Assembly (NCBI GenBank): GCA_963733035.1
Contig: CAVTBU010000008.1
Location: 352,001 to 416,000, forward strand
Source: Pirellulales bacterium
GTDB lineage: Bacteria > Planctomycetota > Planctomycetia > Pirellulales > PALSA-1355
Direction: 5' to 3'
DNA length: 64,000 nucleotides
The position numbers and the translations under genes were made by a program. Of this stretch, positions 1-64,000 are shown piece after piece. The stretch's first letter is position 1. Each line of letters opens with the position of its first letter. The notes beneath the pieces were generated by a model, which was given only the letters and a program-made list of their open reading frames with translations, made no database searches and was not told where the DNA came from.

Positions 1-664
1 GCAATCGAGTCAGCTCGCCAAATTCAAGCCAACCTCGGTCGTCCGCTCGCGGAGATGATGACGCGGCTCTAGCCAAACCAGGCGGCATCCCTGGGTAGAC
101 CATCAATCCGCCCCAGGGGCGTTCCGGCTGATGTGCATAGTCCCATGCACCGGCGAGGTCGAGTTGCCCGTCGCCGTCGAGATCGTGCAAGCCAATTCCG
201 TAGTGCAAGGTGATCGGCCGCGGCTCACCGGCATTGAACCGCAACAGGTCGCCGGTGCCAATCGGGGGTACGCAGGGCCGAGGTTTCCAAGCCGGTCGTT
301 TGGCGGCGGCGCGAAAGCGAATCTCAAACGTTCGCGCTTTCGGGTCATGCGCAACCCATTGCACGCGTCCCCGATCACCAAACGAGAATTGGTCGTCAAG
401 CGACGATGGAACGCGCTTCGCGGTCGTTGCATCGAAGACCTCGACCGAATTCGGATCGAGGACTCCCACTACGCCGGCCTGCCGCAGTAACGCGCCGAAG
501 TCAATCTCGGGGTCGAGTGGCGTGTTGGGCCAACGCAACTCGTCCGCTACCTCGATCCCAATGCAATAGCAGCCCTGTGCACTGTCGTCGAATTCGCGCG
601 CCGCGGTCGATGAAACCCAACCAGACAGCAACAATGCGGCCGCCAACGCCCCGGGCACTCGCAT
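1..664 (-). CDS. Secreted FG-GAP/VCBS-repeat protein (partial, runs off window start)
   Basis: Hand-translated from ATG at 664: signal-like MRVPGALAAALLLSGWVSSTAA, later an FG-GAP-type motif HDLDGDGQLDLAG. Open to the window edge, so absent from the ORF track. Confidence 0.7.
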   Translation of the reverse strand, partial: MRVPGALAAALLLSGWVSSTAAREFDDSAQGCYCIGIEVADELRWPNTPLDPEIDFGALLRQAGVVGVLDPNSVEVFDATTAKRVPSSLDDQFSFGDRGRVQWVAHDPKARTFEIRFRAAAKRPAWKPRPCVPPIGTGDLLRFNAGEPRPITLHYGIGLHDLDGDGQLDLAGAWDYAHQPERPWGGLMVYPGMPPGLARAASSSPRADDRGWLEFGELTRL

Positions 665-1425
665 CAGGATTCCTCGCGTGGATCCGGCGAACTCAACAAA
701 TGCCGATTCTATCACGAGGTAGGTTCAACGAGCCACCGCCGAACCGTGCCAAACCGGGCCGGCATCCCCGGTGCGGGGTGTCGTCCACTAGCACAATGCG
801 GCGAGTAGCTCATCGGCTAGGGAATCGCTCGCGCCACTCGGAGATTCGTTCGATAGGTCCTCCCGACCCGGACTGTCACTCGACGCGTCGGATAGTCCGG
901 AATCCGCGTCCCCCGATCTCGCTGGCCGCCCGATTCCAGTACATCAAGTCCGCATCACGAGCCGCCGACAGCCGGCCGTTTCGGTTTACTGGCCGTTGAA
1001 CAAGCGCGGGCACCGGGCCAGTCGTCGCCGTCAAATCGGGCTAGACGAAACTGGCCGCGGTGCTCGCCGCCGGTGCGTCAGCGCTCTCCAGCGACGATAT
1101 CACGAATCGTCGCACACTGACGACCTGTGAGAATGTTTGCTTGGACTTTGTGGAAACGGTCGGAGAACTAAGCGTCTGCTTAACTGCAACCGACACATCG
1201 TCGCCGGGATGGCGATCAGCCGGGTGCGTCAAGCAACAAATCCATTTTTCACACCGCCCTATGAAGTACCTCATTGTTTTGTCTAGCAGCGTTCGGTTGT
1301 TTGTCCCCCGCGTGCCACACGCACCTCTTCAGCTCCACTGGATGACCGGTTAACTGGTCACGCGCTTCGCGATTCGTATGGCACGGCGGGGGCCACCGTG
1401 GGGACACCGCCACGGAATTTAAATA

Positions 1426-2542
1426 TTAGCGACGACCAAATCGCCGCGTGCCGGCAACGCTCATTGGCATCGCGGCGCCTCCGCCGTCACCTTCGCCACC
1501 ACCGTGAAAATCGGCGAAGGGAGGATGATGGTGGCCATGTCCGAAGCCAAAGTCTCGTTGATTGCCCAGGTCGAGCGTCGTCGTACCGCCCACGTTGGCC
1601 GTGTCAGCGACGGTTGCCGTGTCGTCTACATTCTTGCTCGTCACGAATAGATTGCCCTCGATGTCGCCGTCGTGCGTAAAGGTATTGCTGCCGTCTCCCA
1701 TTAGGACGTGAACGTTGCCTGAGACCACGGCGTCGGTGGTGAGTTGCACCGTGTCGTCGCCGGCACCGCCGTTGTAAAGGAGGTTGCCGTTGATTGTGCC
1801 CGCGTCGATGAGCTGGTTGTTACCGCCACCGAGCATGGCATTGACCAAGCGGCCGATCTGCGCCAGCCTGCAGCTGCAGGGTATCGTCGCCGGACCCGCC
1901 GCGCGTCATCAGCACGCCGTCGATCTGGCCCGTGATCGTCAACTGATTATTACCGTCTCCCAAGTTGATGCCGGCGCCTCTGGCAATGGTCGCCGTCGCG
2001 CTGACTTCCACAGTGTCGTCACCGGCGCCGGCGTTGACGAACAAACCGCGTCCGATGGTCCCGTCGATAAACAAGGAATCGTCGCCGTCGCCAAGGTTTG
2101 CGAAGACGCTCTGCGTGACGGCCGTTGTATCGGCAATCGTAACGCTATCGTTTCCCGATCCGCCTACGTATTTCACGCTTTTGGCAACCGTGCCATCCGA
2201 GAGCGTGAACGAGTTGGTCCCGTCTCCCAGATCGACCATGACACGATCGACTGTGCCAGCCCCCAGATCGATTGCCAGCGAGTTGTCTGGCGCGCCACTG
2301 GCATCGTCGAGTTTTACCTTGATATTTCCGGTGATGCCGGTAGCAGTTTGCACTAGTACCCCGTTATCGTAGATATCAAACGTGCCCGCGCTGTCGGTCG
2401 CCGTAACCTCAACGGCGCCGTCGGCGGTGCCGGTCAGCGACAAATCACTGCCATTAATGGCCACCGAAACCGTGAGAAGCTGCCGGGCTTCAAGCGTTTC
2501 GCATCCCCAAAAACCCCTTCGCTGTGCCAATTTTCTCGACAT
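1426..2542 (-). CDS. Planctomycete extracellular (LExR-motif) protein with Gly/Asp-rich beta-roll-like repeats; frameshifted near 1860
   Basis: N-terminal CETLEARQLLT motif and repeated xGxGDD/GDGNN units across ORFs 1820-2542 and 1426-1848, which join at ...LQAG/QIGRLVNAMLGGG. GGAGG RBS upstream. Confidence 0.75.
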
Positions 2543-2795
2543 TGTCCACCTCCAGGTAGTCTCGTTCCGACCCCGCCTCTCTCACTATGGGGAGAATTGG
2601 GCAACAAAAAGTCACACTTTTATTTGATGAAAATCGCATGAGCAATTTTTACGCGGGGAGGTAGGAAAGCCCCGATCGAAGCATCTTTCTTGTTTGCCGC
2701 CCCAGCAGTATCATGGAACATGGCCGCGGAACAGATCGCACACCTCACACGGCGGCCGTGCATCCACTCTTCACCTCTGAAGACGGTGCCGAGTC

Positions 2796-3446
2796 ATGAT
2801 GAACGACCGTAGCGTCGCAACAAGCGGCGCCCGACATAGCGACGTCGAACGACTGCTCCACGCGGCACAAGCTGGCGATGCGGAGCCAGTTGGACGTTTG
2901 TTGTCCCTCTATCGCAACTATCTGCTGGTGTTAGCCACCACGCAATTCGATCGACGCCTGCGCCGGCGTTTGAATCCCTCGGATCTGGTGCAAGATGCGA
3001 TGCTGGCGGCGCATCGCGACTTCAAACAATTCAATGGCCAAGGAGAGCGCCAGTTTCTCGCCTGGTTGCGGCAAATCCTCATCAACTGTCTGCATCGCGC
3101 GGTCGAGACGCATTTGAAAACCAAGATGCGCGACATGCGCTGCGAAATCTCGCTCGATCAAGTCAATGCCGCGCTCGACCGCTCGGCCGTGAATCTCGCC
3201 GACATCTTGGCCGACGACGCGCCGTCGCCCAGCGCCCCACTGCACGCCAAGGAACGCGCGGTGGATGTCGCGAATCAACTTGCGCAGCTCCGCCCTCGCT
3301 ATCGAGAAGTCATCATCATGCGAAATCTGCAAGGGCTCTCGTTCGACGAAATCGCCGAACGCTTGGATCGCAATCCAGGTGCCGTGCGGATGTTGTGGTT
3401 GCGGGCCATCGGCCGTTTGAAACAAGCCGCCCAAGCGGACGTCTAA
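2796..3446 (+). CDS. ECF RNA polymerase sigma factor, planctomycete type
   Basis: Region 2 PSDLVQD...FLAWLRQIL and region 4 YREVIIMRNLQGLSFDEIAERLDRNPGAVRMLWLRA; ends 1 bp before the kinase start. Confidence 0.9.
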   Translation: MMNDRSVATSGARHSDVERLLHAAQAGDAEPVGRLLSLYRNYLLVLATTQFDRRLRRRLNPSDLVQDAMLAAHRDFKQFNGQGERQFLAWLRQILINCLHRAVETHLKTKMRDMRCEISLDQVNAALDRSAVNLADILADDAPSPSAPLHAKERAVDVANQLAQLRPRYREVIIMRNLQGLSFDEIAERLDRNPGAVRMLWLRAIGRLKQAAQADV

Positions 3447-3447
3447 A

Positions 3448-6392
3448 ATGCTCGAATCAAAGCCTAGCCGTTGCGATTTCTCCGAGAGCGTCCATTCTTC
3501 GACCTTGGCCGCCTTGACGCGCGAGCAACAGCACCGCTTGAGCGAAATCCTCGACGACTACCTGCGGGCGTTGGACACCGGCGTTCCGCCGGCTCCCGAA
3601 GACTTGTTGACCGCGCACCCGGACCTGGCCACCGTGCTCGAACCCTACTTGGAGAGTCTGGTGGGCCTGCACGACGTCGCCGCGGCCTTTGGCGGCGGCG
3701 CGTCCAACTCGGTAGCCCCGACGGCTGCGAGCAACGAGAAGCGCCTCGGCGACTATGTGTTGCTGAACGAAATCGGTCGCGGCGGCATGGGAATCGTCTA
3801 CGAAGCTCGACAGGTATCCCTTTCGCGGCGAGTGGCCCTCAAGGTATTGCCGTTTGCCGCCGTGCTCGATGCTCGCCAGATCGCCCGCTTCAAGAACGAG
3901 GCCCAGGCGGCGGCCCAATTGCAGCATCCCAATATCGTGCCGGTATATGCGGTCGGGATGGAACGAGGCGTCCACTACTACGCCATGCAGTTCATCGACG
4001 GACAGCCGCTCGATCGGGCGATCGCTCAGTTGCGAACGATTGCCGACAATCCACCGACAGGTTCTTCTCCGGTCACGGAATTGCACCACCAGGACGCCAC
4101 GCCCGACGCCAACCAATCGACAATCAGCTGGCATCGGGAGAATTCGTTTCTGTCTACGAAGTGGACGTCGCGGCGGGAGTACTTCGAGACCGTCATGCGG
4201 CTGGGCATTCAAGCGGGCGATGCATTGCATGCGGCACACAGCTACGGAGTGGTGCACCGCGACATTAAGCCCTCGAATCTCCTTCTCGATGGAACCGGCA
4301 AGCTGTGGGTAACCGACTTCGGATTGGCCCGCTTTCAAACCGATCTCAGTTTGACGCAAACCGGCGATGTCGTTGGCACGCGACAATACATGAGCCCCGA
4401 GCAGGCGCTGAGGACAGGCGGCGCTGGTCGATCAACGTACGGACGTCTATTCACTGGGCGCCACGCTGTATGAGCTGTTAACTCTTCGTCCGGCGTTCGA
4501 AGCCGACAATGGCACCACGCTCCTGCGCCGCATCGACCAGCAGGAACCGACGCAGATCCGCAAGTTGCAGCCACAGGTGCCTGTCGATTTGGAGACCGTC
4601 GTGGCCAAGGCCATGGCCCGCGAACGTGACGAACGCTACCTGACGGCTCAGGAGTTGGCCGACGACCTGCGACGGCTGCTCGAGGGTCGACCGCCCGTGG
4701 CGCAGCGGCCGACGCTACTCGATCGCTGCACGAAACTGGCTCGGCGCCATCGACGGGCCGTCGTGCTGAGCATGGCCGCCGCCACCGTGGCAATCGTCGC
4801 CCTGTCGATCGGCATGCTGCTGATCAGTCAGGCCAAAACCCGAGCCGAGCACGACTACGCCCGGGCCGAAAGCTATTTGCGTCAGGCACAGGACACGGTC
4901 GATCTTTTCGGATCGCGCTTTGCCGAGCGACTGGGACAAGTACCCGGTGCCGAGCAGGTACGCCGCGAGGTGCTGGCCGAAACGCTGGCTTACTACCAGA
5001 AGTTTGTCGAGCAAGCCGGCGACAATCCCGAGCTGCGGGCCGATCTGGCCACGACCTATGGCAAAATCGGTTCGCTGAACGACCAGATGGGAATGTCGGC
5101 AGAGGCGATTGCCGCGCATCAAAATGCCGTCGATTTGTCGCGTCAGCTCGCTGACGAGCAGCCAAAATCGATTGAATACCGCGGACAATTGGCCGTGGCC
5201 GAGAATAATCTGGCATTGGCTCTCGGTCACGCGCGTCGCGGCGATGAGGCACGCCGTGCGCTCGCGAGCGCGATTGACCTGCAAGAAGAGCTGCTTGCCG
5301 AACGTCCGAACGTACCGCGGCATCGTATTGAATTGGCCCTCTCGCACAACAATCTCGGCGCCCAACTGCGGGACACCAATGACGCGGAACAGGCGGCGGC
5401 CGAATTTCACGAGGCGATTCGCCTGGGCGAAGAGGTAACCAAGGCGCATCCTGACAACACCACCGCAGCACGCAATCTCGCGGCCGCTTTCAACAATCTC
5501 GCAGCGCTCGACCGCGGAACGAACCAGGCCGAATCGATCTCCTTGTATCGCCGGGCGGCCGATTTGCAACGCCGCGCCGTCGATGCACATCCCGGTGAAC
5601 TCAAGTACCAAAGTGAGCTGGCGACAACGCTCAACAATCTTGGGGCGGCGCAGGCTCGTGGCAATCAATTGTCTGAAGCCACCGCTACCTATCGCCACGC
5701 AATCGACATCGAAAAGGACGTCCTGCGGATCGTTCCACTTGATCGCAAATTCCGTCGCGACCTGGCAGTGACATACAACAACCTGGGTCTGACGCACGCC
5801 AGGCTGCACCAACCAGAAGCGGCACAAACCTGCTTTCACAATGCATTGGGATTTCAACAGCAGCTCGTTGCCGAACAGCCGGGCGACTTGGATATGCAGA
5901 GCAGTCTGGGTGGATTGCACAACAATCTGGGTATTGTGCTCGAAGGCTGGGGCCGCCACCAGCCGGCCGCCGACAGCTTTGCCAAGGCGATCGAGCATCA
6001 ACGGGCGGCCTTCGACGGTGCGCCAGGCGTCGAGCGCTATCGCACTTTTCTCAGCAAACATTACTATAATTACGGCCGCGCGCTGCGATCGCTCGGCCAG
6101 GCGGATGCGGCTTTGGACGCCGCGCTGCGCCGCAAGGAGTTGTGGCCCGACGATCCACAACGGTTGTTGTCCGTTGCCGAGGAATTGGCGCTTGCCGGTA
6201 AACTAGCGCGTTCCAGTGGAGTCGCCCAAGGCGATGGTCGCCAAGTGCGACCGTGCAACGATTGCGACGCTCCGCAAGGCGGTTGCTGCCGGGCTCGACA
6301 CGACCGCTTACGACCATCGCGAGGCATTCACCGACCTCAAGAATCACCCAGACTTTGCCAAGCTGGCATTTGTTGATGCAACCAGGGAGTAG
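3448..6392 (+). CDS. Membrane Ser/Thr protein kinase with TPR repeats; two frameshifts (~4411, ~6220)
   Basis: IGRGGMGIVY, VALK, HRDIKPSN, DFGLA, YMSPEQ. Removing one base at ~4411 gives GQAALVDQRTDVYSLGATLYELL. TM segment then xNNLG TPR repeats. The typical C-terminus LRKAVAAG...HPDFAKL lies in a shifted frame ending TAG 6390-6392. Confidence 0.85.
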
Positions 6393-6396
6393 CGTC

Positions 6397-7866
6397 ATGA
6401 GTGTTCGCCCATCGAAACAAAGCAGGACCGCCACCCGCAAGGCGAATCGTCGTTTGGCGCTCGAACCTCTGGGCATGCGTGTCGTATTGTCAGCCGCTGG
6501 GATCGGCCCTCCGCCAATCGATACGGATTTTGCAGAGGTCACCGCGCGTGAGATCGACCGCACTTTCATCGCCATCGACAATTCAGTCCAGCTGAACGCC
6601 GTGTCGGGTCTTGCCGGCAATGCCAGTGGCGAATATGTCGTTGGGGACGTCGATCTGTCGCACTACCCGGGCGACCGTCACGAGTCGTTGGCCCCTACGT
6701 ATGGCAATCCTGGCCTGCCGTACCAATCCCTCGAATCGTTCTCGCTCGCAGCATCGCAAGCGCTGGCCGCGGCCGGAGCCTTTGGCACAAATCTGGTGCT
6801 CGGTCCGTCGTCCGTTTTGACGATTGTGATTGGCGCTCCGTCGAGCCCGCTGGCGCAACCGTTGGTCTACGACAATGATGCCCCCGCCATGCCGCACAAT
6901 TGGCAGTCAACTCCGTCGGCGGGCGGCCCGTTCGCAAGCTACGCTGCTCCACCATCAACGCCCGACCGCATCGTACCAGTGCAGCCCCAGACGGCCGACG
7001 TACGTGCGGCGGCACCGCCCGTCGATACATCGCGACTCGTCGGATGGCTACCCAGTTTCATCCAGACGGCAACCGTCCAAGTCAGTGCCGCCAACGCCAG
7101 CAGCAGTACTTGGTCCGCCATGACGTCTCCGTTTGACAGTTCCTACGACACCCCGGCGCAGTCCAAGACCACGCTCGTTCCAAATCGCTGGGAGACACTC
7201 GAAACCGATGAGGAAGGAGGCCTCATCGAACTTGAAGAACCGTTGGCCCAACAGCGCAATTGGCGACTGCAGGAAGATCGCAATGCCGGTGATCAGGCGT
7301 CGGAGGAACCTGCTAGTCCGGCCGACCTGAAGACACTCCTCGAGCAATTGTGGTCAGGCTGGGGCAAGGCCTGGGATGCGTTCGGCAACCTGGCTCAAAC
7401 CAGACAAGCGGCTGAATCGGCCGCTGCTTCGAACGAGGCAGTCGCAACCGCTACCGAAATCGCCGCCAAGGGAATCGACGTCGAACTTATGGACGGGATG
7501 ATCGAATTGGCGGCTGAAGGTCCGACCGGCACCGTATCGACCCAAGCGCATGTGGCGGAGATGCCCGCTGGCGACGGCGGTAAGGTTCGCATGGACGCCG
7601 GCCTGGCGTTGTATCAGGAGTTCGAATTGGCCACGGCGCCCGATGCGGTGCCGCCCGCGACTGCCGCCAACGTTCAGCCTCGGGATGGAGAATCGTCCCC
7701 TGAGAAGAGCGCCAAAGCAGAGGACACCGAACAGCGTCCACGCTCGGCTGCCTTGGTCGGCGCGGGACTGTTGGCGAGTATTCCGTTCTCTCTACATCGC
7801 ATTCGGCGGCAGGATGACGATGACGCGCAGCGCCGTTTGCGGCTTAACCTCGAGCGGCTCGACTAA
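6397..7866 (+). CDS. Putative extracellular protein with degenerate LExR motif and hydrophobic/basic C-terminal tail
   Basis: ATG 6397 just after the kinase stop; RRLALEPLGMRVVLS; low-complexity Ala/Pro/Ser/Glu body; C-terminal AALVGAGLLASIPFSLHRIRR. Confidence 0.6.
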   Translation: MSVRPSKQSRTATRKANRRLALEPLGMRVVLSAAGIGPPPIDTDFAEVTAREIDRTFIAIDNSVQLNAVSGLAGNASGEYVVGDVDLSHYPGDRHESLAPTYGNPGLPYQSLESFSLAASQALAAAGAFGTNLVLGPSSVLTIVIGAPSSPLAQPLVYDNDAPAMPHNWQSTPSAGGPFASYAAPPSTPDRIVPVQPQTADVRAAAPPVDTSRLVGWLPSFIQTATVQVSAANASSSTWSAMTSPFDSSYDTPAQSKTTLVPNRWETLETDEEGGLIELEEPLAQQRNWRLQEDRNAGDQASEEPASPADLKTLLEQLWSGWGKAWDAFGNLAQTRQAAESAAASNEAVATATEIAAKGIDVELMDGMIELAAEGPTGTVSTQAHVAEMPAGDGGKVRMDAGLALYQEFELATAPDAVPPATAANVQPRDGESSPEKSAKAEDTEQRPRSAALVGAGLLASIPFSLHRIRRQDDDDAQRRLRLNLERLD

Positions 7867-8097
7867 CAGCCGCAAGCTCTGTCGTGCGACGAAACTCCGC
7901 ACCGAACGATTCCCGCTGCGCGGCGGGCACATCCGGACTACTACGTCGTCTTGCCGGCCGTGAGGTACGCAGTTTTCCGCGAGGCCGCCAAAACAGGCCA
8001 CGATTCACGCCGCGATCGCCCGTGATGGAGCTGTGAGTATCGTGGTCTTACAATGAAACGGCCTGGTTCACGCACGCCTCACCTGGGAGACACCGTC

Positions 8098-9063
8098 GTG
8101 ACGGAAATCAATCGCCGCGAGTTTGTGGGCTATTCACTAGGAATCAGTGCGACGGTTGCTGTCGGCCTCAAGCCGGCGGTTGCCGACGACGCCGTGACGC
8201 GATCCGGCGACACCGCTTCGCCAACGTATGTGGCCTTTACCGAGAGCTTTCAAAGCTGGCCGATTCCCGAAGTGTGCCGAAAGTTCAAGGACATCGGCCT
8301 CGACGGCCTCGACCTGACCGTCCGGCCTGGCGGCCACATCGAGCCGGCCGACGCGGCGAAGAAGCTGCCACAGGCCGTCAAGGCCGCACGCGACGAGGGT
8401 GTTCGAATCGCAATGCTCTCGACCGCGATTGTCGATGCCGATCCGACGGCGGAAGAACTCGTGGCCACGGCCGGAGCCCTGGGCATCGACCGGATCAAAC
8501 TCGGCTACTATCGCTATACCCAGTTCGGCAAACTCGCCCGACAGATTGACGCCGCCAAGACCCGACTTGCCGGCGTCGCCCGGATGGCTGCCCGCCATGG
8601 CGTGCTTCCATGCGTACACATTCACTCCGGCGACACGATTCCCAGCGGCGGCGCGGTGGCTTATCTGCTGCTCAAGGATTTCGCTCCTCACGACCTAGGA
8701 GCCTATGTCGATCCAATGCACATGACCGTTGAAGGAGGCAACGACGGCTGGCGCCAGGGGCTCGATCTGTTGGCTCCCTGGATCGCAATATCCTCGCTCA
8801 AAAACTGCCAATGGATCACTACAGGACGCGACAAGAGCGGCCAGATGCGTTGGAAGTTTCAGAAGTGCCCACTGGCCGACGGCATTGCAAACCTCCCGGA
8901 CTACCTCGCTCGTGTACGCGAGCTCGGTTACCGTGGCCTGTTCACGCTGCACAGCGAATACTGCGATGGCAACAGCTGGAAAATCCTGAGCCCCGACGAG
9001 TGTCTGGAGCAAACGCGGCGAGATCTGGAGTTTGTGAAGGGGCTTGACGCGGCTTCGACATGA
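8098..9063 (+). CDS. Tat-exported sugar phosphate isomerase/epimerase (xylose isomerase-like TIM barrel)
   Basis: NRREFVG twin-arginine signal; GLDGLDLTVRPGGH, HIHSG, DPMH, LHSEY motifs; GTG start with GGAG RBS. Confidence 0.8.
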   Translation: MTEINRREFVGYSLGISATVAVGLKPAVADDAVTRSGDTASPTYVAFTESFQSWPIPEVCRKFKDIGLDGLDLTVRPGGHIEPADAAKKLPQAVKAARDEGVRIAMLSTAIVDADPTAEELVATAGALGIDRIKLGYYRYTQFGKLARQIDAAKTRLAGVARMAARHGVLPCVHIHSGDTIPSGGAVAYLLLKDFAPHDLGAYVDPMHMTVEGGNDGWRQGLDLLAPWIAISSLKNCQWITTGRDKSGQMRWKFQKCPLADGIANLPDYLARVRELGYRGLFTLHSEYCDGNSWKILSPDECLEQTRRDLEFVKGLDAAST

Positions 9064-9186
9064 ACTCCGCCGGCAAGGTTTGCGCCGCGGAACGTTGAAT
9101 AGCACGTCACACGTCCCGCACCGGGAGCCGGTCGGCTCACTTCCTCTAAATGCTTGCCACGACGCAGTCTCGCGACGGTGCCACCG

Positions 9187-12100
9187 TTATTCATCACGCA
9201 CGCCGCTAAAGATCGTGACCAAGGCGGTTCCAGTCTCGTGCGCGGCCAGCCGCAGTCCGTCGGCGTACGTGTGCGGCACGTTGACCATCTCGCTGTTGGG
9301 GGCACTCATGGCTGCCAGACTGCGACCGTCGGCAGTGAATCTCAGCTTCAGAAACCTTCCCGTCGGAACGGTAAGCGCTGCAACCTCCTGGCCGCTGGCG
9401 ATGTTCCAAAGAAAAACCCGACGATCGCCGCAGCAGGTGGCCAAAGTCTTGCCGTCGGAGGAAAACGTGGCTTGGTGCACCGTTTCCGGGTGACGCAAGC
9501 TGGCATGAGTTCGGCCGGAAACATCGCGGACTTCAACAACAAATGAACCGACCGAGTAGGCCACCAACTTGGCATCATTGGAAATTGCCAACGAGTGGTC
9601 GGTCGATGCGAGTTTGCGCAGTCGCGGCACCCGGCTGCTGCACGACCCAACTCGCTTCACCCGAATGGCTCCGATCGACCAGCAGGCTTCGATCGTCGCT
9701 AGAAAGCTGGTAGATCGAAGGACGAAACGGAATGTCGCCCGTCGCGCTGGCTCGTGGCAGCCAGTACCATTGGCGTCCGCTAGCGGTATCGGTGAAGTTC
9801 GTTCCATTTTCATGCTCTGAGATCAAGTAACGCCCCAAAAGCCTCAATGCGTATGTCTTGCGGTCCGGTAGCCGATGGGTCCGGACGGACTTCCAGTTTT
9901 CCACGTCCCATTCATCGACGCTTGCAGCGTCCGTCACGCTGGCTCCAAACAGAACTGGTCGGTCCGCAAGAAAATGCAGATCGCGGACGATGTTCTTCAC
10001 CGTTAAGGTGCCGCGCAGTTCGCCGTCGCTCACGCGAAAAACTTGCACCACCTCCGGTTGAGCGAGAATTGCCAGGTACCGCCCGTCCCGCGAGAAGGTC
10101 AGGGGCGCGTAGGAGATTTCCTGAGCCGGAATGCACAATTCGGCGGAAATGGTCTTTCGATCGGATGGCTCTTGGTTCCAAAGCTTCACGGTGCCATCAA
10201 AACTGGCGCTGGCCAGTTGATCCCCCAGTGGTGAAAAGGCCAACGTCTGCACTCGTCCGGTATGTCCGGAGAGAGTTTGCAAGGATATGTTTTGGTCCGT
10301 ATTCCACAGTCGAATGACCCCATCGGCACCGCCAGACGCAAAAACTGCACCATCGGGAGAGAATGCCACGGCGTCCACGTTGCCCGATGGGCCTGGCAAC
10401 ACGACCCGTCTTGCTCCACTCAATTCGGTCCGCATCACAAAGTCACGAAGCCCGAAGCAAACCTGACCGCCAGGTGAAACAGCCACGGACCAAACATTAT
10501 CATACGATTGGACGGTCTCCGGCTGCGACACTCCGGCATCCGCGGCGGATGCCTTACCGGCCTTCCCCGTTCTAAGTAAGATTCGACCGTCCGGCGACCA
10601 GGCCATTCCGTTCACGTCTCCCGGAACATCAATCAGGCGCGACACTTGGCGCGCCTTCAGGTCCCAAATCTGAATGTGCGGCCCGCGCCCACCGGCCGCT
10701 AGACGCGTTGCGTCCGTCGGGCAAAACGCCAGGCAGTGCACCTCGTTGAGATCCCCCTCCAGCGTGGCGACTAGGTCCAGGGTTTTGGCATCCCAGAGTC
10801 TTATCCGGCGATCACAACTTGCGCTAGCCAGCAATTGTCCGTCGGGCGAATAAGCCAGCATGTTGACGCAACTGTCGTGCGCCTTGAAGGTACGCCGCAA
10901 TCGACCGTTGTCTGCGTCCCAAAGCCGGATCGTGCCGTCGTCGCCGCCGGAGAGCACCCTTTTTCCGTCGGGAGAGAATACCACCGCATATACTTCACCA
11001 GCATGTCCGCTAAGCGTCAGCCGTTCGCCGTGCAGCCGCCGCATCAGCAAGTACCATTCAAATCCCCGCAATCGTGCTTCCGGTGCGCCGGTCCGGTAAT
11101 AGTCCAGATTCTGTCTGGCCAGAATCAGTTCCCCCTGGTCAATGGCAAGGCTAGCGGAATGCATACGAGAGGCATACAAGAATTGATTGGCTACTGCCGT
11201 TTGCCGCTCCGACTCAAGCGCGCTACGGCGCGCTTGCCGACTCGCGTCGCGGAGGTTCGCGATATAGACGGCCGTCATTACGATCATCGCCAGTGCCGCG
11301 GCATTACTGACGGCTAAAAGTCCGGCCAGCGCGGGTCGGCGGCGCATCCATTTAAGCATTCGCCGTCCGCTGCTGGCAGGCCGAGCTGTGGTGGGCATCC
11401 CCGCTAGATATCGACGCAGGTCGGCAGCCAACGCACCTGCCGTCGAATACCGCTTGTGAGGACTCTTCTCCAGACACTTCAAACAGATCGCTTCCAGATC
11501 CCTCGGCACGCTCAACCCCAAGCGGCGGAGACGAACCGGTTCATCGTTGATCACATGGTGCAGCGTCTGTATGTCGTTCTCGCCCGAGAAAACCGGCTGG
11601 TGGCACAGCAGCTCATACAGGATCGTTCCCAAACCGTAAATGTCGGTCGCAGGACTGATCTGTCGCGTATTGCCGGCGGCCTGCTCCGGGGCCATGTACG
11701 CAGGGGTACCGACAAACGCGCCGCTCCGCGTTTCAAACTGTGCCACCTCGTCGAGTTTCGCCAGCCCGAAGTCGATCAACTTCGGGTGATAGGCTGCCAG
11801 ATTGGCGCGGTCCGGCTCGCCCGCGATCGTCGGTTCGAGCAGCACGTTCGCGGGCTTCAGGTCGCGATGCAGCACGCCACGCTGATGGGCAAACTCCACG
11901 GCATCGGCCAGCGCAGCGGTGAAAGCGGCGGCAACCCGCCCGTCCAGCGGCGTGGGATGCTCCTGCAGCCAAGCGGCCAGCGAATTGCCCGGCACATATT
12001 CGTTGGCAATCCAAATCCGCAATCCGGTCTCGCCCAGTTCGTGAACGCCAACAATATGCGGATGCTCTAATCGGGCTGCTGCCTTCGCCTCGCGTAGGAA

Positions 12101-12475
12101 TCGCTCGCGAAGCTCTCTCGAGAGGATCGCTTCGGGCCGCTGCACCTTGAGCGCGACGTCACGAGCCAAATGTTCGTCTCGCGCGAGATATACGATACCG
12201 AAGCCGCCTCGCCCCAACTCTCGCACGACTTTGAACCGACCGATGAATTCGGGTACGTCGCTATTGAGTGGCCGTGCATGCGGCCAGATTTCTTCCAGCA
12301 GCAGCACGCACTCCTGCGCTTCGGAAAGCCGATGGCGGTCAGGCTCGGACATGGTCGATGACTGCTCGTCCGGATGAACGGTAGACGGATCGCCCCCTGC
12401 CAGCCGGGTTTCAAATTCGGCCAGCAGGGCGGCTAGTTCATCGTCGTTGCGATCACTCTCGATCATGCACGTCAC
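9187..12475 (-). CDS. Ser/Thr protein kinase with WD40 repeats; frameshift near 9600-9640
   Basis: LGRGGFGIVY, HRDLKPAN, DFGLA, GTPAYMAPEQ; TM segment; multiple GH...FSPDG...D.TIRLWD repeats. The last WD40 repeats continue in ORF 9187-9813. Confidence 0.85.
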
Positions 12476-13100
12476 TGTTCAGCAAAAGCTGCCGCAAGCG
12501 TTCGACTCCCCGAAACCACAATTTACGTACCGCCTCGGGTGATCGCCGCATCCTCGCACCCACCTCGGCAAACGAGAGGTGGTCGCGGCTGCGTAACACG
12601 ATCGCCGTTTTTTGATCTTTGGGCAGTTGATCCAGTGCCCTTTCAACTTCGCTTTGCCTCTCCGCTTTCGATAGCAAGGAGCGCGGCGATGCCGCCTCGT
12701 CTAACAGCCGAGTCGATGCCACCTCGAGCGCTTCGAGCGGTACCTCGCGCGTCATTCGTCGCTTGGCTGCCTGGCCAAAACGGCGTTGCGCACTGACCGC
12801 GTTCCACAACAGAATTTGCCGCAGCCACGCCAAAAGTTCCTCAAATTGGTCGCCGCGGAAACTTGCGAAACCGCGATGGGCATCGAGGGACGTCTCCTGC
12901 ACAAGATCCGATGGCGCGCACTTTACCCGCAATTGCGCCGATATCTCCCGCGTTGCCACTTCATGAAGGTAAACCTGGCAAGCCTGAAGCAAGCAACCCA
13001 AAGCCGCAGCATCGCCTTGCTTGGCCTCGCGAATCCAAGCCTCGACTTGCTCGGGGTTCGGCCCGTCCGTCGCGTTTCGTGACAGGTGCACGGTCGTCAC
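12453..13100 (-). CDS. ECF RNA polymerase sigma factor, planctomycete type
   Basis: PSDLVQET...LLAWLRQIL and LSFAEVGARMRRSPEAVRKLWFRG; overlaps the kinase start. Confidence 0.9.
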   Translation of the reverse strand: MTTVHLSRNATDGPNPEQVEAWIREAKQGDAAALGCLLQACQVYLHEVATREISAQLRVKCAPSDLVQETSLDAHRGFASFRGDQFEELLAWLRQILLWNAVSAQRRFGQAAKRRMTREVPLEALEVASTRLLDEAASPRSLLSKAERQSEVERALDQLPKDQKTAIVLRSRDHLSFAEVGARMRRSPEAVRKLWFRGVERLRQLLLNSDVHDRE

Positions 13101-13665
13101 CTAACTAGCCGCAAAATCAAACAAAAGCGGACGCTCACCACGCCGCCACCCTACCCACTAAGGTCGGTAAGCCCCCTGAATCAATGAGATTGTGAACTAG
13201 TTAGCTGGTATTTTCAAGAAATGCAAAAGTTTGACTTTCCTGTGGCCCAAAAAAGAGCGACTCGGCACATGCAGCAGAACTGACAATGGATAGAAAACAT
13301 CCATTCAAAGAAAGACACCCGAAAAGCTCGCGCCTCAAGACAATGGCATGACACAGGGTGTCATAGCCTCAATTCCGTCCGGCAGGCTGGTTCAGATCCA
13401 CAGTCAGAAAATAGAATCCGCCGCGGAAAGAGCGCAAACCACCAACTTGGTCACAAAGTCGACTTCGGCTAGATCTCCCAACAGGTCCCGCAGGCATGGC
13501 ACTGAAAATAATCCGTGCGGCCTTGGTCCGCGGGACCCACCGAGTAATACTGCATCGCCGACTCCGCGCATTTTGGACAGTCATAAACCGGGCGCTCCGA
13601 GTTTACGCGCCGGCGCCAATCACTTGCGTCCCCCGGTGACCTGCCCCTGATTTTTGGTCCACGGG

Positions 13666-14595
13666 CTATGAGAGTATCGGTTGGGGAACGGGTAACGTGA
13701 CTTCTTCTTGTTTTCGCGTGTGCTGCTGGAGCGGAGGCGCAGCCGCAGCGGAAGCAGCACACGCGGCGGCGAACGACGCCGGGGTCTGGTAGCCGAGACT
13801 GCTGTGCGGCCGCTCGTGGTTGTGCTCCTGCAATCGCCGCCGCGCGAACCATCGCGCTTCAGCTAGGTTGGCGAACTCCTCGCAGTTCAACAGTTCATCG
13901 CGCAGCCGGCTGAAGAACGACTCGGCGTAGCCGTTCTCCCAGGGACTGGCTGGTTCGATATACAGCATCTCCAATCCTGCTCGTTCGCCGTGACGACGGA
14001 TCGCCTGGGCAATGAACTCCGGACCGTTATCGCTGCGGATGTGCCGCGGCACCCCACGCATCAGGAACAGACTCGTCAGCACGTCGACCACGCGATCAGC
14101 CGTAATGCCACGATCGACCTCCAAGGCCAAGCACTCGCGTGTGTATTCGTCGGTGATCGCAAGCCACTTCAACGGTTGTCCTGTCATCGTCCGATCGTGG
14201 ATGAAGTCCCACGTCCACACGTGATCCGGATGCTCCGCACGGCGCCGCACGCAACTGTTGCCGCTGTGGCCCAAACGCCGCTTTTTATGGGTCTTTCTCG
14301 GCACCTTGAAGCCCTCGCGTCGCCACAAGCGATAGATCTTCTTCACGTTCACGTGCCATCCTCGCTGACGCAGCTTGGCCCAGATGAAGCGGTAACCGTA
14401 ACGCGGATACTCACACACCAGCTCGTGCATGCACGCCACCAGACGCTGCTCGCCGGCAGTGTCTTGCCGCGCACAATAACGTTGTGTGCTTCGTGCCACG
14501 CCCAATGCTCTGCACGCCCGACGCTCGGATACACGGCAGCGATCCTGAACATGGCGAACCGCCGCCCGCCGCCGCGTCGGGCTCAGTAGTTTCCC
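13666..14595 (-). CDS. IS3 transposase OrfB (DDE integrase core), expressed by -1 frameshift
   Basis: YPRYGYR, WTWDF, TDEYTRECL, IRSDNGPEF, PWENGYAESF, RPHSSLGYQTP. Confidence 0.95.
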   Translation of the reverse strand, partial: GKLLSPTRRRAAVRHVQDRCRVSERRACRALGVARSTQRYCARQDTAGEQRLVACMHELVCEYPRYGYRFIWAKLRQRGWHVNVKKIYRLWRREGFKVPRKTHKKRRLGHSGNSCVRRRAEHPDHVWTWDFIHDRTMTGQPLKWLAITDEYTRECLALEVDRGITADRVVDVLTSLFLMRGVPRHIRSDNGPEFIAQAIRRHGERAGLEMLYIEPASPWENGYAESFFSRLRDELLNCEEFANLAEARWFARRRLQEHNHERPHSSLGYQTPASFAAACAASAAAAPPLQQHTRKQEEVTLPVPQPILS

Positions 14596-14861
14596 TCCAA
14601 GGCTTCCTTCAAGATCGCCTTGTCGAGCTCGGCCTCGGCCAGCAGCTTCTTCAGCCGCTTGTTCTCGCCTTCCAGCTCCTTCAGCCGCTTGGCCTCCTCG
14701 GCCTTCATCCCGCCGTACTGGTTCCGCCACCGATGGTACGTCTGCTCGCTGATCTCCAGAGCCTGGCACACCTGGCCAATCGTCTTGTCCGCCGACAGCA
14801 TCGCGTCCGCTTCACGCAGCTTCCGAATAATCTGCTCCGGCTTGTGCTTCTTGCCTTTCAT
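14583..14861 (-). CDS. IS3 transposase OrfA (HTH plus leucine zipper)
   Basis: EQIIRKLREAD...ISEQTYHRWRNQYGGM...RLKELEGENKRLKKLLAE. Confidence 0.95.
   Translation of the reverse strand: MKGKKHKPEQIIRKLREADAMLSADKTIGQVCQALEISEQTYHRWRNQYGGMKAEEAKRLKELEGENKRLKKLLAEAELDKAILKEALEGNY
14589..14595 (-). promoter_or_regulatory. Programmed -1 ribosomal frameshift slippery heptamer G GGA AAC
   Basis: X XXY YYZ motif at the end of orfA (gag gga aac tac tga), where orfB lies in the -1 frame. Confidence 0.8.
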
Positions 14862-15052
14862 CGAGAGTCTCCTTGCCCAACAGGGCGTTAGGATCTCTCA
14901 TACCACATGGACCAGTTTTCGGGGAGCAGGCCACCGGGGCTCGTGCCGCTGGCGAGTTGTGAAACACCAATCCGTCGGACATGCGCCGAGCATCGCGGCT
15001 CGAGGTTCGCAAAAGATCGTCTTGCTTCATTTTGCGTGCCCTTTCGAGATCC

Positions 15053-15316
15053 CTAAGATCGTCGCCTGCGTGCACGTTTGTCAGGCGGAGTGCCGTGGTC
15101 AGCGGTCGTACTCTGCCCGCTGTCAGAGTTTCCGTGCCCTAACTCGCGCCGCTCGTGATCGGTCAATCGTTCAAGCACTTCCTGGCGATAGATTGGGACG
15201 TCGCGCGGAGCGGTGATGCCCAGGCGAATGAATTGCCCGCTGAAGTCCAAGACCGTAACGACAATGTCGCCTCCAATCAGAATCCTTTCGTTTTCCTTCC
15301 GAGTCAAAACCAACAT
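15053..15316 (-). CDS. csrA: Carbon storage regulator (CsrA/RsmA family RNA-binding protein)
   Basis: MLVLTRKENERILIGGDIVVTVL...IRLGITAPRDVPIYRQEV. Confidence 0.92.
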   Translation of the reverse strand: MLVLTRKENERILIGGDIVVTVLDFSGQFIRLGITAPRDVPIYRQEVLERLTDHERRELGHGNSDSGQSTTADHGTPPDKRARRRRS

Positions 15317-15434
15317 CGTTTTGTTCCTAACGCTCGGCTCCGTTGAAGGCTACCGGAAAAATCACGTTAACCTTGGTCCTTGCGTCTATAGCCTGGGGAA
15401 CCCGAATACTAATTCGACGCTTGGATTTGGCACT

Positions 15435-15737
15435 TCAACCCGTTGCCGTCGAGGAGCCGGTTTGGTCAGAAGCGTTTGTTACTCTCAAACGATTCTCGAT
15501 TTGGCCCACACCCGGAGTATGGGATGCTAGCTCCTGTGCCACCTGTTTCAGGTGGAATGTGGGTACTATCCCTGAAAGTATGGTCACGCCATCGCAAACC
15601 TCGCATTTGACACCCCGCAGAAATGGATATCCGCTCCGGCGCAGTCGATTGGCAATCAGGTTCGCCGGATCTTCTCGGGGCGGATCGATTCGCCGGATCG
15701 GTTCGTCTTGGTGGCTGTTCGTGAAGCGTGACATCAC
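15435..15737 (-). CDS. BON domain protein
   Basis: VKCEVCDGVTILSGIVPTFHLKQVAQELASHTPGVGQIENRLRV; AGGAGG RBS. Confidence 0.85.
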   Translation of the reverse strand: MMSRFTNSHQDEPIRRIDPPREDPANLIANRLRRSGYPFLRGVKCEVCDGVTILSGIVPTFHLKQVAQELASHTPGVGQIENRLRVTNASDQTGSSTATG

Positions 15738-16352
15738 ACTGGCCTCCTAAAGTTGCATATCAACAGGATGATTACTTTTTCGTAATGTACATCAGCTTGT
15801 GCCGCTTTGCAATCACGTAAATGCATCGACACTCATTTCTGCAAAACAACTTGCGTCGATATGGTGGTATCGAAAACTCACACGTTGGGTGATGTAAATA
15901 TCAGTTTTGTGCGAGCTCACGCCGCACTCCGGGAATCACCGGTGCGTCGAACTCCACGGGCGCGAAAGAGTGATCGTCGACGAGTATTGTCGGAAGGAAT
16001 GACCGTAAACCCGTGCACCACAACGCGAATTACTGTGCAACTGCTCGGGCGATTGCTCGTAAATCCGGATCGCGGACAGTCCTGTCCCGGCCGAACGTGT
16101 CGACGCCGTAGCGGCCGTTGGATTGCATTCCAGCCGATTTCGGGTGCCTCTGACTTCGCAATTGATGGACAGAAGAACGTGCCCGAGTATCAGTTCAATC
16201 AAAGAAGCGTTGCTCGTTCCGCTTCAGCGCCTCACGGATGCACTGGATCGCTTTCGGTCCCATCCCATGCCAGCTTCAAGAGATCCGCCCGTGATTGAAT
16301 CCCGCCGACTCCAACCGCACATCTGTGCCGTCGGAAGTAGGAGCGTCGGCCG

Positions 16353-17186
16353 TCACTCCTTAATCGCAATCCAAATCTCGAGGCCCCCCAGGCCGGTTGT
16401 CGGATTGAACTGCACCCCATAATACTCAATCGTTGGTGCTTCGACGGCCTCGTATCCCGAGTGGGGAAACCATTGGCTCCAAATCGCGCTGAACGTGCCG
16501 CGAATTCCTGCGACGTGGCCCGGGTGCGAGAAGATCGCATACAACTGCTCTGGTACGCGCAGGCTGCAAAAGCCGCTGGGCTGCTGTTCCGAGTCCTTTA
16601 CCTCGACCCCACTCAGGTAGTCGAAATTGCTCTCTCGGTCGAAGTTGTAGCACACGCCATAGGCCGCCTCTCCAAGTTGTCCGGGAATGTTTCCCAGGTA
16701 AGGATGGAACCGCTGCCACTGGTCGGGAATCCCCACCGGCGCCTGGCATGGGTAACGCTCGACGATTCCGGCAATCAGCAACGGCCCGCGAGTCTCGATG
16801 CGCGGAGGAGTCAGTTCGGTAGCAGGTGTCGAGTTCATGGGAATGGTCTCCACAAGTTGAATATCCTTGAGGTGTCCCCGAGCCCGGACTTGCTGGGGAG
16901 TCATGTCGAACTGGTCGCGGAACGCGCGCGAAAACGCCTCGTGCGAACCGTATCCGGCCTGGAGAGCAACCGTCAGGATGTCGTCAGCCCCCTCGGCCAG
17001 CCGCTGGGCCGCATCGCTCAGCCGTCGGCCCCGCACATACCGCATCAGCGACATCCCTGCCGTCGCGGCAAACGCTCGCGTCAGATGGAAGCTGGAAACA
17101 TGGCACTCCCTGGCGATCGCCTCCAGCGTGATCGGCTGTCGCGAGTGGCTTTCGACGAACCAAATTGCCTTCCGAACCGGATCCAT
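16353..17186 (-). CDS. AraC-family regulator with GyrI-like effector domain (Rob-like)
   Basis: N-terminal double HTH (SSFHLTRAF...GYGSHEAFSRAFR) and C-terminal YAIFSH...IWSQWFP...EIWIAI. Confidence 0.9.
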   Translation of the reverse strand: MDPVRKAIWFVESHSRQPITLEAIARECHVSSFHLTRAFAATAGMSLMRYVRGRRLSDAAQRLAEGADDILTVALQAGYGSHEAFSRAFRDQFDMTPQQVRARGHLKDIQLVETIPMNSTPATELTPPRIETRGPLLIAGIVERYPCQAPVGIPDQWQRFHPYLGNIPGQLGEAAYGVCYNFDRESNFDYLSGVEVKDSEQQPSGFCSLRVPEQLYAIFSHPGHVAGIRGTFSAIWSQWFPHSGYEAVEAPTIEYYGVQFNPTTGLGGLEIWIAIKE

Positions 17187-17462
17187 ACGTGCACCTCAAA
17201 AACCAATCCCGGCACTCTACCGTCAACGCAATTCGGCCGCTTGACAGTTCTTGCTATCTTGCCGGAAATCGAACCAGCAGACGATCTGCCCGGCGCCCAT
17301 CCACCGGAATGTTGAAACCACTCCGGCCGTGAGCAACGTCCCACCACAAACTTAGCAGACTGGCGCGTTGCAATTCGCATTTAGCCGGTCGTATCATAGG
17401 ACTCGTCGCCTGCCGATCGGCGACCCTACGGCTCGCTCGCTGTTTTGAAAGGATGACCCGCC

Positions 17463-19757
17463 ATGAAACGCATCGCCTCGCTCAGCCTGCTGGTCTGCTG
17501 GCTGGCGGCTTCGCCCCTCGCGGCCGCGGCCAAAGATTCTCTACCGGTCGTCACCGAGCTCGAATGGCAGCCGCTAGCCGCGCAGGTGCGGCGGGTGGTG
17601 CAGGCCCTGGATCGGGTCGGCTCGCCACTCAGTAATACGCAACAAGCGGCCATCGATCGGGCGCTCTCTGAATCCGATCCGTCAAAAGCCGTCGCGGCCG
17701 TGCAAAAGGTGCTCGATCCCTTGTGCCTGGTCGGTGTGAACGTCAATCCCGAAAGCCGCGTGAAGGTGGCGCCGGGCGAAGCCCCGCCGACGCTGGTCCA
17801 GCAAGGGCACCGCGTGTTTCTCGTCAAAGTGCACAACGAAGCCGGTGTCACGGCCGCGCTGCGGGTTTCGAGTCCCAATGCCGAGCCGCTGGTCAAACGT
17901 TCGACCGGGAGCCCCGACCCCGAGGTCACGATCAAACCGAACGAAGTCGGAGAGCGGTGGCTCGACGTGTCGATGCTCGACGGACAGCCGCTCAACAAAA
18001 CGCTCTCGGGCCTGCCGCTCGAGTATCGCCTGATTGAGCTCTATAGTCGCGACGTCGGCCGCCGCGAAGCCAAGCTGTTGTTCGACGTGGGGCAGGGCAC
18101 CCAAGACCTCGGTTTCCGCAACGAGGTGAACATCCTGTTCCGTTGCGAGCCGGCCGTGGAAGTGAAACTCGAGATCCTGGACGACGACGAACAGCCCACG
18201 ACCGCCCATTTTGTGATTCGCGACGGCCAAAATTGCGTTTATCCTTCGATGGCCCGGCGTTTGGCGCCCGACTTTTTCTTCCACGAACAGATCTATCGCC
18301 ACAGCGGAGAAAGCGTAATGCTGCCACCGGGCGAGTATACCGTGACGTACGGACGTGGACCCGAATATCGCGTCCTCACCCGCGAGATCTCCGTGCCCGA
18401 CTCCGTCTCGCATAAAGAGACGTTTCGTCTGCGGCGATGGATCAAGCTCGCCGATCACGGCTGGTACTCGGGCGACCATCACATCCACGCGGCCGGCTGT
18501 GCCCACTACGAGTCGCCGGCCGAGGGCGTACAGCCGGTTGACATGATGCGGCACATTCTGGGCGAAGATCTGAACGTCGGTTGCGTGCTATCGTGGGGGC
18601 CATGCTGGTACTTCCAGAAGCAATACTTCGAGGGAAAGGTCCACGAGCTGTCGCAGCCCGGCAACCTGATGCGCTACGACGTCGAGGTTTCCGGCTTCCC
18701 CAGCTCGCACTGTGGTCACTTGTGCCTGCTCAGGCTGAGCGAAGACGACTATCCCGGTACCACGCGAATCGAAGAGTGGCCAAGCTGGGACCTGCCGGTT
18801 TTGAAGTGGGGGAAAGAACAGGGGGGCGTCGTTGGCTTTTCACATAGCGGTTGGGGGTTGCAGGTGCCGGCCACCAGCCTGCCGACGTACGACATGCCGA
18901 ATTTCGACGGTATCGGCGCGAACGAATACATCGTCGATGTCGTGCACGGCGTCTGCGACTTTATCTCCGCAGTCGATACGCCCGCCGTTTGGGAACTCAA
19001 CATCTGGTACCACACCCTCAACTGTGGCTACGACTGCCGAATCAGCGGCGAAACGGATTTCCCTTGCATTTACGGCGACAAAGTTGGGCTAGGTCGAGCT
19101 TACGTCAAGCTGCCCAAGGACCAGCCGCTCGACTACGACCGCTGGGTCATGCAGCTCAAAGACGGCGCCAGCTACTGCACCGATGGTCTCAGCCACTTGT
19201 TTGACTTTTCCGTCAACGGACTGGGCGTCGGCGAGAAAGGGGAGCCGGGCCAGCCGAGCCTGCTACAGATCAAGTCCGGTGATCGGCTGGCGATCATCGT
19301 GCAAGCGGCGGCGCTTCTGGCCGACAAACCAAACGAGGAGATTCGCAAAACGCCGCTCGACCAGAAACCATACTGGCACGTCGAACGGGCCCGTATCGGC
19401 AACACCAACAAGGTGCCTGTCGAACTCATCGTTAACGGCCAGGCCGTCGAACGACAGGAGTTGGTGGCCGACGGCGAAATCCGCGAGTTGAAGTTCGACT
19501 ACCAGCCCGACTGCTCCAGTTGGGTGGCAATTCGCGTCTTCCCCAGTTCGCACACGAACCCCGTGTTCGTCGAACTGGATGGCCAACCGATTCGAGCCAG
19601 CAAAAAGAGCGCCCAATGGTGTCTCGACGCCGTTGACGTCTGCTGGAAACAGAAGGTCAAGCGTATTCGTCCCGAGGAACAGCCGGCCGCGGCCGAAGCG
19701 TTCGACGGGGCTCGCAAGGCCTATTCCAAAATCTTGTCCGAAGCGAAGAATGACTGA
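17463..19757 (+). CDS. Secreted CehA/McbA-family (PHP-like) metallohydrolase
   Basis: Signal peptide; WYSGDHHIH, SHCGHL, FSHSGWG, GETDFP, SHTNPVFV. Confidence 0.75.
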   Translation: MKRIASLSLLVCWLAASPLAAAAKDSLPVVTELEWQPLAAQVRRVVQALDRVGSPLSNTQQAAIDRALSESDPSKAVAAVQKVLDPLCLVGVNVNPESRVKVAPGEAPPTLVQQGHRVFLVKVHNEAGVTAALRVSSPNAEPLVKRSTGSPDPEVTIKPNEVGERWLDVSMLDGQPLNKTLSGLPLEYRLIELYSRDVGRREAKLLFDVGQGTQDLGFRNEVNILFRCEPAVEVKLEILDDDEQPTTAHFVIRDGQNCVYPSMARRLAPDFFFHEQIYRHSGESVMLPPGEYTVTYGRGPEYRVLTREISVPDSVSHKETFRLRRWIKLADHGWYSGDHHIHAAGCAHYESPAEGVQPVDMMRHILGEDLNVGCVLSWGPCWYFQKQYFEGKVHELSQPGNLMRYDVEVSGFPSSHCGHLCLLRLSEDDYPGTTRIEEWPSWDLPVLKWGKEQGGVVGFSHSGWGLQVPATSLPTYDMPNFDGIGANEYIVDVVHGVCDFISAVDTPAVWELNIWYHTLNCGYDCRISGETDFPCIYGDKVGLGRAYVKLPKDQPLDYDRWVMQLKDGASYCTDGLSHLFDFSVNGLGVGEKGEPGQPSLLQIKSGDRLAIIVQAAALLADKPNEEIRKTPLDQKPYWHVERARIGNTNKVPVELIVNGQAVERQELVADGEIRELKFDYQPDCSSWVAIRVFPSSHTNPVFVELDGQPIRASKKSAQWCLDAVDVCWKQKVKRIRPEEQPAAAEAFDGARKAYSKILSEAKND

Positions 19758-19938
19758 TGGGCTCGGGCGGTGCCGGTCGTTCCGGTCTTGCCGGTCCTGA
19801 ACCGCAGGTTATAGCTCCTGCGCGGCACGTCCCGCCGGACGCGAGGCATTGCGGCCCGCCAGCCGATATCGGTAAGGAGGCACCTACCCGATGCGGCCAA
19901 CGCCGCGACACGCAACTTTCCAGTTACGACCGAACCCA

Positions 19939-20448
19939 ATGACACCTATGCTCTCACGAGTTGCAATCGCCGTCGCATGCGTCCTTTGCCTGATGAAGTA
20001 TCCAAGCCTCCACGCGGCTGGTTTGGACCCGGAAACGAACATCGACGGCTTTGACCCCGCGGCTGAGTCGTTCCGAGTCAACGAAGCTCGTCGATTGAAT
20101 CAAATCTCGCGGCAGCTTGATTTGAACTACCGCATGATTTGGGAGCACGGCTTCAATCCGGCCAACCCGCCGGTTCGACAACCGATCGGGTATGAGTCGA
20201 AGCAGGTGTCACCCAACAGATGGATCTATCGACCCGTATATCCCGAGCAAGTCACGCCGCAGCCAGAAAGCGGACCCGAGTTGTTGCCGTTGCCCAGCGC
20301 AGCGGCTCCGCCGACGGTCCAGCCAAAACCTGCAGCCCAAGCGCCGGGTCCGGCAGACGCCCAGTCGGGCGATCGCATCGTGCGCCCAAATCCCTTGCGC
20401 CCGAATTCAGCGCCGCAGCCGTTGCCGCGTGGGCCACGCGAATTCTAA
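19939..20448 (+). CDS. Hypothetical secreted proline-rich protein
   Basis: Signal-like N-terminus; VRQPIGYES...RWIYRPVY core; Pro-rich tail ending GPREF. Confidence 0.6.
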   Translation: MTPMLSRVAIAVACVLCLMKYPSLHAAGLDPETNIDGFDPAAESFRVNEARRLNQISRQLDLNYRMIWEHGFNPANPPVRQPIGYESKQVSPNRWIYRPVYPEQVTPQPESGPELLPLPSAAAPPTVQPKPAAQAPGPADAQSGDRIVRPNPLRPNSAPQPLPRGPREF

Positions 20449-20489
20449 GACAATCGCCCGCTGGCTCGCCCTCTCGAAGGACCTGCCGA

Positions 20490-22288
20490 CTACGTCTTTG
20501 TCTTGATCCCCTCCAGCGGACCGGCGTCTGGTGCCCCCGTCGCGTCTTGCTTTTCGCTCGCGGCTGGCGCAGGCTTGGGATCGGCGGCTTTATCGGTCGC
20601 GGTCGCCCCGGCGGCATCTCCCTCGGGGGCATCGGGCTTGGCATCGACATCCATGGTCTTGCCGACGCCCTCAATAAATTGGTAACCAGAGTAGATGGGC
20701 AAGTGCCGGTAGTAAACTTCAAGCATGTAGATGGAGAGGCAGGTCATATATAGGCGACCGTTCCATCCGCCCCACTTGTCTCCCACGTTGTCCCAACTAC
20801 CCGCTTCGGGGCCTTCCTTGACTTGCTTCTCGGGGACGATCTGGCGCATATTTTTATTCCAGTCGTCCCAAATCGTACCTTCCATATGATGAGCGGCCTG
20901 GGTGGCATAGTACCAGTAGTAGACGTCGTGGTCGACGCCCAGGTCGTACGCGATGGGATTGTTCTGAACCAGCGAGGAAATGCCGTCGACGAGTCTGGGA
21001 TCGTCCTGCCTCCAGCCCAGGTATTGGCGGCACAATAGCCCCTCGGCGCAAACCGCCTTGGACTCCTGCTTGTCGAGCAGATAACCGTAGCGGCGCCCGT
21101 CATCGATCTGCGCGGCGTCCAAATAGTCGCTGACACGGTTCAACACGTCCCGGGGCACGCTCAGCTTGGCCATCCTCGCGCTTTTGTAGCGCCATCACAA
21201 ACCAGCCAGTTACCGACGTATCCGAACCCCGTCGCGGACTGTATCGCCAACCACCCTCCTGCTGGTCCTGGGCCTGCACCGCAAAGGCGATAGCCCGTTC
21301 CGCCGGCGCGAAGCTGCGAGTCGCCGGTCATGCCATAGAGCTCGCAGAGGGCGATGGTGCCTTGCGCATGGGTATAAAGCATTTGGGTTTCCAGTCCCAT
21401 CCGGCCGCTAAACAAACCATCGGCGCGTTGCATCTTTAACAAAGCTTCCCATCCATGGGCCACGACTTTGGAATACTTTCCCTCACGGTGCGTCTCGCCG
21501 TGCCCCTGAAACGCTAGCAGCGCCATGGCCGTGGCGGCCGGCACGTTCTCCGATGCGGCTTCGCCTTCGTACGGGCCCTGCAAGCTCCAACTGCCGTCCT
21601 TTTTCTGTTGTTTGGCCAACCACGCCAGTCCAGCTTCGACGGCCTTTTCGGTCGCCGCCGTGCCGCCATAACGTTTCAAAAGCGCGTTGCGAGTGCCCGC
21701 TTGGCGCCCTTTGAGCGCCATGCCGATCGGGGCCATTTGAATCGTGGTGGTCGCGGCAGGCGCCGTGGGTCGAACCGCCAGTTCCATCGGCGCTAGCTCC
21801 GGGGGCACCGCCAAGGGGTCTTCGACAGGCGTCAAATCCGGCGGCGTGATGATTTGTTCCGGCAGCATCTCCAGTTCGGTTGACTCGCTTTCCAATACCG
21901 AGGCGTCGTCCATCTGTTCGCCCAAATCCTCGGCATAAGTGACTTCCACCTGCAAATTGTTGGACCGCGCACGCACGCTAAACGCGAGTAAACCCAACAC
22001 GATCAAGAGCAGCATGTGAAAGACGGTGCTGACAAGCCAAGCCGGAGCATTCCGCAGGATCTCCCTGAGATCCGTATCCTCCTCGTCCTCCAGGTCCTCC
22101 TCGTCGTCCGCGTCCGGCAGGTCCCCTGCCGTGCGCGGCTTTAGCAGAATCGGGCGATTCGAATATGCGCCGCCAGGACCTCGCGGCGTGCCTGGGTAGG
22201 TCGGGCCCGCAGGCAGCGGGCGACTACCGCCCGCGCCGGAACGCGGCGGCATGCTTTGGCCAGGTCGATAGTCCTCAGGCACGGCCAT
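20490..22288 (-). CDS. Membrane-anchored prenyltransferase/squalene-cyclase-repeat protein; two frameshifts (~21305, ~21183)
   Basis: AWLVSTVFH TM; GLAWLAKQQKKDGSW; hidden middle frame QAQDQQEGGWRYSPRRGSDTSVTGWFVMALQ; YYWYYATQ; LEVYYRHLPIY. Confidence 0.8.
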
Positions 22289-22681
22289 ATTAATCGCTCC
22301 ACCCTTTCTGGCCCCCTGGCGCGCATGGCAAGCGCCCCGCCGCCGGCATGCGGCCGGAATGGCCATCGGATGGCAATAAAGAGATGCTACTTCTCCAAGA
22401 ATATCCCAACTTGGAGTTTAGCAACTACAAACTTACGGCGCCAAGCAAGATGACGCGCCAGCCAACGATCCCTGCGGCGATTTGAGTGCCGAACCGACGC
22501 GACGTGTCCCCGCCCGAGCCAATTTAGCCGATTTTGACGAGCAATCCGGCCGCACGCCCAGGTCGATCGCCCCTCTTCCAAGCGTCCGGCCCTCGACGGA
22601 ATCACGCAGTGGCGTTACAATCAGGTTTTGGCAACGCGAGTGGGCGTTGGACAGCTAGCCTGCCGAAAAACAAATACACAT

Positions 22682-22755
<74 letters not shown>

Positions 22756-22762
22756 TTCACAT

Positions 22763-22797
22763 AACCCCCGGGTCGCAAGCGCGGCCGCGGGGGTTTT
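22763..22797 (+). terminator. Putative intrinsic terminator after the tRNA (repeat copy 1)
   Basis: AACCCCCG-GGTCGC...GCGGCCG-CGGGGGTT hairpin followed by TT. Confidence 0.65.
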
Positions 22798-22860
22798 GTC
22801 TGCTTATATAAGAAGGGGATCTGTTGATCGCCGCGCGCTGCAACGAAAGGCCACGGTGGA

Positions 22861-24325
22861 TCACCGCCGCCCCCTTGTGGCATTTCCGTCTGAAGTGCGT
22901 GGAGATCCAGGCGGAATTGGAGCTTGTCGGATCTGCGAGTATTGGTCGACAAACGCCTTGACTTCTCGGTAGAACTTCTCGGGTTCCTCGTTCATGGGAT
23001 TGTGGGCGCTGTGGTCGAAGATAACGATGCGCTTGTCTGTGGCGGGAGTGCCCAGCACATCGTACGCGTTCTGCGCCAACTCGACCGGCGTTGCTCCGTC
23101 GTGTTTGCCCCACAACAAAAGAGTTGGGACGGTAATCTTGTGCATGTCGGGCGTGTAGTCGGTTGCGAGCGAGTTGCGAAATACTCGCTTGCTGTGCATT
23201 AGGTTAATACGCTCAGTCAGGAAGCTGGCGCGAAAAAAGATAGTGCAGCTCGCCACGGAAGTCGGTCCGTTCCGGCGCCTGGCCAAAATCGTAACCGCCG
23301 GCCGGGCCGATGTACTTATCCCAGAGTTGAGTTTCATACCAGTTTTCTCGTCGAACGTGGTGTGCTGCGTATTCGCGGGCTTCGTCCCAAATTTGACGTT
23401 CCTCCTGATTCCCTCCTCTGTCGATTCGCTGTTCGGCCCGCTCTTTGAGCCACGCGATCGAAAGCTTCCAGCAGAGCGGCTCGTTATGGGCACCGTCGAC
23501 TTCAATCCAACCGGCGACCTGGCCCTCGCCTGCTGCGTCGATGAGATACCTGGTGCCCAGTTCGCCGCCGGCGCTATGGCCCATGAGGAAGAGAGCTTTC
23601 GGGCGATATTGCTGTTGGCAAAGGCGCACTACCTGGCGCAGGTCATCAACGCAGTCGTCGACGGTTGCCACGGCGTCGGCCGGCGTGCCGGTCGAATTCC
23701 CAGATGCCCTTTGGTCCCAATAGACGATGGCGAATTCTTGTTCCAGCCTCCTAAACCCTCCGCTCAGGTGCTTCTCGATCGCATTGCCGCCCGGGCCGCC
23801 ATGCAGAAAAAGTAGCATGATTCCGGTGTCGGCATTGCCCTTAACCCAGAGGGGCATCCGCGCCCAACCATGCTGGACAACTTTGAAGTCGTCGAAATGC
23901 CCGGCAGGACGAGATTGGTGCCGCCAGATGAGACCGCACACGAGCACCGCGGCGAGCGCGACAACCGCAGCGCAATACAAGACCTTGCGATTGACCACTT
24001 GGAAGAGGCCGTAGATGACAAGGCCAGCGACAAAGTATGCCACCATTGAAAAATAGACATGGTTGTAAAGGTCATTTACCGGATCGTTCCACAAGTGTTG
24101 AGAGAGCTGGAACGAGAAAAAGAACGGCAATTCGAGCGGTACAAGTGTGACTCGAACGGGAAGTGCAAGTTCCGCGCCAAACCATGCGCGCAGTGCGATC
24201 ATAAGCAGACCTAGCAGCGATGCGACGCCGCCCGCCAGCATGAGCCGCAGGATATGGCCACGGACTTTGAACTTCGTCATGCGCTCGACCTGATCAGATG
24301 AATTCGCAGCGCGTTCCTTTTGCAT
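22861..24325 (-). CDS. Alpha/beta hydrolase (proline iminopeptidase-like) with N-terminal TM helices; frameshift ~23235
   Basis: LHGGPGG, WDQRASGNS, GHSAGG nucleophile motif; second frame gives PTLLLWGKHDG and HSAHNPMNEEP. The break sits in an A6/T6 run. Confidence 0.8.
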
Positions 24326-24488
24326 TCGTCATTCCCAGCAGATTCTTGGATGTGGTTTCCAGGGACCTCGGCCCTGGCATTCCCCAACACCCCAGAGCAG
24401 GACGGCATGGTCTGGTTGACTTCACCTCGGGCAGCCAGGGTAAAATGGGCGGGGATTCACTGACGGTTTTTGGCTGGTATTCGGGATA

Positions 24489-24603
24489 ATGAAGCGCCGT
24501 AGATAATCGGCGTTTTGGAGAGCGCTCGAAGGGAGTGCGGCCCGCTCTACTCTCAAATAACTCCCGGGTCGCGAAATGCGGTCGCGGGTCGCGGGGGTTT
24601 TTT
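24489..24603 (+). repeat. Degenerate repeat copy 2 (shared upstream arm plus tRNA 3' flank/hairpin)
   Basis: ATAACTCCCGGGTCGC (24557-24572) is 15/16 identical to 22761-22776 and ends GCGGGGGTTTTTT; the upstream ~60 nt aligns with copy 3. Confidence 0.7.
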
Positions 24604-24717
24604 GGAGACATTTCGGGTCCGTGAGGATCAGCAACCGCCAATTTCCGCCTAAACTCCACTCGTAGAATGTCGCAACGACGTAAACGGCCCCTTGTGTCCG
24701 TTCGAAAGGGGAAAACG

Positions 24718-25164
24718 ATGGATACAAAGGCTTTGCCCCTCGGGACTCTTGCGCTATCCATTTTGCTCATCGCGCAGGCCGTCGCGGCGGATGATCCATT
24801 GACCCACCTTGCGGGGACCTGGAAGGTCGTGGGCGCAACCGTGGACGCCAATCCGATCAATGATCCGCAGATCACGGGGGCAAAGCTGACGTTCAGTGGC
24901 GACAGTTTGTTGATGGAACCAGGCGACGGCAGTCAGGACGAACGCCACCGGATCAAGCTGGATGCCGACTCCGATCCGCTGTCGTATCACTCCGAACGCG
25001 TCCAACCGGCTGACCGCCCGCAAAACGGCTGGACGATCTTTGAGGTTAAAGGCGATCGGCTTCGTATGGCCTTTTTCGATGCGCTCAGAGGCCGTCCCAA
25101 GTCCTTCGAGCCCCAGCCGAAGCTTGTGGTTCTCGAACTGAGGAAGGTTCCTAGCGACCCGTAA
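24718..25164 (+). CDS. TIGR03067-like planctomycete domain protein, secreted
   Basis: Signal peptide; LAGTWKVV...LTFSGD...IKLD...IFEVKGDRLRMAF...RPKSF...LELRK. Confidence 0.75.
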   Translation: MDTKALPLGTLALSILLIAQAVAADDPLTHLAGTWKVVGATVDANPINDPQITGAKLTFSGDSLLMEPGDGSQDERHRIKLDADSDPLSYHSERVQPADRPQNGWTIFEVKGDRLRMAFFDALRGRPKSFEPQPKLVVLELRKVPSDP

Positions 25165-25273
25165 ACGCCGCTGGTCGCCGCGGACAATCGACGGGTTTGT
25201 GACCGGTCGCGACTGTCGCGGCGCGGATCGACGGGGCCCGACAGCCTCGTCTCCCTCGCACTAGCTAGGACTT

Positions 25274-25383
25274 ATGAAGTCGTTTCGATCACCCGGATTC
25301 TAGACAGCGCTTGAAGCGAGTGCCGGCCCACTCTATTCGCATAACCCCCGGGTCGCCCTGATCGCGGCTACAGGGTTCTTGTT
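25274..25383 (+). repeat. Degenerate repeat copy 3 (shared upstream arm plus tRNA 3' flank/decayed hairpin)
   Basis: 25333-25356 CTATTCGCATAACCCCCGGGTCGC is 23/24 identical to 22753-22776. Confidence 0.8.
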
Positions 25384-25601
25384 GTACTTTACGGCTCACT
25401 GGCTCGAGCAAGCCTGAAAAGTGCACGAAATAAACTTCCCGCGTGCGTGGGCATCGAGTCAATCGTACGGTTCCCACAACTCGGTGTAATCATTGACGCA
25501 AATGACGGCAATCGCGGACCAAACCATCCACAGGTTGCCGGCCGAACTTTGCCTGGGTTAAGAAGTCACTCGGAAGGTTGAAGCGTTTCGCGGGCTTGCC
25601 T

Positions 25602-27179
25602 TCAATTGGGCCGGCTCATGTGTATCAGCCAGTCCTCGTTCAATTCAACGTGCTTGATTGCGTAGCGGCGGTAGGTGTAGGTCAGGTGCAACCGGCCGTC
25701 GGTCGATTGGATGATCGAAGGGTAAGAGTACTCACCCGGATTCGACTCCAACCGCAGTGGCTTCTCCCAGGTTCGGCCTTCGTCGATTGATCTGGTGATC
25801 GACAGCGGCGTACGGCTGGTCTGCGAGTCGTTATAGACCAACACCAGGTGGCCATTGGTCAACCGCGTCATGGTGATGCCGGAGTCAGGGTTCTCCAGTG
25901 GCGTGTCAACCGCCCTGTTCCAGGTCAGCCCACCGTCGGAGGATTCCACCTGGGTGATGTGCCGGGCGTGGCGCAGCAGCGCTAAGATCGAATTGTCGCA
26001 ACGCTGGACCACGGCCGGCTGGCTGCCACCGTCGGTGAAGCCGGCCCGTTGCCAAGTCGAGGTGTCGCTGGGCAGTCGCAAGAAGTGGGAGCCCTCGACC
26101 TTACCCTGCAGACCTTCCACTGGCAGCAGCAGCGTCTTGTCAGCCAACACAATCGGTGGATTGCGCGGCACACACCACAACTCCTCGTCGAACATCGGGC
26201 GGTCTTCGCTCCAGGTCACGCCCTGATCGGTCGAAGTTCTCGCAAACAGCCGACAACGGTCCCAACCGCCGCCTCGCCGCATCGGCCGCGTTCCTTCCAT
26301 CCGGCACCAGACGATCCACAGTCGCTCGGTCGTGTCGCGAAAAATAACGCCGTTGCCCGGCGGGGCCACGGCGTTCTGCAGCAACACCTGTGGCGTGCTC
26401 CAGCGTTTATCGTCGGGCCGCTTTCGAGCCAGAAAGATCGCCTGATCGTCGGCGCTCTCATAGCTGCCGCCGTACCATAGGCACAGCAGGTCGCCGTTAG
26501 CCGCCTCGCAGATTGTCGAGCAGTGGTGTGCCGGCGCCAGCGGAATGCTTTCAAAGACCTGCTCGGCCGCAAACCAAATCGAACCGTAGGGGTTGTCGGA
26601 TTTTGGAGCTGAGCCAGGCTTGTCGAGTGGCGTGCCCTCGACGGGCATCGTGGACGTGGCGAGCGGTCGTTTGGCCAGGACGCTTTCGATGGCGGCGGCG
26701 AACCCGCGCCGCGCCGCGCCGTCTTGCAGTCCACCGTGGTAGACCAAAACGCCGCGTCGGTCGAGCAGATAGACCTCCGGTACAAAACGAGCGCCGAAGT
26801 GTTTCACCGTTTTCCCCTCTGGGTCGCGATAGAGCGGAAAGATCGTGCCCCGCGCCTGGGCAAACGCCCGTAGCTCGTCGCCGTTCTCCTCCGGGTTGGG
26901 GCAGACACCCACGAATAGCACGCCGCGGAGGCGGTGCTTGCGATAGAGCTGATTGAGGTCGGCCATAACCGAATCGGTCGTTTCACTCCGGCTCGACAGA
27001 AAGACCACCGCCGTGGCAGGACGCTCCGCGTAGTTGTCCATCACGATCTGTGGACCAAGCACCGATGTCAGTGTGACCGGGCCCGCCGCGGAGCCAGGCT
27101 CCAACGCCCGAGCCGTGACGGGGCCGAGGGTCAGCAATGCCGCGCCAGCGCAAACAATGTGTCGCAAGGTGTCGTTCAT
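25602..27179 (-). CDS. Secreted redoxin-like domain fused to BNR/Asp-box sialidase-family domain
   Basis: Signal peptide; FGARFVPEVYLLD...LVYHG redoxin-like part; Asp boxes STDQGVTW, SSDGGLTW, SIDEGRTW; EYSYPSIIQ. Confidence 0.8.
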   Translation of the reverse strand: MNDTLRHIVCAGAALLTLGPVTARALEPGSAAGPVTLTSVLGPQIVMDNYAERPATAVVFLSSRSETTDSVMADLNQLYRKHRLRGVLFVGVCPNPEENGDELRAFAQARGTIFPLYRDPEGKTVKHFGARFVPEVYLLDRRGVLVYHGGLQDGAARRGFAAAIESVLAKRPLATSTMPVEGTPLDKPGSAPKSDNPYGSIWFAAEQVFESIPLAPAHHCSTICEAANGDLLCLWYGGSYESADDQAIFLARKRPDDKRWSTPQVLLQNAVAPPGNGVIFRDTTERLWIVWCRMEGTRPMRRGGGWDRCRLFARTSTDQGVTWSEDRPMFDEELWCVPRNPPIVLADKTLLLPVEGLQGKVEGSHFLRLPSDTSTWQRAGFTDGGSQPAVVQRCDNSILALLRHARHITQVESSDGGLTWNRAVDTPLENPDSGITMTRLTNGHLVLVYNDSQTSRTPLSITRSIDEGRTWEKPLRLESNPGEYSYPSIIQSTDGRLHLTYTYRRYAIKHVELNEDWLIHMSRPN

Positions 27180-27380
27180 GGAGTGGTTCCAAGGGCGGAT
27201 CAGTCGGTGTTGGGAGTTCAGCGGCCGGCGAGGGAAACGTCGAATAACCTGCACTATATCTGCCGGTCCCGCGTGTCTCAATGCACGCCCACCGCTGCCG
27301 CTAAATCTGGGTCCGGCCGAGCTTCCCATACGCCGAGTGCGCCGGATTGGACAGGCCACAAGTCATGCCATCAATGCTGG

Positions 27381-29102
27381 TCACTGGTCTTGCTTCAGCG
27401 ATGCTTCGACGCGGTCTAGCCGACAATTCAGCCGGTTGAAAGCAAACAGCGCGAGTCCGAGAAAGCACGCGTAGAGCACGCCGATCTTCGCCGGCCAAAT
27501 CGACGCGGCGCCCACGACGCCCGTGAATGTCATCAGGTCGACCATGCGCGCGCAAATGCGCATCGAGTCCGTGCTTGAAGGAAGCCCAACTTGCGGGTTG
27601 CGAAGTGCATACCACACATTGAGCACGGCAACACTACAAATGAGGATTCCGATTGGTGCAAACAGCGTGATCCGCGCCGACGACCAGGAATACTGATCGA
27701 CCGCCTTCGCATCATACAGGCCTAGCAGCACTCCCGCCTGAGCAGACGCTCCCCACGCCATGATGAAGACCAGCAGGAATACGCTGTAGACGAACGAGAG
27801 TCCCCGCCGCCTCGCTTGAACTCCATCGTGATATCGCGTGGCCTGGAACAAGGCGAATACGTACAGCAATCCCAATAGCACGCCGACGGTGATGAAATTC
27901 TCGCGAGCCATCAAGTAGACAGCAAGAAACACGCCCAGGGCCAGCGCACTCGTCTCGCACCATCGTCGATACATTGAGAGTCCGCTGTTTTGGCCCGCCT
28001 CGCGATTCTCGTCGACTTGGCGGGTCGCCCAATACAGGACAACCACGTAAGCCAAGCCCAAGTTAAATCCAGATTGGAGCTCCCACATCTTCCACCAGTC
28101 GACCAGGTTCGGCGCATACGAATAGCCCAAGCACCAGAGAGCCGCCAGCGAAAAGCCCGCGCCAAAACCCACTCCAATCACCAATCCGGCAAACAGCGTA
28201 TACCGATCTCGCCCGATGGCCGCGACCAGTAACGCGCCAATCCACCAGCCGACGACAATCGCGTTTTGCGAATTGGTGTAAACGGTCCTCCCCAGGTGGC
28301 GTCCAAGATCTCCGGCAAGACCGAGCTGGTCGTTCGGAAAGAACAACCACCGGGAAATGAGCAGCAAGAGTACGATCATTGCTGCAACGGCGCCGAGGGA
28401 TATCCCGCGAGCGGTCCAGCCGCTCCGCAAGCCTCCTGCGTTGGCATACCAAGCCAATACGCCAAGCGACGCACTGGCGAACCAGGCAACAATCATATTT
28501 CGTTGCGCGTTTGCGGCCGAGGCCGCGTCGACCACGCCGTCGACTTCGGGAACGTACACGCCGAGGTGCCAATTCGGAAAAAATAGCCACGGCCACGTTT
28601 GCACCGCGAGCCGCGCGAGGATCGCAAGGCCCACCGGAATCAACAATCGGGCCAGCCAGACGCCAAGCGACTTCTTGCCGGCCAGCGCCCAGCCCAGGGC
28701 AATTCCACCGAAACCGCCCCAGCCGATGCCGCACATCGCAAACCACGCATAGCCGAGCCAGGGAGCGATGGGCACGACATCATCGCTTACGTTGAACGTG
28801 CCGCGAATCCACGAAACGTATTGCCCATAGCCGAGCTCGCCGCCCAGCGCGATTCCCAGCCCTAGCCACAACGGAACGCCGCGCGCGTCGATGCCTTTGC
28901 GCCAGCAGATGTACCACCACCAGACGCCCCAGGTCATCCCGGGCACAATTGCACCCTCGATGCCGCCCCAGCCGCTCGTGCCGCGAATCGCCCAGGTGAT
29001 CGCGCCCATGCTCGCAAAGATCAACATCGTGAGCAGAACCTCACCGATCGAAATGCGATTGGCACGATATCGTTGATACGTCTGCGCGTCGGCGATATTC
29101 AC
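27381..29102 (-). CDS. Hypothetical polytopic membrane protein (Gly/Trp-rich)
   Basis: 573-aa ORF with many hydrophobic helices; WAIRGTSGWGG and WWKMWE motifs. Confidence 0.7.
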   Translation of the reverse strand: MNIADAQTYQRYRANRISIGEVLLTMLIFASMGAITWAIRGTSGWGGIEGAIVPGMTWGVWWWYICWRKGIDARGVPLWLGLGIALGGELGYGQYVSWIRGTFNVSDDVVPIAPWLGYAWFAMCGIGWGGFGGIALGWALAGKKSLGVWLARLLIPVGLAILARLAVQTWPWLFFPNWHLGVYVPEVDGVVDAASAANAQRNMIVAWFASASLGVLAWYANAGGLRSGWTARGISLGAVAAMIVLLLLISRWLFFPNDQLGLAGDLGRHLGRTVYTNSQNAIVVGWWIGALLVAAIGRDRYTLFAGLVIGVGFGAGFSLAALWCLGYSYAPNLVDWWKMWELQSGFNLGLAYVVVLYWATRQVDENREAGQNSGLSMYRRWCETSALALGVFLAVYLMARENFITVGVLLGLLYVFALFQATRYHDGVQARRRGLSFVYSVFLLVFIMAWGASAQAGVLLGLYDAKAVDQYSWSSARITLFAPIGILICSVAVLNVWYALRNPQVGLPSSTDSMRICARMVDLMTFTGVVGAASIWPAKIGVLYACFLGLALFAFNRLNCRLDRVEASLKQDQ

Positions 29103-29659
29103 GATTGCGTCAGGTGACCGTCGAAAGATAAAAGTGCCTCGTCAACTACCGCGTCAATATCCCGACTTCGGCCACGTCCAAGCGCTGACTCCAAGGGAGC
29201 TGCGACTCGTCAATCGGATCCCATGTCAAACGCAGCGAGCTATCGGCGATCAATTCGGCCGGAACCGAAAACTCCTGGAACTGTCCAGTCTGCCGCGTCC
29301 AAATCATCGTCATCGACTCCGACGCATTGCCGCGACGACGCGTCGACTTGATGCGAGTCCAGATAGCCGGTATTTCGACTGCGTGTGCAGTCGGTTCAGC
29401 CGATGATACTCTGACGTGACGGCTGAATCCACGACCGCGTGACTCATATGCTCGCGATTACGAGTGCCACAGGAGCCGCGCGCCCATGCGATCGGTCGTC
29501 GATCGAGCGGCCGGGTACAAGTTAGGATCGAACGGCCTGCAACCTCGGCAGTCGCGCGCGTCGGAAGCCGGAGCGCCGCGCACGACCGAACTTGGCCGGT
29601 CGGCAGTCATCGCCGACCGGCCGGTGCGATCTTCCGCATGCATGCCACGTCCAGCCCCG

Positions 29660-30754
29660 TTACATCCGCCGCCGACGCCACCTCAAAACGCCCATGCCCA
29701 CCAGACCGGTCGCCAGCATGGCCAGCGTCGAGGGCTCCGGCACGCTGTGAAGCGGAGTATAGAACAGGCAATCCGCGGGCGAACCGTCTGGCAATGGCGC
29801 TGCTCCGATCCGGATAATCGACGGGTCGGCAGTCGTCACCGAGTTGTCCCAATTCGTCCCCACACCAGGCGTGGCGCCATGGTAGCTTCCATTCTCCCCC
29901 TGGAAGACGTAAAAGGCGCAGTCCGGCCCCACGGTTGCCAGGTCGCCATACGCGCCGCTGCCCGTCGCAATGTCGGTGATCGTCGGGACGCCCGTGTATC
30001 CGGGTCCCAAAACATATTGCGAAATCGTGCCGTCGTTGTTGTTGCTGTAGAGCGTGTCGCTCGTGGCCGTGGCGTTGAAGGCCAACCCGTCGGGATAGTG
30101 CGCGGTAGCGAAGGAATTGACGACTGAACCGGTGCTCGTGAGGATTGTGATCGTCTGGTTCGTCTGCCCAGTAATGGCGAGGTTTCCCGCCGGCCCCGAT
30201 ACCATTCCGTCGACCAGTGCGTTCGACGTGTAGATCAGCGTGTTCGTGCCACCTACCGGGTCGTAGATATAGACGTTGCTGTTGGAGCCACTATCCGTAT
30301 ACGCGATGCGTCCGTCGGGCATGGTCGTGATTCCGTATATCCCCGCGGCCGTTCCAGCCAATGTCTGCGCTGGGGCCGCCCAGTTGGATGGATCGAATCG
30401 CTGTAGCCCCGCGTTGGTCACCGCGTAGATGTAGCCGTCCAGGCCGTTGGTCATGCCCGTGCCGCTGGCCAAACCGGTGATCGTGTGCGTCGCGATCACG
30501 CCGTGTAGCGAAGTTCCTTGGTAAGTCGAGTTCTGCGTCGGGCTGTACTCGAGGATTGTGGCGCCGTTGCGCGAGAGCAGGTGATCGTTGCTGGTCCACG
30601 CCATTCCAGCGTAGGCCGAAGGGCCGGCATAAATCTCCTGGGTGAAGGCCGGGTCCAGGTACGGGAATTGATCGGCCAGCGCGCCAGTCGCAAGGATTGC
30701 ACTTACGAAACCGGCAAACAATCCAACGAAGGCCATACGAAATGCGCGTGTCAT
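29660..30754 (-). CDS. PEP-CTERM surface protein, probable beta-propeller
   Basis: Signal peptide; Gly/Thr/Ser-rich repeats (GLDGYIY, MPDGRIAY, PDGLAF); C-terminal VPEPSTLAMLATGLVGMGVLRWRRRR. Confidence 0.88.
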   Translation of the reverse strand: MTRAFRMAFVGLFAGFVSAILATGALADQFPYLDPAFTQEIYAGPSAYAGMAWTSNDHLLSRNGATILEYSPTQNSTYQGTSLHGVIATHTITGLASGTGMTNGLDGYIYAVTNAGLQRFDPSNWAAPAQTLAGTAAGIYGITTMPDGRIAYTDSGSNSNVYIYDPVGGTNTLIYTSNALVDGMVSGPAGNLAITGQTNQTITILTSTGSVVNSFATAHYPDGLAFNATATSDTLYSNNNDGTISQYVLGPGYTGVPTITDIATGSGAYGDLATVGPDCAFYVFQGENGSYHGATPGVGTNWDNSVTTADPSIIRIGAAPLPDGSPADCLFYTPLHSVPEPSTLAMLATGLVGMGVLRWRRRRM

Positions 30755-31115
30755 GAGCGAACTCCATCGAAACAGAGAAGAGGTCGGACAAGAAAGATCG
30801 GTCCAGGGGCGCGATTCAGGAAGGGCCGCCAACGCTCCGACTGGACGGCGCGATTATCCACTGGCGAATGACTAGCGCCTAGCTGGGCGTTTCAAATGGG
30901 CTGGTGGCAGATTCACCGAAGCAGGTCCACTCGCTTGCTGACAAGCGATCGTCAAGTTAGTTTGTACACAAAGTAATTTCGCGCTGAGCTGTAATGCAAA
31001 TCTCGAATTGGGCCGGGACCTTTGCCCGTGTCACGTCAAATGTATGGCAGCGCAAACGCCCGCGGCTAGAATGGCCCCAACTCCTCGATCCGATGTTCCT
31101 CGCTCCAGGTCACTC

Positions 31116-32461
31116 ATGTTGACAACGATCCAAATTCGAACCTTTGTTTTTGCCTGTCTCATGGCTGTCCTTTCGGCAGCAGGTGCCGTCGCACAGGAGA
31201 ACTGGACACGCTTCCGCGGCAGCGACGCCACGGGCGTCGTGCCAGACGATCCGCGGCTACCCGAAGTGTGGGATCAGGAAACGGGCGTCCTGTGGCAAAC
31301 CGACATCCCCGGTCGCGGCTGGGGCAGCCCGATCGTGTGGGGCGACCGCGTGTTCGTTTCGGCTGTGCATAGCGACGCCGACTACGAAGCCCCCAAGGCG
31401 GGCCTGTATCTCGGCCAAGGCCGGGGCGAACCGCCCGACTCGGTGCATCACTGGATGGTCTATTGCCTGAGCCTCGACTCGGGCGAGTTGCTCTGGAAGC
31501 ACGAGGCACACACCGGCAAGCCCGACGTGCCGCGGCATCCCAAAAACACCTATGCCGCCGAAACGCCGACGACCGATGGTCAACGGCTGTACGTGCTGTT
31601 TGGCGATGTCGGCCTCTATGCCTACGACTTTGACGGTAAGCCGCTTTGGACGCACAGCATCGAGCCCAAAAAGACTTTCTTCGGCTATGGCGCCGCCGCG
31701 TCTCCGGTCGTGCAGGACGATCAGGTGATCATGGTCTACGACAACCTCGAGGAGTCGTACATCGCCGCCTTCGATAGCGCCACCGGCGAGCCCCGTTGGA
31801 AAGTCCTCCGCGATGAGAAGAAGAGCTGGTCGACGCCGCTCGTGTGGCGGCACGACGGCCGCACCGAAATCGTCACCACTGGCGAGAAAGAGAACCGCTC
31901 GTACTCACCCGAAGGCGAACTGCTGTGGCATTTCGACGGCAAGATGTCGGTGCTGACCATCCCTTCGCCGCTAGCGGCCGACGGCTTGCTCTACATCACG
32001 TCCGGCTACTTTCAGGATCAAAAACGGCCCATCTACGCCATCCGACCGGGAGCCTCGGGCGACATCTCGCTGGCCGAGGGTGAAACGTCCAACGATTCCA
32101 TCGTCTGGTCGCGCAAAAGATGGGGCCGTATAACACGTCTCCAATCGTGTATCGCGGCTATTACTACACACTGCTCGACCGCGGCATGCTCACTTGCCAC
32201 GATGCCAAGACCGGCGAACTCGTCTTCGATCGCACCCGCTTCCCGCAGGGGACCTCCTTCACCGCTTCACCCTGGGCCTACAACGGCAAGCTGTTCTTCC
32301 TCGACGAGAACGGCACCACCCACGTCATGCCCGCCGGCCCCGAATTCAGCATCGAGCGCACCAACCCGCTCGACGAGCTCTGCCTGGCCACCCCGTCCAT
32401 CAGCCAAGGCAAGCTGCTAATCCGCACGGCGTCGAAGGTGGTTTGCATCGGAGGGGAGTGA
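31116..32461 (+). CDS. PQQ-binding-like beta-propeller repeat protein; frameshift ~32115
   Basis: ENWTRFRG, GWGSPIVWGDRVF, ASPVV, SWSTP; continues in ORF 32120-32461 (YNTSPIVY...LATPSISQGKLLIRT). Confidence 0.85.
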
Positions 32462-32529
32462 ACCGCTCAGCCTGAGGTCACGAAAACTCGTGTGATCTTG
32501 CCAGTCAGGCGCCTTTTTACGGTTGGAGC

Positions 32530-32558
32530 TTGACACGAGTGCGGCGAGTTCTTAACCT
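32530..32558 (+). promoter_or_regulatory. Sigma70-type promoter upstream of the RAPP leader ORF
   Basis: TTGACA-17 nt-TAACCT. Confidence 0.6.
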
Positions 32559-32618
32559 CTAACTTGGTCGGACCGCCAAGGTTGTTTTGCGTTGCTGAAC
32601 GTATTGGCGGTTTTTTTC

Positions 32619-33104
32619 ATGCGCGTTGTCGTACCACGCACGTTTTGCCCCATTTTCGCGGCCTTTTTTGGCTTCGTCTCGCTGTTTGGGCAAGGCCTGC
32701 ATCTGCTGGTCGAGCACACCGACCACAGCGCGGCTGGCTGCTGCGCCTGCGATCACGCCGACGCCGCTCGCCTGCGGAATCGCCATTCCTCGGGTTGTCA
32801 TGCGGACCAGGGATGTGCCGACGAGCGGCATGCGGCGCCTCGCAAGCCGGCGCCTACGGTCACGACCCAGGCGTCGATGGCACCGCAATGGACGAGCGCC
32901 GGACACGACCCGCACAACTGCCCGATTTGCAGTTACCTCGCGCAGGCCCAGTGGACAACCACTGCCCCGGCGGCCGTCCTAACAGCGCTGGTCGCTCCTC
33001 TTACGCCCTGCGGCCAGCAGCGTCTATTCCTCGTTCGTGCCGGCGTCTATCACTCGCGCGCTCCGCCGATCGGGTGCGCTCCATCACGCCTAAGAAGCGC
33101 CTAG
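32619..33104 (+). CDS. DUF2946-like His/Cys-rich protein with CxxC and C-terminal RAPP motif (putative arrest peptide)
   Basis: Hydrophobic N-terminus ending GQGLHLL; HTDH...CCACDH; HDPHNCPICSYLAQ; HSRAPP (RAPP codons 33057-33068). Confidence 0.75.
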   Translation: MRVVVPRTFCPIFAAFFGFVSLFGQGLHLLVEHTDHSAAGCCACDHADAARLRNRHSSGCHADQGCADERHAAPRKPAPTVTTQASMAPQWTSAGHDPHNCPICSYLAQAQWTTTAPAAVLTALVAPLTPCGQQRLFLVRAGVYHSRAPPIGCAPSRLRSA

Positions 33105-33487
33105 CCCTCATTCCGTTCGGCTTGGTGTTTCGCTGCTTGTGCCACGCTCTGTAGCTCGCGTCGAGCCATGGTTGCACCTTGCGCTTGAGCCAAGGCTCGT
33201 GCGCTGTATGGGTCGGGCACTTCGTCGAGATCGAACCGTTCGGCCATGAGTTCGAACGGTGTGAATACACGTGTTGATTTGTGCTTCTCCGCCTCCGGCG
33301 GCGGCCGTTGAGCGATTGATGCGGTCCGACCAAACCGCGCTCACGCGCCGCCGGAGCGGACGTTGCGCCGCGATGCGTCAACGATGACCGCCGTGAACGA
33401 CAAAGGAAATCTGCGATGAGCAATCGGAACCAGTTTTTCGCGCCCCGAATCGATGCGCGCTGCCTCGTCTTCGACCCGGTTTCAGCT

Positions 33488-34257
33488 ATGGAGGGGTTTG
33501 GAATCAGCACCCAGCGCGACGGCAGAATACTATCCGCCGCCGCCCCCTACATGGTTTCACGCTCGTCGAGTTGTTGGTCGTCGTGGCGGTGATCGGCCTG
33601 CTGTTTGGGCTGCTACTGCCGGCCGTGCAGATGTCGCGCGAGCAAGCCCGCATCGCCAACTGCGCCAGCAATCTGCGGCAGGTGGGCATCGCCATGATCC
33701 GGTTCTGCGACGACCACCACGGACGATGGCCAGAGACGACGCACACCAGCGAGCCCGATCCGGTGACAGGCAAGTACACCCACGCCTGGATCTACACGCT
33801 GGCGCCCTACCTGGAGGACGTCGACGCGATTCGCATCTGTCCGGACGATCTTGCCGGTGACTTGCGATTGGCGGGCAAAGGCACGAGCTACACGATGAAC
33901 GGCTACCTCTCGAAGGAGGCGCTGCCCCCCTTCGACAATCTGCGAAAAGTCGTCTCGACGCACGAAACCATCGTCGCGTTCGAACTTGCCGAGATCAAGG
34001 ACACCGGCGCGATGAAAACGGGCAACCCGAACGACATCGACGTCTACAACGATCACGTCCACTCGTGGAACTGGTTCGCCATGTCGACGCTAAGCGCAGG
34101 GCTGGGGATGACAGCCATCGGCAACGAGATCGCGGTGGAGCGACACAGCGGCACGACCCACTTCTTGTACGCCGACGGCCACGTCGAACTGGTCCCGGTC
34201 GAACAGATCGCGCGGTGGGTAGATGAGGGACACAACTTCGCAAAGCCGCCTCAATAA
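33488..34257 (+). CDS. DUF1559-type prepilin N-terminal cleavage/methylation protein with H-X9-DG; 5' end apparently frameshifted
   Basis: [40 protein letters not shown]...[25 protein letters not shown]. No in-frame start upstream of GF; nearest ATGs (33416, 33488) are one frame off. Confidence 0.85.
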
Positions 34258-34457
34258 TCCGCACCTCGCAAGTGCACCGAAAAGCAACCACACAAGCGAC
34301 TCGATAAGGACCGCCAATGCATGCACGCAGTTAGTTCCCACGATCGTCCGCCACTGTCGCGAGTAGTGTGGCAGGCGGCGAGCGGCGTTGAGAACACGTG
34401 AACCACGAATTCGCAAACCTAAACGACTACTCAGATTTCATTGAAAGGTGTATTTCC

Positions 34458-35216
34458 ATGCGTGTTTTGTCTTTGCTTCTCCTGTTGGTCGCCCTAGTTG
34501 TCCGGCCGACGGCCACGCGCGCCCACGACGATGTTGCTCCCTACGAACTTAACGGCAAAGTCGCCACGGGTGGCCACGACGATATCCTTGCTTCCAACAC
34601 GGTTACTGAAAACGTGTTCGGGTTTGACTTTGGTGAAGACCCGATGATTCCCTACATCATCGGCGACCCGGGATTCAACAACGGGGCCTTCGGCATCGGG
34701 GTCTTTCCTAATAACGGCCTGCTGCCAGCGAACTTTACGTTGGGTCTCACAATCACTCGGGACCTGGAATACTGGGACGGCACCGGAGCCGTCTCGTTCG
34801 CTCCCGCATCGCCGAGCGCGTCGCTGGGATTGAGCCACCTCAGTTCGACGATCGATATCACCGGCACCTCGGGCATCGGCGCGGCGCTGACGATCGGCAG
34901 CACGGGGAGCGCTGGCCGGCTGCATGTGCACCTGCAATCGGCGCTGACCGACTCGATCGGCGACCCAGCCAACGGCATCTATCTCATCGGGATGCAGTTG
35001 AGCTTGCCCGGCTCCGGACTGGCCGACTCCGATCCGATCTACATCGTCTACAACAGTTTCATGGACGAGGCCGTGCACGATGAAGCGATCGGGTGGGTCG
35101 CCACGAACCTTGTGCCCGAGCCATCGACATGGACGATGTGTCTGATGGCCTTGGTTTCAATCGCAGTATGCGTCACGCGAGGGCAACTGCGCCGTCCGCA
35201 ACGCGCGGCGAGATAA
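34458..35216 (+). CDS. PEP-CTERM surface protein with His motifs (putative metal binding)
   Basis: Signal peptide cleaving at ATRA/HDD; GGHDD, GRLHVHL, GIYL, VHDEA; C-terminal VPEPSTW + TM + basic tail. Confidence 0.8.
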   Translation: MRVLSLLLLLVALVVRPTATRAHDDVAPYELNGKVATGGHDDILASNTVTENVFGFDFGEDPMIPYIIGDPGFNNGAFGIGVFPNNGLLPANFTLGLTITRDLEYWDGTGAVSFAPASPSASLGLSHLSSTIDITGTSGIGAALTIGSTGSAGRLHVHLQSALTDSIGDPANGIYLIGMQLSLPGSGLADSDPIYIVYNSFMDEAVHDEAIGWVATNLVPEPSTWTMCLMALVSIAVCVTRGQLRRPQRAAR

Positions 35217-35417
35217 CCCGTCGGCGGGATACCTCGCTCGCCAACCATGCCGCACGCGTCGTGCCCGGCCAATCCACAAGCCAGGCACGACGCTCGGCAT
35301 TTCAATCGCAAGAGAATTTTCTGTTTAATCGCGCCAGGCGGGCGAAAGATCAGTATCTGCCGCGGCAGAAAGCAGTCGCGTGCGAAAATCAGACAAGCAT
35401 GCCCCTCGCAGGCCGCG

Positions 35418-36359
35418 TCAGTAGCCGGTCCTTTCGACGGACCGGGGATCCTCCACCACGTCTCCGCTGTGCAGAATACCGTCCATTGCCCGGAGCCGAT
35501 TCTCTCCGCTGGCGTCGTAATACGGCTTGTTCGTGTCGACTTCATGCACCATCAGCCCCGGGCGGTGCTCGGCCAGCCGCTGCACGATGCGCCCGTCCGG
35601 GGTGATCAGCAGACTCGGCCAGGCCTCCGGCGCGCTCGAATTGTTCATCGAGACGAACATCGCGTTGGTGGCCGCCCGCGTTTGTCCGGTCGCAGGCATA
35701 ATAATCGGGTGTACGGCACCCGACTTCATGCGTGCGTTGTGGAAGGAGTGGAGCATCAACTGCACGCCGCGGCGGCAATACTCCCGGTACAGCTCCGGAA
35801 AGCGAATGTCGTAGCAGACCAACATCCCGCACTGCACTCCGTTCACCTCGAACACCACAAAGTGATCTCCGGGCGAATAGTGCTTCAGATCGCCGCCGGT
35901 GCAGAATCGCTTGTCGTAGCGATCGACGATCTGGCCCTCGGGATTGATGACGTACAGCGAGTTGTGCGGTTTGTGCTCGCCCGTCAGCCGGTGCGTGCTC
36001 CCCAGCACGACCCATTGATCCAACTCGTCGGCCAGCTTCAGAATCGAAGCCGTCTCGGCGCGCAATAACTCCCAATCGAACTCCTCAAGCGACTCGACTT
36101 CAACGCCCGCGTATCCCGATAGCGCGCACTCCGAAAAGTGCACGAGGTCGGCCTCCTGGGCCGCAGCCAGCCGCATCTGTTTGCGAATCCACTCGGCGTT
36201 GGCCGCCACGTCGGCTGACACCGGAAACTGGCACGTCGCCAGCATCAGCCGCCCCGACGTGTGCTTCTCTGACGAAGTTGACGTTTCTTCGCCAGCACGC
36301 ACAAGACCTACACAAACAACCAGCAAGAACAGGGCGGGTAGCGCGAATCGGTGCAACAT
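35418..36359 (-). CDS. Carbon-nitrogen hydrolase (nitrilase family) with signal peptide
   Basis: E-K-C triad: FSECALSGY, YDKRF, VCYDIRFPE. Confidence 0.88.
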   Translation of the reverse strand: MLHRFALPALFLLVVCVGLVRAGEETSTSSEKHTSGRLMLATCQFPVSADVAANAEWIRKQMRLAAAQEADLVHFSECALSGYAGVEVESLEEFDWELLRAETASILKLADELDQWVVLGSTHRLTGEHKPHNSLYVINPEGQIVDRYDKRFCTGGDLKHYSPGDHFVVFEVNGVQCGMLVCYDIRFPELYREYCRRGVQLMLHSFHNARMKSGAVHPIIMPATGQTRAATNAMFVSMNNSSAPEAWPSLLITPDGRIVQRLAEHRPGLMVHEVDTNKPYYDASGENRLRAMDGILHSGDVVEDPRSVERTGY

Positions 36360-36989
36360 GGGATGTCCTTTGATAGTTCGAGGACAACGCTCGCGTCACG
36401 TTGACGCGCGCCGCTTTCTGGACGGCCAAAGGGGATCGTCGCACATTCTACCACGGCACACGGGACGGCGCCGCCGACCCTGTAATTGAGACGTCCCCAA
36501 CACTTCGCCGGCTCCTGCCGCGCTCACGGCGTGAACCGCGCGCCGCGAGTGCGTCTTAGTATTCAGTTCCGACATTTGCATGAACAGACGTAACTGGCCC
36601 CTTCCACCCTTGCGTGAATACGTCTCTCGCAAAACAGGGTTTTTCCTCTCGGTTGCGCCGCGCTCACACTCTCGCGGTTTGCTGCTTTCAATCGGGCCAG
36701 CATTTTCGGTAGGGTAGGGTCGAGCAGTTCTAAACTCGGCGAAGAGATGCGCGCACAAATCGTCAAACAGGGTCCTTTGCGGAAAATAGCTGCGAGTTGG
36801 TCGACAATTTTTCGGGCTCCCATGGAAAAGAAAAAGAGTCACGAACAAATCGCACCAAAATCGGGCCACTCAGAATTCTCGGAAATCCGAATCGGGCCAA
36901 CTCGACGCCCAAAGCAAGTACGGTTGGCAAACGACATGTTTGGACAGGCACCGAAGAATGGCGCGCCGCCGACGCCGAGCCAGGATGGG

Positions 36990-37575
36990 CTAGTCCGCGT
37001 CGGGAAAGTGCTTGCGAATGACCATCTCGCCCAGACGCCGAGCGACGTCGATCGTTTGTCGATCACCGGTGATGTGCCGCGTGACGTAGGCCCCCTCGAT
37101 GATCAGGCACAGTTCGCGGGCCAGCGCGGCCGGATCGGCCGCGCCGCCCCGTTTGGCAATCCGGCGTACCGTCGCTTCATAGGTCTGCTTCAGCGCGATG
37201 CGCGGCCTGATGCGCCGGGTCGTGCGGCAGCGGAAACTCGATGGTCACGTTGACGAAAATACAGCCGTGCCAGTCATCTTTCTCAATGAACGTCTCGACC
37301 AAATCAAACAGCGTCCGCAGTTGGCCCACGGCCGTGGGTCCACCGCGCTCCTTGAGCATGGCCGTCAGCGTCGCGCCCAACCAGCGCTGCTGTTCCTCGA
37401 GCACGGCGACCATCAGGTCTTCCTTGCATTCGAAGTGCTTGTAAAAGGCGGTCTTGCTGATGCCGACATCCGAGTAGATCTGGTCCAGCCCGACGTTGCG
37501 AAAACCGTCGCGGTAGAACCGCTGATGGGCCGCTTCGATCAGTCGCTCGCGCGTTGTTTTCTCAGTGGTTTTCAT
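36990..37575 (-). CDS. TetR/AcrR-family regulator; frameshift ~37200
   Basis: HTH GFRNVGLDQI...GISKTAFYKHF..KEDL; HGCIFVN; shifted frame continues IALKQTYE...LARELCLIIEGAY...FPDAD* to TAG at 36990. Confidence 0.85.
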
Positions 37576-37603
37576 GGCCGTATGTTCAGCAAGTGGACCA
37601 CAA

Positions 37604-37621
37604 GTACACCGGCGAGTGTAC
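37604..37621. promoter_or_regulatory. Putative TetR operator
   Basis: Inverted repeat GTACAC-N6-GTGTAC about 30 bp upstream of the tetR ATG, between tetR and the divergent mddA. Confidence 0.6.
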
Positions 37622-37769
37622 CACAAGTCAACTTGTCGCCGGAGCAAGCTGCACGATATTTCACACAGGGAATCAATCCTACGTCAACATCGGCGGCACC
37701 GTCGGTGGGCGAACCAATCGCCCGTCGGCAGCGTCTGCCTGAAAACCTAATTCTGCGTGGAGGTGCAAA

Positions 37770-38543
37770 ATGAAACGCTGGTTGTATTTGGCCTACGGCG
37801 TCGCAGGCTACCTGGCCTTTCTGGGAATTTACGCTTACTTTGCCGCATTCACCGGCAACTTCCTGGTGCCCAATACAATTGACGCGCCGGTTACCACGCC
37901 GCTCGTCGCGGCGGTCGCCATCAACCTGTTGCTGGTGGGCGCCTTTGCCGCCCAGCATTCGATCATGGCGCGACCAGCGTTCAAACAACTTTGGACGCGC
38001 ATCGTTCCTCAGCCAATCGAACGCACCACGTACGTGATGCTTTCGAACCTGGCAACCGTGCTTTTGATTTGGCAGTGGCGGCCGATCGACGCCGTCGTTT
38101 GGGACGTGCGGCAACCGATTGCGCGGGGTGCCTTGTGGGGGCTGTTTGCCGCCGGTTGGCTGGCCGTGCCGCTGGTCAGCCTACTGATCAATCACTTCGA
38201 CCTGTTCGGCCTGCGGCAAGTCTGGCTCTACTTCCGTGGTCGGCCTTACACGGCGTTGCCGTTCCGCACGCCGCTGGCCTACGCCCACGTGCGCCATCCA
38301 CTCTATCTCGCGTGGGGGCTGGCGTTCTGGGCAATACCAACCATGACGGCAGGACATCTGCTGTTCGCTGCTTCATTGTCGATCTATATGGCCCTGGCCG
38401 CGCTTGTTGAGGAGCGCGATCTGGTCGCGCATTTCGGGCACTCGTATCACCGGTATCGCCAAAGCGTCCCCATGTTCGTGCCGAAATTAAGGCCGGCTCC
38501 GTCCATCGATGCCGCCGAGGAGAGCAAGCCTGCGAGCGGTTAG
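37770..38543 (+). CDS. mddA: Methanethiol S-methyltransferase (MddA / isoprenylcysteine methyltransferase family)
   Basis: QHSIMARPAFK, IERTTYV, INHFDLFGLRQV, VRHPLY, PTMTAGHLLFA, EERDLV. Confidence 0.8.
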   Translation: MKRWLYLAYGVAGYLAFLGIYAYFAAFTGNFLVPNTIDAPVTTPLVAAVAINLLLVGAFAAQHSIMARPAFKQLWTRIVPQPIERTTYVMLSNLATVLLIWQWRPIDAVVWDVRQPIARGALWGLFAAGWLAVPLVSLLINHFDLFGLRQVWLYFRGRPYTALPFRTPLAYAHVRHPLYLAWGLAFWAIPTMTAGHLLFAASLSIYMALAALVEERDLVAHFGHSYHRYRQSVPMFVPKLRPAPSIDAAEESKPASG

Positions 38544-38803
38544 TTTCGCCAGATGGCTGCTCCGCGGCCTGAGCTCGGGGCTCCGAGCGGCGACCGAGCG
38601 GCCGTCCACCGGTTGCCTGGTGGATATCACCGGTTTGCGGACGAGCGCAGAGAGTACCCGGATTCATGTTGTCTAAAGGTTGCCGGACGATAATGGACAG
38701 GTCGATGCGACTGGGATCAGGTCGAATCAGAGAGTCTCGGCCTGATTCTGTTATGCTAGTTGGTTGATCTGACTAGGTCGCTGGCAAACGGGAGAACACG
38801 ATC

Positions 38804-39469
38804 ATGGCGAATCACACTCACGTACTTTCGCGGCGTACGTTCCTGGGAACCGTAGCCGCCGGTTCAGCGGCTTGGGCGGCGCCCGGGGCGTTCGCGGAAG
38901 AACTGGCCCGTACCCCGTACCAGACCGAGGGGCCCTTTTATCCGGATCACTTGCCGCTCGACACCGACAACGATTTGGTCCTCGTGAACGACGAGTTGAC
39001 GCCCGCGGTCGGCGAGATCACGCATCTCACCGGACGCATTCTTGGCAGCAACGGCGAGCCATTGCGGAACGCTGTCGTGGAAATCTGGCAGTGCGACTCC
39101 GGCGGCGCCTACCTGCATTCGCGCACCGGCAACGCCGACAAACGCGACGGCAATTTCCAGGGGTTCGGCCGTTTCCTCACTGGCTCGACTGGCGAATACT
39201 ACTTCCGCACGATCAAGCCGGTGCCCTATCCCGGTCGCACTCCCCACATTCATTTCATGGTGAAGCACCCAGGCCAGCAAGAGTTCACGACGCAATGCTA
39301 CATCAAGGGGCACCCACAAAACGATCGCGACTTCGTCTTTCGTGGAGCGGGCGACAAGAACTCGCAGGATTTGTTGTGCGCCGAATTTGTGCCGCTGGAA
39401 GGCTCCAAGGCAGGCGAATTGCGGGCCAGTTTTGACGTCGTACTGGGGTATACGCCGAAACAAAGCTGA
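38804..39469 (+). CDS. Tat-exported intradiol ring-cleavage dioxygenase (protocatechuate 3,4-dioxygenase-like)
   Basis: SRRTFL signal; EGPFYP, VEIWQCD, FRTIKPVPY, RTPHIHF. Confidence 0.85.
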   Translation: MANHTHVLSRRTFLGTVAAGSAAWAAPGAFAEELARTPYQTEGPFYPDHLPLDTDNDLVLVNDELTPAVGEITHLTGRILGSNGEPLRNAVVEIWQCDSGGAYLHSRTGNADKRDGNFQGFGRFLTGSTGEYYFRTIKPVPYPGRTPHIHFMVKHPGQQEFTTQCYIKGHPQNDRDFVFRGAGDKNSQDLLCAEFVPLEGSKAGELRASFDVVLGYTPKQS

Positions 39470-39575
39470 CCTCAGCTGAAGCCGGTACAGTGGTCCATAA
39501 ACGGCGCTCGCCCAGTCGCGACCTATTTGGTAGTTTGAAGGGGTCATTTCCAGCTAGGTCTCGGAGTCCGCGGAG

Positions 39576-40726
39576 TTGGAACTTCCACGAAACCCCACCC
39601 GTCCTGTCCGCATCGGTTCCGCTACCATTGGCGGAGGCACCCGATTGCCGTGCAGAGCATGACGGCCACGCATACGCGAGACGTCGAGGCCACGACGGCC
39701 CAGATCAACGATTTACTCGCGGCCGGTGCCGATATCGTGCGAATCGCGGTGGACAACTCCAAGGATGCTGAGGCTCTGGCCGAGATTCGCAAGCGTAGCG
39801 CAGCGAATTTGTCGGTCGACTTGCAAGAGAATTACCGCCTGGCAAAGGATGTGGCGCCGCACGTCGACAAGGTGCGTTACAATCCCGGACACCTGTACCA
39901 CCACGAGCGTGAGAAGCCCTGGCAGGACAAGGTTAAGTTCCTGGCCGACGTCGCGGGCGAATACGACTGTGCCATGCGCGTGGGTGTCAATTGCGGTTCG
40001 GTCGATCCAGCGAAGCAGGAAAAGTACTCGAAGGACGATTCGATCACCCCCATGCTCGAAAGCGCCTGGGAGCACTGCGAGCTTTTGGATTCGCTCGGCT
40101 TTACGCGCTATTGCGTCTCGCTGAAGGATTCCGACCCCGCCAAGGTGATCGAAGTGAATCGCCGTTTCGCCAGCCAGCGTCCGGATGTCCCTTTGCACTT
40201 GGGCGTGACAGAAGCCGGTATGCCGCCCGAGGGTATCATCAAGACGCGGATTGCTTTCGAGCAGCTCATCAGCCGTGGGATAGGCGACACGATTCGAGTC
40301 TCGCTCACGGTTCCCAACGCGCGCAAGGGAGAAGAAATTGCCGCCGGCCGAGGAATCCTGGCCGATATTGCCGCCGGCCGGGTACGCAGCGTGGTCGATT
40401 TCGGCCTGAACACGCTAAATATCATCAGCTGCCCAAGCTGTTCTCGCGTGGAAAATGAGGCGTTTATCGAACTGGCGCAAGACGTAAAAGAATTGACCAA
40501 GTATGCCAGCGAGTATGCTATCACGATTGCGGTGATGGGTTGCCGTGTAAATGGCCCGGGCGAAACCGATGATGCCGATCTGGGCTTGTGGTGCGGACCG
40601 AATTTCGTCAACCTCAAGCGGGGAAGTGTGGAACTGGGGGCTTATCCGTACGATTTGATCTTGCCCCGTCTAAAGGACGAACTCGACAAATTAATCGCCG
40701 CTCGCACGCCGGTTGGAAAGAGTTAG
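39576..40726 (+). CDS. ispG: (E)-4-hydroxy-3-methylbut-2-enyl-diphosphate synthase; 1-base frameshift ~39638
   Basis: TTG start gives [21 protein letters not shown], then one frame off [60 protein letters not shown]. Confidence 0.93.
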
Positions 40727-40833
40727 CCGCGGTCCAGCAGTCGGTATGCCCCGTCGAAACCGCCGGAACGTTCTGGGGTTTGTATACGTTGTCGCGATAA
40801 CCTTTGATATTTACGCAGCACCGAGAGTCACGG

Positions 40834-41628
40834 ATGACACGCCGTCTGCTGCCCGCCGCCGCTGTTTGCGCCAGCCTCGTTATCGGCTGCGCTGCTTGGC
40901 GAGTTGCTCCCCAATTGCCGGTCGGCAATAGCATGGTGCTCGATCAACTGGTCATCTTCAGCGAAACGCCGCTTCCGCGCAACCACCGGCTCTTGGAGGA
41001 GTTGAAGCTACTGAGGACCACGGTCAGCACAAAACTTGGCCTGCCAATTTCGGACGAGCCGATTCATGTTTATTTGTTTCCCACTGCCGACAAATTCCAG
41101 GCGTTCTTCCGCGAGCAACACCCCGACATGCCGCACCGTCGGGCCTTTTTTGTCGAGACCGATACTCGGCTCAGCGTGTATGCCTATTGGGGCGATCGCG
41201 TAGCGGAAGATCTGCGGCACGAGGTCGTTCACGGTTATTTGCACTCGGTGGTCCCAAATGTGCCGCTATGGCTGGACGAAGGCTTGGCCGAATACTTTGA
41301 AGTGCCACGCGTGATGGCGGGTATCAATCGGCCGCATGTAAGTCAACTCATGGCCATGAAGGCTGATTGGCGTCCTGACCTGATGCGGCTTGAACAGCTC
41401 AAGACAACCGGCGAAATGACACAGGCCGACTACGCCGAAAGCTGGGCCTGGGTCCACTTCATGCTCGACACTTTGCCACAACGCAACGAGGTGCTTCGCG
41501 CATACCTGCAATCGCTAATGAAATCCGCGCCGCCGGCACCCTTTTCGTTGTCGCTAAGACAATTAGATGCCGCTTGTAGTCAACATCTCGCCGAACATCT
41601 GGCCGTGTTGCATCAATCCTTGAAATAA
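40834..41628 (+). CDS. DUF1570-like zinc-peptidase-fold protein, possible lipoprotein
   Basis: LRHEVVHGYL...PLWLDEGLAEYFE; YAESWAWVHFML; LVIGC lipobox-like sequence. Confidence 0.75.
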   Translation: MTRRLLPAAAVCASLVIGCAAWRVAPQLPVGNSMVLDQLVIFSETPLPRNHRLLEELKLLRTTVSTKLGLPISDEPIHVYLFPTADKFQAFFREQHPDMPHRRAFFVETDTRLSVYAYWGDRVAEDLRHEVVHGYLHSVVPNVPLWLDEGLAEYFEVPRVMAGINRPHVSQLMAMKADWRPDLMRLEQLKTTGEMTQADYAESWAWVHFMLDTLPQRNEVLRAYLQSLMKSAPPAPFSLSLRQLDAACSQHLAEHLAVLHQSLK

Positions 41629-42560
41629 AGCGTCGAAGCATCGATCTGCTCGAACCCCAGATTTGCAAACACGGCCCGGGCTGCCTCATTTTCCTCCGGC
41701 ACGTGCACCTCGACTAACGAGACACCCTGAGTATGCAACTGGCGAAAGGCTTCGCCGAGCAGATTTGTGGCCAGGCCGCGGCGACGGCGTTCACTCGTGA
41801 CTTCCAAATCGACGATCCCCACCGCATGGACACCCCAGGCGCCCGCCATGGTTTCGAGGTTCCAGATATAGACGCTGGCCAGGCTTGGATCACCTTCGCG
41901 TTCCACCAGCGACCATCGCGTGCGGTCGAACGGCTCGAACATGACCGCCTCCCACCAATCTTGCGCCGGTGGATCGAACATGGTTTCCAAACGAGTCGTG
42001 CGGCGAATCTGAATCTGCTGCCGATCGACAACAGGACGAAAACCCGCCAAGTCACGATGCAATACCAAGCTGCGCTTGCCTGCTTGGTAACCGGCGCCGC
42101 GAAACAATGCGACGGCGTGGACGTCCGAATCCAAAATGCCCGAAAGTTCGCTCCCCCCATATAGTCCATAGTAGAAAGGCGAAAGCGGATAACAGCCACC
42201 TCCGTAGATCGTCTGGGAACCGCGAGCTCGCAAATATCCCTCGCAGCGGGCCAGCAACGCAGCGGCAATCGCTGGATCGGCGTCAAGTCGAACCATTACC
42301 AGGCTGATCACGCCCCGATCACACTGCAGCGAGTCGCCAGACTCGTTAGGACCAAATCCCGCATGGCCGAAGCCAACCAGCTTGTTTTCGTCGACCGCCA
42401 CGATTAACCCGTCACGGTCGAACGTCGGTTTGGACAGGACGTACCGTTCGAGCGCCGTGACGGACATTGGCTGCATCAGCCCTCGAGTATTTGAGTGGCT
42501 GCGCCAGATCTCCGCTAGTTGTGGCGGATCGGTATTGCGAAATGCGCGGTACTCGATCAA
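41613..42560 (-). CDS. Tandem GNAT-family acetyltransferase
   Basis: IEYRAFRNTDPP; LVGFGHAGF; RRRGLATNLL; NEAARAVFANLGF. Start uncertain (TTG 42560). Confidence 0.8.
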   Translation of the reverse strand: MIEYRAFRNTDPPQLAEIWRSHSNTRGLMQPMSVTALERYVLSKPTFDRDGLIVAVDENKLVGFGHAGFGPNESGDSLQCDRGVISLVMVRLDADPAIAAALLARCEGYLRARGSQTIYGGGCYPLSPFYYGLYGGSELSGILDSDVHAVALFRGAGYQAGKRSLVLHRDLAGFRPVVDRQQIQIRRTTRLETMFDPPAQDWWEAVMFEPFDRTRWSLVEREGDPSLASVYIWNLETMAGAWGVHAVGIVDLEVTSERRRRGLATNLLGEAFRQLHTQGVSLVEVHVPEENEAARAVFANLGFEQIDASTLYFKD

Positions 42561-42586
42561 GGCAGAATTCTCGCTGGACGCAGGAG

Positions 42587-42896
42587 TCACCCCAAATCTA
42601 CCAGGATCCACTCTCCTTCAACACGCACTTCGAAACAGGCGCTGCTTGATTTGTGCGTTGAACTGATGCCGACCGCTCGTAACGTCGAACTGCCAGCCGT
42701 GCCACGGGCAGGTCACTACACTCCCTTCCAGCAATCCGCGACCAAGCGGTCCGCCCTGGTGCGGACATACGCCATCCAAGGCGTAGAACTTGCCCTGAAC
42801 GTTGAAGAGCGCGACAACTCTCCCTTCGGCGACGCACTCTTTCGAGGCACCCACCGGCAGTTCGTTCACGCGGGCAAGCTGAATCCAATTAGGCAT
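42587..42896 (-). CDS. Rieske [2Fe-2S] ferredoxin; frameshift near 3' end
   Basis: CPHQGGPL and CPWHGWQFD; shifted frame gives FEVRVEGEWILVDLG*. Confidence 0.9.
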
Positions 42897-43013
42897 GCGA
42901 ATCGAGAATTCGGCCTACTCAAGGCTGTCGGTCGTTTAGCCCATTAACGGAAGGCTTGGTAGCAGGGCGGTTTGTGAGGCAACAGGTTGCGAACTGGCAG
43001 CAAATGCGGCGAT

Positions 43014-43964
43014 CTAAGCCGCTTTCGGTGGAGACTGGGCGATACTCTTTCGCTTTGGCCGCGGCTTGTAGTCGCGCCAACGACGATGAATCCACCAATA
43101 TTGCTCAGGAGCTTCGCGGATCGTTTGTTCCAACAGTTGAGTATACCACCGCGTGATTGCCGGCACACTTCGCATCTCGCCAGGCATTGTTCTAGGGTCC
43201 AAGACCGCAGTTGTCCCCATCAGCTGGCTGAGAGGACGGTCGCCACGGCGAGAAAAGCAAAAGATTGTAGGGGCCTCGCTCGCCAGCGAGAACAGCGCGA
43301 TTCCCTTGTGACTCGACGCTGGACGGCCGAAGAATTCAACCCAGCACCCTTTGCGACCCGCATTCTGATCGCCCAGCAAGGCCAGAATACCGCCACGTTT
43401 GAGTACCTCTTCGACCGCTCCGGCACTCCCTTCTTTCGGCAGAATATACTGTCCGGTCATGCCCCGGAAGTCGTTCAGATAGCGGTCGAGGTAAGGATTG
43501 TCCAGCGTGCGGGCAATTGTAAAAGATGGAAAACCCAAGATGCCCAGCGCAAAGCCCGACAGTTCGAAATTACCATAGTGCCCGCATATGACGATCGAGG
43601 GCCGATCGTCGAAAAACGCGCGTATTATCTGGTCGGCGTTGATCAGCGTGACGTACTGGCGCCAGTTGGTGTGATGAATCTTGCGCGGGGCGTGTATGAT
43701 CTCGACAACTAGCAGGAAGAGATGTTCCCACATTTTCCAAGCGAGTATCTTGCGTTCGGCGGCGGTCATCTCTGGAAACGCGGATTTGAGATTCTCCTCT
43801 ACCAGTCGCCGCCGAATCTTAAGCACGCTGGCACACAGAGTTGCCAGCCCACGTGCGATCAACGCGCACGATTCAACGGGCATCGCTTGTACGATGCAGA
43901 CGAAGATTCGGACCACAAGATAGGCCAGGTAATCGGCGATGGTTCGCGGCCGGAGTCGTCGCAC
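43014..43964 (-). CDS. Lipid A biosynthesis/lysophospholipid acyltransferase (LpxL/HtrB family)
   Basis: GHYGNFEL, RTLDNPYLD, LGDQNAG, VEFFG, PEQYWWIHRRWR. Confidence 0.9.
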   Translation of the reverse strand: MRRLRPRTIADYLAYLVVRIFVCIVQAMPVESCALIARGLATLCASVLKIRRRLVEENLKSAFPEMTAAERKILAWKMWEHLFLLVVEIIHAPRKIHHTNWRQYVTLINADQIIRAFFDDRPSIVICGHYGNFELSGFALGILGFPSFTIARTLDNPYLDRYLNDFRGMTGQYILPKEGSAGAVEEVLKRGGILALLGDQNAGRKGCWVEFFGRPASSHKGIALFSLASEAPTIFCFSRRGDRPLSQLMGTTAVLDPRTMPGEMRSVPAITRWYTQLLEQTIREAPEQYWWIHRRWRDYKPRPKRKSIAQSPPKAA

Positions 43965-44138
43965 GAGAGTCCATTTTCGGGATTAACAACACGAGCTAGC
44001 AGCAGTGCGTCGCCAATTGTGCCATGGGCGGGACAATCGGCCAAGAGCGTTTCTAGCCCACCTCTGGCGTTGACAACAATTCGAAAAACTGCGACGGTTC
44101 CCACCCAAAAACCCCCAAATCCTGCCGGAGGCTTGGAC

Positions 44139-45152
44139 ATGGTACGTTCCAACGACAATTGCTGCGTGCTGGGACTGACGTCGACACGGCAGGCTGTCGG
44201 ATTTGGTCTGGCCTACGCCGCAATTGGCGCCCTGGCGGCATCGCTCACCTGGGGCACTTTGGACAGGGATGTTTCCGTTTCGCCGCGACTTGCAAGTGAG
44301 GCCCGGCCGATTTCCATGCATCGAGCATTTGGGCCGGGTATAAACTCCAACGCAGGTTTGGTCGGCGAAGTGGTCTCGGCGGAGTCTTGCTGCGCAAAGC
44401 CCAGCGGATGTCCCGAATGTTCTAGCGACAAAACTTGCACGCACGCTCACCGCTGCGAAGACTGTGCGTTTTGCAAGGCCCGGGCACGGCGTGCCCAGCA
44501 CGCTGCGGTCCGCTTTGTACCGCTCCATAAACGACCCGACTATCATGTTGAGTCGTCCGATATCCTTGCCGTGAACATAACCCCAACGGAATCCGACAAG
44601 CAGCTAATCGATGGCAAACTCTTAGTTCATTCGGACGGCAAGATCGACCTCGGCACATGGGGCAAGCTCCACGTCGCGGGCTTGACCACCAATGAAATTA
44701 GGGACGCGGTAGCGGAATTCATCGACGCGGATGCGAACCGAATGAGCGTGGACGTTTCCGTCCACACGCAGAATAGTCACGTTTATTACGTCGTCACCGA
44801 AGGTGCCTTGGATGGGGATACCGCCGCTCGCTACCCTGTCCAAGGCAACGAAACGGTGCTGGATGCCATCGCATCGGCCGGAACGATCAATGAAATGGGA
44901 AAGAAGCGGATTTGGATCGCGCGACCTACGATTGGCGGCGTCGGCACCGACACAATAATCCCCATTTCGTGGCGCTGGACGTCTCCCACGACGATGGTCT
45001 GCGAGAATCCGCTTCTATTGCCGGGTGATCGAGTGTTTCTGTCGACCCCACCCTCCTGGATCGCCTTTATCGAGCGTGCCGCTGAACTCACGCGGAATCG
45101 CCAAGCAAATCGAGCATTACCGGAGACGTGGACGGAGCCGGCGGTTAGGTAG
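44139..45152 (+). CDS. Polysaccharide biosynthesis/export (Wza-like, SLBB) protein with Cys-rich N-terminal linker
   Basis: PDYHVESSDIL, VHSDGKIDLGTWGKLHVAGLT, GNETVLDAI, IWIARP, LLPGDRVF. Confidence 0.75.
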   Translation: MVRSNDNCCVLGLTSTRQAVGFGLAYAAIGALAASLTWGTLDRDVSVSPRLASEARPISMHRAFGPGINSNAGLVGEVVSAESCCAKPSGCPECSSDKTCTHAHRCEDCAFCKARARRAQHAAVRFVPLHKRPDYHVESSDILAVNITPTESDKQLIDGKLLVHSDGKIDLGTWGKLHVAGLTTNEIRDAVAEFIDADANRMSVDVSVHTQNSHVYYVVTEGALDGDTAARYPVQGNETVLDAIASAGTINEMGKKRIWIARPTIGGVGTDTIIPISWRWTSPTTMVCENPLLLPGDRVFLSTPPSWIAFIERAAELTRNRQANRALPETWTEPAVR

Positions 45153-45186
45153 CATGGCTAGATTGACTTCGTTTCCCGCGATGCAG

Positions 45187-46293
45187 CTAAACTCTTTTCT
45201 TACGCGCGGCCAAAACTGGATCACTCGCCAGCGGCAGTTTCACAACTTTGCCGGTTTCCGCGGCCTTGTAGATCCCCAGGATGATTTCGACCGAACGACG
45301 ACCTTCATGCCCGTCGACCGCTGGTGCGCGGTTCTCTCGAATCGCGTCGAGGACGTCGCGGAACTGTTCCGTATGACCATGATGACCGATGGCGCTCGGG
45401 TCGCTGGCGCCACCGGCCGTGCTGATGCGCTCTGCCATTTTTTTGTGAATCGCCGCGTCGCCGCGACCCTTCTTGGCAAAGTCCCAGACGACGATATCTT
45501 CCTCCTCCATTGCGGCACTACCAGCTGAACCGTGGACTTCGATCCGCTTCAGGTAACCAGGGTAGGCCGCTGTGGAAGCTTCAATGACACCCAATGCGCC
45601 GCTGGCAAACTTGACGGTGGCCACAGCCGTGTCTTCGACGGCAATCCTCTTGTGAGCCAGAAGCCCAGTATGCGCGGTGATTTCGACTACCGGCCCCATC
45701 AGCCAAGTGAGAATATCGACGCTATGGATGGCTTGGTTCATCAAGGCACCACCACCGTCGAGTTCCCACGTACCGCGCCAGGCACCGCTATCATAGTACT
45801 CTTGCGTTCGGTACCACTTCACAGACGACTCGCCGAGCGTCAGACGCCCGAAGCGCCCGTCTTCGACCGCCTGGCGCATGGCGACGCTTGAGCGGTGAAA
45901 CCGCGACGGAAAGATGGCCGACAGTTTAACTTTGTTTTTTTCGCATTCACGAATGATCTGGTCGCAGCGTTTGAGTGTAATCTCAAGCGGCTTTTCAACG
46001 ATCACGTGCTTGCCGGCTCTAGCTGCCGCCAGGGCAGGCTCGAGGTGAGCCCCGCTGGGCGTACCGACCGTCACAACGTCAACTTCGGAATCGGCCAACA
46101 TGTCGTCCAGTTTATGATAAGCCCGACACCCCTGAGCTGCGGCCAGTCGATCAGCCGCCGCAGGTACTGCGTCGAAGCATGCCACAAGCCGCGCTCCACG
46201 AATGTCCGCAATCGCCTTGGCATGAAAACTGGCAATCATGCCACAGCCAATGATCCCGAAGCCGTAGTTCTTCGCTTTTGCCACTTTAGCCAC
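45187..46293 (-). CDS. Gfo/Idh/MocA family oxidoreductase
   Basis: GIIGCGMIA, TPSGAH, KHVIVEKP, GGGALMNQAIH. Confidence 0.9.
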   Translation of the reverse strand: MAKVAKAKNYGFGIIGCGMIASFHAKAIADIRGARLVACFDAVPAAADRLAAAQGCRAYHKLDDMLADSEVDVVTVGTPSGAHLEPALAAARAGKHVIVEKPLEITLKRCDQIIRECEKNKVKLSAIFPSRFHRSSVAMRQAVEDGRFGRLTLGESSVKWYRTQEYYDSGAWRGTWELDGGGALMNQAIHSVDILTWLMGPVVEITAHTGLLAHKRIAVEDTAVATVKFASGALGVIEASTAAYPGYLKRIEVHGSAGSAAMEEEDIVVWDFAKKGRGDAAIHKKMAERISTAGGASDPSAIGHHGHTEQFRDVLDAIRENRAPAVDGHEGRRSVEIILGIYKAAETGKVVKLPLASDPVLAARKKRV

Positions 46294-46411
46294 CGTGCGA
46301 GTCTCCCCCAAGTTTCTCAAGAGTCGTGTGGAAGTGGCGATTTTAAAAGCCCCGAAGCGCGAATGAAAGGGTGGGGGGGCGTGCTTCCTGTCTCCTTCCC
46401 AGTGCACGTGG

Positions 46412-47284
46412 CTATTGTGCCTCACCCGGCATGAAATACATGATCCACATATTGAGCATCGTCCAACCATTGACGCCCGTATGAATGACGATTGAGGGAA
46501 GGATGCGGTGCGTTTGGCGGTATGCGTAGCCCAAAAAAAGGGACAACACGAAAATCGCCGCGGGATCGGGTCCTGCCGCGGCATGCATTGCCGCGAAAAG
46601 GGACGAGGCGATGAGCAGCGGTGCAAAACCTGGCATCTCCGAATGATCCGGATTTCGAACCTTGCGAATACGAACCTGCTCCGCCTCCAACCAACCCTGC
46701 AAAACCACGCGGAAAACGAACTCCTCAAGCCACGGCGCAACCCCCACTGCTGCAAACGTCGCCAACACCATGATCCCCAAGTTTGGGCGGTGCCTGGCCA
46801 GTTCCAAGACAGGCTGCTTTGAGGGAATGCCGAGGTATTCCGTAAAAAAGACCTGGATCACCATCACCGGCACGATGGCGGCCAGGAACAGCCAAAAACC
46901 GGTGCGCATGTCGGCCGCCAGGTGCGACTTGTCCCATCCCAGGTCATCAAGGTACGCTCCCCGCTGGAGAAGATAGACGACGGCGAACGCAAACCACAAT
47001 AAATGTGCGGCCGAAGAGGTCGCTAACATGGATGGAACTTGTGCGTCCTCGGTGCCTCCCGCCCAAAAGAGGCCGACATTCGCGGCCAAGATTTCTAAGC
47101 ACAAGAACGACAATGCCAGAATCAGCATGTCGACAGCCACCCACGGCACTGGCAATCGTGGCGCCAACAGTACCAGCGGCTGGCGGTGCCGAACTCGCCA
47201 AACAATGCGCACCCAGGAGAGGAGACTGCCGCCGATTAGAAGCAGCGACAGCCCACCAATCACGGCCCCAGCGTTGTCGTTCAT
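46412..47284 (-). CDS. CPBP (Abi/CAAX) intramembrane metalloprotease
   Basis: APWLEEFVFR, FAAMH, HTGVN. Confidence 0.85.
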   Translation of the reverse strand: MNDNAGAVIGGLSLLLIGGSLLSWVRIVWRVRHRQPLVLLAPRLPVPWVAVDMLILALSFLCLEILAANVGLFWAGGTEDAQVPSMLATSSAAHLLWFAFAVVYLLQRGAYLDDLGWDKSHLAADMRTGFWLFLAAIVPVMVIQVFFTEYLGIPSKQPVLELARHRPNLGIMVLATFAAVGVAPWLEEFVFRVVLQGWLEAEQVRIRKVRNPDHSEMPGFAPLLIASSLFAAMHAAAGPDPAAIFVLSLFLGYAYRQTHRILPSIVIHTGVNGWTMLNMWIMYFMPGEAQ

Positions 47285-47321
47285 GATCGCTCGCGGGATG
47301 CCGCGCTACGGGGCTCAAAGG

Positions 47322-47912
47322 CTAGCGATTGCCCCTCAGAAGTACGACGGCCCGCTGAATGTAGGCCAGCCCCGAGTATAGTGTCAGCAGAATGGCCGCC
47401 CACACACTCAAGAGTAAGGTCCACTGGAGCCACTCTGGTCGTGGCCCGACTTGAGAAAGGGCGAAGAGTGAAAATCCAGCGGCCAAGCATTGCAGAACCA
47501 TCTTGAGCTTGCCGGCCATATTGGCCGAAAAATCGGCTCCTTCGCCCTCAAGATAGCTGCGCAGCGCCGTTACAAGCAGTTCGCGACCCACGATGACCAC
47601 GGCCATCCAGGCGGTTACGCCGGAGTCGGGCACTGCCACCAGGAAGATAAACGTGCCGCAAATGATAATCTTATCGACAAACGGGTCGAGAATGCGGCCT
47701 AAATTGGTCACTTGGCCGTATTTGCGGGCCCAGTAGCCGTCAAGCCAGTCGGTGCTGGCCGCGACGACAAAAAGCACCAAGCTCGTTAGGTAGTACTGCA
47801 AGGCGATAAACACGAACAGCACGATCGACAAAAGCAATCGCGAAACCGTCAATTGATTTGGGACGTTGAACAGCGGTTGCTGGGCCGCAGCTTTTTCTGT
47901 GACGACCGACAT
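47322..47912 (-). CDS. pgsA: CDP-diacylglycerol--glycerol-3-phosphate 3-phosphatidyltransferase
   Basis: PNQLTVSR, TDWLDGYWAR...GRILDPFVDK, GKLKM. Confidence 0.92.
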   Translation of the reverse strand: MSVVTEKAAAQQPLFNVPNQLTVSRLLLSIVLFVFIALQYYLTSLVLFVVAASTDWLDGYWARKYGQVTNLGRILDPFVDKIIICGTFIFLVAVPDSGVTAWMAVVIVGRELLVTALRSYLEGEGADFSANMAGKLKMVLQCLAAGFSLFALSQVGPRPEWLQWTLLLSVWAAILLTLYSGLAYIQRAVVLLRGNR

Positions 47913-47960
47913 GATGCACTTCGCCTCCTAGCAGCCTGGGTTTGCTAATGCAGGGCTCGT

Positions 47961-49403
47961 TTAGCGGGGCTTGTCGACTGCGACTCCTACTAAATCATAG
48001 TTGCTCGTGGCCACGATTTCACATTGCACCAGTTGGCCGGGCCGCAGCCTCCTACCCGAAACATACACCACGCCGTCGACATCGGGCGCATCCGCCATGC
48101 TGCGGCCAATCCATGCGTCGCTTTCACCCGGCACCAAACTGTCGATCAACACGTCGAATTTCCGCCCCACTTGCCGGGCATTCCGGTTGAACGCAATCTG
48201 CTGCTGGACGGCCATCAGACGCTCCCGGCGCGATTCCTTCACTTCGTCAGGCACATGGTCCGGCAACCGGGCGGCCGGCGTATCCGGCTCGAACGAGTAG
48301 CTGAAAACCCCTAAACGCTCGAATTCCTGGGCGGATACGAAATCCAACAACTCCTCGAATTGCTCACTGGTTTCGCCCGGAAAACCCGTGATGAACGTCG
48401 TTCGTAACGTCAGGTTTGCAATCCGGCTACGGAGTTTGACGAGGAGTTCCTCGGTCGACGCACGATCTACTCGGCGCTGCATCCGCTTGAGCATCGTGTC
48501 GTTAATATGCTGCAGCGGCAAGTCGAGATAAGGGATGACCTTCTTGCTCGTGGCTATCTTTTCGATCAGGTCGTCTCCGAAGTACATCGGGTAAAGATAC
48601 ATCAGCCGAATCCATTCGATTCCATCGACCTTTTCCAATTCGCCCAGAAGCTGGACAAGCCGCGGTTCGCCATACAGATCGATACCGTAGTAGGTCGTAT
48701 CTTGAGCCACGATGACCAACTCTCGAACACCGTCAGCCGCGAGTTCTCGGGCTTCTGCCACGATCTCTTCGATCGCCTTGGTGGCATGCTTGCCGCGCAT
48801 TTTTGGAATTGCACAGAAAGTGCACAGTCGATCACAGCCTTCTGAAATCTTCAGGAATGCAAAATGTCGCGGAGTAATCCGCAAGCGGTCCCGGTCCACG
48901 AGCGGAACTGACGGCGCCGGCCGGAATACGGTCCGCTGCTCGTCCAACCCACCGATCAGCCGGTCGGCCACCTTGGTCACCTGCTCGCGGCCAAAAACTC
49001 CGACCAGATGATCAATGTCAGGCATCGTTGTGAGGAGAGATTCCCTCTGTCGTTCGGCCAGGCAACCGGAAACGATCACGCCGCGAATTTCCCCTTTACG
49101 TTTCAGTTCGAGCATCTCTTCGATGACTGAAAACGATTCTGCGCGTGCCCGTTCGATGAATCCACAAGTATTCACGACCACGAAATCGGCGCCGGCCGGC
49201 TCCTGTACTAACCGGTAGCCATCGAGTTGCAACAGCCCCAACATCCGCTCGCTGTCAACTAAGTTTTTGGGGCAGCCAAGACTAACGAACGAATACGTTC
49301 CTTTGGCGATCGCGGGTACGGCGGGCGGAGTCGCGGGTTCGGGTGAGGTGGTTGACAAGGTGGGACGATCCGTCAATTGAGCGTCGAAAAGGGAGAGCAG
49401 CAA
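47961..49403 (-). CDS. rimO: Ribosomal protein S12 methylthiotransferase (start may be TTG 49358)
   Basis: SLGCPKNLVDSE, NTCGFI, KISEGCDRLCTFCAIP radical SAM motif, DAPDVDG TRAM domain. Confidence 0.93.
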   Translation of the reverse strand: MLLSLFDAQLTDRPTLSTTSPEPATPPAVPAIAKGTYSFVSLGCPKNLVDSERMLGLLQLDGYRLVQEPAGADFVVVNTCGFIERARAESFSVIEEMLELKRKGEIRGVIVSGCLAERQRESLLTTMPDIDHLVGVFGREQVTKVADRLIGGLDEQRTVFRPAPSVPLVDRDRLRITPRHFAFLKISEGCDRLCTFCAIPKMRGKHATKAIEEIVAEARELAADGVRELVIVAQDTTYYGIDLYGEPRLVQLLGELEKVDGIEWIRLMYLYPMYFGDDLIEKIATSKKVIPYLDLPLQHINDTMLKRMQRRVDRASTEELLVKLRSRIANLTLRTTFITGFPGETSEQFEELLDFVSAQEFERLGVFSYSFEPDTPAARLPDHVPDEVKESRRERLMAVQQQIAFNRNARQVGRKFDVLIDSLVPGESDAWIGRSMADAPDVDGVVYVSGRRLRPGQLVQCEIVATSNYDLVGVAVDKPR

Positions 49404-49454
49404 ACACTTTCCAATCGTATCCGATCGGGGTCAAGGTGGCGAGGGCGACGCCAC

Positions 49455-49483
49455 TTGCAGACAATTGGGGGGATCGCTAGAAT
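49455..49483 (+). promoter_or_regulatory. Sigma70-type promoter of the ImmA/IrrE-like gene
   Basis: TTGCAG-17 nt-TAGAAT, 33 bp upstream of the ATG. Confidence 0.5.
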
Positions 49484-49516
49484 AGTGTACATACGTTCAT
49501 ATTCGAGGCAATCGAA

Positions 49517-50248
49517 ATGCTTCCCGAAATAACTCAGGACGAGTTCTCCGCGGCACTCGATGGAGTCGCGGCCGAGCTTTTGGCCCAGGTGCCAACACCG
49601 GCGCCCCCGGTGGACGCGCTCACGTTGGCCCGCCGATTGGGGCTGGATGTCGCTTGGGACGAAAACCAAGTTGGCCGTGGTCGCACTGCCCGACTGGCGG
49701 GACGCACGAGTGCTGCAAACCAGCCGTCCATCCTGCTGCGACCCGATCCTCGCCGCGAACGACTTCAGTGGGCGATTGCCCACGAGATCGGTGAATGGTG
49801 CGCGTACCAGGTATTTGAATCGCTCTCGGTCGACCCCCTCGAGGCACCGTCAGCCGCCCGCGAATCGGTTGCCAATCATCTCGCTTCGAGAATCCTGTTG
49901 CCGCGGGGGGAGTTTGGCTGTGATGCTCGTGAATGCGGCTGGGACTTGTTCGAGCTTAAAGCCCGGTATTCTACAGCTAGCCACGAATTGATTGCCCGGC
50001 GGATGCTCGATTTCGCGCCCGTGGTAATTATTACTATATTCGATCAGGGGCGCCGCAGTTTCCGACGCGGAAACCTTCCATTTCGGGCGCCACCGTTGGG
50101 ATACTTCGAAGAATCCGTCCGGGAACGCTGTCACCGGCAGGCCGAGGCGGCTGTCGACTCGGATAGCGCACTGCGCGTTCAGGCTTGGCCCATTCACGAA
50201 CCCGGCTGGAAGCGAGAAATCCTCCGCACCGAATGGCTCGCGGAATAA
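49517..50248 (+). CDS. ImmA/IrrE-family metallopeptidase-like protein
   Basis: PPVDA, RERLQWAIAHEIGE, RESVANHLASRILLP. Confidence 0.75.
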   Translation: MLPEITQDEFSAALDGVAAELLAQVPTPAPPVDALTLARRLGLDVAWDENQVGRGRTARLAGRTSAANQPSILLRPDPRRERLQWAIAHEIGEWCAYQVFESLSVDPLEAPSAARESVANHLASRILLPRGEFGCDARECGWDLFELKARYSTASHELIARRMLDFAPVVIITIFDQGRRSFRRGNLPFRAPPLGYFEESVRERCHRQAEAAVDSDSALRVQAWPIHEPGWKREILRTEWLAE

Positions 50249-50256
50249 TGCCCACT

Positions 50257-50835
50257 CTAGCTGTGCATTCGGGGCAGGGGATCTCCCTCGGCAATGACCG
50301 CCGCCTCGGCGACCGCGAGTTCGTCCAACCGAGATCGAATTGATTCCTCGTCGCCAAAATGACAAGCTATCCGGACGTACGTGCTGTGGTGGCGGGCCTC
50401 GGACTCGAAAAGGCTGCCGTAGAATTCAGCAAGCGATGAGTCAGCGACATGCTCGCGGAGCAGGGAAAATCGCTCGCAACTTCGGGCTTCAATCAAGCTG
50501 GCGATTAAAAGTCGATCAATGGCCCGCATGGGCTCGCCTTGCCGCACCAAGTCGTTGAGCGTCCGTCCATAGGAACTCGGCTTGAGAGACTTGTAGTGGA
50601 CCCCGCGGTCCTCCAGCAGTCGCAGTACAAGCTGGAAATGCTCAATTTCCTCGATAATGATTTCGGACAGCTCATGGGAAATCATCGGGGCCGCGGTGCC
50701 GTAGGCGAATAGCAAGTTCATCGCAGTACCGGCAGCCTTCTTCTCGCAGTGTGCGTGATCGATGAGGATGCTATCGAGATCCTGATCGACCTGTCGCAAC
50801 CAGCGTTCATCGGTTTGACTCTTCAGGCCCAGCAT
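50257..50835 (-). CDS. miaE: tRNA-(ms2io6A)-hydroxylase
   Basis: DHAHCEKKAA, EEIEHF, LIEARSCERF, SEARH, PRMHS. Confidence 0.9.
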   Translation of the reverse strand: MLGLKSQTDERWLRQVDQDLDSILIDHAHCEKKAAGTAMNLLFAYGTAAPMISHELSEIIIEEIEHFQLVLRLLEDRGVHYKSLKPSSYGRTLNDLVRQGEPMRAIDRLLIASLIEARSCERFSLLREHVADSSLAEFYGSLFESEARHHSTYVRIACHFGDEESIRSRLDELAVAEAAVIAEGDPLPRMHS

Positions 50836-51097
50836 GCGCGTCTCTCCGGAAATCGCCAAGACTACGGTGTCTGCAATGAGCTTAACGCGTCGAATCAGCG
50901 GCGATAAGGCCTGAAGCACAACAAGTGCTCGCACGGGCCAGCTTTCCACGGCGCGATCGGACGCGAACGGCAAACCGCTCAGATCCGGGCCGTTACGCAC
51001 ACCACCATAAACTCGTGTTCGCAGGCCCCGATGCCGGAATCTATACTGAAAGCAAGCATGGACCCGATAGAATTCGAAGAAGGGGAGGACGTTGGGC

Positions 51098-51742
51098 ATG
51101 ATTCAAGCGCGCGTGTGGCGGTGGTTGCGAGTCTCACTGTTCCTCTTTGCCTCGGGCCTGACGATGCCAAACGTCGCGGGCGAACCATTACCTGGTACCA
51201 ACGACGCGCTTGATGAAGACTATCCTCGGGCCACGCTTCCTGAGGCCGTTTCCGGCGAAGACCTCTGTCTCGTCGACGCACGCGGCTCAAAGGCCACCGT
51301 GCTCATCTGCATGTCTGGAGATTGTCCCATCTCAAACGAGTACGCACCCACAATCGTCAAGATTGCCAAAGCCTATAGCGATCGAGGCGTGGCGTTCATC
51401 GGCATCAATCCGAACGGTGGACAAACACTCGAACTCATGGCCGAATACGCTCGCAAGCACGAACTTCCGTTTCCCTATGTGAAGGATTCTGGCGGCAAGG
51501 TATCTCGGCGAATGCTGTTCAGCGTCACCCCCGAGGTACGCGTGTTCGACGCGGGCGGCAAGTTGGCTTATAGCGGCCGAATCGATGATCGCTATCGTCG
51601 CGGAGGCGCAGGCGACAAGAACGTCGCCAAGGATCTGGAGCGGGCCTTGGATGAAGTGTTGTCTGGCAAGCCTGTTAGCGCTTCACGCACGAAGGCGATG
51701 GGCTGTCCCCTGCAGGTGGCCGTCCCGCGCGATACCAACTAA
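51098..51742 (+). CDS. Secreted redoxin/thioredoxin-family protein
   Basis: DCPISNEY, FIGINPN, TPEVRVFD, YSGRIDDRY, AMGCPL. Confidence 0.85.
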   Translation: MIQARVWRWLRVSLFLFASGLTMPNVAGEPLPGTNDALDEDYPRATLPEAVSGEDLCLVDARGSKATVLICMSGDCPISNEYAPTIVKIAKAYSDRGVAFIGINPNGGQTLELMAEYARKHELPFPYVKDSGGKVSRRMLFSVTPEVRVFDAGGKLAYSGRIDDRYRRGGAGDKNVAKDLERALDEVLSGKPVSASRTKAMGCPLQVAVPRDTN

Positions 51743-51783
51743 TGTTTCGGTATCAAGGCGGATCAATTGCATTCGAACCCGTT

Positions 51784-52455
51784 CTATGCCGCAACGGGAA
51801 TCAGACACAGGATTGCATAGTAGTGGCATGCGCTACCTGCGAGCACCAGTAAATGCCAAGCAGCATGAAAGTAGGGCACGCGGTCGTCTTTCATTAGGAA
51901 CAAGGTGCCAATCGTGTAAAAGATCCCGCCCAGGGCCATCCAACCGAGGATGTGTGACGGTACGATTTCGACAATGGGCTTGATTGCCACGATCGGCAGC
52001 CAGCCAAGCATCACATAGGCCGCAATCGAAACATTATGCAGCCGCGTGTAAAAGATCTTGAAGAAAATCCCCACGAGTGCCAGCGTCCAGACGCAGATAA
52101 AAAGCACCCACCACCAACCATCGCGAAAATAGGTCAGCGCCAGCGGCGTAAACGTACCGGCGATGAGCAGGAAAATACAAACCTGATCGACTGTTCGAAA
52201 GAAGTGACGCAATCGAGGACGTTCGAAACTGTGCGAAAGCGTCGAAGCCGCGTATAGCGCCACGAGGGTGGCGCCGTAGATACCGACACCCACGGCCTGT
52301 AGTCCGTCACCGTCATTCAGGCCTCGATCGAGCAACAGAATCGTTCCCAGGATTGACAGCGCCAGTCCTAGGCCATGCGTGATGGAGTTGGCAACCTCTT
52401 CGGGCCGCGAGAGCGGAGCGGGCAGTTCAGGTAGGTCGACGACGGTGCTGCTCAT
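51784..52455 (-). CDS. Hemolysin III (PAQR) family membrane protein
   Basis: EEVANSITHG, STLSH, IFLLIAGTFTP, FHAAWHLLVLAGSACHY. Confidence 0.88.
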   Translation of the reverse strand: MSSTVVDLPELPAPLSRPEEVANSITHGLGLALSILGTILLLDRGLNDGDGLQAVGVGIYGATLVALYAASTLSHSFERPRLRHFFRTVDQVCIFLLIAGTFTPLALTYFRDGWWWVLFICVWTLALVGIFFKIFYTRLHNVSIAAYVMLGWLPIVAIKPIVEIVPSHILGWMALGGIFYTIGTLFLMKDDRVPYFHAAWHLLVLAGSACHYYAILCLIPVAA

Positions 52456-52890
52456 AAGGGGACAGGTTCCGAGGGAGATTGCTGTGGGGTTCAACTCGCG
52501 GTCACGCGGCGCCAAAATTGGGCCTCGATGCCGGTACTGCAATTCACCTGGCGGCGATGGTCAGCAAGGATGCCCACCGGGCGGCACGAGCGCCGGAGCC
52601 GACCTAGGCGCGATTTGCCAATCCAACCATATTATCGTTATCGACCACCCAACAGGGAAGCGCCAGCGACTGCGAATTGATTTCGGCCTGCCCCATTACC
52701 GCCTGCCTGTTTGGCTCCGCGCAAGCGACATTTACCCCGAAAAACTCGCCTCTCACGGACGCTGTCTTGCTTATTTATTCCACAACCGGCGGTAGGTCCG
52801 GCAAAATCGAAATGGATGTCCCCGCTTCGCGCTCTTCGCTAGGCCGAATTGGCACACCGCCGCCGCACGCTTTTCTCGTGAGATACCAAC

Positions 52891-54747
52891 ATGGCAGGTA
52901 AGCCCAACGATTCCGCGGATGCTGTATCTCACGAGGACAATTACGAGCGCGACGCCCATCAGTGGTTGGCGGATGTCTACCAGGGTGATTCGGTTCGACA
53001 ATTGTCGCCCCGGGCCATCGTCAGCGGCATGTTGATCGGCGGTGTCATGTCAATCTCGAACGTGTATGTCGGGCTAAAGACCGGCTGGGGTCTGGGTGTC
53101 ACGATCACGGCTTCGATAATCGCCTATGCGCTTTTTCGTACGCTGGAAGCGGTTTCGTCGCGGGTCCGCCGCGATCCGTTTACAATCCTCGAGAATTACA
53201 CGATGAGCAGCGCCGCCAGTGCGGCGGGCTACATGTCGACCTCGGGCTTGGTGTCGACCATACCGGCACTTTACATGACTACCGGCCGAGAACTTCTGTG
53301 GTGGGAAATGATGGTCTGGTTGGCGGCCATTTCGATGCTTGGTGTGTTCATGGCCATCCCGCTCAAGCGCCAACTCATCAATATCGACAAGCTGCCGTTC
53401 CCCACGGGCATTGCCACGGCGGAAACGCTAAAAAGTATCCACTCGACCGGCGCGGCGGCGCTATCAAAGGCTTACGCACTTCTTGGCGGTGGATTGCTTG
53501 GTGGCGGTGTCGCGTTGCTGCGCGGCGGATTTCATTTGATCCCGGACGAGATGCCGTTTCTGCCGGCGGCCGGCGCCCGCGCGCTGCTGCAAACCACTAG
53601 TTTCGGATTCGAAGGCTCGCTGGTGCTGGTCGCCGCAGGAGCCATCATCGGCATCCGCGTTGGCGTTTCTATGCTGATCGGAGCGATCGTATATTTTGGT
53701 GTAATTGGTCCGGAGCTCGTGGAGCGAGGTATTACCGATGAGGGCTACGGTATTGCCAAATGGACGCTTTGGCCTGCCACAGCCATGATGGTCACGTCAG
53801 GCCTGTTGGGTTTCGTGCTCCGCTGGCGAACCGTACTTCGTTCAATGGCGAGTATTTTTACAATTTTTAGTTGGCAAGAAAGCAGCGATCCGCTGGACCA
53901 CGTTGAAGTCCCCGGCAAATGGTTCGTGATTGGGACGCTTATTTCCGGCGCGGCCTGTGTTCTATTCGGCCACTACTTGTTCGATATCAACTGGTGGATG
54001 GGCACGCTAGCGGTCCTCACGACCTTCGTGCTGTCAATCGTCGCCGCCCGGGCCACCGGCGAAACCGACATCACACCGATCAGCGCCCTGGGAAAGATTA
54101 CGCAGCTCACTTATGGCGTGATTGCTCCCTCAAACATGACGACCAATCTGATGACGGCCTCGATCACAGCCGGTTCGTCGGCGCACGTGGCCGACTTGCT
54201 CACGGATCTGAAGTGCGGCTATTTACTGGGCGGCAATCCCCGCAAGCAAACGATCTCGCAGTTGTTGGGGGTTGTGGCGGGCACTTTGTTCTGCGTCCCG
54301 GCGTACATGTTGCTGGTGCCCGACCCAGCCAGGATCGGCGAGAATTTTCCCGCCCCCGCGGCGCGTGTATGGGCCAGCGTTGCCGAGATGTTGGCCAAAG
54401 GGTTGGACGCATTGCCGGCAGGCGCCTTGTGGGCAATGCTCGTTGGCGCTGGGATTGGCGTGGTGCTGACTTTGACCGAAGAGTGGGCGCCGCGAAAGTA
54501 CCGCCGCTTCATCCCCTCAGCCACGGGCCTGGGAATTGCGGGAATCATTCCAGCATTCAACTCCGTTTCCATGTTTCTGGGCGCATTTGCCGCTTGGCTC
54601 CTTGCAAAACGGCAAACGGCGCTTGCAGAGGCCTATACTATTCCCGTATCGTCCGGACTGATAGCTGGTGAATCGTTGATGGCCGTGGGAATCAACCTAT
54701 CTGATGCCGTATCAGGGATTGGCGATATGCTGAACTATCGCTCCTGA
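52891..54747 (+). CDS. OPT-family oligopeptide/metal-chelate transporter
   Basis: YVGLKTGW, LENY, LPFPTGIATAE, GETDITP, DLKCGYLLG, FPAPAA, SGLIAGES. Confidence 0.9.
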   Translation: MAGKPNDSADAVSHEDNYERDAHQWLADVYQGDSVRQLSPRAIVSGMLIGGVMSISNVYVGLKTGWGLGVTITASIIAYALFRTLEAVSSRVRRDPFTILENYTMSSAASAAGYMSTSGLVSTIPALYMTTGRELLWWEMMVWLAAISMLGVFMAIPLKRQLINIDKLPFPTGIATAETLKSIHSTGAAALSKAYALLGGGLLGGGVALLRGGFHLIPDEMPFLPAAGARALLQTTSFGFEGSLVLVAAGAIIGIRVGVSMLIGAIVYFGVIGPELVERGITDEGYGIAKWTLWPATAMMVTSGLLGFVLRWRTVLRSMASIFTIFSWQESSDPLDHVEVPGKWFVIGTLISGAACVLFGHYLFDINWWMGTLAVLTTFVLSIVAARATGETDITPISALGKITQLTYGVIAPSNMTTNLMTASITAGSSAHVADLLTDLKCGYLLGGNPRKQTISQLLGVVAGTLFCVPAYMLLVPDPARIGENFPAPAARVWASVAEMLAKGLDALPAGALWAMLVGAGIGVVLTLTEEWAPRKYRRFIPSATGLGIAGIIPAFNSVSMFLGAFAAWLLAKRQTALAEAYTIPVSSGLIAGESLMAVGINLSDAVSGIGDMLNYRS

Positions 54748-54779
54748 AGTCTTGAAGAATCTAACCACGCAGCGAGACG

Positions 54780-55652
54780 ATGTCACAAACCAACCACCCT
54801 TCGCCTTGGATCGTCTCGGCCGATGATCAATCGTTCCAGCAGGTAGCCGTCGAGCGCTCGCGGCAAGTTCCGATCGTGATCGACTTCTGGGCCGAGTGGT
54901 GCCAGCCGTGTCGCTTGCTGGGGCCGATCCTCGAAAAACTCGCCGAGGAGTTTGCAGGCAAGTTCGTGTTGGTAAAGGTGGAAACGGAAAAAGCGCCGAA
55001 TATCGCAGCCGCGTTTGGCGTGCAATCGATTCCTGCCGTTTACGGCGTGCGCAACGGACAATTGCTTGACTTCTTTGTCGGCCTGCTACCCGAGGGGCAA
55101 ATACGTTCGTGGATCGAGCGGTTGCTGCCCAGCCCAGCGGAGCAACTCGTGGCCGAGGCCAAGACGCTGGAACAGTCAGATGCCGTAGCGGCCGAAACGA
55201 AGTACAAAGAAGCGGCAGCGGCCGATCCAAATTTGTCGCCAGCGAAAATCGGCTTGGCGGAACTGTTTGCCGCACAAGGTCGCATCGACGAAAGCAGCAA
55301 GATCATTAACGAACTCGAAGAACGAGGCTTCCTGGAACCGGAGGCCGAGAAACTCAAAGCCCGACTCCATCTGGCCGCCCAAGCGGACAAAGCAAGCAAC
55401 CTGGACCAACTGCAAGCGGCCGCGATCGCCAATCCCCATAACCTACAAGCCAAACTGGAGCTGGCCGAAGGTCTGGCCTCGGCGAAGCAATATCAATTGG
55501 CGCTCGAGACGGCGCTTTCCGTCGTACAGGCAGGCAAAAAAGAATTCGTCGAACCGGCACGCGAGCTGATGGTCGATCTATTCCGACTCCTGGAAGATCA
55601 GCCCGACCTGGTCACCGAATACCGCCGCAAGCTCTCTACGGCGCTTTATTGA
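54780..55652 (+). CDS. ybbN: Thioredoxin-TPR co-chaperone (YbbN/CnoX family)
   Basis: DFWAEWCQPC, FGVQSIPAV, helical C-terminus ending YRRKLSTALY. Confidence 0.85.
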   Translation: MSQTNHPSPWIVSADDQSFQQVAVERSRQVPIVIDFWAEWCQPCRLLGPILEKLAEEFAGKFVLVKVETEKAPNIAAAFGVQSIPAVYGVRNGQLLDFFVGLLPEGQIRSWIERLLPSPAEQLVAEAKTLEQSDAVAAETKYKEAAAADPNLSPAKIGLAELFAAQGRIDESSKIINELEERGFLEPEAEKLKARLHLAAQADKASNLDQLQAAAIANPHNLQAKLELAEGLASAKQYQLALETALSVVQAGKKEFVEPARELMVDLFRLLEDQPDLVTEYRRKLSTALY

Positions 55653-55677
55653 GTGCGATGCGGGCGGCTCGCCTGTC

Positions 55678-56241
55678 CTAGTCACCATGCTTTTCGCGCA
55701 GCCGAGCGCTGGTACGCAGAATCAATTGCGCACGCTCGAAAATGTCAAGCCAATCTTGGATAACCGCCTCCGTAAGCGCCTGCGGCGGTGCTCCCAAGCC
55801 GGACGGGCAAGTTGGCCCAAGTTGGTCGGTGGCAATTTGCCGGTACTTGGAAAGCGTGCGATCACCAAACCGGGCAACTTCAAAGTCGTCTTCGCTCAAA
55901 AACACGACCGCCGGTACGCGGGCACCCCCGCAAATCCTCAGCTCCGCGGCCAACTGGGGATGAGCATCGCGGTCGAAGTAGCGAACGGAAATCCGGGAAC
56001 TCGCTCGCTCAAAGTGATCAAACATTGGGCACTGATTGACGCAATCGCCGCACCAGGCTCCGGCCAGACACATCACTTTCATTTCGCGCTCGAAGCCTTC
56101 GAGCATGGCGATCTGTTTGTGTGTGAGCTGCACGCGGCCATGGAAATCCGCCCAGCGGCGGCGATGCTCGTCGGTGCCGTGTTTCGTCAGAAAGTCGTCA
56201 TAGGACAACCCTTCGGCGAACTTGGCAGCGAATTCGTACAT
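55678..56241 (-). CDS. Thioredoxin family protein
   Basis: GAWCGDC, DRD, GGARVP. Confidence 0.85.
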   Translation of the reverse strand: MYEFAAKFAEGLSYDDFLTKHGTDEHRRRWADFHGRVQLTHKQIAMLEGFEREMKVMCLAGAWCGDCVNQCPMFDHFERASSRISVRYFDRDAHPQLAAELRICGGARVPAVVFLSEDDFEVARFGDRTLSKYRQIATDQLGPTCPSGLGAPPQALTEAVIQDWLDIFERAQLILRTSARLREKHGD

Positions 56242-56295
56242 GGAGTATCCTCTGCAACGATGTGACGAGTCTTAGGCGGCGCGACGGATTGCGCG

Positions 56296-56892
56296 CTAGG
56301 TCACGCGACGGGGCGTGTAGAAACGGCGAACGTCGACATGGGCCATGCCCGCCCGACGTGCCGCCTCCAGGCCCGGATCGGTATCTTCATACACCAAACA
56401 GAAGCGGGGTTCCACGCCCAATCGCCGCGCGGCCTCGAGAAACACGTCCGGATTTGGCTTGTGATGGTCGACTTCGTCGGCACTGACCACGGCATCGAAC
56501 CAGTCACGGATGGTCAAATGGTCGAGAATCTGCTCACAAATCTCACTTGTCGCCCCCGTGGCGACCGCCAGCGGCAAGCGACCGCGATGTTCTTGCGCCA
56601 CTTTGGTTACGGGTTCGACTGGCCTCACAAGATGCAGCGTTTCAGCGAACAAGGCTTCCTTTTCGATGCTTAGCTTCATGGCATCGATGTCGCGTCCTGC
56701 CTCGCCAATCAGCAAATCGGCCACTTTCTTGGTCGGCCAACCCCCCAAGGCATAAAAACGGTCTTCGCTCATTTCCAGGCCGTAACGTTCGAGAATAATG
56801 TGCCAAGCCTCGTAGTGCGATGGCATCGTATCCGCTAGTGTTCCGTCAAGGTCGAAAATGATGCCACGCACGTGATCCATATCGGGTTTCAA
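56296..56892 (-). CDS. HAD-family phosphatase (YqaB/beta-PGM-like)
   Basis: IFDLDGTLADTM, HKPNPDVFL, YEDTDPG. Confidence 0.9.
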   Translation of the reverse strand: MKPDMDHVRGIIFDLDGTLADTMPSHYEAWHIILERYGLEMSEDRFYALGGWPTKKVADLLIGEAGRDIDAMKLSIEKEALFAETLHLVRPVEPVTKVAQEHRGRLPLAVATGATSEICEQILDHLTIRDWFDAVVSADEVDHHKPNPDVFLEAARRLGVEPRFCLVYEDTDPGLEAARRAGMAHVDVRRFYTPRRVT

Positions 56893-56904
56893 CTCAAGTT
56901 CTCC

Positions 56905-57561
56905 TCAACTCCGCCCGTTCCACTCGTTGTCGAACTGTTCGAGAAAGCGCTGCATGAATTCATGTCGTTCGTCTGCAATTATTCGACCTGCATCTGTGTT
57001 CATTCTCTCTTTGAGCAGCAAGAGTTTCTCGTAGAAGTGATTGATCGTCGTCGTCCGCTTACTCTTGTAGTCAGCAAACGTTGCATGCTCCTCGTGCGGT
57101 AGTTCGGGATCGTGTATCGGCTGCCCCGCATGACCACCATAAGCAAAGGTCCTCGCAATACCCACGGCGCCAATTGCATCCAGCCGATCGGCGTCCTGCA
57201 CGACGCGACCTTCTATCGTACGCATGGGCGTGGCCACTCTTGCGCCCTTGAACGACAACGTCGCAATGATCTCGCACACGTGTTCGACGGTTGGTCGATC
57301 AACCCCAAGAGCTTCGAGCCATTCGGCGGCGGCGCGCGGACCTGCCGAATCATCGCCGCCATGAAATTTCCAGTCGGCAATGTCGTGAAGCAAGGCGGCC
57401 AACTCGACCACAAACAAGTCAGCCCCCTCACGAGTGCCGATGGCCAGAGCAGTAGCGCGTACTCGAACGATGTGCCACCAGTCGTGCCCCGAACTGTCAT
57501 TGGCCAGACGTTGCCGGACATGTTCGGCAGTTCGCTCACGAATCGATTCTCGGGAAAGCAT
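56905..57561 (-). CDS. HD-domain phosphohydrolase (YedJ-like)
   Basis: GHDWWHIVRV, ALLHD, QDADRLDAIGA, HFYEKLL. Confidence 0.9.
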   Translation of the reverse strand: MLSRESIRERTAEHVRQRLANDSSGHDWWHIVRVRATALAIGTREGADLFVVELAALLHDIADWKFHGGDDSAGPRAAAEWLEALGVDRPTVEHVCEIIATLSFKGARVATPMRTIEGRVVQDADRLDAIGAVGIARTFAYGGHAGQPIHDPELPHEEHATFADYKSKRTTTINHFYEKLLLLKERMNTDAGRIIADERHEFMQRFLEQFDNEWNGRS

Positions 57562-57617
57562 ATGTCCTCCTTAGAGGCACATTCTACGCCGCGAACAAGA
57601 AAGAGAAACGGCTAAAG

Positions 57618-58863
57618 CTAGGGCCGCGAGGACGGGGCGTTTGCGGCGGGAAACCGCAATGGAGTTGCTTGGATGCCTTCCCGAGCAAGCAGTTCATAGA
57701 GTTCCTGCAAATGGTGGCGGTCAGACGTTTCGACCGTGCACAGCACGTTAACGGCACCAATGTCGGGTCCGGCAAATGCGCGATCGTGGGTGATTTCCTG
57801 AATGCTCGCGCCGCTCTGTGCAATCAGTTGCGTGAGCCGCGCCAGCCCGCCCGGCCGATCCGCCACCACCGCGGTGAAACGACACAAGCGTCCGTCGGCC
57901 ACCAGGGCTTTTTCAATCACCCGTGTTAGAATCATCGGATCGACATTGCCACCGGAAAGGACCACGACCGTACGTCGGTCGCGGGTTTGTGGAAGCTTGC
58001 CGGCCATCAACGCCGCCAACGGAGCTGCCCCAGCCCCCTCTACGACGCTTTTTTCCAGCTCAACCAATCGCAGCATCGCCAGTGAAAGCTCTTCTTCGCT
58101 GACGGTAACGACGTCGTCGATTCGACTGCGAGCGATCTCGAAAGCCAAATCGCCGATTCGGCTCACCGCCAAACCGTCCGCAACGGTCGGCCGCACATCA
58201 ATCTTTGTCACACGTCCGGCCGCCAGCGAAACAGCGAAGCCGTTTGCACGCTCCGGCTCTACCCCGTAAATCTTCACGTGAGGCGCAACTTTTTACGGCC
58301 AGGGCTACCCCCGCCACGAGTCCGGCACCACCGATCGGCACCACGATCGCTTCAACGTCTGGCACCTGGTCAAGGATCTCCAGTCCCATCGTTCCTTGAC
58401 CCGCGATGATTGCAGGGTCATTGAAACCGTGAATGTAGGTCAGACCCGATTCGATGGCTAGCGCTTGGGCGTGATCAAATGCTTCGTGAAACGACTCGCC
58501 ATGCAACACGACTTGTGCCCCAAGTTTGCGGCACGTCGTCCGCTTGATCAGGGGAGCGAATTGCGGCATTACGACCGTGACGGGGATCGCCAACAGCTTG
58601 CCGTGATACGCCAGACCAAGCGCATGGTTACCGGCGGAGGCCGAGATCACACCGCGACGCCGTTGATCGTCGGACAGCATCAACATCGCGTTCCGCGCCC
58701 CGCGTTCCTTGAAGCTGCCAGTCCGCTGCAGGTAGTCCAGCTTGCAATAGGCGCGGCAACCGGCGATTTCGCTAAGCGGAATCGATTCCGGGCAGGGGGA
58801 CAGATAAATCCCCGAAGCAATTCGCGACTTGGCAGCGATCACGTCGTCGAGCGATAAACTCAT
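57618..58863 (-). CDS. ilvA: Threonine ammonia-lyase with C-terminal ACT domain; frameshift ~58285
   Basis: LQRTGSFKERGA, SAGNHA, GQGTMGLE, PIGGAGL; second ORF has ADGLAV, VEGAGA, LSGGNVD, DRPGGL. Confidence 0.85.
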
Positions 58864-58990
58864 TCGATTCTCTGGCAAACGGCGATATTGCCGCCGCGAT
58901 GACGGGCACCGTTGAACACTCAGGCAAACCCTATTGAGAGACCGACACGCCGTCGTAACGCGGGTTCGTGTCTCGAAGGCCGGCCGCAAA

Positions 58991-59728
58991 CTAGTCCGAC
59001 GGAAATGGCACGGACTCGCCGTTCAACTCGGCCAGCGCATTACGGGCCGCTCGTTGCTCGGCTTCCTTCTTGTTGCGGCCCCAGGCACCATGGTATTGGG
59101 TACCGCCAATCTGTGCGGAGATCTTAAAGCACTTACTGTGGTCGGGGCCCTTCTCGTCAAGCAACTGGTAGGTGGGCGTCGACCCGTTCTCGCGTTGGGC
59201 CAATTGCTGCAAAAGCGACTTGTAATTGCCACCCAGTTCACCGGCGGCGGCCAGCTCAATTTCCGGGCCGATGTACCGCTGAATAAACTCCCGTACGGCG
59301 GTATCCCCGCCGTCAAGGTAAATCGCCGCAGCTAACGACTCAAAGACGTCGGCCAACAGCGAGGGCGGGACATTTGGGTGCGTCGCCATCCCCTTACCCA
59401 GGATGAGAAACTCCTGCAATCCCAGGGCCTCACTGATCTTGGCACAAGTCTGGCGGCTCACGACGACCGACTTAATCTTGGTCAAATCGCCTTCGAGGTA
59501 GTCGGGATACTGGACAAACAGCAACTCGCAAACGACAGCACCGAGTATCGCATCTCCCAGGAACTCGAGCCGTTCGTTGCTGGCAAGCCGATGTTGAGCC
59601 CCAGAGGCGTGGGTCAAGGCCGCACTCAGCAGGGCCTTGTCGCTAAAGACATAGCCAATCCGCCGCTCGCACCGCTCTAGCTCGGCCAATTGAGCATCGC
59701 TGAGGGTGGAATGGACCGACTGTGCCAT
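58991..59728 (-). CDS. rnc: Ribonuclease III
   Basis: NERLEFLGDAIL, ADVFES, dsRBD NYKSLLQ...GPDH...KKEAEQRAA. Confidence 0.97.
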   Translation of the reverse strand: MAQSVHSTLSDAQLAELERCERRIGYVFSDKALLSAALTHASGAQHRLASNERLEFLGDAILGAVVCELLFVQYPDYLEGDLTKIKSVVVSRQTCAKISEALGLQEFLILGKGMATHPNVPPSLLADVFESLAAAIYLDGGDTAVREFIQRYIGPEIELAAAGELGGNYKSLLQQLAQRENGSTPTYQLLDEKGPDHSKCFKISAQIGGTQYHGAWGRNKKEAEQRAARNALAELNGESVPFPSD

Positions 59729-59918
59729 CGCAAATCAACCTTTACGAGGGGGATCGGGAAGTGTTAAAGTCTTACTACGTAAACCTATCTGCGGTATCGG
59801 CTTTTGTCAATCCTGACCGGATCCGCCCGAGTCCCGAACGACTCCTATTCGCCCTATTCGACATCCGGATATTTCGTGGCAAAGTTGGCAACGAGTTTGC
59901 CGGCCCGCTGATTCCCAG

Positions 59919-59944
59919 TGAACCTGCCCGCGGTAACCTACGTA
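59919..59944 (+). promoter_or_regulatory. Candidate ECF-sigma promoter upstream of degP
   Basis: TGAACC-16 nt-CGTA fits the general ECF AAC/CGT pattern. Confidence 0.45.
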
Positions 59945-60024
59945 GGTGACAGGAGAGAACTTTGCGTTCTTTTTGAGCAGAATCAACACAGCAGATTGCT
60001 TCCTTACTTCTCAAGGAGGACTCC

Positions 60025-61554
60025 ATGTCCAAGAGTAAATTTCATGGCTACCGGCTAGCCGCGGCCCTGGCCCTGATTGCGGCCGTCGGCTTGGGCGTTG
60101 CAATTGAGCGCAGCGGCGCGACGGGCAATGAACGGCACGAGGTCGATCCGACAACTCTTCGTCACGCCGAACAGCTATCCGCGGCCTTCCACAATGCCGC
60201 GGAGATTGCACTGCCGAGCGTCGTGACCATCCGCAGCAAAACCAAGGCTCAGCCCGTGGCCAGCCACCGCGGACAAACGCCCCAGGGGCCCCAGGGTGAA
60301 AACCCGTTTAAGGGCACGCCCTTCGAAGACTTTTTCAACGACCGCGGCTTTCAGTTCCACGGCCAGATGCCAAACATGCCCCGACGCGAAGGCATGGGAT
60401 CGGGCGTGATTATTGATTCGTCCGGCATTGTGTTGACCAACAACCACGTAGTCGAAGGCGCTGACGAAGTTACGGTTCACCTGGCGGACGGACGCGAGTT
60501 TGATGCAGAAGATATCAAGACCGATCCGGCGACGGATATGGCCGTCATCCGCATCAGCGGCGCTGGTGTGTTGCCTGCCGCCAAATTGGGCGACTCGGAC
60601 AAACTACAGATCGGCGACTGGGTAATCGCGATCGGCAGTCCCTTCGAACTCGATCAGACGGTTAGCGCCGGCATCATCAGCGGGCGCGGACGCGAGCTGA
60701 GTTCGATTCGCCGGGCCAAGTTCCTGCAAACCGACGCGGCCATTAACCCGGGCAACTCCGGCGGTCCGCTCGTAAACCTGCAGGGCGAAGTAATCGGCAT
60801 CAACACTGCGATAGCCACCAACAGCGGCAGCTTCAATGGCATCGGCTTTGCCGTGCCGTCAAATCTGGCGAAGTGGGTCACTGGCCACCTGATTTCGAGC
60901 GGAACCGTGAAACGGGCCTACCTGGGCGTAGGCATCAGTGAACTTACCGGTGATCTCGCCGAAAAGCTTGGTGCAACGGGCGAAGGCGTTTTGGTAACGC
61001 AAGTTCATCCCGGTACGCCCGCAGCCGAGGCCGGGTTCAAGGCTGGCGACGTAGTTACGGCTTTTGCCGGACAGCCAGTTAAGGGGCCGCGCGAACTGCA
61101 AGAAATGGTCGAACGTGTACCACTCGACTCGAAGCAGCAGGTCGACGTCGTCCGCAATGGCAAGCTCACTACGCTTACCGTCACGGCGAAAGCCTTGCCG
61201 GCCGAAGCGATGGAATCGGCAGCGCCCTCCCATTCGCTAGGACGTCAGCAGGCCGAATCTGGCAGCCACGTCGTCGACGAGATGGGGCTTGAGGTTTCAG
61301 ACTTGACCGCCGAGCAAGCCTCAACCATGAATCTCGATCACGGGGGCGTAATGATTACGAACGTCGATCCCAATAAACCGGCGTTCGAAGCCGGCTTGCG
61401 GCGCGGGATGGTCGTCCTGATGGTCGGCCAGGAGGAAGTCAAGGACGTCGCTTCGTTCAGGGAAGCCATGCAGGACCAGTCGATCAAAGATAAGGTTCTG
61501 CTCTACGTCCAGGTCCGGCCGGGCCAGAATGCCTTCGTGGTCGTCAAGGAATGA
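60025..61554 (+). CDS. degP: DegP/HtrA (Do-family) serine endoprotease with two PDZ domains
   Basis: GSGVII, TNNHVV, TDMAV, QTDAAINPGNSGGPL; two PDZ domains; AAGGAGG RBS. Confidence 0.92.
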   Translation: MSKSKFHGYRLAAALALIAAVGLGVAIERSGATGNERHEVDPTTLRHAEQLSAAFHNAAEIALPSVVTIRSKTKAQPVASHRGQTPQGPQGENPFKGTPFEDFFNDRGFQFHGQMPNMPRREGMGSGVIIDSSGIVLTNNHVVEGADEVTVHLADGREFDAEDIKTDPATDMAVIRISGAGVLPAAKLGDSDKLQIGDWVIAIGSPFELDQTVSAGIISGRGRELSSIRRAKFLQTDAAINPGNSGGPLVNLQGEVIGINTAIATNSGSFNGIGFAVPSNLAKWVTGHLISSGTVKRAYLGVGISELTGDLAEKLGATGEGVLVTQVHPGTPAAEAGFKAGDVVTAFAGQPVKGPRELQEMVERVPLDSKQQVDVVRNGKLTTLTVTAKALPAEAMESAAPSHSLGRQQAESGSHVVDEMGLEVSDLTAEQASTMNLDHGGVMITNVDPNKPAFEAGLRRGMVVLMVGQEEVKDVASFREAMQDQSIKDKVLLYVQVRPGQNAFVVVKE

Positions 61555-61592
61555 CAAAGCTTCGTCATTGAGAGAAACAGTCTCCTTCGAAG

Positions 61593-61626
61593 AGGGCGTC
61601 CCAGCTTGGGACGCCCTTTTTCTTTA
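61593..61626 (+). terminator. Rho-independent terminator after degP
   Basis: AGGGCGTCCCA-GCT-TGGGACGCCCT perfect 11-bp stem followed by TTTTCTTT. Confidence 0.85.
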
Positions 61627-61756
61627 TCGGGCCAGGATCGAGCCAATCTACGAGTTTGGGCAATTTTCCCCATCGCTGGCCACCTTGACAGGGTCTCGCA
61701 AGCCCCCAAGAATTCCGATAGGCATGCAAGATTCTTCTCTGACCTGAGAGTTCGCT

Positions 61757-63106
61757 ATGGCGACCCTATCACGCATCGCCATTGGCACGGTTCAGCGCGA
61801 GGCTGACGCGACGGCCATCAACTGGGCCTTGATGGAGCTTCTCAGCCGTCGCAATCTGCGGGTCCAAAGCTTCCTTTCACATGCCTACTTTTGTCCGCGC
61901 GATGGGGCAACCGCCATCACCGGTTTCCCAGCTCGACATCTCGACAGCTGGTTGATGTCACGCTCGGTATGCCAGGAGGTGTTCTTCCGGGGATGTGCCG
62001 GTTGCGACTTGGCCGTCGTCGAGGGTCAATTCCGTACAGAAATGGCGAGTTGTTCGGTTCGATCGTCCCACTTTGAGGCGCTTTGCGAGTGGCTCGACTT
62101 GCCACGGTTAGCCGTTGTTGACGCGCGATTGCTATCGCCCTGCCGAGTTCCGCAGCAACCCGACGGTCTCGATGGTGTCTTGTTCGATCGTGTGAGCGAC
62201 GCGGGAGAGCTGAGTCGACTTCAGACGCAATTCGAGGCGATTTGGAAAGTTCCCGTCCTGGGTTCGCTGGGCGAATTGAAAAACCTCCGCGGCGAGATAG
62301 CGCAAATCGAATGTGGACTGCAACCCAGCTTGACGCTGTGCCGATCACTAGGAGATGCACTGGAACAGAATTCTCGCATTGACGAGATGCTGGAACTGGC
62401 TGGTTCACGTCCCTGGGCGGCATTTGGCATGGGCTCTGAAGAAGCTCGTCCCCGCAAACCATGCTATTTGCGCGTGGCAGTGGCCTACGACGACGCGTTT
62501 CGTGGATACTTCCCTGATACGCTCGATCTGCTGGAGCGCCGAGGCGCGACGATTCTCGACTTCTCACCACTCCACGATGAACGGCTGCCATCACGCACCG
62601 ACATCGTCTATATCGGCTGCGGCCACCCAGAACGCTTCGCGCACGAACTATCGCAGAACGACTGCATGGTGTTGTCTTTGAAAAGCCATGTGTCGAGCGG
62701 TGGTCGCATTTATGCCGAGTGTGGCGGCTTGGCGTATCTATGCCAAGAACTCGAGTTACCCAGCGGCGAACGCTGGCCGATGACTGGCGTACTGCCGGCA
62801 ACAGCACGGTTCGATCCGACTCCCGAGTTACCGGCTCCTACGGAGGTTTGGCTGGCCGATGACAACTGGCTTGGCGAGGCTGGCCAACGATGGCGCGGCT
62901 ACCTCAGCCCGAGGTGGAGTATTTCTCCCGCGGAACATTTGCAACTGTGTGGCTGCGAGGTCGGACATGAATCCGACGTCGTCAAATGTCATCATGCAGT
63001 CGGCAGCCGCATGTATCTGAATCTCGCCGCACATAGCGAAATGCTCGATCATTTCTTTGCTCCCAGGCAACCCGTTTCCGCCACGATCGCGACGCCAACC
63101 AGCTAG
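61757..63106 (+). CDS. CobB/CbiA-like (cobyrinate a,c-diamide synthase) protein, divergent
   Basis: RHLDSWLM, VVEG, VAVAYDDAFRGYF, FSPLHD, IYAECGGLAYL, PMTGVLP. Confidence 0.75.
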   Translation: MATLSRIAIGTVQREADATAINWALMELLSRRNLRVQSFLSHAYFCPRDGATAITGFPARHLDSWLMSRSVCQEVFFRGCAGCDLAVVEGQFRTEMASCSVRSSHFEALCEWLDLPRLAVVDARLLSPCRVPQQPDGLDGVLFDRVSDAGELSRLQTQFEAIWKVPVLGSLGELKNLRGEIAQIECGLQPSLTLCRSLGDALEQNSRIDEMLELAGSRPWAAFGMGSEEARPRKPCYLRVAVAYDDAFRGYFPDTLDLLERRGATILDFSPLHDERLPSRTDIVYIGCGHPERFAHELSQNDCMVLSLKSHVSSGGRIYAECGGLAYLCQELELPSGERWPMTGVLPATARFDPTPELPAPTEVWLADDNWLGEAGQRWRGYLSPRWSISPAEHLQLCGCEVGHESDVVKCHHAVGSRMYLNLAAHSEMLDHFFAPRQPVSATIATPTS

Positions 63107-63232
63107 CCAGTGTCACCGCGGCTGTCCGTGCGCCGCCAGTGGCAATGTAGCTATTCCGTTGCGCGGGGAAACGAATCTCCGTATTAGATCGCGATCGCTT
63201 CCGAACCGCGATGAATCGCGGGGCGTTTGGCT

Positions 63233-63261
63233 TTGACACGCTCCGGCAAGCGAACGATACT
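63233..63261 (+). promoter_or_regulatory. Sigma70-type promoter upstream of mgtE
   Basis: TTGACA-17 nt-GATACT. Confidence 0.55.
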
Positions 63262-63309
63262 CACGGGTTCGATTCTTCGCCAGCGCTCACTCCGTTTGTC
63301 ATTTTCCCC

Positions 63310-64000
63310 ATGGTCAATACGCTGTATCTTCCTGAACTGCGCGAGATGCTCGCAGAGCGAAACTCGGTCGAATTGCGAGAGTTCTGCACGGCATTGCATG
63401 CCGCGCGAACCGCGGAGTTCATGGAAGGATTGACTGCCGCTGAGGCCTGGGGAGTACTCACCAATGCCGACCGGGAAACGCGAGCGGAAATATTCGGCTA
63501 CTTCGACCGCGACAAACAAGTACAAATCATCGAGTCGGGCGATTTGGTCGAAATGGGCAACTTGATTGCCGACTTACCAAGTGACGATCGCGTCGACATT
63601 CTGAAACAGGTGCCACCTGAGATCGTCGAGCGGCTGCTGCCTCACGTGCCCTCAACCGAGCGACGGGATATTCTCCGCTTGCGCTCCTATCCCGAAGGCA
63701 CGGCCGGCGCCGTCATGACGTCGGCTTTCGCCAAGATCGCCGAAGGCCGAACGGTTCGCGACGCGCTCGAGGAGATCGGCCGGCAGGCGGAGGATCTCGA
63801 AACGATCTATTACGTCTATGTCCTTGACGACCACGACCACTTGCGAGGTTTGGTATCGGCCCGACAGCTCGTTTCGGCGATGGGCAAGCCATTGACCAAA
63901 ATCGACGACCTTATGGAACGCGATCTCGTCACGGTGCGAGTTGAGGATGATCAGGAAAAGGTTGCTCAAGAGGTGGCCCGTTTCGACTTGCATGCCATCC
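63310..64000 (+). CDS. mgtE: Magnesium transporter MgtE (partial, runs off window end)
   Basis: Hand-translated from ATG 63310: MVNTLYLPELREML...DLPSDDRVDIL...YPEGTAGAVMT...ETIYYVYVLD...DDQEKVAQEVARFDLHAI (MgtE N-domain plus CBS). Confidence 0.9.
   Translation, partial: MVNTLYLPELREMLAERNSVELREFCTALHAARTAEFMEGLTAAEAWGVLTNADRETRAEIFGYFDRDKQVQIIESGDLVEMGNLIADLPSDDRVDILKQVPPEIVERLLPHVPSTERRDILRLRSYPEGTAGAVMTSAFAKIAEGRTVRDALEEIGRQAEDLETIYYVYVLDDHDHLRGLVSARQLVSAMGKPLTKIDDLMERDLVTVRVEDDQEKVAQEVARFDLHAI

Follow-up and report, generated by a model that had tools for sequence, protein, structure and literature searches.

A putative metal-responsive ribosome-arrest leader of the CruR/CutF (DUF2946) kind in front of a DUF1559/PEP-CTERM gene pair in a Pirellulales bacterium

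In Planctomycetota and neighbours, DUF1559 proteins form one of the largest sets of paralogues, and to our knowledge no function has been assigned to them. In the window analysed here (a 64,000-nt stretch of a Pirellulales genome, contig CAVTBU010000008.1), a DUF1559 gene is followed by a PEP-CTERM gene and preceded by a promoter and a small ORF, all on the forward strand. The locus raises the question of what the small ORF does for its two neighbours. A reading made from the sequence only had proposed a metal-sensing arrest leader that controls a metal-scavenging surface module. We consider it fairly probable, with room for doubt, that ORF 32619-33104 acts as a regulatory leader of the same kind as CruR and CutF (DUF2946), and that a stalled ribosome would control read-through into the DUF1559/PEP-CTERM cargo. 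The features of the leader are:

32619..33104, forward strand: leader ORF of 161 aa, a divergent upstream ORF of the DUF2946/CruR type (homologue alignment, profile comparison)
32640..32690, forward strand: putative N-terminal hydrophobic export anchor, residues 8-24, then the invariant G24 and H28 (hydropathy, alignment)
32919..32930, forward strand: CPIC (C101, C104), the invariant CxxC (alignment)
33057..33068, forward strand: RAPP codons R147-P150, within HSRAPP (alignment, codon comparison)

The export-like N-terminus, the His/Cys cluster, CPIC and HSRAPP were all found where the sequence-only reading had placed them. The frame opens with an ATG at 32619 and closes with a stop codon at 33102-33104; the protein contains 10 His and 10 Cys, and its N-terminus is basic and then hydrophobic. 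The best 17-residue Kyte-Doolittle mean of the window's protein is 1.85. A hydrophobic 17-mer (1.6-2.1), preceded by 1-4 K/R, is N-terminal and the top segment in 19/20 homologues, and in the 20th the N-terminal 17-mer is present and outscored by a later segment. Judged by hydropathy alone, the leader thus appears to carry an N-terminal export signal or an N-in/C-out anchor.

Alignment of 20 leader copies gave M1, G24, H28, H46, the CxxC, R147 and PP (P149, P150) as invariant columns, with A148 changed to G in 2/20. The CxxC was also unchanged in 147/147 aligned wider relatives. Loss of CxxC and RAPP among homologues, which would have spoken against the earlier reading, was not seen. The R, A and P codons of the arrest motif differ synonymously among homologues. 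Total length ranges from 128 to 179 aa, and the distance from the CxxC to R(A/G)PP is 42 residues in 18/20 copies and 43 in the other 2; the residues after PP number 1-11 across orthologues (mostly 6; 11 in the window's copy). Searches at E<=0.01 detected homologues in 28/61 related genomes, and in about 17 the E-value was below 1e-5. A word-index protein search returned merely 2 relatives, and an exhaustive profile search of a 1.84-billion-protein library gave 1222 leader-family matches. Among the best 150 of the 1222, 146 end in R(A/G/S)PP (RAPP 73, RGPP 72, RSPP 1), and the CxxC-to-motif spacing in these 146 was 42 (n = 37), 43 (n = 86), 44 (n = 21), 39 (n = 1) or 40 (n = 1) residues. These alignments exclude chance as the source of the listed leader motifs.

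Five traits define DUF2946: a CXXC, a RAPP, a conserved distance between the two, a place at the head of the operon, and a long intergenic region. Copper control by CruR via Rho needs the CXXC, the RAPP and their spacing (Roy 2022, PMC9426467). CXXC, RAPP, fixed spacing and a putative export anchor are all found in the leader, which is also first in its predicted operon, with the conserved promoter directly upstream and a long intergenic region behind it. The window's protein gave no DUF2946 match (PF11162, gathering score 23.7 bits) in Pfam at E<=1 and no match in an NCBIfam search. The HMM comparison suggested by the sequence-only reading therefore came out negative for the ORF itself and positive for part of its family: 13/20 orthologues match PF11162 at E<=10 (best E 5.1e-6). 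Among the wider relatives 22/147 do so at E<=0.01, and hhalign aligned the leader family with the genome's own PF11162-scoring ORF over the CxxC-to-RAPP part (probability 91%, E 9.9e-7). Since the window's protein has no PF11162 match and the orthologues and hhalign are positive, the leader is best described as distantly related to DUF2946 and outside the family at Pfam level. Arrest by CruR was demonstrated in vitro, and RAPP and RGPP rank as the strongest arrest cores (PMC12992588). By analogy with the CruR toeprint in the same source, the stall at 33057-33068 is predicted to place Pro149 in the P site and Pro150 in the A site.

The leader is preceded by the following elements:

32530..32558, forward strand: promoter, TTGACA (32530-32535), 17-nt spacer, TAACCT (32553-32558) (read from sequence)
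32565..32577, forward strand: 5'-terminal element TGGTCGGACCGCC, at or just after the inferred transcription start (conserved)
32570..32613, forward strand: 5'-UTR hairpin, outer stem GACCGCC/GGCGGT around a variable inner stem (fold)

A consensus promoter scanner run over 32400-35500 called zero promoters; it was silent at 32530-32558 because TAACCT matches at 3/6 positions only. The promoter was accepted instead because GCTTGACA-17-TAnAnT is kept when orthologous loci are aligned, so that the TTGACA-17-TAACCT of the sequence-only reading stands by its conservation and not by the scanner. The leader start ATG behind it is conserved as well. The core GGTCGGACCGCC of the 5'-terminal element is retained in nearly all of 21 aligned loci. 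In its own genome this core occurs 4 times, compared with 5+5 for the control pattern, and is thus not above control. It was rejected as a genome-wide regulon site because its three other occurrences fall within reading frames and are accompanied by neither a promoter nor a RAPP ORF. The 5'-UTR hairpin ends 5 nt upstream of the leader ATG and folds at -19.6 kcal/mol (z = -2.8) at this locus; single-sequence folds of the 5' UTR across loci gave a mean z of -1.1. The outer stem recurs in most loci. RNAalifold of the 5' UTR returned 6 invariant pairs only and zero covariation; the outer stem provides no covariation evidence because its pairs never vary.

The leader is followed by a gap of 219-496 nt before the next gene in 17 loci and of about 1.4 kb in 2; in the window the untranslated spacer to the DUF1559 gene is about 430 nt. 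We looked for an intrinsic terminator in the intergenic region after the leader and found none. Over the final 150 nt of the leader, C outnumbers G in 18/20 loci (mean +0.085) vs 9/20 after the stop codon, which hints weakly at a site for Rho loading. The intergenic spacer shows no clear C-rich, G-poor tract and no overall C-over-G skew (-0.12 to +0.11). It contains two conserved features:

33287..33361, forward strand: conserved structured RNA element, a four-helix extended hairpin of ~75 nt (covariation)
33321..33333, forward strand: loop core GCGGTCCGACCAA, exact reverse complement of 32564-32576 (complementarity)

In the spacer hairpin 92.7% of cells are paired vs 35-51% with the partners slid, and 11 pairs are changed on both sides vs 4.3 +/- 1.5 in shuffles (0 of 500). 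The element occurs in one copy per genome and only at leader loci (19/101 genomes), 40-170 nt from the next start and at a distance that varies among loci. Perfect complementarity between the loop core and the 5' element extends over 10-15 nt in 20/21 loci, compared with 6-10 nt in control regions. At locus L052 the centre base is swapped in both, a compensatory change. The calculated energy of the paired 5' element and hairpin (dimer) is -65.4 kcal/mol vs -65.3 kcal/mol for the two monomers, and the pairing is predicted to compete with the 5' hairpin beside the leader start. An Rfam search over 32000-35600 at E<=1 gave no family, with two chance-level hits only (sR1 and Six3os1_5). The element is missing at more distant leader-DUF1559 pairs (L056; G045), which retain the CxxC and RAPP. 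The spacer hairpin and its 5' partner are probably part of the same switch as the leader.

Leader, DUF1559 gene and PEP-CTERM gene stand together as a trio in 16/20 fetched loci, and the synteny that the earlier reading proposed to check holds to that extent. The presumed cargo comprises:

33532..34257, forward strand: DUF1559 prepilin-like gene, mature part from GFTLVELL (33553); start codon uncertain, in-frame ATC at 33532 (HMM)
34051..34065, forward strand: DHVHS motif of the DUF1559 protein (invariant in 16/16 orthologues)
34458..35216, forward strand: PEP-CTERM protein of 252 aa with signal peptide, beta-sandwich and VPEP anchor (HMM, model)
34923..34931, forward strand: HVH of LHVHL (H156, H158) in the PEP-CTERM protein (both His invariant in 15/15)

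HMM searches confirmed the DUF1559 prepilin-like gene with DHVHS that had been proposed (PF07596, 40.8 bits, cut-off 23.3; N_methyl PF07963, 28.4, cut-off 21.2; H-X9-DG TIGR04294, 22.6 bits, cut-off 19). With the methylation motif, the DUF1559 domain and the C-terminal domain all present, its product is classed from these matches as an H-X9-DG prepilin-like protein. Upstream of the GFTLVELL prepilin motif the frame contains no ATG, GTG or TTG, and without a canonical start codon the DUF1559 cargo may be poorly expressed in this organism. We also considered whether the 63 nt ahead of GFTLVELL could be an insertion-sequence remnant; the IS110-like element beside the paralogue is single-copy in the genome.

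The PEP-CTERM protein scores 22.5 bits with PF07589 (cut-off 20.7) over residues 219-239, and its VPEP is invariant. Two exosortase genes (PF09721) are located on another contig of the genome. The PEP motif, transmembrane helix, basic tail and presence of exosortase in the genome mark the protein as a predicted exosortase substrate. Its motifs HDD (after the predicted signal peptide), GGHDD, LHVHL and VHDE are present as reported, whereas the description "His-rich" was wrong because the protein has 6 His in 252 aa. H23 is kept in 13/15 and H40 in 11/15, and neither is invariant. The predicted model (pLDDT 70.8) was compared with the copper-binding folds YcnI, CopC and PCuAC: in Foldseek against the PDB, YcnI appeared at rank 24 (probability 0.66, TM 0.19/0.30). 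The best hits of a VIA-align wide search with this model were pilin and adhesin beta-sandwiches (best Z 7.0). For the cargo proteins, the Foldseek and VIA-align wide searches gave generic Ig-like beta-sandwiches only (TM 0.2-0.3) and no metal-binding fold. The metal-scavenging module of the sequence-only reading is thus left with the invariant HxH motifs of the cargo as its sole basis, a metal-binding fold not having been recognised. Complex prediction for the cargo gave a score of 0.53 (runs 0.49, 0.65, 0.53; best control 0.01), with at least 91% of contacts common to the runs and partner pLDDT of at least 90. The mark applied is passed by 116/157 solved complexes and 2/215 mismatches; scores at 0.60 or under include 18 of the 157 solved complexes and both passing mismatches, and the prediction lends weak support.

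The comparisons above establish the conservation, the leader anatomy, the synteny and the RNA covariation, and from these we infer the following mechanism. The leader would be transcribed from the conserved promoter at 32530-32558, and the N-terminal anchor would target its product to the membrane. The ribosome would stall at Arg-Ala-Pro-Pro (33057-33068) when the CxxC, 42 residues back, has just emerged from the exit tunnel, and metal occupancy at the CxxC (most likely copper, by analogy with the published systems) would decide how long the stall lasts. Stall duration would set the fraction of transcripts that pass the 430-nt spacer into the DUF1559 and PEP-CTERM genes. The favoured route is CruR-like, in which the stalled ribosome would block Rho-dependent termination. 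In this scheme the regulated cargo, the two downstream proteins with one invariant HxH apiece, would handle metal in the envelope or at the surface. Several points count against the leader reading: DUF2946 is not matched by the window's protein and by few of the wider relatives, the anchor region is more conserved than an export signal requires, the spacer has no clear C-rich, G-poor tract, the DUF1559 gene here has no canonical start codon, the cargo matches no metal-binding fold, H23 and H40 of the PEP-CTERM protein vary, and the spacer hairpin is absent from both published mechanisms.

The DUF2946 prototype, CruR (Bp2923)-bfrG-bp2921 of Bordetella pertussis (PMC9426467), likewise has a long untranslated spacer (162 nt there vs about 430 nt here), and an intrinsic terminator is absent in both. 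The CxxC-RAPP spacing is 45 in CruR vs 42/43 here, and the tail after PP is 3 residues vs 11 (mostly 6 in orthologues). The window's protein falls below the Pfam threshold, its membrane anchor carries an invariant Gly and His, and its spacer, unlike that of CruR, contains a conserved covarying hairpin complementary to the mRNA 5' end. The cargo of CruR is a TonB-dependent transporter and a PepSY_TM protein; here it is a DUF1559 pseudopilin-like and a PEP-CTERM protein. CruR has a copper response and Rho dependence; for the leader here both are predictions by analogy. CutF-cutO-cutG of Rhodobacter capsulatus (bioRxiv 10.1101/2025.02.05.636593; see also PMC9973294) also begins with an exported leader of the DUF2946 class whose Cys motif detects extracytoplasmic copper, and whose C-terminal proline motif stalls the ribosome and controls the next gene. 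It differs in having CXXXC and PPP, in its dependence on EF-P, and in that the stall melts a stem-loop hiding the cutO ribosome-binding site directly downstream. Such direct unmasking of a start site is the less likely route here, because the next start is about 220 nt or more away in every locus and the hairpin lies 40-170 nt from the start at variable distance. ApdA, ApdP, ApcA and SecM (PMC10951233, PMC7897499, PMC10987492, PMC12992588) are likewise small exported proteins encoded ahead of the gene they regulate, with R(A/G)PP a few residues from their C-terminus; they monitor Sec or YidC machinery encoded downstream and have no CxxC. The leader here differs from the ApdA/ApdP type in that its downstream genes (DUF1559 and PEP-CTERM) are not localisation genes and in keeping a metal-type Cys pair at constant spacing from its arrest core.

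The small ORF could instead encode mainly a stable membrane metalloprotein that acts as a metal chaperone or joins the DUF1559 and PEP-CTERM proteins as a subunit, with RAPP serving folding, insertion timing or low expression and not downstream control. The invariant G24, H28 and H46, in or after the anchor, seem to exceed the needs of a throw-away export signal and suggest that the completed protein has a role of its own. His and Cys are abundant in the luminal stretch (6-21 and 4-11 per copy, respectively), pN/pS of 0.39-0.56 in 6 pairs indicates selection over the whole frame, and the ORF is strictly co-inherited with both cargo genes. We still regard this explanation as unlikely, since protein function alone would hardly account for an exact 42-43-residue spacing amid length variation and spacing is the feature shown to matter for CruR regulation. 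Where they do not serve arrest, RAPP and RGPP are also strongly avoided in proteomes (PMC12992588), and the long untranslated spacer with its conserved RNA element suggests regulation. The metalloprotein and the regulatory leader are mutually compatible. A frame open by chance in G+C-rich DNA, with coincidental motifs, is a negligible prospect: the window is G+C-rich, with 67 ORFs of >=50 aa overlapping 30000-38000, and its protein has no family match of its own, but the comparative data (homologues in 28/61 related genomes and 1222 profile matches, motifs invariant despite synonymous codon change, pN/pS <0.6, and the conserved ATG behind a conserved promoter) rule it out.

Control mainly by RNA is a rather improbable alternative, in which the 5' element and the spacer hairpin would act as a switch that depends on a ligand, a protein or pairing, or as a processing/stability device, and leader translation would be a passenger or an RNA remodeller. 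The covariation of the hairpin, its single copy exclusive to leader loci, the perfect match of its loop to the mRNA 5' end, the centre swap at L052 and the predicted competition with the 5' hairpin are all in its favour. However, no Rfam family was matched, nothing points to a ligand, and the distant pairs that lack the element still have the CxxC and RAPP. The long-range pairing is supported by a single compensatory event, because both core elements are almost invariant; and since the core GGTCnGACC is near-palindromic, two DNA sites of one dimeric regulator would look the same. A three-part version of the regulatory leader would join RNA and peptide, and we put it forward as a speculative and, in full, unlikely extension. 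The mRNA 5' end would pair with the hairpin loop ~720 nt downstream and loop the arrest ORF; the pairing would compete with the 5' hairpin at the leader start and so tie translation, the metal-dependent RAPP stall and read-through into one RNA-peptide switch, with the DUF1559 pseudopilin and the PEP-CTERM beta-sandwich (HxH each) acting in surface copper capture. If true, a metal ligand would for the first time be assigned to the very large DUF1559 family.

The combination of leader and cargo had been thought undescribed. The source data of a 2025 survey (PMC12992588, Fig. 4B files) already contain the pairing: 112 RAPP vs 68 AAPP uORFs stand before "DUF1559 domain-containing protein" genes (6.46-fold enrichment, adjusted p 1.05e-31), in many of the listed uORFs a CxxC precedes RAPP by about 42-45 residues, and a few carry the DUF2946 annotation. 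In the available part of that survey, "DUF1559" is absent from the main text, and PEP-CTERM synteny, RNA elements and a mechanism are likewise absent. The gain of this work is anatomy and testability, not the first discovery of the RAPP uORF/DUF1559 pairing; by sequence comparison, the conserved promoter, the 5'-terminal element and the covarying ~75-nt hairpin with a loop complementary to that element appear to be new. The leader would extend the CruR/CutF class to a clade mostly missed by the Pfam model, and couple it to a new kind of cargo, the DUF1559/PEP-CTERM pair, and to a structured RNA with a long-range complement found in neither published mechanism. A metal-type arrest leader before a conserved DUF1559/PEP-CTERM pair would make DUF1559 function directly testable by experiment. 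Among sequencing runs carrying the sequence no RNA run is listed, and the 4 DNA rows belong to one soil-metagenome study. A similarity search for related loci with the PEP-CTERM protein recovered one locus, in a MAG of an uncultured Planctomycetaceae bacterium.

The leader ORF, its promoter, the spacer behind it and the two cargo genes were compared with related loci. All features named in the sequence-only reading were found where it had placed them, and the promoter conservation, the 5' element and the spacer hairpin described below are RNA anatomy beyond that reading.

Features of the operon and its upstream neighbor in the window
32530-32535 and 32553-32558, + strand: promoter, TTGACA, 17 nt and TAACCT
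32570-32613, + strand: 5' hairpin, fold of -19.6 kcal/mol
32619 (ATG) to 33102-33104 (stop), + strand: leader ORF, 161 codons, N-terminus basic then hydrophobic, 10 His and 10 Cys
32919-32930, + strand: CPIC of the leader
33057-33068, + strand: RAPP of the leader
33287-33361, + strand: spacer RNA element of ~75 nt, extended hairpin with covariation
33321-33333, + strand: loop core of the spacer element, GCGGTCCGACCAA, exact reverse complement of the 5' element
ending at 34257, + strand: DUF1559 prepilin-like gene (DUF1559 40.8 bits, cut-off 23.3)
34051-34065, + strand: DHVHS motif of the DUF1559 protein
34458-35216, + strand: PEP-CTERM gene (PEP-CTERM 22.5 bits, cut-off 20.7)
29660-30832, - strand: further PEP-CTERM-type protein with the C-terminus VPEPSTLAMLATGLVGMGVLRWRRRRM, upstream of the operon

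Six-frame searches at E ≤ 0.01 found the leader in 28 of 61 related genomes (∼17 of them below 1e-5), among them 20 of 32 other same-family genomes; these relatives are all kin and the counts are thus not independent. The window's own genome is a 92%-complete assembly. Twenty copies were aligned (L057 was omitted because its leader frame is broken). RAPP and CxxC, whose conservation in homologs had been put forward as a check, proved to be kept: M1, G24, H28, H46, C101, C104, R147, P149, and P150 are invariant, and two copies have Gly in place of A148. Of these proteins, 128-179 residues in total length, 18 have the Arg exactly 42 residues past the second Cys and two have it at 43, and 19/20 leaders carry an N-terminal hydrophobic 17-mer after Lys or Arg. 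A profile of the 20 sequences, run against 1.84 billion representative proteins, gave 1222 hits at E ≤ 0.001, of which 177 reached E ≤ 1e-10. R[A/G/S]PP lies within 25 residues of the C-terminus in 146 of the best 150 of these hits, with a CxxC 39-44 residues upstream in all 146, although the motifs are contained in the search profile and their presence is partly by construction; the other four looked truncated. The informative features of the hits are the near-equal usage of RAPP (73) and RGPP (72; RSPP 1) and the narrow spacing of the CxxC: 42 (37 hits), 43 (86), 44 (21), 39 and 40 (one each).

The DUF2946 assignment of the sequence-only reading stood in part. The window leader has no match in Pfam or NCBIfam, DUF2946 being absent even at E ≤ 1, whereas 13 of the 20 orthologs touch PF11162 at E ≤ 10 (best E 5.1e-6); among 147 wider relatives, a hit at E ≤ 0.01 was seen in only 22. 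A second small ORF of the same genome, with the C-terminus QSRAPPLAV, scores exactly at the PF11162 cut-off (23.7 bits), and hhalign aligned the leader family with it over the CxxC-to-RAPP part (probability 91%, E 9.9e-7). The DUF2946 hallmarks described by Roy et al. (2022; PMC9426467) are CXXC, RAPP, an export signal, operon-first position and a long intergenic region; the CXXC-RAPP spacing varies by no more than one or two residues (CruR has 45, compared with 42 or 43 in our 20 aligned copies), and copper control via Rho is reported there to depend on each motif and on the spacing. Because the window leader shares all of these hallmarks, the HMM score excepted, we treat it as a divergent DUF2946 relative below Pfam-level membership that most likely works in a CruR- or CutF-like manner.

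The synteny set consisted of 9-kb stretches around 20 homologous leaders. The proposed trio of leader, DUF1559 and PEP-CTERM genes recurs with strand and gene order preserved in 16 of the 20 loci, with identities to the window of 61-84% for DUF1559 and 34-78% for PEP-CTERM; in one of them, L041, an additional PEP-CTERM paralog separates the leader from the DUF1559 gene. L047, L052, and L056 carry a longer DUF1559-type gene, and a PEP-CTERM match is absent from the fetched stretch, which stops at the contig end in L056. L051 (G016:C3) retains the promoter, leader and spacer RNA element; neither a DUF1559 nor a PEP-CTERM match was found in the stretch examined, and the 2.4 kb downstream lack a prepilin motif. 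The window leader is 45-49% identical to the copies of another genus and 33-40% to those of its own-genus genomes, and the DUF1559 protein 76-84% vs. 67-69% (window 32619-35216; genomes G001-G003 and G006, G020, G024). The operon is thus nearer to the other-genus copies, which suggests paralogy or transfer. In two loci genes are disrupted: at L057 (G032:C1) the leader frame is broken after ∼35 residues, with the promoter, 5' element, spacer element and both cargo genes kept, and at L053 (G030:C11) the PEP-CTERM ortholog is in two pieces.

The DUF1559 protein also matches N_methyl (28.4 bits) and H-X9-DG (22.6 bits, cut-off 19) in Pfam and NCBIfam; the 16 orthologs compared all keep DHVHS, RH and the H-X9-DG histidines. 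Its frame is open from 33397, and the region 33397-33552 has no in-frame ATG, GTG or TTG ahead of GFTLVELL at 33553. Most orthologs have an ATG five codons ahead of the prepilin motif. In the window an ATC occupies 33532, seven codons ahead, and the corresponding position of L054 reads ATT/ATC; the window gene may use a non-canonical start, or be weakly expressed or decaying. The PEP-CTERM protein had been called His-rich, a description that does not hold for 6 His in 252 residues. In 15 orthologs D25, D41, D42, H156, and H158 are invariant, and H207, H23, and H40 are kept in 14, 13, and 11, respectively; by the AxA rule H23 would open the mature chain after the predicted signal peptide in ∼9 of them. 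Its AlphaFold model is a beta-sandwich (pLDDT 70.8) with generic Foldseek matches only (TM 0.2-0.3; YcnI at rank 24, probability 0.66), and the VIA hits, also generic, reached a Z of 7.0 at best. Complex prediction for the soluble parts of the two cargo proteins scored 0.53 (runs 0.49, 0.65, and 0.53; best control 0.01), with at least 91% of contacts agreeing between runs and partner pLDDT of at least 90. The mark used was reached by 116/157 solved complexes and 2/215 mismatches, and it was reached with a score of 0.60 or under by only 18 of the 157 solved complexes and by both mismatches that passed; the prediction lends weak support to an association. The genome carries two exosortase genes away from this operon.

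The promoter was not called by a consensus scanner; it is backed by the alignment of GCTTGACA, a 17-nt spacer and TAnAnT upstream of the leader across loci, and transcription is predicted to begin at 32565-32567. Seven or eight bases 3' of the -10 box lies the almost invariant 5' element TGGTCGGACCGCC, whose 3' part pairs with GGCGGT just upstream of the ATG to make the outer stem of the 5' hairpin; these outer pairs do not vary among loci and speak neither for nor against the fold. The spacer element, found 150-335 nt past the leader stop in 20 of 21 loci, folds as an extended hairpin whose covariation is real: pairing holds in 92.7% of cells vs. 35-51% with partners slid, and 11 pairs are changed on both sides vs. 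4.3 ± 1.5 in 500 shuffles, none of which reached 11, and 3-9 in slid controls. Its G-U pairs point to plus-strand RNA. Of 101 related genomes searched with a covariance model of the element, 19 gave a hit, each a single one at the leader locus; all but one of these hits came from the training set, and the exception nearly duplicates one of its sequences. In 20/21 loci, perfect complementarity of the 5' UTR to the spacer extends over 10-15 nt at its longest, compared with 6-10 nt to the leader or DUF1559 frame.

We consider a metal-responsive arrest leader the most likely reading and a reasonably probable one. The ribosome would stall on R-A-P-P with the CxxC just beyond the exit tunnel, metal binding would alter the duration of the stall, and the stall would determine whether transcription and translation carry on into the cargo genes. 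We favor a CruR-like Rho-dependent route over a CutF-like unmasking of the start site because the spacer is long (219-496 nt from leader stop to prepilin motif in 17 loci) and no intrinsic terminator-like site was found in the window's leader-DUF1559 gap. A mild C-over-G bias in the last 150 nt of the leader (18/20 loci) points weakly the same way. Copper is the candidate metal, which we infer from CruR and CutF only.

Neither published model, for CruR or CutF, accommodates the window's spacer hairpin. A switch centered on the RNA is rather improbable. The 5' element and the loop gave -65.4 kcal/mol when paired and -65.3 when folded separately, so that the paired and the separate state hardly differ in energy. 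A single compensatory event backs their pairing, at the divergent locus L052, where the center base is swapped in both. The two sequences may instead be two DNA sites of one regulator, a reading consistent with the near-palindrome GGTCnGACC. A stable metalloprotein subunit as the leader product is unlikely. That the frame arose by chance is extremely improbable: copies differ synonymously at the Arg, Ala and Pro codons, pN/pS is 0.39-0.56 (six pairs), and these comparisons show the leader to be a genuine, conserved gene.

The combination had been put forward as apparently undescribed, and part of it is already in print. 'A few' DUF2946 proteins were noted in Planctomycetes in PMC9426467, in whose searched text and supplements DUF1559, SBP_bac_10 and PEP-CTERM are absent. 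PMC12992588 reports RAPP and RGPP as the strongest arrest cores and in vitro arrest by CruR, and its Fig. 4B source table includes, among the genes that RAPP uORFs precede, 'DUF1559 domain-containing protein' (112 vs. 68 for AAPP; 6.46-fold enrichment, adjusted p 1.05e-31). DUF1559 is never mentioned in its main text, so that the pairing has been published as a table entry but not studied. The conserved PEP-CTERM partner and the two complementary RNA elements were not found in full-text literature searches on DUF2946, DUF1559, RAPP arrest peptides/ApdA and CruR-type copper uORFs in Planctomycetes.

Behind the ORF ending in QSRAPPLAV (locus G000:C7:393526-396400; L062 2526-5397), an oppositely oriented, single-copy IS110-like transposase gene precedes a DUF1559 gene whose N-terminus and preceding 63 nt are 80-88% identical to window 33485-33630. 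The locus appears to be a paralogous leader-DUF1559 pair split by an insertion sequence; a covariance model search found no spacer element there. Upstream of the window's operon, 31008-32461 encodes a beta-propeller-like protein, with a shift of reading frame near 32100-32130: the ORF 31008-32420 has a low-complexity end, and the repeat-like sequence goes on in another frame in the ORF 32120-32461.
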